Source: a virus
Lineage: Duplodnaviria; Caudoviricetes
Strand: one strand, 5' to 3'
Length of the DNA stretch: 35,982 nucleotides
IMG/VR virus record: IMGVR_UViG_3300012940_001461
Coordinates: 1 to 35,982 of that record
In this document: piece after piece, positions 1 to 35,982 of the stretch
Numbering within the stretch: position 1 is the first letter of the stretch
Layout of the letters: each line of letters starts with the position of its first letter
Position numbers and translations under genes: made by a program
The notes under the pieces: generated by a model
What the model saw: the letters and a program-made list of their open reading frames with translations, nothing else
Told to the model about the DNA's origin: nothing
Databases searched by the model: none

Positions 1-68
1 TTATTCCCGCACGCGCCGAGCCCCGCGAGCAGTATAATTGCAGCGATCATCAAGCAGAGCGTTCTCAT
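1..68 (-). CDS. Outer-membrane spanin (Rz1-like lipoprotein), 5' part only, runs off window
   Basis: Not in ORF track; ATG at 68 reads MRTLCLMIAAIILLAGLGACGN..., a signal peptide with lipobox LGAC, overlapping the 3' end of the Rz-like gene in another frame. Confidence 0.75.
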   Translation of the reverse strand, partial: MRTLCLMIAAIILLAGLGACGN

Positions 69-411
69 CGATCTTGGCTCCGGGGGCTGTGGATTGCTGT
101 TTTGATTTGGCGAGCTCAGCGGCGAGTTCATCGATCCGCGCAGCATCGTCCGTCGATTGCTCACGCAATCGGTCGATAACCTCCGCATCGCGGGCCGCAC
201 GATCTGAGATAATCTTGAGGTCGCGCTGCAGCGCCTCGATTTGCGCCTGCTTGGCTGCGGAATCGCACTTGGCTTCCGCGATCGACTTGCCATGCTCGAT
301 CAGACCAAAGGCACCGGCGACAATCAGCGCAGCGACGATGCCATAGAGGATCAGTGCGATCTTGCGGGCAGCGAACCAGGCGCCGACGGCAGCGAAAAAT
401 CCGGTGATCAT
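1..411 (-). CDS. Inner-membrane spanin (Rz-like)
   Basis: N-terminal TM helix then coiled-coil-like region; directly after endolysin; overlapping lipoprotein gene. Confidence 0.75.
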   Translation of the reverse strand: MITGFFAAVGAWFAARKIALILYGIVAALIVAGAFGLIEHGKSIAEAKCDSAAKQAQIEALQRDLKIISDRAARDAEVIDRLREQSTDDAARIDELAAELAKSKQQSTAPGAKIDENALLDDRCNYTARGARRVRE

Positions 412-893
412 CGTGCGCCCTCCAGACAGAGCTGACGCTCTTTCTCACGGCGGGCGACGAGGCCGCGCACCACCTGCCCGCCAGCGCGATTGAAAGCCGG
501 AAGCGCGTTGCAGGCGCCAACGATGTCGCCATCGTTGATCCGGCGCGCGACGCTCGAGCGACAGAAGCCGGCCGTGCCGATGTTGTATGTGAGCGATAGG
601 AATGCGACGTAGGGCTTTTCAGGGATCGAGTCCGGATCATCGAGGCAGGCCCGCATGCCCGCTTCGTGCTCGACCAGAGAGCCAATGAACATCCGGTCGC
701 ATTGATCCTTGCTGAAGCGCATGCCCGGCCGGATGCCTTTGGTTTCGCCATAACAGGCCGTCCAGACGCCGATCACGTCCTGATAGGCATAGAGGCGCAG
801 CCCCTCGAAATTGCCGATGAGCGCGATCGCCAGTGCTCCAGCACCCGCAACGGCACCCGCTGCCGCGCCGGTCTTTGTAAGACGCGTCTTCAT
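408..893 (-). CDS. Endolysin, GH24 lysozyme with probable SAR anchor
   Basis: E-x8-D-x5-T triad (FEGLRLYAYQDVIGVWT), YNIG and GLVARR motifs; Gly/Ala-rich weakly hydrophobic N-terminus; ATG 893 overlaps holin stop. Confidence 0.92.
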   Translation of the reverse strand: MKTRLTKTGAAAGAVAGAGALAIALIGNFEGLRLYAYQDVIGVWTACYGETKGIRPGMRFSKDQCDRMFIGSLVEHEAGMRACLDDPDSIPEKPYVAFLSLTYNIGTAGFCRSSVARRINDGDIVGACNALPAFNRAGGQVVRGLVARREKERQLCLEGAR

Positions 894-1114
894 TCTTTCT
901 GCTCGCTGACGTTTGGCTGATAGATGAAGCGCGCCCAAAAGGCGCCGGCGGAGGCGATGCCGGCGCAGATCAGGAAGGTCCAGGCCGGGATCGGCACGAT
1001 CTCTTTCAGGAGCGGCAGGCAGACCTCAGCGACGATGAAGATCATCGCCAGCACATTGAGGCGGACACTCCATGCGCGCTTCAGCACGGATCTGGCATTC
1101 GGGATCAGCCTCAT
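890..1114 (-). CDS. Putative holin (2 TM)
   Basis: MRLIPNARSVLKRAWSVRL..., two hydrophobic segments, charged C-terminus, immediately upstream of endolysin. Confidence 0.7.
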   Translation of the reverse strand: MRLIPNARSVLKRAWSVRLNVLAMIFIVAEVCLPLLKEIVPIPAWTFLICAGIASAGAFWARFIYQPNVSEQKE

Positions 1115-1332
1115 GTCGGCTGCCCCGGCGCGCTGCATTCAAAGATCACATCGACCTTCTGACGCCAATCGGCGCGCACCATCCCGCGCGCATAATCAGC
1201 AAGGCGCGGCGCCATCTTTTCACCGAAGGCCCGGCACTCCTCTGCTGTGCGGAATTCCGACGACTCCGGGATCGGCACCGCGACATAGCCGTTCGATGTC
1301 ACAATCAGCGCCAGCCAGACCAGTGTGATCAT
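1111..1332 (-). CDS. Small hypothetical protein with hydrophobic N-terminus
   Basis: ATGA overlaps on both sides; two Cys. Confidence 0.6.
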   Translation of the reverse strand: MITLVWLALIVTSNGYVAVPIPESSEFRTAEECRAFGEKMAPRLADYARGMVRADWRQKVDVIFECSAPGQPT

Positions 1333-1757
1333 CGCCGCCTCGCAGATGCGTAGATGCCCTGTCGTGGATTGACGACCGTGTAGCCCGCCAGAGAACGGAC
1401 ATGGATGCGCGTCAGGCCGCGTCCGCTATTCGGGTCATAGACCAGCCAGCGATTGCCTCTGACATGCCGCTTGAGGATGAAGACGTGACCGCGCCGCGCG
1501 GCTGCCATGCCAGGCGCTGGCGCCGCCCGCGGCAGCTTCAACCAGTTCGCTGCGAGCCACCATTGCCGGCCTTCCAGACCGACATATCGAGCGGATGCGC
1601 AGCCGCAATAAGCCCGAGGACACCCCGCCGGCCGGCCGCCGACCACCCTTGCCTTCTCTGAAACAGACCCCTGCGCAAACACATTCCATGGCCCCTGTTG
1701 GGCCATGACTGGAGAGGCCGCGCACATGAAGAGCGCAGCCAAGAGGGTGCGGGGCAT
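1329..1757 (-). CDS. Secreted protein, possibly CHAP/NlpC-like cysteine amidase
   Basis: Signal peptide; YCGC...LAANW...PAPG...GHV...DPNS pattern resembling the CHAP Cys-His arrangement. Confidence 0.55.
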   Translation of the reverse strand: MPRTLLAALFMCAASPVMAQQGPWNVFAQGSVSEKARVVGGRPAGCPRAYCGCASARYVGLEGRQWWLAANWLKLPRAAPAPGMAAARRGHVFILKRHVRGNRWLVYDPNSGRGLTRIHVRSLAGYTVVNPRQGIYASARRR

Positions 1758-1936
1758 TAATTCACCTGTGAATTGTGTGATTGGCCGGACAGGTCAAAGC
1801 GGTCGGCAGTCCGCTGGTGTGCTCACGTTCGGTGCCAGGTGTTGTTTTGCCGGCCGTTGGTCTGATGCGCCATTCGGCGCTTTCCCGGTTGACCAATTCT
1901 TGTCCGCGCTGCAAATTTCTGAGCGGGAGGTCGGGC

Positions 1937-2557
1937 ATGGACAACAACAATATACAAAGCGTCGATGGAGAATTAACGAACAAGCCCACCATCACTGGAA
2001 CAGGGAATGCCGTGCGGGTGGGCCGCTACGCGAGAGTATCAGCTCCCATTCATATACACGGCAACAGCAACACGGTGGACATTGCCGAAGGGTGCTTCTT
2101 TGGAGGCTGGCTAGAGATCAGGGCTAATGGAAGCACTGTTCGGATCGGAAGATCATCAACCCTGAGCAGGGTTTTGATGCACATCCAGGAGGGCGGCGAC
2201 ATAGCTGTCGGCGAAGATTGCGCCCTCTCTACGGATATATTCATCTCCACCAGCGATATGCATCCCGCCTATGACATTCAAACAGGCGCGCGGATTAACG
2301 CCGCTGAATCCATAGTCATTGGCAACCATATTTGGGTCGGCACCAGAGCGATAATACTAAAGGGATCCAATATCGGTGACGGATCAATCATCGGTGCCGC
2401 CTCCATAGTTACAGGAGACATCCCCGCCAATGCTATGGCTGCTGGGTCCCCGGCCCGGGTTCGGCGCATGGGGGTTCGTTGGGACCGAAATTTTCCTCCG
2501 GAGCCGGCCGTCCAGCCTGCTCCCACGCCTGCCGCAGCCCCGTTAGCAGTAGGTTGA
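1937..2557 (+). CDS. Hexapeptide-repeat (left-handed beta-helix) O-acyltransferase, moron
   Basis: SDMH, IVIGNHIWVG, IGDGSIIGAASIVTGDIP, AAGSPAR motifs; GGGAGG before ATG 1937; opposite strand to late operon. Confidence 0.88.
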   Translation: MDNNNIQSVDGELTNKPTITGTGNAVRVGRYARVSAPIHIHGNSNTVDIAEGCFFGGWLEIRANGSTVRIGRSSTLSRVLMHIQEGGDIAVGEDCALSTDIFISTSDMHPAYDIQTGARINAAESIVIGNHIWVGTRAIILKGSNIGDGSIIGAASIVTGDIPANAMAAGSPARVRRMGVRWDRNFPPEPAVQPAPTPAAAPLAVG

Positions 2558-2633
2558 CCTCACGCCATGGCCTTCCTTCAAGGTACATGCCGATAGCTGA
2601 GAAAAGATTGTAGTCGATCTGTACTGATTTCAT
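2433..2633 (-). CDS. Small phage protein following tail fibre (YLEGRPWREV motif)
   Basis: AAGGG RBS-like sequence, starts 10 nt after tail-fibre stop; 3' end overlaps acyltransferase. Confidence 0.55.
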   Translation of the reverse strand: MKSVQIDYNLFSAIGMYLEGRPWREVNLLLTGLRQAWEQAGRPAPEENFGPNEPPCAEPGPGTQQP

Positions 2634-2643
2634 GTGGAAGCCC

Positions 2644-4659
2644 TTATGGAATAATAAGCTCGACAAGGTAGCGCTCCAACGTGATCGTTTCCGCGCTGTT
2701 GGCCAACTGCGCGGTCAAAACAAGCGACTGCGTTGAGGTGGTGTCTACAGAGCCAGTTGCGGCGGCACCGCTTGTGATATCCCAAGATTGGGATCCGGCA
2801 TTGAAGGCAATCTGTGAGTTGGCTGAGTTTTGATTTTGAATCTCCTGCTGAACGCGAATGCCTGCACTCGTAGTCAATACTCGTCCCCAGAAGGACGTAC
2901 CAGATAACCCACCAAGCCGTGTTCTCAACGTTTTGTTATTTGCTGAGTTTGTGTAACTCCATTGGGATGTGACACGCAAAATGCCATTCGTTCCCATTAC
3001 GTTTGCTGGAACACTGATTGTTGCGAGCGCTGTCTCTGACGTTGTACCTGTCACAGAGGTGGACGTAGCGCCCGAGCCGAGCACATAAACGCCCTTAACG
3101 AGGCGGGTGCTTAGGGTTGCCCCATCAATCGTTGGATTTGTTCCGCGGACTACAGAACCGGTGCCAGTATTTGCGGTAACAGCAACGCCGTTGATTAGAA
3201 ACGAATTGCCAACACCTGCTGTGTCGAACGATTTGTTAGTGAAGCTGTCGCTAGATGCTGGCGTTACAAAAGCCTCCTCAACTCCAGCAGAGTTCTTCTG
3301 GTAGAACCGTCCATCGCTCTTTGGATAATAACTCGCATAAGTAGAGATAGGTGTGGCTGGCGATGTTTGCTCTTTCAACCAGACAGGATTCGCGCTTAGC
3401 AGCTTGTCCGAATACAGCTGCATGACAGAGGAGCCAGAGCTTCCCGTCCAGTTCCAGGCAGAAATCGAGGAGTTATATTCAAAGTAGACCGCTCCGAGCG
3501 AGGTGGCAAAGAAGCCGTTAGATGAAGACGCATTAGCGTAATATCTATCGTTAGCCTTCACTGCGACCGCAGCTTTGGATGTGTTCGTTGTGATGTGCGA
3601 GAAGTCTAGTCCAACGTTGACTTTTCCAACGCCAGAATAGAACGAATCTACAAACGCCGACCCAGTTGATTGGGGCCGGAAACCGATCCAGCAAGCTCCG
3701 TTCGCTCCGGTCGCATTTTCCCGCTTGAGACCTATAACCGGCCCGATTGCAGCAATGTCAAAACCGTTATCGACCGCGTTGATTTCGAGCAGGTTGGCAT
3801 AAATACCATTCGCACCAGCCTCGACCGTGCCGTTTAGGAGCACACCTGCTGGATTAGCCAAGAACGAGGTAGAGCCTGGTTTTGTGCCGACAACATATAC
3901 GTTGCCGTTATACACAACGGCATCACCATTGCCGCCGTGAAAAATGCTCCCTTTATGGATCGGCATCCCGGTGCGGCCACCGTTGCCTGACGTAGATTCG
4001 TTATGCCCAGCCGTCGAAGAAATGAACATGTAGTGATAAAATGGGATCGCACCGGTTGTGTATTCATATCCGGTTGTCGGGGTGCCCAGCGTTCCAGTCC
4101 CCGAGACATAGGTCTCCGATGCAATATGGTTTTTGGAAAAATCACCATTGAAGGCAAATAACGGCCCGCCACCCCCACCAACAAACGTTGGACGAGAAGT
4201 AATGTGCGAGGACCACGGCGCTCGTTGATTACCAGACGAATCAAGAACCCTGCCTGGTCCAAACCACCTGCCCGGGAAAACGGAGGCACTGAAGTTGCTG
4301 GGATATTCCCCAGCAGCCACAAAGTACGGCGCCTCCCCGCTTGCGGCAGCGGCCTTCGAAAGAGCGGTCGAGTTTTCCGCTGCAGATGCATGTTCAGAAA
4401 GACCGTGATCGCGCGCATCTACAATCCCAAACCGCTGCGCCTCGACATTCTCCCTCGCCTGCTCTTTCTGCTCGTCGGTGAGGGATTGGGCATCATATCC
4501 AACAGCCGCGATGTTTTCTCGAGCCTGAGTGCGCTGGGCGTCAGTTAGCGCCTGCTCGTCATAAAGAAGAATGCCGGGCTTATTGATTACATCGTCGTAA
4601 TCAAGCTTGATGACCGAGGCCATCCGGGAATTGCGATTGCCTTGGAATTGAAGTGCCAT
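2644..4659 (-). CDS. Tail fibre/tailspike, receptor-binding protein
   Basis: Two N-terminal Q(A/S)LTDxQxxQAREN repeats, then VDARDHG and Gly/Ser/Thr/Asn-rich beta-type body; TGATG coupling to upstream gene. Confidence 0.8.
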   Translation of the reverse strand: MALQFQGNRNSRMASVIKLDYDDVINKPGILLYDEQALTDAQRTQARENIAAVGYDAQSLTDEQKEQARENVEAQRFGIVDARDHGLSEHASAAENSTALSKAAAASGEAPYFVAAGEYPSNFSASVFPGRWFGPGRVLDSSGNQRAPWSSHITSRPTFVGGGGGPLFAFNGDFSKNHIASETYVSGTGTLGTPTTGYEYTTGAIPFYHYMFISSTAGHNESTSGNGGRTGMPIHKGSIFHGGNGDAVVYNGNVYVVGTKPGSTSFLANPAGVLLNGTVEAGANGIYANLLEINAVDNGFDIAAIGPVIGLKRENATGANGACWIGFRPQSTGSAFVDSFYSGVGKVNVGLDFSHITTNTSKAAVAVKANDRYYANASSSNGFFATSLGAVYFEYNSSISAWNWTGSSGSSVMQLYSDKLLSANPVWLKEQTSPATPISTYASYYPKSDGRFYQKNSAGVEEAFVTPASSDSFTNKSFDTAGVGNSFLINGVAVTANTGTGSVVRGTNPTIDGATLSTRLVKGVYVLGSGATSTSVTGTTSETALATISVPANVMGTNGILRVTSQWSYTNSANNKTLRTRLGGLSGTSFWGRVLTTSAGIRVQQEIQNQNSANSQIAFNAGSQSWDITSGAAATGSVDTTSTQSLVLTAQLANSAETITLERYLVELIIP

Positions 4660-5039
4660 CAGCTTGCACCCTTGGAGAAAGTCACGATGCCGCGCGCCCA
4701 CAGGATGACGTTCGGAGCGCCATCGACCGTTGGAGATGCATCGGTTGATGTGATGTCGCAGAAATAATCACCGCACATGGAGGACAGGCGGCTCTGAGCG
4801 GCGCGCACACTCAAAACGCTGTTGGCGATGGAAAGTCCGCTCCCACTTGAAAGTGTCAGATCGGCCGGACATCCGGGAGAGCGATAAAACACCATCTTCC
4901 ATGTGTGATCATCGATGTCTGGATACGGATCGCCGTTCAGCGTAATCTCGATATCTTCTGACCATGTTTCTCCGGTCTCGACCACGCCTGAGAAAATATT
5001 GCGGGCCGCCGTTGGATTGATGCCGCGGCTTCTCCTCAT
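4659..5039 (-). CDS. Beta-sandwich tail-fibre adaptor (BppU-N-like)
   Basis: GETW...GLSI...GDYFCDI...G(I)V pattern; coupled between two tail genes. Confidence 0.5.
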   Translation of the reverse strand: MRRSRGINPTAARNIFSGVVETGETWSEDIEITLNGDPYPDIDDHTWKMVFYRSPGCPADLTLSSGSGLSIANSVLSVRAAQSRLSSMCGDYFCDITSTDASPTVDGAPNVILWARGIVTFSKGAS

Positions 5040-6088
5040 GGTGCAAGCCACTCTTCAATTTCAAGAGCCGAGATGACGATTCCGCCAAGCGTGTTCGATC
5101 CGTTGAAGGTGACGGTTGCCGATGTGCTGGGGCCGCAGATGACTGAATAATTGATGGCTGTTGTGTTTCCGGGGCTTTCCTCATACTCAAAAACGAGTGA
5201 CCCGGCCTCCGAAGCCTGGTGAGAACCGGACACACCAGAAATCGAACTCAGCGCAGAATTCTTGTGAAGATGAGCCGTGACGGTGCCAGATGCATTCACG
5301 CTGTAGTGAAGAAGCACCTTCACCTTGATCAAGGATGAGGCGCTTTTCGGTGTAATCGTTCCGGTGAATGCTTCCGTTCCCTCAGTGATCTGCGGATTTG
5401 TGCTGTCAAATGGACATTGCGTTGTGCCTGATGCATTCGAAAGCTCCGTCACCCGCACCCGCTGCAACATGAAACGGCCGGACCCCGTCGCAAAGTCAGC
5501 CGGGAGCGCCTGGCCCTGCCGCATGAGGTTGGCCCATGCAGATCCATTGTCCGCTTCAAAATAGCCGGTTTCTGAATTATAGCGGACGCTGACAATGCCG
5601 GCGGTTGGCCGTTGCGCGGTCGTACCGGCCGCAATCCGGGTCCGGGTCGTAAGTGTGTAGCCAGCCCAGGTCTGAAGATTGGATATGTCGGATTGCGCCG
5701 TAGCCATGTCCGTGGCTGCGGCGGCGCCCAGGCTGGTCCGCGCAGCCGGAGCCGTTGTCGCGCCTGTTCCGCCATTCGCAACCGGTAGAGCTCCGGAGCC
5801 AATAGAGACGCCCGGGTCAATGTTATCCTTTGACCAATCGGTCAGTGGCGCTTCGTCAGCATCCGTAACCAGCACCTTATAGGATGCCGTTGCGATGTAC
5901 CGCATCGGGTGCTGGCCAGCGGCATTGCAGATGATCGGATTGGCCGCTGCGACGGTCAGCGCCGGATCGGAATAGACGCTGAGTGGCGTGGTTGTGCCAG
6001 CAGCGTACACGTATACTTTGGCGCCGTTATATGGTACGCCATCAGCATCCGATATTTGCTGAAAGCTTGTAATTACTGCAATTGCCAT
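5036..6088 (-). CDS. Tail protein with virion-anchoring (head-binding-like) N-terminal domain
   Basis: DADGVPYNGAKVYVYAAGTTTP...NPII N-terminus; GALPVANGGTGATTAPAARTSLG fibre motif. Confidence 0.75.
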   Translation of the reverse strand: MAIAVITSFQQISDADGVPYNGAKVYVYAAGTTTPLSVYSDPALTVAAANPIICNAAGQHPMRYIATASYKVLVTDADEAPLTDWSKDNIDPGVSIGSGALPVANGGTGATTAPAARTSLGAAAATDMATAQSDISNLQTWAGYTLTTRTRIAAGTTAQRPTAGIVSVRYNSETGYFEADNGSAWANLMRQGQALPADFATGSGRFMLQRVRVTELSNASGTTQCPFDSTNPQITEGTEAFTGTITPKSASSLIKVKVLLHYSVNASGTVTAHLHKNSALSSISGVSGSHQASEAGSLVFEYEESPGNTTAINYSVICGPSTSATVTFNGSNTLGGIVISALEIEEWLAP

Positions 6089-6096
6089 CGCGGCCT

Positions 6097-6128
6097 CAAA
6101 GGAAAAGGCCGCCCATGAGGACGGCCTT
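6097..6128 (-). terminator. Putative intrinsic terminator after ejection genes
   Basis: Minus strand AAGGCCGTCC-TCAT-GGGCGGCCTT followed by TTCCTTT. Confidence 0.55.
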
Positions 6129-6183
6129 GAGAATTGCGTTTACTTGCTTTTTGGTCTTCGCCTGGCTCATCCCAGGCTACCCT

Positions 6184-8259
6184 TTAGGGTTTTGGCTGTT
6201 CGTCTTCGGCGCGAGCGTTCACGCGGCCCTGAATCGCCTTCATGAACTCAGAGGGGGAAAGAGTAATCCCGGCATCTTTCAGATTGTTCACAAGGTTGCG
6301 ACTAGCGAGCGCAAACTGGGCAACTTCCGGAGCGGACGGCACATCGGATAGAGCATTCGCTTTCTTGCTCCAGTCCGACAATGATGATTCCATTTGTCTG
6401 GCCAGAGGTGACCGCGACCGGATAATTTCGTCAAGCTTCGCAAGCTGACTTCCGGTCATAATGTCGGACAGCTTCTTGGCTGCAAACCCAACAACCGGAA
6501 CTCCTACTGCTCCAGCCGGCCCAAGAAAGGCAAAGCCACCGCCGCCAGACAGAGTAGCAGACACCACTCCGGTGGGGGCCAACTTGCCGAGCAAGCGGGC
6601 CGTATTGCCGACGCGCGTGCCAGAAACAATCTTGCGCATCTGCGTGATTTCTTCTGGCGAGAACCCCTTAAGCTCCTTCGGACTCCGCAGAATATCCTTT
6701 ATGCGCTGACGCATTGCATTATCGATATTTGCGCCAGAGCCGCCGCTTGCTGCCTGAAGATCGGCAAGCTCTTCCGCCCTACCAACACGTTCGGATCGCT
6801 TTGCAGCCGCGAAATTACCTCTGGCATCACTTACTACGCGAGATAGCTCATTTGCGTTTCCGGAAACTGCTGCCCCTGGAGCGCTAAAAAACTCGTCGAG
6901 ACTGTTGATAGCTCGCATTGCAGCGGCAGCATCAGATCGCGCAATTCCATCGGCGCTACTGCTACCCTGAGCAATTTTGGACAAACCGCGGCGGACACTT
7001 TCCAAGTCGCTGAAACTAGCGGCAGCGCCTCGCCCAGCTTCATCGGCCGCGTTTCCGACCATTCCCAACAAACGATAGGTGTTCGGAGCGGTGATCTGAT
7101 TAAAGCCGTCATTAATTAAGCCGCGCTGAATATTGAATGACATGTCAGCGACTGCCGCTGGATCATATCGAACGCCCATATTACGGGCCTGATTGTATCC
7201 CTGCTCTGCAGCTTCAAACAGCGCCTCCCTTGTCGGCGCAGCAATTTGCCTAGGCCTTATAGCATTGGCCGCAGGAATTGCAGCGCGAGCAGTCGGCGCG
7301 CCAGCCACAAGTCCTGGCGCGAGAACGCGGCTGACGGATACAGCAGGATTCTCGTTCGTCGCCTCGGTCCGAGCGAATACCTTAAGCTGGTTGTCTTGCG
7401 GGTCACGCAGAATAACATGCTTCGACCGATCGGTTTCAACAAGCTGCCCCGTCTTCGGGTCTCGGAACATCGCCATGCCAGCGTCGTTCTCAAAGACCTG
7501 ATCTGAAACCAGGTTTTGTCGCTGCAGGTCCATAATGGGCGTCGTGCCCTGCCCGCCCGCAATCTGCTGGTTCTGGTTCTCAACAGACAACCGCATGGCC
7601 GGCGTCACGTCCATGCCGGCGAAGCGCTCGTTAAATGTCGCCGGAGTAGCCTCAGCCGGTCTGGCTTGCGGTAATGGAACATCCGCGCTCTGCGGTATCA
7701 GGTCATCGAATGACAAGGCCGCAGGCTGCCGAGCCTGGGAACTCAACTCCGTGGCCATCCGCTGACCAAAACCAGACGTGGCGCTATTAGGTTCTGCGCC
7801 CCCCGGCAAACTCGTCCACGTACGACTGAGTGCGCCACCGATGAAATTCAGCTTTGACGGATTGCCTTTGGCGCCCTCAAGATCGGACCATAGATCGCGG
7901 CCAGTGCGCGCCTTGTAATCCCGCTCCGCAAGCCACACAGCGGCAGCGTCCTGCGACTCTGGAGAAAAATCAGGCAGGCCAAGAGCACTCTTCGCTTCGT
8001 CCCATGTCCCTTCCAGGAATTGGTAGCGGCCAGCGGCCGATGACGTGCGGCCGGCATTCGGCCCCGATGCAATCGGAATGTTCTGGCGCGGATGGTCGAT
8101 CAGTTCTTCAAAGCGCCGGCCGCCGTACATGGTGTTGTAATCTGGCGATTCCCCGGCAGCCGTCGAATTAAGGAACGCGCGCTGGATTGGCGTGATCGTA
8201 ATCCGGGGCCGGCTAGATGCAGCCTGCTGTGGGATCAGATCATCGAACATTCCGGCCAT
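6184..8259 (-). CDS. Large internal virion/DNA-ejection protein with N-terminal lambda-R-type (GH104) lytic transglycosylase domain
   Basis: RAFL...GES.DY..YGG...HP...SSAAGRYQFL..TW...LPDFSPESQD...WTSLPG; Ala-rich helical remainder; third ejection-gene position. Confidence 0.85.
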   Translation of the reverse strand: MAGMFDDLIPQQAASSRPRITITPIQRAFLNSTAAGESPDYNTMYGGRRFEELIDHPRQNIPIASGPNAGRTSSAAGRYQFLEGTWDEAKSALGLPDFSPESQDAAAVWLAERDYKARTGRDLWSDLEGAKGNPSKLNFIGGALSRTWTSLPGGAEPNSATSGFGQRMATELSSQARQPAALSFDDLIPQSADVPLPQARPAEATPATFNERFAGMDVTPAMRLSVENQNQQIAGGQGTTPIMDLQRQNLVSDQVFENDAGMAMFRDPKTGQLVETDRSKHVILRDPQDNQLKVFARTEATNENPAVSVSRVLAPGLVAGAPTARAAIPAANAIRPRQIAAPTREALFEAAEQGYNQARNMGVRYDPAAVADMSFNIQRGLINDGFNQITAPNTYRLLGMVGNAADEAGRGAAASFSDLESVRRGLSKIAQGSSSADGIARSDAAAAMRAINSLDEFFSAPGAAVSGNANELSRVVSDARGNFAAAKRSERVGRAEELADLQAASGGSGANIDNAMRQRIKDILRSPKELKGFSPEEITQMRKIVSGTRVGNTARLLGKLAPTGVVSATLSGGGGFAFLGPAGAVGVPVVGFAAKKLSDIMTGSQLAKLDEIIRSRSPLARQMESSLSDWSKKANALSDVPSAPEVAQFALASRNLVNNLKDAGITLSPSEFMKAIQGRVNARAEDEQPKP

Positions 8260-9233
8260 TACAGTCCGCTCGGATCAATACCATTTTGCTGAAGTCTCTG
8301 AATCACCGCATTTCGGTCGGCGCCGCGCGATATAGCGTCACGAGCCGCCGCTAATGGATCTGAACGCGCAGGCGCTGTGGCAGTCGGCTGTCCGCCGCCC
8401 GGCTTAAAGTAATCACCGCCACGAAGTTGATTGATCCGGGATTGGTTGAGTTGCTGCTTGCGCTGGGCAAGCGTCAACATCCTGTCGATCGTTCGCACCT
8501 TGAGTTCCGGGGGGGCCTTCGGATCAGCCAGAATTGTAGTATAGCGATTCATTTCCTGATCGGTCGTGGCGCCCTTCAGCGTCTCCGCCATGTTTTTGAT
8601 GGCTTCGCCAGAGAGAAGCTGATTCAGTTCAACCGTCGCCTGAGATGTTTCAGGGTCGGCAATAAAGTCTGGCACCAAGATATCGGGCAGGTTTGCGCCG
8701 ATGCTGCCGCGAACACCGGCCGTGTAGCCAGAGTACGCCTTGGGCGCCAGCTCCTTTGCCCGCGTCAAGGACTCGATAGTCGATTGCAACGGCACATTGG
8801 CGTCTTCCGCATCAAATATCGCCTTCTTGTCCGTCGCGCTGATCGGCGTATCCGTGCGCGGAAATAGAGCCTTTCTGCCCTCTGCGGAGGCGGGATCAAT
8901 CCCGGCAGCCCGAAGAATCTGAAGCTGCGCAGGGGTTTCTTGGCGGCTCGCGTTTCTTCGCGCAACATCCAGCATCCCTCGCTGATACTCTTGCGTTGCA
9001 GCCTGATTGCCGAAGTTGGCAAGAGCATTGGCGCCTTGGATATCGCCTGCCCCAATCAATCTCGCCAATGCGGAGCGGGTATCGCCCCCCGACAAAAGCG
9101 CATTTTGCGCCTCGCGCCTGGCGCTATCCTGTGCGTTCTGATTACGCATGTCGCGCGTCTGCTTATAACCAGCATCGAACGACATCAGCGCTTCAAGCGC
9201 CGAAGGAACGCGGACTTCGAAGGGATTCGCCAT
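8259..9233 (-). CDS. Internal virion/ejection protein
   Basis: Ala/Gln-rich helical; second of three coupled genes after tail hub. Confidence 0.7.
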   Translation of the reverse strand: MANPFEVRVPSALEALMSFDAGYKQTRDMRNQNAQDSARREAQNALLSGGDTRSALARLIGAGDIQGANALANFGNQAATQEYQRGMLDVARRNASRQETPAQLQILRAAGIDPASAEGRKALFPRTDTPISATDKKAIFDAEDANVPLQSTIESLTRAKELAPKAYSGYTAGVRGSIGANLPDILVPDFIADPETSQATVELNQLLSGEAIKNMAETLKGATTDQEMNRYTTILADPKAPPELKVRTIDRMLTLAQRKQQLNQSRINQLRGGDYFKPGGGQPTATAPARSDPLAAARDAISRGADRNAVIQRLQQNGIDPSGL

Positions 9234-9976
9234 CAGGTGAACATCGGGAATGATTGCCCGCCCTGCATGAAGGTTGACACGTTGCCGCCAGCCGTGGGGC
9301 TGCTGAACGAGGAACCGCCAAGCCCACCGCTGCCGATGAAGCGACCAAGAAGGTTAGTGCCGGTATTCAACAGATTTCCCCAGCCAGCGGCCTCAGCGTT
9401 CGCACCAGCAACCATGCCCTGCCCGATAGTCGGCGCCGCTCCGTATTGCTGCTGAGCGCCTTGCAGGTTCGCCCCCAACCGGCCAGTGTAGCCCTGCTGC
9501 TGTACACCCGTCTGCGCACCAGTCGCCTGCAAGCCCTGCTGGCCAAGCGCCATCAGGCGCTGCAGATAATTGCCATAGGATTGGTCAGCGAGATTGGCAC
9601 CACGGTCCTGCAATGCCTTAAGCGTTGCGCCGGATTGAAGTGTACCGCGTGATGCTGCCGAGTTATCGACAGCCTTGATGCCTTCGCTAACCTGATAGCC
9701 GTACCCAGGGTCAGCCCTGAAATTCGAGAACGCTGTGGACTGAGCGTCCGCGCCATTCAAACCAAGAAGATCATAAAGCGTGTTCTGCGCCCGAGTGCCG
9801 CCCGTGACATACGGATCGTAGTTCCGCGAGATGCCAAGTATGCCGGAAAGATAATCATTGCCGGCCGCGCGTGAGCTGTCCGCCGCAGCCATCTGCTTGC
9901 GGTACTGGTCCGCGGCCGCAGCATTTGCAGCATCTGCACCTGCAGACCCCGTAATGGTATCCCAGAACGATGCCAT
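9233..9976 (-). CDS. DNA-transfer/pilot protein (P22 gp7-like)
   Basis: PYVTGG, DPGYGYQ, SAASRGTLQSGATLKAL motifs; Gly/Ala/Gln rich. Confidence 0.75.
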   Translation of the reverse strand: MASFWDTITGSAGADAANAAAADQYRKQMAAADSSRAAGNDYLSGILGISRNYDPYVTGGTRAQNTLYDLLGLNGADAQSTAFSNFRADPGYGYQVSEGIKAVDNSAASRGTLQSGATLKALQDRGANLADQSYGNYLQRLMALGQQGLQATGAQTGVQQQGYTGRLGANLQGAQQQYGAAPTIGQGMVAGANAEAAGWGNLLNTGTNLLGRFIGSGGLGGSSFSSPTAGGNVSTFMQGGQSFPMFT

Positions 9977-10162
9977 TTAGCTCTCCTGCTGGCCGCTATT
10001 TCTATCGGCCTGCAAAATCTCGTTTATCTTCTCGATGACGTCAGAAAGCGTTGCGCCAGCGCTCAAATCAGCAACTCGAGCGCGCTTACGCCTCCAAAGC
10101 TTGTCCAGAAACGATTGATGCTCTGGATCAAGAACAGTGGATGGGACGGGTGATCGGCTCAT
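9977..10162 (-). CDS. Small virion protein
   Basis: Coupled to gp10-like gene by ATGA overlap. Confidence 0.55.
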   Translation of the reverse strand: MSRSPVPSTVLDPEHQSFLDKLWRRKRARVADLSAGATLSDVIEKINEILQADRNSGQQES

Positions 10163-11556
10163 CGGCGTAACGGGCGAGCCTGCACATCAACCTGAGCCAA
10201 AGCCCGGCCAACGGGATCTGACATCGCCAGCTCCATCACCATGCCTTGAGGTCCGCACTTGCCGAGACGGCGGGTCGTGACGCGGCCATATTCACCACGC
10301 TTGCCGGTCTTCAAATGCCGTTCGAACGCAATGGAGTTGCCGCCATCCTTATAGACGCGGAACATCAACAGTGGGTCATGTCCTAACGCGGACGGGCTCG
10401 TGACGCCTTGACCTGTCACCCAATCCAGATGGACGGCATCGACAATGCCGCCATTTGGGAACACGTTGAGAGTCGGGAACTTGATCCGCGCAACCTGAAC
10501 GCCGCCGGCCTCTGTATTGACCGTCTCGTCCATGTAATAGAGGTTGCCGGTCAGCCGGTCGCCAACAACCACCTTTCCCCACGCAGCAAATGCATTATTA
10601 TGCCGCCACGTTTCCTGTGCGTATGTCTCCCGGTCATGCCATTGCTTTGTGTTGGCGTCGTAAACCTTCGACCAATCAGAGCCCTTCAATTCTACGAACG
10701 CGTGGCCGGCGCGCGTCCAACTCTGCGCTTCGATAGCAGACGGGTCCGGTTCGCTTTGAATAAGCCGCTCAACCTCATGGTTGGATATGCGAATAGGCTG
10801 AAAGCCATTCAGGCGGTAATAAATCCCGTCCTCACCTAACCAGGTGACTGAATTGTCGAAATTCGCAATCGTCCACTTGCCGGCACAGCCCCGGGGAATC
10901 ACCGCCGGCATCGGCTCGAAAACAGCATCCGTGGTGGTGTTCTTCCACGGTTCGATGGTTCTTTGACCGAACAGGAGAAGATATCCACCCCAAGACCAGC
11001 CGGCGACGAGATTGTCGCTTGCCTGCTCTGCTGTCGCAAAGCTAAGGGCATCGATCGATGCAGCCTCATTTATCTCCGACCAGAAGAACCGCCCATCTCT
11101 CAAGATGAAGATGATGCGCTGGTTGCACTCTGTAATATCTTCCACGTTAGGCAGATCGTCATCCGTAATGACGGATATCGCATTGCCCTCGATCACGTAG
11201 ACACCGGTATTGACCCGGATAACAGTCTGCGGCGTAATCTTCTGGTTCTGAACCAGCCGCGCTTTGTCAATGCCGGGGACGACACCAATGCTGGTCGCAA
11301 CCCCGCTGGAATTGACTGTCAGCGCACGGCCTGAATGAATCGATATCGCGAGGTCGAGCTTTTCAGAATACAATGTTCCGCGGCATGGCGTGTCAGCGAC
11401 AGAAGAAAACAGCGTAGAGCCATCGCTCGGGACGATGACATATTTCGCCCTGCCGTTGTCTTCCCGAATTTCAGCGAAGCAATTGACGAGCTTCGCATCG
11501 CCAAGAAACCTATACTTGCCAGCCGCTGAACCGAATGGAGTGGCAACTGCGGTCAT
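10159..11556 (-). CDS. Packaged-DNA stabilisation/tail hub protein (P22 gp10-like)
   Basis: FATAEQASD, LFGQRTIEPW, RISNHEVE, YDANTKQWH, DGG motifs; 465 aa; position after gp4-like gene. Confidence 0.85.
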   Translation of the reverse strand: MTAVATPFGSAAGKYRFLGDAKLVNCFAEIREDNGRAKYVIVPSDGSTLFSSVADTPCRGTLYSEKLDLAISIHSGRALTVNSSGVATSIGVVPGIDKARLVQNQKITPQTVIRVNTGVYVIEGNAISVITDDDLPNVEDITECNQRIIFILRDGRFFWSEINEAASIDALSFATAEQASDNLVAGWSWGGYLLLFGQRTIEPWKNTTTDAVFEPMPAVIPRGCAGKWTIANFDNSVTWLGEDGIYYRLNGFQPIRISNHEVERLIQSEPDPSAIEAQSWTRAGHAFVELKGSDWSKVYDANTKQWHDRETYAQETWRHNNAFAAWGKVVVGDRLTGNLYYMDETVNTEAGGVQVARIKFPTLNVFPNGGIVDAVHLDWVTGQGVTSPSALGHDPLLMFRVYKDGGNSIAFERHLKTGKRGEYGRVTTRRLGKCGPQGMVMELAMSDPVGRALAQVDVQARPLRR

Positions 11557-11909
11557 TAATAATAATCAACCTTCGCGACAGCGCCAGTCGCCCGTTTCGC
11601 CGACAGAATGCGAAGCGTTTTTTCAACCTCACGCATGGCAAGCGTTGCCGATGCAACATCCGTCAAGCCAAAGGATGGCGCGATGGCAAGACCAATGCGC
11701 CTTGACAGAATGGTGAAATACTCGACCGGAACATCGAGTTCTGACCCGTTCCAGATCGGCATCCCAATCGCGGACAGCATCTGAACTTCCGATGTAACGG
11801 TCTCTTTGGCCCAAGCCTGATCGGAAGCAGAGGGTGTTTCATCGGCGCCGACCAGGCCAAGGTCTTTAAGAACGCGGGTCGCCAAGTCTGACAGCGTATA
11901 TGTCGTCAT
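11556..11909 (-). CDS. Head-to-tail adaptor (P22 gp4-like)
   Basis: DL..RVLKDLG.V...ETPS...LAIAPSFG pattern; position. Confidence 0.7.
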   Translation of the reverse strand: MTTYTLSDLATRVLKDLGLVGADETPSASDQAWAKETVTSEVQMLSAIGMPIWNGSELDVPVEYFTILSRRIGLAIAPSFGLTDVASATLAMREVEKTLRILSAKRATGAVAKVDYY

Positions 11910-11926
11910 CGACAACCCGCCTGGTA

Positions 11927-12382
11927 TTACGGAACGTAATAGAACACGACCACAGATGTCGTACCGGTGCCGCCGGTGGCAGCATCGGTATTCACAACGC
12001 CTTGGATGATCGTTTCGGCGTTAAACGTTACCGGGCCATCCGTCAGGAGCTTGCCCTGGAGCGGAATGCAGATGCCGGCAGTACCAAGATGAACGCTGGT
12101 ATCGCCAGTGATGACGCCGAGATTGCCGAACCCGTCCGGATCAGCAGCGTCAACACCGTTTGCCGCCCAGCCAATGTCCATATCCAGCTCTTCCGTGCCG
12201 GTATCAAGATCATCGCCATAGAACCAGCCGCTAACGACAACCGCACCCTTGGGGATGCGGCAGTAATCGATGGTGGTTGTTGCGGCCAGATTGGTTGCGT
12301 GCTCATACGTGCCATGAGCAACGCGGAGGACGCCCGTGCCCGGGACAGGGAACGTGGCAGAAGCGCGTGCAGATGCTACCAT
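11927..12382 (-). CDS. Capsid decoration/cement protein
   Basis: Directly after MCP; IPKGAVV...DDLDTG...DIG...DPDGF jelly-roll-like pattern; AGGAG RBS. Confidence 0.6.
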   Translation of the reverse strand: MVASARASATFPVPGTGVLRVAHGTYEHATNLAATTTIDYCRIPKGAVVVSGWFYGDDLDTGTEELDMDIGWAANGVDAADPDGFGNLGVITGDTSVHLGTAGICIPLQGKLLTDGPVTFNAETIIQGVVNTDAATGGTGTTSVVVFYYVP

Positions 12383-12397
12383 TGTTTGCTTCTCCTA

Positions 12398-13516
12398 TTA
12401 GCTGGCGGTCGAGCTGGCGAAGAAGCCGGTGAGCACGCCATGGTCCTTGGGATCGGTGCGGTCATCCGCGCCGGTGCCGAAGGTCATCTTGTCGATGCCA
12501 TAGATGGCTTCGATGGCGATGCCCTTCTTGTCGCCGTAGTCGAAGGTCTGCTCCTTCGAGGTCCAGCGCTTCGCATAGGCCGCGCCGACTGCCTGAGCGC
12601 CAGTGAAGTAACAGGGCACAACAGTCCCCGCTGAATCGCCCAGGCCGGTCAGCGTCGAATACTCGTAGAGGTCATGGTCCTCCTTGATGATGACGCCGTT
12701 CCAGAGGAGATCGCCACCCTTGAAGAGACGGTTGTTCTCCATCTCGACCGAGACTTCACGCTGCGCCTGCCGCAGCGCCGTGTCCTTCTTCAGATCACGA
12801 AACGCCAGCGGATGGGCATACAGAACGAAGTAATGGCGGCCATTCGATTCAGCGCGAACCGGACGGATCTTCGGGTTTGCCTTGTTCAGAGCGATGAACT
12901 TCATCTCATCGATTGCGTCAATGGTCAGAAGCTCGGCTGATGTGCCGGCCGTAAGGGTTGCAAGACCAGCCGAAAGATCGGTCATGGCCGTATAGGCATT
13001 GTTGCCGAAGAACACGCGGTCGCTGTTGTCGACGAGCCACGCATCAAGGGCGGTCTGATTGCCGGCCGCGCCAACCGCAGCAGCGGTCATTTCGATGCCG
13101 TTCATGCGGCCAAGCGCACGCGTAACAAGGCGCTCGGTATCCTTCAGCGACCACTCCTTCAGCGTGGCCTTGCCGGCCTCACGAAGGGAAATCGCGGAAA
13201 ACTGCTCGTCGATTTCGGCAACACGCACGCCATTGCGGCGCTTGTTGACCGTAACCTCGCAGGAACGAGAGGCCATATCCTCTTCGTTTCCTTCCAGGAC
13301 ATCGCGGCCAGTCACCGCATCGTTGGTCAGCTTATTGACCAAGGCAAAGTTGATGCGATCGCCGGGCTTCTTGGTCAGGTTTTCCTTGACCTGAATGATG
13401 TTATTTTCCGACGTACCCATTTCGCCGGCATAACGGTTCTCGGTCAGGTACTCGACAAAGTACTGGCTATCCCACTGCTCTACAGTGAGGCCAGTTGCAA
13501 CGCGCGTATCAGACAT
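12398..13516 (-). CDS. Major capsid protein (N4-gp56/DUF4043-like)
   Basis: LTKKPGDRI, LEGNEE, HPLAFRDLK, GAQAVG, DYG, DHGV motifs. Confidence 0.88.
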   Translation of the reverse strand: MSDTRVATGLTVEQWDSQYFVEYLTENRYAGEMGTSENNIIQVKENLTKKPGDRINFALVNKLTNDAVTGRDVLEGNEEDMASRSCEVTVNKRRNGVRVAEIDEQFSAISLREAGKATLKEWSLKDTERLVTRALGRMNGIEMTAAAVGAAGNQTALDAWLVDNSDRVFFGNNAYTAMTDLSAGLATLTAGTSAELLTIDAIDEMKFIALNKANPKIRPVRAESNGRHYFVLYAHPLAFRDLKKDTALRQAQREVSVEMENNRLFKGGDLLWNGVIIKEDHDLYEYSTLTGLGDSAGTVVPCYFTGAQAVGAAYAKRWTSKEQTFDYGDKKGIAIEAIYGIDKMTFGTGADDRTDPKDHGVLTGFFASSTAS

Positions 13517-13517
13517 T

Positions 13518-13540
13518 GATGTCGTTCCTTCTGCGACATC
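13518..13540 (-). promoter_or_regulatory. Hairpin holding the MCP Shine-Dalgarno in its loop
   Basis: GATGTCG-CAGAAGGAA-CGACATC ends 1 nt before MCP ATG. Confidence 0.45.
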
Positions 13541-13551
13541 TTCCGCGCATT

Positions 13552-13575
13552 AAAAAACCGCCTCAAAGGGCGGCT
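13552..13575 (-). terminator. Putative intrinsic terminator between scaffold and MCP
   Basis: Minus strand AGCCGCCC-TTT-GAGGCGG-TTTTTT hairpin with T6. Confidence 0.6.
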
Positions 13576-14371
13576 ATCGCTTGAAGATGTCGTTGATTGT
13601 CGGTGGACCGGCCCACGCAGGACCGGAGCGATTGCCAACATTTCGGGCGCCTGCAAGGTTGCTCGGCATCACCGACGGTGCTGGCTGTTGCTGCTGCGGC
13701 TTGTTCGGATCGATCCCGTACTTTTCGAGAATGCGCGCCTCGATCTCGGCTTCCTTTGCAGCCGGGTCGAATGTTCGCTTCTCGTACCAATCCAACCCCA
13801 CTTTCATGGGATCAGGGGACGCCCTCATTTGCGCCGCAAGCGTTGCGATTTCAGGATCGTTGCTCGACATGGCGTCCTGAACATACTTTTCAAACGCCGA
13901 GACCTTCTCTGCTCCATACTGCTGAATTGCAGTCAGACGCAGGATCTGCGACTCAAGCGACATGAATTTCTGTTCGAGCGGATTTACTCGCTGATCGATA
14001 TGGTATCCGGTCGCAGCGCCTGGATTCTCCCACCAGTCCGGTGGGGCTTGTTGCGCCTGCTGTGGCTTGATCGTCTCAATGAGCTGCGCCATGCGGCGCT
14101 CCCATTGAGCATTGGTTTCCTGCAATTGCTTGCGGAAATCAGCCACTTCTTCAGTGTAACGCTTGACCTTCTGCCTTTCAGCGTGAAGCGCTTCATGCGG
14201 GACCATCTTCTGGCCCTGCGGCTGCGTTTCGCGCTCTCCACCTTCCGGCGGATTGCTTTCGGCCTGCCCGGAGACTTGCGTCTCCTGCGTTACCTGCTCC
14301 TGATTTGCTTCCGGCTGTTCGGGCACGGCTTCGCCGTTACCGGACAGGATATCGTCCAGTGATTTCGTCAT
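13574..14371 (-). CDS. Capsid scaffolding protein
   Basis: Between portal and MCP; acidic N-terminus, VPHEALHAERQK coiled coil, PSNLA...GP..I.DIF tail. Confidence 0.8.
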   Translation of the reverse strand: MTKSLDDILSGNGEAVPEQPEANQEQVTQETQVSGQAESNPPEGGERETQPQGQKMVPHEALHAERQKVKRYTEEVADFRKQLQETNAQWERRMAQLIETIKPQQAQQAPPDWWENPGAATGYHIDQRVNPLEQKFMSLESQILRLTAIQQYGAEKVSAFEKYVQDAMSSNDPEIATLAAQMRASPDPMKVGLDWYEKRTFDPAAKEAEIEARILEKYGIDPNKPQQQQPAPSVMPSNLAGARNVGNRSGPAWAGPPTINDIFKR

Positions 14372-14431
14372 GTCATCCTGTTAGTGTGTCTGGTCACATA
14401 CGCCCGAGACAGCGGCGGCCTGATCGCCCGA

Positions 14432-16450
14432 TTACCCGGCGGCGGCTTGCGGTCGAGCCTTAAATTGCTCTGCCCGCATTTTGCGATCCTCAGCGCGGTC
14501 ACGCGCCTCCTGCATCGCAATCTGTGGAGCCAACTCGGCCTCGCGCTGGACCTTGTATGCGTCCGCGCGCTTCTTTTCCGTGTCGGCGTTTGTGTTTTCA
14601 ATGTCGGCCATGGCCTGCATGTTCTGCAGATCAGCCGGCACCTGATATTCCATCTGTTGTGGCTGGCCTGGTTGGCCCATTGCAGCCATCGGTGCAATCC
14701 TCGCATCAGCGAGAGCTTTCTGCGCCTGCGCATTTTTGAGGACTGCGGATTGCTCTTTTTCTGCAACCTCAGCCTGTGCGCCACGCTGCTGAAGCTCTGC
14801 TTGTGGGTTCGGCTGGTTCAGCCTCTCCAAAAGCTTGTCCTTGTTCTTCAGGTTAGGCGCCGCCTCGATCAGAACATCGGTCGGGAATGTGCCGGGCTTG
14901 GCCTTCTCAAGCTCAATGATGGCTTCCCACTGCTCAAGGGCTGGCGTAACGGCATCCGGGGCATCGTTGATGATGATGTCGCAATCCAGTTCGGCTACGT
15001 TCGAAATATAGCCTGATATCTGCTGCGCCATCTGCGGATTGGTCTGCGCAATCATCTGCAACTGCTCGGGCGGCATGTTCATCACCACCCACTTCACATT
15101 TCTTTCGTCGTCCGTGACGCGGACCCATTTTTCCGCCGTCCAGAATTGACGAATGCGATACCAGACCGCGCGGAACACTCGCAGATCAAGATCGCGCAGA
15201 TTGTCCAAAAGCTCTCCAATTTCCATCATGCCACCCTGCTGGCTGGCGATAATGGCTTTACCGGACGCGGCGCTCGATCCTTGCGCCTTTTCGCCCATCA
15301 TTGTGGCGTTCGGGCCGCGAAGGTCTATTTCGTTCTTGGACTCCTGAAGGAGCTGGAATTGCGCCGTTGCAAGTTCGAGGTTTGTCTCGATCTTGATAGC
15401 GCCGTTGGCCATCGCTCCAGGATTGGACTTCGGCATGCCATCCGGCCGCATAACCTCCTTGCGATACGCCTCCGGATCGTCAATCGCCCCCTCTTCCCAG
15501 AAGATCTGGCGCGTGCTGAGCAGATGCAGCGCTTTGGATCGGCGCTTGTTCACCTCGTCCTGCGGCGAAATCATCTCCCGGACGATTCCGTACCGATTAT
15601 TATCTCGATCAACATAGCCGGATGCGAAAATCAGACCGCAATCGCTCTCGCCCTTGTCCGTGACATAAGGCGATGGGCCGGCTTTCAGAATCCCGCCCTT
15701 GGTGTACTCAGCGAAATACCATTGACCTCCGCGCTTCAGCCAAATCTGACAGATACGAATGCGCTTGCGCTTCTTGTCGGCCCACAATCTGAATTTCGGC
15801 TTGTCGTCGTATGTTTCGGACAGGTTGCCGCGCTCGGCCATCGTGGCATCGAGCTTGTCCTTGCCGTCCGGATACAGCAACACGGCATCGTCATAGTCCA
15901 TCCAAATGACGCTGCCGAGATAGCCGGCATCCGAGAAATCCGCCTCTGCGGAGTGCGGGTCCCAGAAGGCCCTATCCCAAGGAATGCGCTGGATGACGAC
16001 GCAATAGCCATCGTAACGCTGTTCAACGCGAACATCGAACCCGCCAGCGCCTTCGACAATCAGGTTGCGCCAAAGCGCAGACCGCTTGCGGTCGTATCGC
16101 TCGGCATCTGTGGCATATTTCAGAGCCTGAGAAGCACCGTCCGCATCGTTGGCGTGCTGCGGGGTTCGCGGGAATGCCTTCGGATCAATCCTACGCTCAA
16201 TCTCCAACCCGACCAGGAACTCGATCTTGCCTTTGATCCGATTGATCACAACAGGCGGTTGACCGCGCTTCTTGAGCGTCGCAACCTCTTCGTCGGAAAG
16301 CTGTTTGTTGTCTACATAGTCCCGGTCACGCTCGGAAAGCTTGCGCGACTCATACGTCGCTTCCTCAGCTTCCTCGAACATGCGAACGAGATCGGCCACG
16401 TCGAGTAAGCCGTCGCCGGCTTCGCTCTCGGCCTTTACAGCGTTTTCCAA
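14432..16450 (-). CDS. Portal protein (P22-like)
   Basis: RGQPPVVINRI, DPH..D.SDA.Y, YGIVREMISPQDEVNKRRSK, SGKAI motifs; TTG start approximate. Confidence 0.92.
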   Translation of the reverse strand: MENAVKAESEAGDGLLDVADLVRMFEEAEEATYESRKLSERDRDYVDNKQLSDEEVATLKKRGQPPVVINRIKGKIEFLVGLEIERRIDPKAFPRTPQHANDADGASQALKYATDAERYDRKRSALWRNLIVEGAGGFDVRVEQRYDGYCVVIQRIPWDRAFWDPHSAEADFSDAGYLGSVIWMDYDDAVLLYPDGKDKLDATMAERGNLSETYDDKPKFRLWADKKRKRIRICQIWLKRGGQWYFAEYTKGGILKAGPSPYVTDKGESDCGLIFASGYVDRDNNRYGIVREMISPQDEVNKRRSKALHLLSTRQIFWEEGAIDDPEAYRKEVMRPDGMPKSNPGAMANGAIKIETNLELATAQFQLLQESKNEIDLRGPNATMMGEKAQGSSAASGKAIIASQQGGMMEIGELLDNLRDLDLRVFRAVWYRIRQFWTAEKWVRVTDDERNVKWVVMNMPPEQLQMIAQTNPQMAQQISGYISNVAELDCDIIINDAPDAVTPALEQWEAIIELEKAKPGTFPTDVLIEAAPNLKNKDKLLERLNQPNPQAELQQRGAQAEVAEKEQSAVLKNAQAQKALADARIAPMAAMGQPGQPQQMEYQVPADLQNMQAMADIENTNADTEKKRADAYKVQREAELAPQIAMQEARDRAEDRKMRAEQFKARPQAAAG

Positions 16451-17907
16451 TTCAATGCGCCCTCATCGGCGAATGCTGCGTCCCAGCGGTCCCGCATTGG
16501 CTTTTCAGCCGGGCGCTGCTTGATCCCAGACACCATCTTGTCCAAGAGTTGGCCCACAAGACCCAGTGCGTCTACCTGGTCGTCATGCTTGCCGGCCGGG
16601 AAGCTCAATAGCTCAGATCTGAAAGCCGGGAACCACGGCGCAGCATGATCCACATAGAGGCCGTCAAGCTCCATGCGGCCACGAATGGACTGCGCCCGGA
16701 CGGCTTTATCGCCTCGCGTCGGGAACGGCTCACGCACGCAGTAGGCTTGCAATTCACGCTGACGCTTCTGAATGAACGGCCCAATGCCAGAGCGAATCTG
16801 CCCCTGCTCTTCCGCCCAGCTCATCGGCCGCCACTTTTTGACCAAGTGGCAGAATGCCTCGACCCACTCGTTTGACGAAGCCTGCTTGCGCCAAAGGTCC
16901 AGCAGATACATCCGGCCTTCAGGATCGATGCCGACAACCACGTGAACCGTGTAATCGCCGCCGTCCGCCGTGACCGCGTAATCGCTGGCTCCGTAGACCC
17001 TAAGCGTTTCCTTCGCTGGCGCCTGTTCGTATGGCCGCAGCCAGTCCGATTTGAAATAGTCGCCCTCTTCCGGGGCCGGCGCCTGCTGATACAGCGCCGA
17101 CCACATCATCGGCGTGGATTCTTTCTGGCGCTGCCTCAGATATGCGCCGTAATTGTACCCGCCCGGATCATCCCAGAGATATTCGCCCGGCTTACGGCCA
17201 AGCGGATCGCCTTCCATCGCAATGGCGGGGATACAAAGCACCCTAGCCTTCAGGATGCCTTTGGCGACCTGCTCAAGAACGCGACCGGCAATGTCCTCTT
17301 CATGCCAGCGCGTGTGCATGATCACGCGACGAGCGCCCGGTTTCAGACGGGCTGAAAAGTCATCGATGTACCAGTCCCACCGCTTCGACCGGACGGTTTC
17401 CGACCAAGCATCTTCACGAGAACCGAACGGATCATCGATCAGACCCAGATCAGCACGAAAGCCAGAAATGCCGACACCTGCGCCGACGCCGTAATACTCC
17501 CCGCCAGATGTCAGCGCCCACCGCGCTGCGGCTTGATTGCTGGTATCCGGCGTTACGCCAAGGATCAGTGCATTCGCTGCAATATCGTTTCTGACCTTGC
17601 GGCCCCAACGCTCAGCGAACTCAACCGAGTGCGTCGCTGCCAACACGTTGTGCGACGGGTTGACAGCCATGTACCAGGCCGGAAACAGGTGCGAAACATA
17701 GGTGGACTTCGCAGACCCAGGCGGAGCGAAAATCAGCAGATTGTCGTTCTCGCCCCTCGCGATAGCTTCAAGTTCAGCAATGATCAGCTTGTGATGCGCT
17801 GCGGGCTCAAAGCCCATCAACCTCGCGTATTCAGTTAAGCTGCTGCGGATCGATCGGCGCCTCAGCAGTTCCTTCGCTGCCTCCGACCGCGATACTTGCA
17901 AGTTCAT
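16435..17907 (-). CDS. terL: Phage terminase large subunit
   Basis: Walker A PPGSAKST, Walker B LIDDP, TRWHEED, ALYQQ.P, SDYA, HDDQVDA; start uncertain (17907 or 17928). Confidence 0.95.
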   Translation of the reverse strand: MNLQVSRSEAAKELLRRRSIRSSLTEYARLMGFEPAAHHKLIIAELEAIARGENDNLLIFAPPGSAKSTYVSHLFPAWYMAVNPSHNVLAATHSVEFAERWGRKVRNDIAANALILGVTPDTSNQAAARWALTSGGEYYGVGAGVGISGFRADLGLIDDPFGSREDAWSETVRSKRWDWYIDDFSARLKPGARRVIMHTRWHEEDIAGRVLEQVAKGILKARVLCIPAIAMEGDPLGRKPGEYLWDDPGGYNYGAYLRQRQKESTPMMWSALYQQAPAPEEGDYFKSDWLRPYEQAPAKETLRVYGASDYAVTADGGDYTVHVVVGIDPEGRMYLLDLWRKQASSNEWVEAFCHLVKKWRPMSWAEEQGQIRSGIGPFIQKRQRELQAYCVREPFPTRGDKAVRAQSIRGRMELDGLYVDHAAPWFPAFRSELLSFPAGKHDDQVDALGLVGQLLDKMVSGIKQRPAEKPMRDRWDAAFADEGALNWKTL

Positions 17908-18118
17908 CGTCTGCCAGATCTTTCGCAATCATTTTGCGAACGTTCATATCGACGGTCTGCGCTGGCTTGCCCCAGCCGCGATCCAGAAGCGCCGTAGCAG
18001 CAGAAACACGCGCAGCGGCAGGAGCTTCCTCCTGCATCATTACGCCGGCCAAAACCTTGATCGCCTTATCCGTATAGGATCGCGCCAAAGACCGGATATC
18101 TGTTGGAGCTTTCGCCAT
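17831..18118 (-). CDS. Putative terminase small subunit
   Basis: ARVSAATALLDRGWGKP motif; overlaps terL start. Confidence 0.7.
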   Translation of the reverse strand: MAKAPTDIRSLARSYTDKAIKVLAGVMMQEEAPAAARVSAATALLDRGWGKPAQTVDMNVRKMIAKDLADDELASIAVGGSEGTAEAPIDPQQLN

Positions 18119-18162
18119 TTAGGAACTTTCAGTCAGCCCTCGCTAAGGGGCACTCACTCATG

Positions 18163-18186
18163 AAAAAGCCCGCGGTGAAGCGGGCT
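18163..18186 (-). terminator. Intrinsic terminator upstream of late operon
   Basis: AGCCCGC-TTCACC-GCGGGCT-TTTT on minus strand. Confidence 0.7.
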
Positions 18187-18275
18187 GTTGATCGGATATC
18201 CGACAGGGAAGAAGGCACAAGCCTCCCGGCGGGTGATGCTGCGGGAACCGGCCGCTATCCATTTGGTATGATTTG

Positions 18276-18551
18276 CTACGACTGCGCACCTAGATTTTTC
18301 CTAGGTTTTTCCTTGAGCGCCCGAACAGCTCTTGCAGCGGCGCGCCACGCATCCTGATAGACTCTGTTGCCAGAGCGCGCCTCAATGCATTGCGCAGCTT
18401 CTTCCAAGGCTTGCCGTCGAATTTCATCTAGCATTGATCGGTCTTCCTTATTTCGAAGACGCCGTATTTCTCCGACAAGAACCGACACCGTCTCGATCGT
18501 AACCGGCAAGACACCGTCAGGCCGATCAATCTCCTGCAGAACCTTTGTCAC
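18276..18551 (-). CDS. Hypothetical phage protein
   Basis: GTGA overlap with nusG-like gene; ALEEAA motif. Confidence 0.6.
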   Translation of the reverse strand: MTKVLQEIDRPDGVLPVTIETVSVLVGEIRRLRNKEDRSMLDEIRRQALEEAAQCIEARSGNRVYQDAWRAAARAVRALKEKPRKNLGAQS

Positions 18552-19057
18552 GCCGCCCTCACCAGGAAATCGTGCACGGTGCCGTAGGTACGGCTGTCCA
18601 GCACCTTGAAGCTGACCTTCCTGCCCTTAACGTTAGTCACGGTGGCGAGCATATCAGCGAATTCGCCTTCCATGACTCGGATGCGCGCACCAACGGCCAG
18701 CTTGCCCTTGGCGACCTCATCCCACTCCCCGGCCAATTGACGGCGGAGAAGATCTTCGACTTGGCGGGACGGGAAAGCGCTCGGGGTGCCGCACATTCCG
18801 ACAATGCCCTCCACGCCATTGACGCCGCGGATCGCGTGAAAGCCTTGGAGATCGGGATCGAGATGGACAAACAGATACCGGCCGAGCAAGGGCCGCTCTA
18901 CTGCCTTGCGGACGCGAGCGTGCGTCACCCACTTCCGGACTTTCGGCGTGAAGGTGCGATAGCCAAGAGATGCCAGTTCAAGCTCAGCGCGCCTCTGGCA
19001 GTTCGGATTTGTGATTGCGCAGTACCAGCGCGCGGTGTCGGAAAGACAGATGTCCAT
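18548..19057 (-). CDS. NusG-family transcription antiterminator (NGN + KOW)
   Basis: WYCAITNPNCQ, PLLGRYLFV, GVEGIV, KOW GARIRVMEGEFAD; TGATG coupling at 19057. Confidence 0.88.
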   Translation of the reverse strand: MDICLSDTARWYCAITNPNCQRRAELELASLGYRTFTPKVRKWVTHARVRKAVERPLLGRYLFVHLDPDLQGFHAIRGVNGVEGIVGMCGTPSAFPSRQVEDLLRRQLAGEWDEVAKGKLAVGARIRVMEGEFADMLATVTNVKGRKVSFKVLDSRTYGTVHDFLVRAA

Positions 19058-19173
19058 CAATGCAGCCATCCGATTATCCAGAGGAAGCCGATCACCGGCA
19101 AAAACGTCACCCATGCCAGGACGCTTAGCGTCCACGCGGCCGCGAGCAACACAGTCAGAAAGCCCCCCATCAT
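19057..19173 (-). CDS. 38-aa membrane peptide
   Basis: Not in ORF track; MMGGFLTVLLAAAWTLSVLAWVTFLPVIGFLWIIGWLH; start overlaps primase stop, stop overlaps NusG start. Confidence 0.65.
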   Translation of the reverse strand: MMGGFLTVLLAAAWTLSVLAWVTFLPVIGFLWIIGWLH

Positions 19174-20093
19174 GCAGCCTCCGTCTTCGGTGCGGTTTCA
19201 TGTGAAGCGTCGCTTCGCATCCTTGAACGCAGCACATCGTTCCAATCATCGCCAACCGATGTGGGAATCCTCACATCGACATCAATGCTCAAGCGATCAT
19301 CGGCCGCGATCTTCCTTGCCAGTTCATACGCGGCTGAATGCCCGGCAAAGTTCGCGTCGTTGTCGGCAAAGATGATGACCTTGCGCACGTCGGCCGGCGC
19401 CTGCCATTTTTTGAGCAGCGACGTATTGAGCGCAGCCCAGCATGGAACGTCGAACAGGATGGATGCCGATAGGGCCGTCTCGATCCCCTCCGCAATGCCG
19501 AGCACGCCGTCATAAGGCATGAGCCGGACAGAGGCGCCATCTGGTATTGTGCCGGGCATGAACAGCCGGGATTCCTTGCGGCCGTCTACCGTGAGAAGCG
19601 TGCGGTGCACCTGGCAGCCTCGTCCCTCGGCATTCCGAACCAAAGCCAGCATCTCGTGTTTTGGCGACTCCCGCAGGTCCGGCAAGCTGTCCAATTCGAT
19701 GCCGCGTGACCGCATGTAGCGCCGAACAACATCGCCAATCGGGCCAGCCCCGCCCCATGCCCGCTTAATGGCTTCGAACTGCTTCTTGGGGTCAGCCTGA
19801 GGCCGCGCCGACCTTGGCCGCACATCGCCACCGACTTCCTCGATCTGATCGGCAGCGCGCTTAAAATCCCAGCCGTTCACCTTCATCACAAGAGAAATGC
19901 CGTCGCCGGCACCGCACTGGCTGCAGATCCACGATCCAGTACCCTCCTTGTCATCGAAACGAGCGCGATCCTTGCCTCCGCAGACCGGGCACGCCTGATG
20001 CTTCCCATTGAGGAATGCTGCCGGCACGCCCAGCGCCGGCAGAATACCGTGCCAGCGCCCCCGCATTCGCTCTCTAAGAGGCTCACGCTGCAT
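19170..20093 (-). CDS. Primase (Zn ribbon + TOPRIM)
   Basis: H.ACPVCGGKDR.R...CSQCG.GDG; IAEGIETALS; IFADND. Confidence 0.9.
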   Translation of the reverse strand: MQREPLRERMRGRWHGILPALGVPAAFLNGKHQACPVCGGKDRARFDDKEGTGSWICSQCGAGDGISLVMKVNGWDFKRAADQIEEVGGDVRPRSARPQADPKKQFEAIKRAWGGAGPIGDVVRRYMRSRGIELDSLPDLRESPKHEMLALVRNAEGRGCQVHRTLLTVDGRKESRLFMPGTIPDGASVRLMPYDGVLGIAEGIETALSASILFDVPCWAALNTSLLKKWQAPADVRKVIIFADNDANFAGHSAAYELARKIAADDRLSIDVDVRIPTSVGDDWNDVLRSRMRSDASHETAPKTEAA

Positions 20094-21586
20094 CAAATCG
20101 CCTCCACCATCTGATGCTCATGCGGCCGATGAGAACGACGCTTCGCCCACGCGATTTGTCGCGACTTGACCCACGATTCCAGTTCCGGCGTAAGCTTGGC
20201 CTCCGCGCAATGCTTCAATTCGTTCGCCGGCCAGACGCCATAAAGCTCGCGGTACTTGTGCGCAGCCCAGCCCGAATTGTAGCCGTGTGTGCGGGCGTAA
20301 AGCTTCAATGCTCCGAACGTCTCAGCCTTGTTCGGAAACTGCTTTGCTGCCTTGTTCTTCGGCTTTTTGGTCAGTTCCTCAAGCTTGCCTTCCTGAACCT
20401 CCACTTTTGAAACAGGCTCGGCTTTGAAGCCGCAATTTGGACATTGGCCAGTCCGAGGCGGGCGAAGGTAGGAACACTGTGGGCACTTCTTTGGCAGTGC
20501 GATCGCGGTTTCGGTTTCCGCTGAGTTTGTCTTCCCGTCATCCAGTTTGGTCGTATGGATATCGGTCACGAACCCAAGGCGGAGATGATTATCGCTGTGA
20601 TCGAGGAAAATGCAGCAATCCTTGCCGTCGGCTGTGCGAAGGCCACGGCCAGCGATCTGGACAAATAACATCTTGGATTTCGTGGGCCGGGCGAAGATCA
20701 CGCAACGAACATCCCAATCCACGCCCGTGGTCAGCGTGCCGACGTTGCAGACAACCTTCACTTCTCCGTTGTGAAACTTCCGCTTCAGCTCCCGCCGCTC
20801 GGCATCGCTGGTGTGTGCATCCTGATAGCCGCAAGGAACGCCGGCCTCCTCGAATTGCTGCTGCAGACGCTTGGCATGCGCACGATCAACCGCAAAGCAC
20901 AGCGTCGGCCTGCCCTCGCCAAGGCGAAGCCAGGTCTGGACCACGTCCGCGATCAGCGGCGATTTGTTCATAGCCTCGGACAGGTCGCCCTCGTGGTAGT
21001 CCCCAGCGACCGTCCGCACGCCCTTCAGGTCTGGGCTGGACGGCGCAAACACCCGGAAAGGCGACAGCCGGCCTGCCTCAATCAGGCTCTCAGTCGTGCC
21101 GGCGACGATTAATTCCTCGTAGTATTTTCCAAGCCCTTTGGTCCACGGCGTGGCCGACAAACCGATGATCGGAATGTCCTTCCACTCCGGATCGAAGAAC
21201 CATTTTTCGTAGAACCGAAACCACTTGTGCGCCTCGTCGATCAGCACAAGATCGGCCTTTGGAAGCGGCCGGCGCTGCAAAGTTTGCACGCTCGCGACCT
21301 GCACGGGCTGCGACCAGTTTGTGAGGATGTGCTGGCCCTGGATCACGCCGATATCACGGATTCCCTGCGACCAGAACGCATCAACCGTTTGATCGACCAG
21401 CGAAATTGCAGGCACCGTGAATAGCACACGCTTGCCCTTGGCTTGCGCGTTTTGCACGATTGCTGAGCTGAGAACGGTTTTCCCAAAACCCGTCGGCGCC
21501 TGCATCATCACGCGGCGCTTGCCCTTGCCAACGACGTGACGGAGGTCGGCCAGTGCCTCAGCCTGATCGTCTCGGAGGGTTTTCAC
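20093..21586 (-). CDS. SF2 DEAH helicase with C-terminal Zn finger (RadD-like)
   Basis: PTGFGKT, DEAH, SAT, QIAGRGLR, CPQC/CPNC. Confidence 0.92.
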   Translation of the reverse strand: MKTLRDDQAEALADLRHVVGKGKRRVMMQAPTGFGKTVLSSAIVQNAQAKGKRVLFTVPAISLVDQTVDAFWSQGIRDIGVIQGQHILTNWSQPVQVASVQTLQRRPLPKADLVLIDEAHKWFRFYEKWFFDPEWKDIPIIGLSATPWTKGLGKYYEELIVAGTTESLIEAGRLSPFRVFAPSSPDLKGVRTVAGDYHEGDLSEAMNKSPLIADVVQTWLRLGEGRPTLCFAVDRAHAKRLQQQFEEAGVPCGYQDAHTSDAERRELKRKFHNGEVKVVCNVGTLTTGVDWDVRCVIFARPTKSKMLFVQIAGRGLRTADGKDCCIFLDHSDNHLRLGFVTDIHTTKLDDGKTNSAETETAIALPKKCPQCSYLRPPRTGQCPNCGFKAEPVSKVEVQEGKLEELTKKPKNKAAKQFPNKAETFGALKLYARTHGYNSGWAAHKYRELYGVWPANELKHCAEAKLTPELESWVKSRQIAWAKRRSHRPHEHQMVEAI

Positions 21587-22068
21587 GAATGAGCCCTCCC
21601 TAAACCATTAACAATCCTTCCTTGGCTAGGATCTTTTATCTGTTTCTGTTTCTGTCTCTGCTCTGTCTCTGGGTGCGTTACAGTACCAGATAGCGTAACG
21701 CTGTTACTGCCGTTACGATGACCGTTACTGTTGGCGTTACGGTGGCGCTCTCTGTAACGCTTCTGCCTAACGGAATTTGTCGGATCGTCATTGTCCGTTT
21801 TGTACTGACGCTTCTCCCAGTTATGTGGTCGGCAGCCCTCCCCCGTTTCGTCAAGGAGTCCGACCTGCAGCAATTGATCGATAATCTGCTGGGCCTTCGC
21901 CTCTGATAGGCGCAACTTGAATGCAACATCGCTAATGGGTGGCAGCGAACCTCCATTCTGCGAAGTGATGCAGCACAAGTTGAACCAGCCGCGGAACAGC
22001 TCGGCCGGCAATCGCTGCAGCTTCGGATCATCGACCGCTTCGTCGTATGCGCGCCACCACCTGCTCAT
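21583..22068 (-). CDS. Replication initiator (replisome-organiser N-terminal type)
   Basis: DDPKLQRL, HNWEKRQ, RQKRYRER, internal iterons. Confidence 0.8.
   Translation of the reverse strand: MSRWWRAYDEAVDDPKLQRLPAELFRGWFNLCCITSQNGGSLPPISDVAFKLRLSEAKAQQIIDQLLQVGLLDETGEGCRPHNWEKRQYKTDNDDPTNSVRQKRYRERHRNANSNGHRNGSNSVTLSGTVTHPETEQRQKQKQIKDPSQGRIVNGLGRAHS
21632..21759. repeat. Probable replication origin: GTTAC/GTAAC iterons plus pyrimidine/purine-skewed tract
   Basis: CGTTAC at 21676, 21711, 21723, 21735; TGTTAC at 21702; GTAACG at 21695 and 21754; TCTG-rich repeats 21632-21671. Confidence 0.7.
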
Positions 22069-22613
22069 GCCGCCTCTGCCCCCACAGCGTTCATGACGGC
22101 TTCGGCGCGATACTGGCGCTGTGACTGCCGCTGTTGTTCGTGGAACTGCTTCTGCGTCTTCTTTTCGGGCTTCTGGAAGGCTTTCAGAGCGTGTGAGGCG
22201 CAATAGGAGCAGTCTGGCTTTGCTGGATGGCCGCAGAAGGTGATCTTGTCCTCACCATAAGGCCAGCGGCAGGAATCGGGTTTGAGATGGAGAATGTCGA
22301 GGTGGAGCGGGGTGATGGTGTCGGCCGACGGAATGAACGGCTCTGCCTTGAAGGCCGGCTGCCGCTTCGCCTTCATGATCGATTCGACATTTACGGATGT
22401 TCGGACACGGGGCTTGCGGGGCGCACTATGCTGGCTGTCTCGCGCCTTGATCGGCCGCGTCCAGCCCATCCGATTGCATTTGCCGATCACGGCATTGCGT
22501 GAGATCAATAGACCTAGTACAGGCGCCGATAATGTCGCTGCGATCTGCGAAGCCGAGAGCCCCGCGTCAAACAGCTTCTTCAATTGCTCCACTCTTTCGT
22601 CATTCCAAGTCAT
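22065..22613 (-). CDS. gcrA: GcrA-family transcription regulator
   Basis: W.DERVE.LK.L...GLSASQIA...SRNAVIGK N-terminus; CRWPYG...FCG...YC..H C-terminus. Confidence 0.92.
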   Translation of the reverse strand: MTWNDERVEQLKKLFDAGLSASQIAATLSAPVLGLLISRNAVIGKCNRMGWTRPIKARDSQHSAPRKPRVRTSVNVESIMKAKRQPAFKAEPFIPSADTITPLHLDILHLKPDSCRWPYGEDKITFCGHPAKPDCSYCASHALKAFQKPEKKTQKQFHEQQRQSQRQYRAEAVMNAVGAEAA

Positions 22614-22617
22614 TTTC

Positions 22618-22980
22618 TTATTCCCCGCCTTTCATTGGAGTGATGGTGACGCGGACGCCTTCGATGTCTGACGACCAGGCAGTCTCATGGCCCCGGACGA
22701 ATTTCTTTCGGTCGTCCTTGATGACGCGATGACGGACCAAAAGGTCTTCTACCGGCTTGACGCAGTTGGACAGGTCGATGCCGGCCGTCTCGCTGAGTTC
22801 GATGCGGATGCGGACTTGGCCCTCAATGGGGCGAGCGCGTTGGACCATGAGCATCAATTGCGCTTCACGAATCCACTCTCTGTATTCCTTCGTCTTGGCG
22901 CGGCCGCCGCCTCGCTCTGCAGGGAGGTTGAAGTTGAGACGGTTTGCGCTCGGTGGGATCGGTAAATCGAACGAGATCAT
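22618..22980 (-). CDS. rusA: RusA-family Holliday junction resolvase
   Basis: PPSAN, DLSN..K...D, DD motifs. Confidence 0.82.
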   Translation of the reverse strand: MISFDLPIPPSANRLNFNLPAERGGGRAKTKEYREWIREAQLMLMVQRARPIEGQVRIRIELSETAGIDLSNCVKPVEDLLVRHRVIKDDRKKFVRGHETAWSSDIEGVRVTITPMKGGE

Positions 22981-23150
22981 TGACGATCCTCGACCTGTTC
23001 AAGAGTGCGCAATGCGGCGATCAGCCGCTCGCGAAGCATCTCAGCTTCGGATGTACGCAGCGCGAAGCCCCCAGCCTTGAGAGTGTGCGGAGAGCATTTC
23101 TGGACAATGTGGCGCAAAGCTGAGACTTGCGCAGACATTGGTACGCTCAT
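22977..23150 (-). CDS. Hypothetical protein (57 aa)
   Basis: ATGA overlaps at both ends. Confidence 0.6.
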   Translation of the reverse strand: MSVPMSAQVSALRHIVQKCSPHTLKAGGFALRTSEAEMLRERLIAALRTLEQVEDRQ

Positions 23151-23422
23151 GCCGCCACCCATGTCTGAGAAGTTTCGCCGCCGAACAGGCCATCGCCGGC
23201 AGGCTTGATCAGCCCAAGCTCGATTGCCTTGGATGACGCCCAAGACGAAGCTGTCTTTCCGCTTGGCTCGTAATGCCAAGTGACTTCCGTTACACTGTCC
23301 TCCTTGAGCCGGATCGATTTGCAGAGCTTTTCGCCGTGCTGCAATCGATCGATCAGGGCTTGCAGTCGCTTCCCGATTTTCCGAGGCTTGCAGTCGCTTC
23401 CCGATTTTCCGAGGCTTGCCAT
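23147..23422 (-). CDS. Hypothetical protein (91 aa), frame depends on 28-bp duplication
   Basis: GGGGAG RBS, TGATG coupling at 23422; GLI.P..DGLF...SQTW tail. Confidence 0.65.
   Translation of the reverse strand: MASLGKSGSDCKPRKIGKRLQALIDRLQHGEKLCKSIRLKEDSVTEVTWHYEPSGKTASSWASSKAIELGLIKPAGDGLFGGETSQTWVAA
23357..23419. repeat. Perfect tandem duplication of a 28-bp unit (2.25 copies)
   Basis: GGCTTGCAGTCGCTTCCCGATTTTCCGA x2 + GGCTTGC. Confidence 0.95.
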
Positions 23423-23580
23423 CAAACTCTCCCCAGCCATTCCGAGAGCGCGGCAATGATTGCCGTCTCGGTCTTGCATCCCGTGCGCTTTGCGTATGAT
23501 TCAAACTCCGCCCAGATATCCGGCGGGATTTCCATGGTCGGCGGAAACGGCTTGAAGCCGTCGTCTGGCTTGTCCCTCAC
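23422..23580 (-). CDS. Ribbon-helix-helix (CopG/Arc-like) small protein, 52 aa
   Basis: Not in ORF track; AGGAGG RBS, GTG start; TMEIPPDIWAEFESYAKRTGCKTETAIIAALSEWL fits strand-helix-G-helix pattern. Confidence 0.65.
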   Translation of the reverse strand: MRDKPDDGFKPFPPTMEIPPDIWAEFESYAKRTGCKTETAIIAALSEWLGRV

Positions 23581-23699
23581 GCGCCGTCCTCCTGCATTGA
23601 GCGGAGAACATCTCGCAAAGCCGGGACAAGCAGTGGCGCATGCGCAATCAGTACGATTGCGACAATGACGTATGGGTTATCTATACACTGCCACGCCAT
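23577..23699 (-). CDS. 40-aa membrane peptide
   Basis: Not in ORF track; GAGAGG RBS; MAWQCIDNPYVIVAIVLIAHAPLLVPALRDVLRSMQEDGA; GTGA overlap. Confidence 0.5.
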   Translation of the reverse strand: MAWQCIDNPYVIVAIVLIAHAPLLVPALRDVLRSMQEDGA

Positions 23700-23773
23700 G
23701 CGAATTGGCCTCTCGCTGGCGGTTCTTGTTCAACGCGGGTTACTACTCGGTACGCACGGCTACAAAACGAAAA

Positions 23774-24178
23774 TCAGTCCAGAAGTGAAAGCTGCTCAAC
23801 CGCAGCGTCGTAGGCTCTTGAAGCTATTCGGGCGCACTGGACTTCCAGCCACCATTTTTCCTTGCAGCCGCGCATGAGATATTCGAGCACGCGCCAGCCT
23901 TGGTCTGTGTGAAGTAATCGGATGAGAATCCGCGACGGCGGATCGAACTTTCCTCGCACCCACTCGTAGCAAGTGCGCTCCGGCTCTTTCGTGAGGAAGT
24001 GAATTGTTGCCGCCGGCTTGATTGGCGACAAGAATTTCGCAAGGCCCGGGAACCACTTGCAGGAACCTGCAACGGAACTAAGCGGGACGATGGTGTCGGC
24101 CTTACCGACGCCATTGTTGCAGGAACTTGCAACGACTTCGCTGGCTTCATTCGCAACAACAGATACGCTGGTACGCAT
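23774..24178 (-). CDS. CII-like HTH regulator
   Basis: TAGGAG RBS; HTH-like PAATIHFLTKEPERTCYEWVRG; downstream of cro. Confidence 0.6.
   Translation of the reverse strand: MRTSVSVVANEASEVVASSCNNGVGKADTIVPLSSVAGSCKWFPGLAKFLSPIKPAATIHFLTKEPERTCYEWVRGKFDPPSRILIRLLHTDQGWRVLEYLMRGCKEKWWLEVQCARIASRAYDAAVEQLSLLD
24057..24130 (+). promoter_or_regulatory. pRE-like CII boxes (TTGC-N6-TTGC)
   Basis: TTGCAGGAACTTGC at 24117-24130 and TTGCAGGAACCTGC at 24057-24070, in the 5' end of the cII-like gene, pointing toward cI. Confidence 0.5.
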
Positions 24179-24419
24179 GAAACGCTCCTACGCAACAAAA
24201 CACACTGCACTGAAAAGGATTTCGTCGTGACTGAAATTGCCCCTTCGCTCACGACAGAAAGAGACCGGCCAGGAGAGATTGTGCCTCGTACTCCTGGCCG
24301 GTCAGGTGCCGCGTATCGGACGCGGGGGGAGGAAACGGTCATGCTGCCCCCCTCGACTCTTCGACGGGGACGTAGCAACCTTTGGAATCATCCCATTTCA
24401 AACAATGGAATTTCCCATC

Positions 24420-24719
24420 ATGAGCGAAGCTGCCGATAAACCCGCCACTCCATCCACGGAGCAGGGAGTCCAGATTGTTGGAAGCGCCGCCGCACCGTTC
24501 ATTTTCTTCGACCGCGCGGCGTACCAAACTATCGAAGGTGGTGTTATTGGGATTGAATTGGTCGCTCTGACCATGGTCGCCATCGGCAACGGAAGAGCGA
24601 AATCTGAGATCGTCGCCACCGCACATCTTCGTTGTAGCGCCGAGGCTTTCCAATCCTTGAAAGCGGCAGTCAACGCTATCGACCTGGCGCTTGCGCCGGG
24701 AAAAGGGCCAGCGAATTAA
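24420..24719 (+). CDS. Hypothetical protein antisense to the cro-cII operon
   Basis: Globular-looking APFIFFD...GVIGIEL...AHLRCS; start 24405 or 24420. Confidence 0.6.
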   Translation: MSEAADKPATPSTEQGVQIVGSAAAPFIFFDRAAYQTIEGGVIGIELVALTMVAIGNGRAKSEIVATAHLRCSAEAFQSLKAAVNAIDLALAPGKGPAN

Positions 24720-24730
24720 TACGCGCCAGT

Positions 24731-24955
24731 TCATGCCGCGCTCTCCTCGGGCGCGGTCTCGAAGAAAATGCGATCATCCCAATCGATTTGCCTACGGAGA
24801 GCCTCGCTACGAATCCGGGCCAGCTCGTCCAAGCTTGGGTCAGATTGACCCTTCTCCCAACGAGAGACTGAAGCCTGCGTTGTGCCGGCTATGACAGCCA
24901 TCTCAGCTTGAGTGACCTTGAACAGGGTCTTCCGAATATGTTTGATCGCGTGCAT
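24731..24955 (-). CDS. cro: Cro-like HTH repressor
   Basis: TQAEMA...TTQASVSRWEKG...P; divergent from cI; no SD seen. Confidence 0.85.
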   Translation of the reverse strand: MHAIKHIRKTLFKVTQAEMAVIAGTTQASVSRWEKGQSDPSLDELARIRSEALRRQIDWDDRIFFETAPEESAA

Positions 24956-25038
24956 GAAAGCATAATATGCATCAACGCATAACTTCTGCAAGCAATTTAT
25001 GCGTTGACGTATTTGCCGTAAAAAATGCACATACGCAT
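24950..25038. promoter_or_regulatory. oR-like operator cluster (14-bp ATGC-N6-GCAT)
   Basis: GTGCATGAAAGCAT 24950, ATGCATCAACGCAT 24967, ATGCGTTGACGTAT 24999, ATGCACATACGCAT 25025. Confidence 0.75.
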
Positions 25039-25047
25039 AAAAGGGGG

Positions 25048-25671
25048 ATGAGACATGACATCCCCAAAATTCTCCGCGCGCTGATGGAACTTGTCCCGGG
25101 CAAGCAGACCGGCCTCGCGCGCCGGCTCGGCGGCGGCATTACCCAACCGCAAGTCTCGCGGTGGTTGAAGGGAGTTGAGCCCGAAGTCGCAAATTACGAG
25201 CGGATAATAGGGCTTGCCCAAAATTTGGGGGTATTATCTGATACCCGTTCAGAGGACGTGGCCGCCACCCTCCCCGAGCCTGTCCGGTTCCGAACCGTTA
25301 AGCTGAAGGGATACGTTGGGGCCGGCTCAGAAGCCCATTTCTACAAGATCGCAGATGAGGATTTTGAGGAAGTGCCAGCCCCTCCAAACGCCACCGACAA
25401 GACCGTCGCCGTTGAGATTCGCGGCAAGTCCTGGGGGCCGTTTATGGATAGCTTCCGGGTCTATTACGACGACGTGCACTCCCCGATCGACCCGAGCATG
25501 TATGGCCGACCCTGCATTCTGGGCCTGGCCGATGACCGGATTCTGCTGAAAGTGCCATTTCAACAGCCGAACGGCCTGTTTCGGCTGGTTTCGAATTCAG
25601 ACGAGCCACCCATTGAAGATGCCATTATTGAATGGGCGGCGCTCGTAAAAAGTTTCATGCCGAAATCTTAA
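25048..25671 (+). CDS. cI: CI-like repressor (HTH + S24 autopeptidase)
   Basis: QTGLARRLG..ITQPQVSRW; VGAG cleavage site; RGKSW Ser and LLK Lys. Confidence 0.88.
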   Translation: MRHDIPKILRALMELVPGKQTGLARRLGGGITQPQVSRWLKGVEPEVANYERIIGLAQNLGVLSDTRSEDVAATLPEPVRFRTVKLKGYVGAGSEAHFYKIADEDFEEVPAPPNATDKTVAVEIRGKSWGPFMDSFRVYYDDVHSPIDPSMYGRPCILGLADDRILLKVPFQQPNGLFRLVSNSDEPPIEDAIIEWAALVKSFMPKS

Positions 25672-25684
25672 ATGGAGCTGGGGG

Positions 25685-25972
25685 ATGGCTTCAGATGATG
25701 GTGCTGGTGGGCTCCTGCTGATCGCGGGAGCAGCTACGTTTTGGTATTTTGACCCGATGGGGTGGTTTACGCCCTACACTTACAAAGCTGAGGTCGGATA
25801 TTACCGAGGAAGCCAGCAGGATTGGTACGTTGGCAGCGACAAGACCCGTGAGGCTTGCACCTCAGAAGCGGTGAGCCTCTACAATTCTTATAATCGAGAA
25901 TCCCCCGGCCGGGCGTTTTCATGGGCTTGCCGAAAAATGAAGGGCGAGCAGTTCCTTGAGCGGGTCAGATAG
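25685..25972 (+). CDS. Membrane-anchored moron protein with Cys pair
   Basis: GGAG RBS; N-terminal hydrophobic segment; co-oriented after cI. Confidence 0.7.
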   Translation: MASDDGAGGLLLIAGAATFWYFDPMGWFTPYTYKAEVGYYRGSQQDWYVGSDKTREACTSEAVSLYNSYNRESPGRAFSWACRKMKGEQFLERVR

Positions 25973-26178
25973 CGTGGGGAGAGTGCTGTGGGGGCTAAAA
26001 AGGCTTTAGTTGTTGGGGTTTGTCTATTTTCATGCCGGCCCTGGCACAGCAAATCACAGCCGGGACTACCATCGAAGCTCGAGCAACACAACCCAAAGAA
26101 GGTGTTCGAATACCCAGCCAAGCGCGTCAAGCAGGTGCACCGGGTTGTCATGAGCGGGGAAGGATAACGGGAGGAGTG

Positions 26179-26496
26179 ATGCTTGACGACGATGGAGACG
26201 GCTCACCTCCGGCCCCGGAAAAACCCAGCAAATGGGGCCGTTTTTGGCGGGCTTCTCTCTGGGTACTGGGTGGCCTCGCCCTACTGATCTGGGCAGCAAA
26301 CGACTGGGAGTCGGCCAAATGGGCGATAACTTACGGGCTTGCGGCTGCCGCTATCCAATGGTGGTGGCAGGATTACTTAAGAGCCCAAGAAGCAAGATAT
26401 TTCGACCTGAGAAAACGGCTTTACGCTCAACACCAGATCCTTGAAGAGCTTCGATACCGAATTCGAAAACTGGATCAGGATCGCGGCGCGCTGTGA
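26179..26496 (+). CDS. Two-TM moron protein with C-terminal coiled coil
   Basis: GGAGGAG RBS; two hydrophobic helices. Confidence 0.65.
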   Translation: MLDDDGDGSPPAPEKPSKWGRFWRASLWVLGGLALLIWAANDWESAKWAITYGLAAAAIQWWWQDYLRAQEARYFDLRKRLYAQHQILEELRYRIRKLDQDRGAL

Positions 26497-26629
26497 AATA
26501 TATTCCCGTGAAACGTTATTAACCAAACTGTGAAACATTAATTTTCACGTTTTAGGCTTGAACCGATTGCCGGCCCACACAGTTGTGTTACAAACGACGT
26601 ACAAGGCGACTACCTCATTGGAGATGGTC

Positions 26630-26896
26630 ATGGCACGGACAGCATACCTCAACGCGAGAATCGAGCCCGATCTAAAGGATGGAGCGGAAAAGATTTTTTC
26701 CGCCGTGGGCCTCTCTACGTCTGACGCTATCTCTCTCTTCTTCCGCCAGGTAGTCCTCCGGAAGGGGCTTCCTTTCGATGTCTGCATTCCCAATGCGGTG
26801 ACTGTCGAAGCTCTGAAGGAACTTGAGGCCGGCGGGGGAACCGTTCATCGCGGTTCTGCCCAGGAACTCTTTGACGAAATCTTGGCGGAAGATTAA
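26630..26896 (+). CDS. dinJ: RelB/DinJ-family antitoxin
   Basis: NARIEPDLKD.A..I...GLSTSDAI.LF......GLPF...PN..T. Confidence 0.92.
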   Translation: MARTAYLNARIEPDLKDGAEKIFSAVGLSTSDAISLFFRQVVLRKGLPFDVCIPNAVTVEALKELEAGGGTVHRGSAQELFDEILAED

Positions 26897-26905
26897 TCGG
26901 AGGGG

Positions 26906-27175
26906 GTGAAATCCCTCCGATATACAACCCAGTACAAAAAGGATTTGAAGCGGATCGCCAAGCGCGGCTATCGGCTCGAAAAGCTTGTTGCGATTGTGGA
27001 CAAGCTTCAGAGCGGGAAACCGCTCTCTCCGATCGACGACGATCATCCTCTTAAAGGCCCTTGGGACAGTTACCGCGGCTGTCATGTGCAGGGCGATTGG
27101 TGCCTCATATACAGGGCAACTGATAATGAAATTGAACTCGCCAGAACTGGCACGCACACCGATCTCTTTGACTAA
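26906..27175 (+). CDS. yafQ: YafQ-family mRNA interferase toxin
   Basis: KKDLKR, DHPLKG.W..YR.CHV..DW.LIY, RTGTH.DLF. Confidence 0.93.
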   Translation: MKSLRYTTQYKKDLKRIAKRGYRLEKLVAIVDKLQSGKPLSPIDDDHPLKGPWDSYRGCHVQGDWCLIYRATDNEIELARTGTHTDLFD

Positions 27176-27200
27176 GACCCCGCTCCGGCGGGGTTTTTGT
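27176..27200 (+). terminator. Intrinsic terminator after yafQ
   Basis: ACCCCGC-TCCG-GCGGGGT-TTTTGT. Confidence 0.85.
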
Positions 27201-27270
27201 TGCCCCATCCAGCGACATTTTGACTCGTCGCCGGCATTTCAGCACCATCGGGCCGCACGGGAGGAATGCA

Positions 27271-27486
27271 ATGGATACCGCAGAACGCGACAGACAGCTG
27301 AAGGAACAGCGTAAAGCTCGATTTGAGGCAGATTTTGAGCTGCACCACCAACCCGGACACACTCCGGCACCAGAGGCCAGAATCGCTACTGCAGCCGAGT
27401 ATTCGGCGTTTCAGCTAGGTCGTATTCGGATAGCCCTAGAGCAGATCGCATCTTTGCTGGAAGATCAGAAAAAGACGTCCCCATGA
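27271..27486 (+). CDS. Hypothetical protein (71 aa)
   Basis: GGAGGA RBS; RIATAAEYSAFQLGRI. Confidence 0.65.
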   Translation: MDTAERDRQLKEQRKARFEADFELHHQPGHTPAPEARIATAAEYSAFQLGRIRIALEQIASLLEDQKKTSP

Positions 27487-27648
27487 GGTGAAGCGATTCA
27501 AGAAAATCAAAGCCAGCGCCCACGAGGGTGTCTACATCCTCTGGGTTTACGCAGGTCCTTTTCTTCATCTTTGATAGCTCCATGGGCGTCTGGGCAACCA
27601 GGCGCCCTTTCTATTTAGAGCAGCGCGGGAGGGGTGTCGAGAAAAAAT

Positions 27649-27697
27649 ATACTCTCGTGCATTTTTATGCTTGACAGAATATGCATAGACGTATAAT
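27649..27697 (+). promoter_or_regulatory. pL/oL-like early promoter with three operators
   Basis: TTGACA 27671 and TATAAT 27692 (15-bp spacer); operators ATACTCTCGTGCAT 27649, ATGCTTGACAGAAT 27667, ATGCATAGACGTAT 27681 match the cro-cI boxes. Confidence 0.78.
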
Positions 27698-27726
27698 ACC
27701 GTCTCATCCAAACACGGAGAGACGAG

Positions 27727-28092
27727 ATGGCCTCGGCCCCTTCCTTCCACCCGGTTCAGCCCTTCCTCGATGCGATCCCGGTTGATCTGCCTTTCGTGGT
27801 CGGCCGGGCGATCAGCTACCGCCGGCAGAACTATCCCGCTGTAACGGCGATGAAGTGGGCCCGCGAGGAAGAGCGCGCCATTGCGATGTGCGAAGCCTCC
27901 CGCGCCTACCAAGCCTCACTCGATCCCGTCACCCGCGAAATCGAAGCTCTGGAAACCCGCATGTACGTTCTGCGTGAGCGTGTGCTCGGCAAGATCGGTT
28001 ATGCGCGCGACCGCGATTACCAAGAGATGGCGAACATCACCGCTCGTCTCGCCGCGCTGCAGCCGGTCGAGTTCATGCAGGCTGCGGAATGA
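27727..28092 (+). CDS. Hypothetical protein, first gene of early operon
   Basis: GGAGA RBS downstream of pL-like promoter. Confidence 0.75.
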   Translation: MASAPSFHPVQPFLDAIPVDLPFVVGRAISYRRQNYPAVTAMKWAREEERAIAMCEASRAYQASLDPVTREIEALETRMYVLRERVLGKIGYARDRDYQEMANITARLAALQPVEFMQAAE

Positions 28093-28226
28093 CCACCATG
28101 CTCTCCCGCATCGAAAAGATCATCAGCCCTGACGATATCGCAGCGATCATTTCGCTCATCGTCTTCGCTACGCTCATCGCAATGACCGCGATCAACTGGC
28201 TGAGCTTTTGGGGAGTGCTGGCATGA
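28089..28226 (+). CDS. 45-aa membrane peptide
   Basis: Not in ORF track; ATGA overlaps both ends; one TM. Confidence 0.6.
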   Translation: MTTMLSRIEKIISPDDIAAIISLIVFATLIAMTAINWLSFWGVLA

Positions 28227-28369
28227 ACCTCCGTCACGCCATCCGCCGCAACGAGCGAGAAGCCGTAAGGCTCGCTCAAGCCAACCAGTCCCGCAAGGCC
28301 CGCAGGCATGTAGAGCGCGCTGAACAATTGCGCGTCTGCGTGAAGATCAGGAAGGAGATGCGGTCGTGA
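28223..28369 (+). CDS. 48-aa Arg-rich protein
   Basis: Not in ORF track; GGGAG RBS; MNLRHAIRRNEREAVRLAQANQSRKARRH...; overlaps both neighbours. Confidence 0.6.
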   Translation: MNLRHAIRRNEREAVRLAQANQSRKARRHVERAEQLRVCVKIRKEMRS

Positions 28370-28665
28370 GTGAACAAGCAAACGCAGCGAAACGCTTCCT
28401 TTCTCTCGGCATCCAAGAGTGGGGACAAGGCGATGAGAAGCGGTCCAAGGCAGCCGAGCAATATCTGCGATCTGCTGGCTTCGATGTCATCGTTCTTCCA
28501 GCTCCGTTCAAGCACATCGTTCCGTCGATCAAAGGCAAAGATAAGTTGCCAGCCATGGCCTGGTTGCAGGAAGTTTTGCTCTCGATGCCTCGCGGAAAGT
28601 ACGAGGACGAAGCCGAGCACCTGACAAAGGCTGCCGAAGCAATCGTCCGGAGTGAAGTAGCATGA
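28366..28665 (+). CDS. Hypothetical protein
   Basis: AAGGAG RBS, GTG start, coupled. Confidence 0.65.
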   Translation: MSEQANAAKRFLSLGIQEWGQGDEKRSKAAEQYLRSAGFDVIVLPAPFKHIVPSIKGKDKLPAMAWLQEVLLSMPRGKYEDEAEHLTKAAEAIVRSEVA

Positions 28666-28856
28666 GCATCAGCGACGACAAGGTCATCCTTCACCCGGAC
28701 ACGATCAAGCAGATCGGTGACATCTGCGCCCCTCAACTCAAGGGGCTGAACGCTCGCTATGCGGACAAGCTGGAGCAGGAAGCCGATCGGCTTGAAATCG
28801 AGGCCGAAACAAAGCGCTACCTCGCGAAACTAATTCGTACAGGAGTAACAGGATGA
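28662..28856 (+). CDS. Hypothetical protein
   Basis: ATGA coupling both ends. Confidence 0.65.
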   Translation: MSISDDKVILHPDTIKQIGDICAPQLKGLNARYADKLEQEADRLEIEAETKRYLAKLIRTGVTG

Positions 28857-29593
28857 ACCAGGTTGCACGCAAAGAGCCGGATGCGGTTCCGGTCCAACAG
28901 TCGGAGGCGAGCGCCTTTATCAACATGATCGAGCGCGCGGCGCGCGATCCAAATGTTGATATGGACAAGATGGAACGCCTGCTCGCGATGAAAGAGCGGC
29001 AGGATGCCCGCGCGGCCGAACAGGCTTTCGCCGAGGCGATGACGAAGGCGCAGGCCGAAATGCGCCCGGTCGCGGCGGATGCCAACAACCCGCAGACGCG
29101 AAGCCGCTATGCCTCGTACATGGCATTGGATCGAGCCATGCGGCCGATCTACACCAAGCATGGCTTTGCGCTGTCATTCAATACCGACATTGCGCCGACA
29201 GAAGGAACGCTGATCGTCGGCTGCAGCGTCATGCACTCGGCTGGCTATACCCGCCATTACAGTGTGCCGATGCCAGCGGATGGCAAGGGCGCCAAGGGTG
29301 GCGACGTGATGACCAAGACGCATGCCGTCGGTGCCGCCATGACTTACGGCCAGCGCTACTTGCTCAAGATGATCTTCAACGTTGCCGTTGGGGAAGACAA
29401 TGACGGCAACGCGCCTCGGCAGGTCGAAACCATCACCCAGAAGCAAGCGGACGAAATTCGGGATGCCATCGAAGCAGCCGGAAAGTCCCGCGACCAGTTC
29501 CTGAAACTGTTCCGTATCGAGCAGATCGAGGACCTGCGCGCAGACCTCTTCAAGACCGCAATGGACCGCATCAAAGGAAAGCCGCAGCAATGA
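28853..29593 (+). CDS. ERF-family ssDNA-annealing recombinase
   Basis: SRYA, GAAMTYGQRY, EDNDGN motifs. Confidence 0.9.
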   Translation: MNQVARKEPDAVPVQQSEASAFINMIERAARDPNVDMDKMERLLAMKERQDARAAEQAFAEAMTKAQAEMRPVAADANNPQTRSRYASYMALDRAMRPIYTKHGFALSFNTDIAPTEGTLIVGCSVMHSAGYTRHYSVPMPADGKGAKGGDVMTKTHAVGAAMTYGQRYLLKMIFNVAVGEDNDGNAPRQVETITQKQADEIRDAIEAAGKSRDQFLKLFRIEQIEDLRADLFKTAMDRIKGKPQQ

Positions 29594-30216
29594 CCATTCA
29601 GATCTTCGACTGCGAACAGAACTCGCCTGAATGGTATCAGGCGCGCCTTGGTATTCCGACTGCCTCGGAGTTCAAGACCCTCATCAGCGTCAAGAAGGAC
29701 GCGAAGGATAAGGTCACTCGCCAGACATACATGCGCAAGCTGGCCGGCGAAATCATTACCGGAGAACCGATGGACAGCTACTCCAATGTCCACATGGAGC
29801 GCGGCAAGGAAATGGAGGACGAGGCGCGCGAGCACTACGCCTTTTCCGTCAATGCCGAGCCACGCCGCGTGGGCTTCATCCGATCCGGCAATAAGGGATG
29901 CTCCCCGGATTCGCTGATCGGCGACAATGGCGGGTTAGAGATCAAGACCGCTCTGGCACACATCCAGATCGAACGGCTGGAGAAGGACGAATTGCCGCCC
30001 GAACACCGGGCCCAAGTTCAGGGCGCGCTCTGGATTGCCGAGCGCGAATGGTGGGATTTCGTCAGCTACTCGCCGAAGCTCCCGCTGTTCGTGAACCGGG
30101 TCTATCGCGACGAGGAATATATCAAGGCGCTGGCCGCCGCGGTAGACGAGTTCAACACTGAGCTTAGCATCATGGTGGAGCGCATCCGCCGCTACGGCGT
30201 GCAGGAGGCCGCATGA
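29590..30216 (+). CDS. Lambda-exonuclease/YqaJ-family exonuclease
   Basis: EQNSPEW...RLG..TAS, GCSPD, LEIK, QVQG.LW. Confidence 0.92.
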   Translation: MTIQIFDCEQNSPEWYQARLGIPTASEFKTLISVKKDAKDKVTRQTYMRKLAGEIITGEPMDSYSNVHMERGKEMEDEAREHYAFSVNAEPRRVGFIRSGNKGCSPDSLIGDNGGLEIKTALAHIQIERLEKDELPPEHRAQVQGALWIAEREWWDFVSYSPKLPLFVNRVYRDEEYIKALAAAVDEFNTELSIMVERIRRYGVQEAA

Positions 30217-30368
30217 AGCCCCGCGCCATCCAGCCGCGCCAAGTCAGCCAAGCCGTCCGTGATCACATGAAACGGATCGACGCGCGCCGCCGCTGGATAC
30301 GCAGGCTCAACAAGATGCGCAGGCGCGCTGGGAAGGTCGTCGGATTTGCCAAGAGGGCTGCAGCATGA
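30213..30368 (+). CDS. 51-aa highly basic protein
   Basis: Not in ORF track; AGGAGG RBS; ARRRWIRRLNKMRRR; ATGA overlaps both ends. Confidence 0.6.
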   Translation: MKPRAIQPRQVSQAVRDHMKRIDARRRWIRRLNKMRRRAGKVVGFAKRAAA

Positions 30369-30877
30369 AGGAAATTCCGCCAGTAGCATTCACATGGGAC
30401 GGCGAAGCCATGGTTCCTGTGCATCCGCGTCTGGCGGATAAGCACTTCGTCGTTGGAATGCGCTATCCCCTCGTCGTTCATGAGGACCGGTCAGCGGTTT
30501 CGCATCGGCACTATTTCGCCAGCATCAACGAAGCGCACCACAATCTGCCGGAAGACCTGGCTGATCGCTTTCCTACACCCGAAGCCCTTCGCAAGTTCGC
30601 TCTGATCAAAGCCGGATACCGCAACGAGCGATCCATGGTATGCTCATCCAAGGGTGAGGCCATGCGCTTCGCCGCCTTCGTGAAGCCGATGGATGACTTC
30701 GCTGTGGTGGATACCGATGGCCTTGTTGTCACCGTCTATACAGCCAAGTCGCAGTCCATGCGGGCCATGAACAAAGCAGAATTCCAGCGCAGCAAGGACG
30801 ATGTGCTGCGGGTGATTTCCGAGATGATCGGAACTGATGCCGCCACACTGCAAAAGCACGCGGGGATGGCAGCATGA
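30365..30877 (+). CDS. NinB/DUF1367-like recombination accessory protein
   Basis: RS..SHRHYFA and KSQS..AM...EF pattern; in recombination module. Confidence 0.55.
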   Translation: MKEIPPVAFTWDGEAMVPVHPRLADKHFVVGMRYPLVVHEDRSAVSHRHYFASINEAHHNLPEDLADRFPTPEALRKFALIKAGYRNERSMVCSSKGEAMRFAAFVKPMDDFAVVDTDGLVVTVYTAKSQSMRAMNKAEFQRSKDDVLRVISEMIGTDAATLQKHAGMAA

Positions 30878-31269
30878 GCAAGTCCCACATTCCCCTGAAG
30901 GTGAAGCTCGCGGCTGCGCTCCTAACCATGAAGCGCCCAAACGAAGATGGCGTGCTTGTCTATGTCATCGGCTACGAGCAATCGAAGAACATGACAGCCG
31001 ATCAGATCATCGCTCATTTCCACTTCGACCATTATCCGATCCGCGAGGCCGATGGTGGGCCGACCGAGCCATGGAACATCACGCCGCGTCCCGTCGCGGA
31101 GCACCGCGAGAAGACCGCGAAGATCGACATCCCGCAGCTTGCGAAGCAGAAGCGATTGCGCGGTGAAACACGCAACGGGCCGAAGAAGAAAATCGCAGCG
31201 CGTGTCGATCCTTGGCCGAAAGGCCGCAAGCTTCAATCGCGCGGATTTTCGCGCAATGCAGTGATCTAG
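30874..31269 (+). CDS. HNH-like nuclease-fold protein
   Basis: FDHYPI...GG.....N.......HREKT. Confidence 0.6.
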   Translation: MSKSHIPLKVKLAAALLTMKRPNEDGVLVYVIGYEQSKNMTADQIIAHFHFDHYPIREADGGPTEPWNITPRPVAEHREKTAKIDIPQLAKQKRLRGETRNGPKKKIAARVDPWPKGRKLQSRGFSRNAVI

Positions 31270-31298
31270 AGATTTCCTTTCCAACATTGGGGCGAGAG

Positions 31299-31649
31299 AT
31301 GAACTCACTTTCTTGGTTTCTTTACTTGGCGGGCCTTGTCGAGAACGTCGGCGTGACTTGCGGAATCTTTCTTGTGCTGGGCGGGCTGGTTTATGCGGGC
31401 TGGTTTATTGCGCACTACGGCATGGAAGAGGTCGAGAAAGCTCCGCCAGCGTGGCTTGGTCGCGCCCTGATTGCGGCGGTTTTCGTTGGAGTCCTCGCGC
31501 CATCCAAAAACACTATGTACGCCATAGCCGCATCAGAAGCTGGTGAGCGCCTGGTTGCTTCCAACACTGGGCAAGAGGTCTTGTCTGACGCGCAAAAGGC
31601 TCTCCAGCAATGGATCAAACGCCAGATCGAGCCGGAATCGAAGAAGTAG
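31299..31649 (+). CDS. Membrane protein
   Basis: MNSLSWFLYLA...PSKNTMYAIAASE; hydrophobic helices. Confidence 0.7.
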   Translation: MNSLSWFLYLAGLVENVGVTCGIFLVLGGLVYAGWFIAHYGMEEVEKAPPAWLGRALIAAVFVGVLAPSKNTMYAIAASEAGERLVASNTGQEVLSDAQKALQQWIKRQIEPESKK

Positions 31650-31683
31650 GCAGCTAATTCCAATTCAAAGATACGAGGCAGAT

Positions 31684-31983
31684 ATGTTTCGGGTGGGACA
31701 GAAGGTCGTGTGTGTTAGGCCGGACGCGTTAGGCATCCTTGTAGCCCGGCGCGTATACACCATAAGCCATTTCAGTTATGGCTATGACAACGGACCGCTC
31801 GCACTGCATTTGTGCGAAGTCAGCACCGGCCATTATCGCCCTCGCGGCCTTGGCGAGCGTGGATTCGCGCCAGACCGCTTCCGCCCCGTCGTCGAGAAGA
31901 AAACCGACACGGGTTTCGCGATTCTAGAAGAAATCCGGCGCCGCGAGACGATCGATGAGCGCCAGAAAATTCCAGCGCGATAA
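31684..31983 (+). CDS. Hypothetical phage protein (FRVGQKVVCV...RFRP)
   Basis: GAGG RBS; recurrent phage motif. Confidence 0.7.
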   Translation: MFRVGQKVVCVRPDALGILVARRVYTISHFSYGYDNGPLALHLCEVSTGHYRPRGLGERGFAPDRFRPVVEKKTDTGFAILEEIRRRETIDERQKIPAR

Positions 31984-31999
31984 TGGGGATTCTCCTTCC

Positions 32000-32320
32000 A
32001 TGAAACACACACCTGGGCCTTGGGGATTTGGCCGAACCTCCGATGATAGACGGATGGTCCTCGGCGACGGTGGCGAGGGTCGATATGTTTGCACGGTTCA
32101 GATTCACCAATCCCCGCGCCAGAACGGCTTGCTCGATGAGGCAGAGAGATTGGCCAACGCCCGCCTAATCGTAGCGGCACCTCTCATGCTCAAAGAGCTT
32201 GAACACATTTTGGCGCGCAGCCGCGCTAACTCACCGGACGAAGCGGAGCTGCGCAGGCAGATGGCGCTGATCGAAAGCGTCGCCCGTAACGCCATAGAAA
32301 ACGCGACAGGTAACGACTGA
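32000..32320 (+). CDS. Hypothetical phage protein (HTPGPW...NARLI.AAP)
   Basis: Recurrent phage motif. Confidence 0.72.
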   Translation: MKHTPGPWGFGRTSDDRRMVLGDGGEGRYVCTVQIHQSPRQNGLLDEAERLANARLIVAAPLMLKELEHILARSRANSPDEAELRRQMALIESVARNAIENATGND

Positions 32321-32340
32321 ATTCCTATCGAGGAAAAGAC

Positions 32341-32517
32341 ATGAAAATCAAGACGATTCAAACCCAAATCCGCAACGACATCTACGGCACTTTGGAGTGC
32401 GAAAGCTGTGGGTTTGAGCAGAAATTTGTCGGCTACGACGATGCCAATTACCGCAACAACGTCATTCCGCGCGTGAAGTGCCAATCGTGCGGCAAGGCCA
32501 CGCAAGAAGCCGCCTGA
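32341..32517 (+). CDS. 58-aa Zn-ribbon protein
   Basis: Not in ORF track; GAGGA RBS; CESC and CQSC. Confidence 0.72.
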   Translation: MKIKTIQTQIRNDIYGTLECESCGFEQKFVGYDDANYRNNVIPRVKCQSCGKATQEAA

Positions 32518-32546
32518 AACCCGGACGTTAACCGCCGTTGTACGCC

Positions 32547-32819
32547 ATGACCGACCTCGCGCCATACCTCACAAAAGCATCGCTAGCCGATGCTCTCCAA
32601 ATCTCAGAGACAACGGTCGATGAGATGGTGAAGCGTGGAGTTTTGCCGCGGCCGGTGAAGCTTTCCGCCGGCTGCGTGCGCTGGCGGTGGGCGAGCGTAG
32701 ACCAAGCGCTTGCCTCCATGGAGGAAGGACCGCAAAATTCGGTAAGTCAGAGTGAGCAAAGCGGAGTTCAACGTGCCATCCAAGCGGCGAAGGAGCGTGG
32801 GCGTGGTCGAGCTGCCTAA
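32547..32819 (+). CDS. xis: AlpA-family excisionase
   Basis: LA..L.ISETTV..MVKRG.LPRPVKL..G.VRW; overlaps int start. Confidence 0.85.
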   Translation: MTDLAPYLTKASLADALQISETTVDEMVKRGVLPRPVKLSAGCVRWRWASVDQALASMEEGPQNSVSQSEQSGVQRAIQAAKERGRGRAA

Positions 32820-33819
32820 AGGCGTTCACCGCGTCGTATCGCGGGGGCGAGAATATTTCTACTGGAGTCCGGATCGCGGCACAAAACGCGCGGCTAAGGC
32901 AATCCGCTTGCCAAGCGATCCCACAGACCCGAATTTCTGGATCGCTCTTCGGGCTGCTCAAGGCCAAGACGGGACACAAATTCTGACTGTCAATGACGTG
33001 ATCGATCGCTATGTCACGTCGCCGAAATTCACAAAGCTTACCAAGGGGACGCGCGATATGTACGCGAAGCCCCTGAAGATCCTGCGCGCCGGTTTTGGCG
33101 ACTGGAATGCATCGAAAATGCGCCCAAATCACCTCCGAGAGGTGATCGAAGGCATGGCCGATATGCCGGGCGCGGCCAACAACCTGCTGAGCGTTGCCCG
33201 CGCCTTTTCAGCATGGGGCGTTGCTCGCGATTATTTTTCGCAATCCTTCACTGACGGCGTGGAGGGATATGAGAAGTCTGGTGGCCACAAGCCTTGGACC
33301 GATAAACAGCTTGCGGCTGCGGAACAGAAACTCACCGGAATGGTCCGGCGCGGTTTCTTCCTGCTTCGCTACACCGGCCAGCGCGGGTCCGATGTCGTGC
33401 GCCTGGGAGAAACGTTCATCGATGATGGCGGCTTTCGTCTTGAGCAGCAGAAAACGGGACGCGAGATTTGGTGTCCGATTGATGACGCGCTGGCCGCCGA
33501 GATGGCAACATGGGAGCGTGTCCCCGGCCCTTATCTTCGACACTCGCGCGGCACATATAGCCGGAAGGTGCTTGACGTACATTTCGCTGAACAGCGTGAG
33601 AACATTCCGGAGCTTGCCGGCTGCACGCTTCACGGCTTGCGCGGCACTCGTGTCGTGGAATTGAGGCGCGCCGGACTGACGACGACACAGATTCAAGATC
33701 AGGTCGGCATGTCGCTTGCGATGATTGAGCGGTACTGCCGGTTTGCCGACAAGAAAGCCAGCGGCAAGGCGTCGGTCGTGAGTCTGAAAGAACGTCGGAG
33801 GCAAAATGGCGAAAATTGA
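32803..33819 (+). CDS. int: Tyrosine integrase
   Basis: TGQR, QQKTG, HGLR, IERY; the usual H/W position reads QVGM; AAGGAG RBS before GTG 32803. Confidence 0.93.
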   Translation: MVELPKGVHRVVSRGREYFYWSPDRGTKRAAKAIRLPSDPTDPNFWIALRAAQGQDGTQILTVNDVIDRYVTSPKFTKLTKGTRDMYAKPLKILRAGFGDWNASKMRPNHLREVIEGMADMPGAANNLLSVARAFSAWGVARDYFSQSFTDGVEGYEKSGGHKPWTDKQLAAAEQKLTGMVRRGFFLLRYTGQRGSDVVRLGETFIDDGGFRLEQQKTGREIWCPIDDALAAEMATWERVPGPYLRHSRGTYSRKVLDVHFAEQRENIPELAGCTLHGLRGTRVVELRRAGLTTTQIQDQVGMSLAMIERYCRFADKKASGKASVVSLKERRRQNGEN

Positions 33820-34252
33820 ACTAGTGGGCGGCCGCCACTCTGCGGAGATCGATGACTGTGACAATTGGGTTGCATCATATCGCTGGTATGAGCACCGGGT
33901 TAAGGGCTCATTGACGGTCTATGCGAAGGCATATGCTGCTGGCGATACACTCTACATGCACCGAATAATTATGAGGCCGATTCCAGATGGAATGATCGTC
34001 GATCATATCGATCGTAACGGGCTCAATAACCGGAAAGCGAACCTTCGTCTGTTAACGGCGAAGCAAAATCAGCACGCTTGGTTTCAGATGGCCGGGTGGG
34101 AGCACATACATCATGTCAAATCTAAAGGGCGCTCCTACTTCTATCACCGGCCCACTAAAACACGCCTGCCAGACGACCCCGATAGTGCAGAATTCCATGC
34201 CATGCTGCGGGATCTGAACAGCGCAGGAACGCAATCTTGGAAAACATTGTAA
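33806..34252 (+). CDS. HNH endonuclease with integrase-N-terminus-like C-terminal domain
   Basis: YMHRII...VDHIDRNGLNNRKANLR; C-terminus aligns by eye with int residues about 4-50. Confidence 0.88.
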   Translation: MAKIELVGGRHSAEIDDCDNWVASYRWYEHRVKGSLTVYAKAYAAGDTLYMHRIIMRPIPDGMIVDHIDRNGLNNRKANLRLLTAKQNQHAWFQMAGWEHIHHVKSKGRSYFYHRPTKTRLPDDPDSAEFHAMLRDLNSAGTQSWKTL

Positions 34253-35549
34253 AATTATCGGCAAAATATCCAATGAAATCAGAGGATGAGATGAAATCGC
34301 ACATCTCATCTTCCAGCGCCGCAAATACACCGGCATGCTTCACCCGCCCCTGCTCGTACAAAGCCGCGATCGGCTCCGCGCGCAGCCACTTGCCGCGAAG
34401 CGCGCGCACCGCAATCACCGGCACCGTGCTGTCAGCTTCGCGGATCACGCTGCGCACCATGTCGCCGCCCTGGTTCACTTCGACAACCAGCGCATCCGCC
34501 TCAAGCCGCCGCCACAGCGCGATCGCCTTGGCCGCCCAGCCCGCTGGCGACAGGCCGGACACTGTCTCGTCGGCAATGACGTAAATCGTGCCACTCTCGG
34601 TGCGTCCCGCCGCGACAAGCCCGCAGGCATCGGCGCCCTTTGACGCCGATGCGGGCGGATCGACGGCAACGACGATCCGCTGCAGGGACGGCGCTTCCGC
34701 GACGCGACAGCTTTCGATGCCGCTGCGCGACCACAGCGCATCCGGCCGATCGTCAACGATCTCGCCATCCAGTTCCTGCCGGCCGAGCCGCGTGCCGTCA
34801 TAGCGCTTCACCACCGTGTCGATGAAGGCCGGCGACAGATGATACGCATTCGCCCGCGTCGCCGCGCGTGTCACCGCGCTCGTCGGGTCGACCATCAATC
34901 GCTTGAGCAACGCAATCGGCCGCGGCGTGGTGGTGATCACCTGCCGCGGCCGAGCGCCAAGGCGCAGTCCGAATTGCAGCATGTCAAAGGTTGCTTCGGC
35001 ATGACGCCACTTGGCCAGTTCATCCACCCATGCGGCGGAGAATTGCGGGCCGCGCAGGCTTTCCGGATCTTCCGCCGAAAAGGCCTGCGCGATCGCTCCG
35101 TTCGTCCATTCGAGTCTCCGGCGCGTTGGCGACCAGATTGGCCGTGCAGCGCGCGGATGCACGGCCAGAAGACCGGACACGCCTTCGATCATCACCTCGC
35201 GTGTTTCATGTTCGGTCTCGCCGACAAGCGCGATGCGTCGCTCGCTTTCGCCATCCTGCTTCGGCGCATTGGCAAGGGTCTTGATCCATTCTGCGCCGGC
35301 GCGTGTCTTGCCCGCGCCACGTCCGCCGATCAAAAGCCATGTTGTCCATGGCTCGCCATTGTTGCCGACAGCGGGCGCGAGCTGATGTGCATGCGCGAAT
35401 AGTCCGAAACGCGGCTTCAATCGACGGTGCTGATCCTTCGTCAGCCGGGTGACGAATTCATTCCGAATGTCCTCTGGCCATTGCTGCCAGTCGTTCCGTA
35501 AGTTCGCGACGGAGCTCGTCGATGTCTTCCGGGATCTGGTCGTAGTCAT
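34155..35549 (-). pseudogene. GTA-type terminase large subunit, C-terminally interrupted by prophage
   Basis: GGRGAGKTRAGAEW, LRGPQF...W.DELAKW, QFGLRLG, TTTPRP, TRLGRQELDG, VVAVDPP, EVNQGG, GKWLRAEP..ALYEQG, LEDEMCDF, then 45 unrelated aa; expected SPDRxDA motif absent. Confidence 0.85.
34282..34313. other. Probable prophage attachment junction (att core)
   Basis: GAGGATGAGATG-AAATCGCA-CATCTCATCTTC: 12-bp arms (11/12 inverted match, inner 9 perfect) around an 8-bp spacer, at the point where terminase homology ends. Confidence 0.75.
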
Positions 35550-35982
35550 GATCGTCCGCGGACACTTTCTCTTTCTGCGTCGCCTTCGGTTTTCCTTGTG
35601 CAGGCTTGTCCTGCGCATCGATAGCGGCGAGCGATTGCATCGTCTTCGCCAGCACCGCGAGGGTTCGCGCATTGCGCTCGCTCTCGCCTGGTTGCTGCTG
35701 CGTATCGGCGAGCCGCCTTTCGATCGCGACCACCTGTCGTTCCGCTGCGCGCATCATCCGCCCGGCAAGTCCGGCACGTTTCTTCGCCGGGCTGCTCAGC
35801 TTTCTCGGCACACGCCTGGTAATTGGCGGCAACAGTCTCTGGCCGTTGATCTTCGGGCCGCCATCAAGCCAGTAATACAGCCCCGATTCACCGAACCCGG
35901 TCTGCGCTTTGATGGCGCGGATCGTTGCACCGTCTTTGTACATCTGCCGCGCACACAGCGCGTTTTCGGAGATGTCGGTCAT
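35458..35982 (-). CDS. GTA-cluster first gene, putative small terminase (N-terminal HTH)
   Basis: ERNARTLAVLAKT and PEDIDELRRELTERL; overlaps terminase start as in RcGTA-like clusters. Confidence 0.65.
   Translation of the reverse strand: MTDISENALCARQMYKDGATIRAIKAQTGFGESGLYYWLDGGPKINGQRLLPPITRRVPRKLSSPAKKRAGLAGRMMRAAERQVVAIERRLADTQQQPGESERNARTLAVLAKTMQSLAAIDAQDKPAQGKPKATQKEKVSADDHDYDQIPEDIDELRRELTERLAAMARGHSE

Follow-up and report, generated by a model that had tools for sequence, protein, structure and literature searches.

What becomes of a host's gene transfer agent (GTA) when a temperate phage integrates inside its terminase gene? We addressed this question with a 35,982-nt stretch of viral DNA (the window), which is part of a 63,301-nt metagenome contig (L108) whose left end lies within lysis genes. 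The reading that we favour as the probable one is that the phage occupies a 7-bp core within the large terminase gene (terL) of a host GTA and brings no replacement end, so that it likely silences the GTA during lysogeny. The gene-disrupting attachment site within the GTA terminase is real and recurrent, and it is apparently unpublished.

At the right end of the window, an ORF on the minus strand (34155-35672) encodes a large terminase (TerL) with a match to Pfam Terminase_6N (E 2.4e-30). A sequence-only reading of this DNA had described a terminase that reads normally to LEDEMCDF and then continues as 45 unrelated residues; this description is exact, and the last part of the added stretch is antisense to the HNH gene (Table 1). 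The gene is also, as had been claimed, separate from the phage's own TerL gene. The Terminase_6C match covers model positions 2-132 of 155 in the window and 2-154 in the intact relatives P0131 and P0121, and intact relatives carry 37 further residues past the cut, through SPDRxDA. Among the 120 nearest proteins, 117 (116 counted by pattern and one by eye) run on as G.DGLS.GRSPDR.DA.VWA, which is the continuation that had been predicted for an RcGTA-like terminase, and the remaining three end at the same codon as the window TerL. With the SPDRxDA end in 117 of these 120 proteins, the ISSSDF... tail of the window is not one that prophage-free relatives share. The nearest named protein is P0131 from Pseudorhodoplanes sinuspersici (90% identity), and positions 34293-35982 are 78% identical in DNA to genome G148. 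The 5' part of terL keeps 141 of the 141 invariant residues that precede the cut, while the lost stretch comprises a helix (residues 421-435) and 13 invariant residues, including D421 and D424.

Of the small and large terminase pair that had been proposed, the large member stands on its Pfam match. The call for the small member rests on position and synteny; this ORF gave no Pfam or PHROG match, and only HTH-type look-alikes scoring under 0.9. Its 174-aa product has a possible N-terminal HTH, whereas the TerS of RcGTA has 107 aa and is said to have no DNA-binding domain. Another TerL, P0247, is broken earlier, at another place.

Table 1. Features of the window that bear on the insertion, with strand and basis
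Feature	Position	Strand	Basis or remark
Host RcGTA-type large terminase, 5' part, intact to ...LEDEMCDF	34293..35549	-	start codon near 35549 inferred
Read-through of 45 residues from phage DNA, without terminase similarity	34155..34292	-	
Likely small terminase of the GTA (174-aa ORF preceding terL)	35458..35982	-	position and synteny with G148
Phage's own large terminase	16435..17928	-	Pfam search
Phage capsid (PF13252) and P22-like portal (PF16510) genes	12398..16450	-	Pfam
Lysis genes: lysozyme (PF00959), spanin-like ORF (inferred)	1..938	-	Pfam
Tyrosine integrase	32752..33819	+	phrog_1, E 1.5e-27; 517 homologues
Likely excisionase (HTH_17, below cut-off)	32544..32819	+	conserved upstream of related integrases
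HNH endonuclease with integrase-N-terminal-like segment	33806..34252	+	PF13392
Crossover core TGTGCGA, 7 bp, codons M-C-D	34297..34303	-	smallest run common to both junctions, 11/11 mapped elements
Core-flanking inverted repeats, likely integrase core-binding sites	34282..34313	.	12-nt arms, 11/12 paired
TGTAAAA motif, likely arm-type integrase site (role inferred)	34246..34256	+	same motif, often doubled, after related integrases

The temperate phage in the window encodes a P22-like portal, a capsid, its own TerL, a primase, a helicase, ERF/YqaJ recombination genes and a lysozyme. The replication, head and lysis genes are all open frames, with virion and lysis functions not lost, and by its gene content the phage looks lysis-competent. 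An overlapping contig (L107) holds 4,629 nt of additional phage DNA to the left of the window edge, which makes the prophage longer than 38.9 kb and places its far junction beyond the contig. The sequence-only reading had expected the missing 3' end of terL past the left edge; L107 is phage DNA with no terL remnant, but a candidate far-junction contig is present in the likely source run. The left end of the prophage was not found in the viral contigs. The site is also a trap for annotation, in that prophage callers count host GTA genes as part of the provirus; this happened in the window. Two other genes of the window may be mentioned here: an ORF resembling hexapeptide-repeat acetyltransferases (1781-2557, plus strand), which lies opposite the tail genes, and a RelB antitoxin gene (26558-26896, plus strand).

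We found that the recombination module is laid out as expected of a gene-disrupting attB: the core adjoins the integrase, there is no replacement end, and the empty site is intact in relatives. In 11 genomes with both ends of the element on one contig, each end carries TGTG(C/T)GA in register with the M-C-D codons; the run shared by the two junctions is 7 nt in G004 and at least 8 nt in the other mapped elements. A variant core with Leu for Met occurs in three other loci. Because the core is duplicated in register at both ends, precise excision would restore the reading frame, as had been claimed, and the accompanying claim that the phage side supplies no replacement end extends to all 34 terL-site loci, none of which restores the gene. 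Inverted repeats as strong as the pair that flanks the core number two in the whole window, that pair included; the other (24974-25005), also of 12 nt, lies at the start of a repressor-like ORF (24967-25671) and is a possible operator. A scan for promoters and terminators gave no excess over shuffled sequences. In one contig (L059:6694-6800) the core TGTGCGA is flanked on neither side by terL and lies beside an integrase that is sister to that of L008; this is likely a free attP form. The HNH protein matches integrase residues 6-56 with its residues 99-141 (probability 93%), and this fusion of an HNH domain with an integrase N-terminal (arm-binding-like) segment lies between the integrase and the att site. 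One second protein of the same layout was found (P0242, 57%). The fusion could compete for, or nick, the att arms.

The junction is covered by a contig of the likely source run, which spans 31500-34945 with 0 differences from the window; since this assembly is independent, the junction is not an assembly artefact. In the same run and in three other soil runs, the terL contigs of relatives part from the window exactly at 34293 and continue as an intact gene. The exact junction pattern had 0 matches in the viral contigs. A 5,562-nt contig of the source run, with a depth of 34.5 (compared with about 36), aligns to the terL end of G148 from the first core base onwards and not before it; 4,597 other letters precede the aligned part. 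This contig, which is known by its alignment range and depth alone, likely carries the far junction of this lysogen.

We then asked whether the interrupted cluster is of the RcGTA type, as had been proposed; both the marker residues of TerL and the clusters behind the terL remnant in relatives bear this out. Pro and Cys at RcGTA TerL positions 282 and 292 have been reported as GTA markers (Esterman et al., PMC7947584). The window TerL reads VDPP...DACG, with P and C ten residues apart (RcGTA numbering inferred). Phage TerLs have A and T at these positions in three of five cases, as PMC7947584 reports for viral group 1, and one freshwater phage TerL (L117) also has the P/C marker residues. Behind the remnant in G002 we found a portal, protease, capsid, TIGR02215 head-tail connector, tail tube and short tape measure, then TIGR02217/8/9 proteins (distal tail, hub, NlpC/P60) and a megatron (NF048004, over cut-off). 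The same GTA head-tail cluster is present in part in G003-G005 and G148, with NF058675 below cut-off. The megatron is full-length, stop-free and over cut-off in all four lysogens tested and in G148; in the latter, whose TerL is 90% identical to that of the window, the best PDB matches of the capsid and megatron are RcGTA chains. The relatives thus share with the RcGTA and CcGTA clusters the order terS-terL-portal-protease-capsid-tail-megatron and the TerL markers (PMC6854486, PMC7947584, PMC9632790, PMC11150451), although these Hyphomicrobiales clusters are known from their genes alone. The separation of the first genes of the cluster from portal and capsid, which the sequence-only reading had drawn, holds in relatives; in this host it is likely, by way of the 5,562-nt contig.

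Is this insertion an isolated event? We fetched 84 loci with related integrases and used an intact TerL as a probe. Of these, 34 lie at this terL codon, and after removal of five duplicates they represent 29 distinct elements across the Hyphomicrobiales, with hosts in Microbaculum, Ancylobacter, Xanthobacter, Bosea, Rhodopseudomonas, Methylobacterium, Chelativorans, Mesorhizobium, Pararhizobium, Shinella and Methylocystis. The integrase faces the 5' part of terL in ten loci, as in the window, and the orientation is opposite in 24, where the integrase is followed by the 3' terL remnant and then mostly by the GTA portal, protease and capsid. Where one contig covers both junctions (11 genomes), an RcGTA-type cluster follows the 3' remnant, and in one of them it is mapped in full; a pattern search for the remnant was negative in three of nine orientation-A genomes (fragmented assemblies). 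The survey of homologous integrases that the sequence-only reading had suggested thus shows recurrent use of terL, and it also places sister integrases at other genes. One locus, L020 (G313), is an opposite-orientation element within a Methylobacterium branch that is otherwise window-like, which indicates that orientation flipped more than once. Two further genomes drew our attention: G573 has two core-pattern matches 1.1 kb apart (C4:474500-475641), and G100 has two TerL copies 15.7 kb apart (C90).

The occupants of the site are diverse. G002 and G004 harbour phages (59.6 and 64.7 kb, respectively) whose portals and capsids are not those of the window; both have the integrase in common with it, and G002 adds only weak TerL and NusG matches. 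In nine small, fully mapped elements (9.9-18.3 kb) the integrase points the same way as the GTA operon. Among the seven that were annotated, those of G309 and G312 (~10 kb) encode an integrase, an excisionase-like gene, HNH, terminase, capsid, portal and head closure proteins, with a protease match in G309 and an adaptor match in G312; neither gave a match to tail genes, and both sit immediately before the tail genes of the GTA. In G314 and G316 the element has tape-measure or tail genes in addition; those of G315 and G317, which are partial, are also listed with such genes, and that of G318 has no recognised virion gene. Since unrelated phages and small elements use one site, the site goes with the integrase and is not tied to one type of phage. 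We note capsid-forming, tail-less, satellite-like elements of ~10 kb in the GTA operon at L119 (G309), L122 (G312), L120 and L121, all oriented like the operon and placed ahead of its tail genes. The prophage in the GTA terL of G004 has its own TerL (C16:31170-31798), which is 44% identical to the GTA one, and second megatron copies lie outside the GTA cluster in G309 (C17:106878-110867) and G148 (C1:631516-635952). Beside four elements the GTA genes are damaged: a deletion from capsid to megatron (L034:13965-15418), a split portal (L021:9403-10311), loss of terL codons about 268-402 (L069:554-6707) and a likely portal frameshift (L071:2841-3949).

How might the insertion act on the GTA? The temperate phage sits at a 7-bp core of conserved codons near the end of terL, and we propose that the loss of a helix starting at the third catalytic-type Asp would abolish DNA cutting. 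The lost helix is confidently modelled, and a fold search matches terminase and RuvC nucleases; the TerL model as a whole has a mean pLDDT of 64 with a poor ATPase part, and sequence and profile searches of TerL against the PDB gave no useful match. In the G20c terminase, D429 is indispensable (PMC5389553). As D421, the residue equated with it by motif and position, goes with the lost helix, cutting by the terminase is likely dead, in agreement with the earlier claim that the last acidic residue of the nuclease site is missing. The insertion would also be polar on the portal, capsid and tail genes if a single upstream promoter drives the cluster, as in Caulobacter, where the promoter lies upstream of the terminase and anti-termination operates (PMC11150451). 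In Caulobacter, deletion of the terminase abolishes the GTA benefit (PMC9632790), and GTA producers die, probably from genome digestion (PMC13236601). By analogy, the insertion would be polar and the lysogen spared this death; a likely bonus would be that, during a GTA burst, the chromosome of the lysogen and the prophage in it would escape fragmentation. The site itself likely persists as a conserved, single-copy and dispensable one. Excision would restore the frame, likely with lytic induction or rare curing and not as a host-controlled switch. A dominant-negative TerL, which the sequence-only reading had also raised, is rejected on the grounds of the single terL copy and the likely polar insertion: eight of the nine lysogen genomes searched have one terL copy each (the extra copy in the ninth is the prophage's own gene), and the procapsid genes would lose their promoter as well. 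A phage-versus-GTA conflict is plausible.

A broader form of this conflict is that the site is contested, with phages blocking a suicidal GTA and satellites of 10-18 kb riding its anti-terminated transcript, excising and stealing its tails. We regard this as possible but doubtful; if it were true, the satellites would be the first parasites of a gene transfer agent.

We hold it rather unlikely that the site is a neutral safe harbour, that is, a conserved quasi-palindrome in a dispensable gene of a GTA that makes few or no particles, so that its loss would be neutral to the phage. This would fit the sister integrases at unrelated housekeeping sites: the non-terL sites comprise ntrC-like, lexA, radical-SAM/TRAM, GMC oxidoreductase, 2-hydroxyacid dehydrogenase and DUF488-linked genes (sister integrases elsewhere are L007, L032, L030, L033, L015, L013, L048, L012, L019, L070, L028, L132 and L133). 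It would also fit the GTA lesions in L021, L034, L069 and L071 and the core pattern itself, which is common (130 of 401 sampled Hyphomicrobiales genomes, chance matches included). Against it, 32 of the 47 integrase-clade rows map to the terL core, with 15 elsewhere or unplaced, and terL-site rows occur in both main branches of a fast tree, with other sites nested among them. The integrase trees were a quick one and a FastTree, built without a clade test; the second left out 25 of 75 rows (6 duplicates, 6 long or distant and 13 outgroup). The GTA genes are, moreover, intact in most lysogens, and no attP restores the gene, though restoration is the rule for gene-targeting integrases (PMC10111431). 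Five of the 401 sampled genomes carry the integrase, three at terL (one being the centre of the sample) and two not, and occupancy of the site is low, at about 1-3%; a family-level TerL survey (at least 173 of 301 genomes) does not enter this figure. Given the clade rows off terL and the two of five carriers elsewhere, a benefit from the GTA is not needed to explain the integrase family. Insertion beside lexA and ntrC could be regulatory.

Gene-disrupting prophages with regulated gene integrity, or active lysogeny, are known from comK, mutL and the sigK skin element. As here, those elements integrate within a host ORF without restoring it, and excision regenerates the gene. There, however, excision is host-controlled and occurs in living cells, mostly with lysis suppressed or lost, whereas the phage of the window looks capable of lysis. 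The sequence-only reading had proposed such a reversible switch, in which the prophage would leave on a host signal, turn the GTA on and re-integrate; we consider this improbable. The frame that excision would regain, the intact integrase and xis-like gene, the attP-type form in the family (L059) and the full set of invariant residues in the 5' part of terL would all suit it, the last of these also being what a recent arrival would show. Yet we saw no sign of excision without lysis. The phage retains genes for primase, helicase, terminase, portal, capsid and lysozyme. In the likely source run the depth is flat at the junction (phage side 36.3, host side 35.9), with no hint of induction, and the contigs of that run, in which rare variants are lost, include no empty allele of the strain; these two observations are compatible with either outcome. 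Moreover, the occupants are rare and differ wholly from host to host, which sets them apart from a fixed regulatory element, and four of them have damaged GTA genes beside them (a count without a background rate). As GTA producers die anyway, re-integration would be pointless.

It is no more probable that the site arose in satellites that parasitise the GTA, being transcribed and excised with it and borrowing its tails, and that full phages took up the integrase later. The nine small elements with a co-oriented integrase point in this direction, as do the tail-less elements of G309 and G312, whose position directly upstream of the GTA tail genes is the layout of a helper-embedded satellite. 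But G314 to G317 have tape-measure or tail genes, G318 lacks a recognised virion gene, and the tree does not show satellites as ancestral. The proposal is also silent on function here, where a self-sufficient phage carries its integrase antisense to GTA transcription. That the junction is an artefact, or that the terminase belongs to an ordinary second prophage, is very hard to credit: the window contig does end short of the far junction and L117 has GTA-type marker residues, but an independent assembly covers the junction, the clusters of relatives are RcGTA-type, and TerL has a best phage-collection match of 61% compared with 90% for chromosomal relatives.

We return to the reading that we prefer, a phage in the GTA terL, and to its closest known parallels. 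Capsid-forming PICIs resemble the G309 and G312 elements in size (~10 kb), in encoding integrase, an excisionase-like protein, HNH, terminase, capsid, portal and head closure, and in the lack of a tail match, but these two elements are embedded in a GTA operon and have an integrase of another clade; the window phage falls outside this comparison. A small satellite is defined by having no full virion set, and this is true of the G309 and G312 elements and not of the window phage. Helper-embedded PICIs break late genes of lambdoid prophages (Tommasini, Mageeney & Williams 2023, PMC10111431). Like the terL-site integrases, they insert in phage-type late genes and break the frame, with one site in a terminase; as in the elements described here, their attP holds no replacement, and the small elements are likewise co-oriented with the target operon. 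The targets differ, being lambdoid helper prophages of gamma-proteobacteria in the one case and a domesticated, vertically kept GTA cluster in the other, and in the GTA case elements enter at a single codon in either orientation, with full phages among them. The window element in particular, unlike a helper-embedded PICI, exceeds 38.9 kb, has its own terminase, portal, capsid and lysis genes, and has an integrase antisense to the target. In the main text of PMC10111431, neither 'GTA' nor 'Alphaproteobacteria' appears, and the terL site is not mentioned in that of PMC10111431, PMC13626063, PMC9836097 or PMC11080155. Full-text searches showed no paper on integration into a GTA terminase; subscription papers and the supplements of island surveys may list the site.

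The integrase and its attB are a candidate integration tool. The satellites could be the first elements known to exploit a GTA. The finding touches on the questions of why alphaproteobacteria keep GTA clusters and whether those of the Hyphomicrobiales work. Natural, precise and curable terL knock-outs exist in Ancylobacter polymorphus DSM 2457, Xanthobacter sp. V3C-3, Rhodopseudomonas palustris XCP, Bosea vaviloviae SD260 and Chelativorans intermedius LMG 28482, and they make both GTA function and phage-GTA conflict directly testable.
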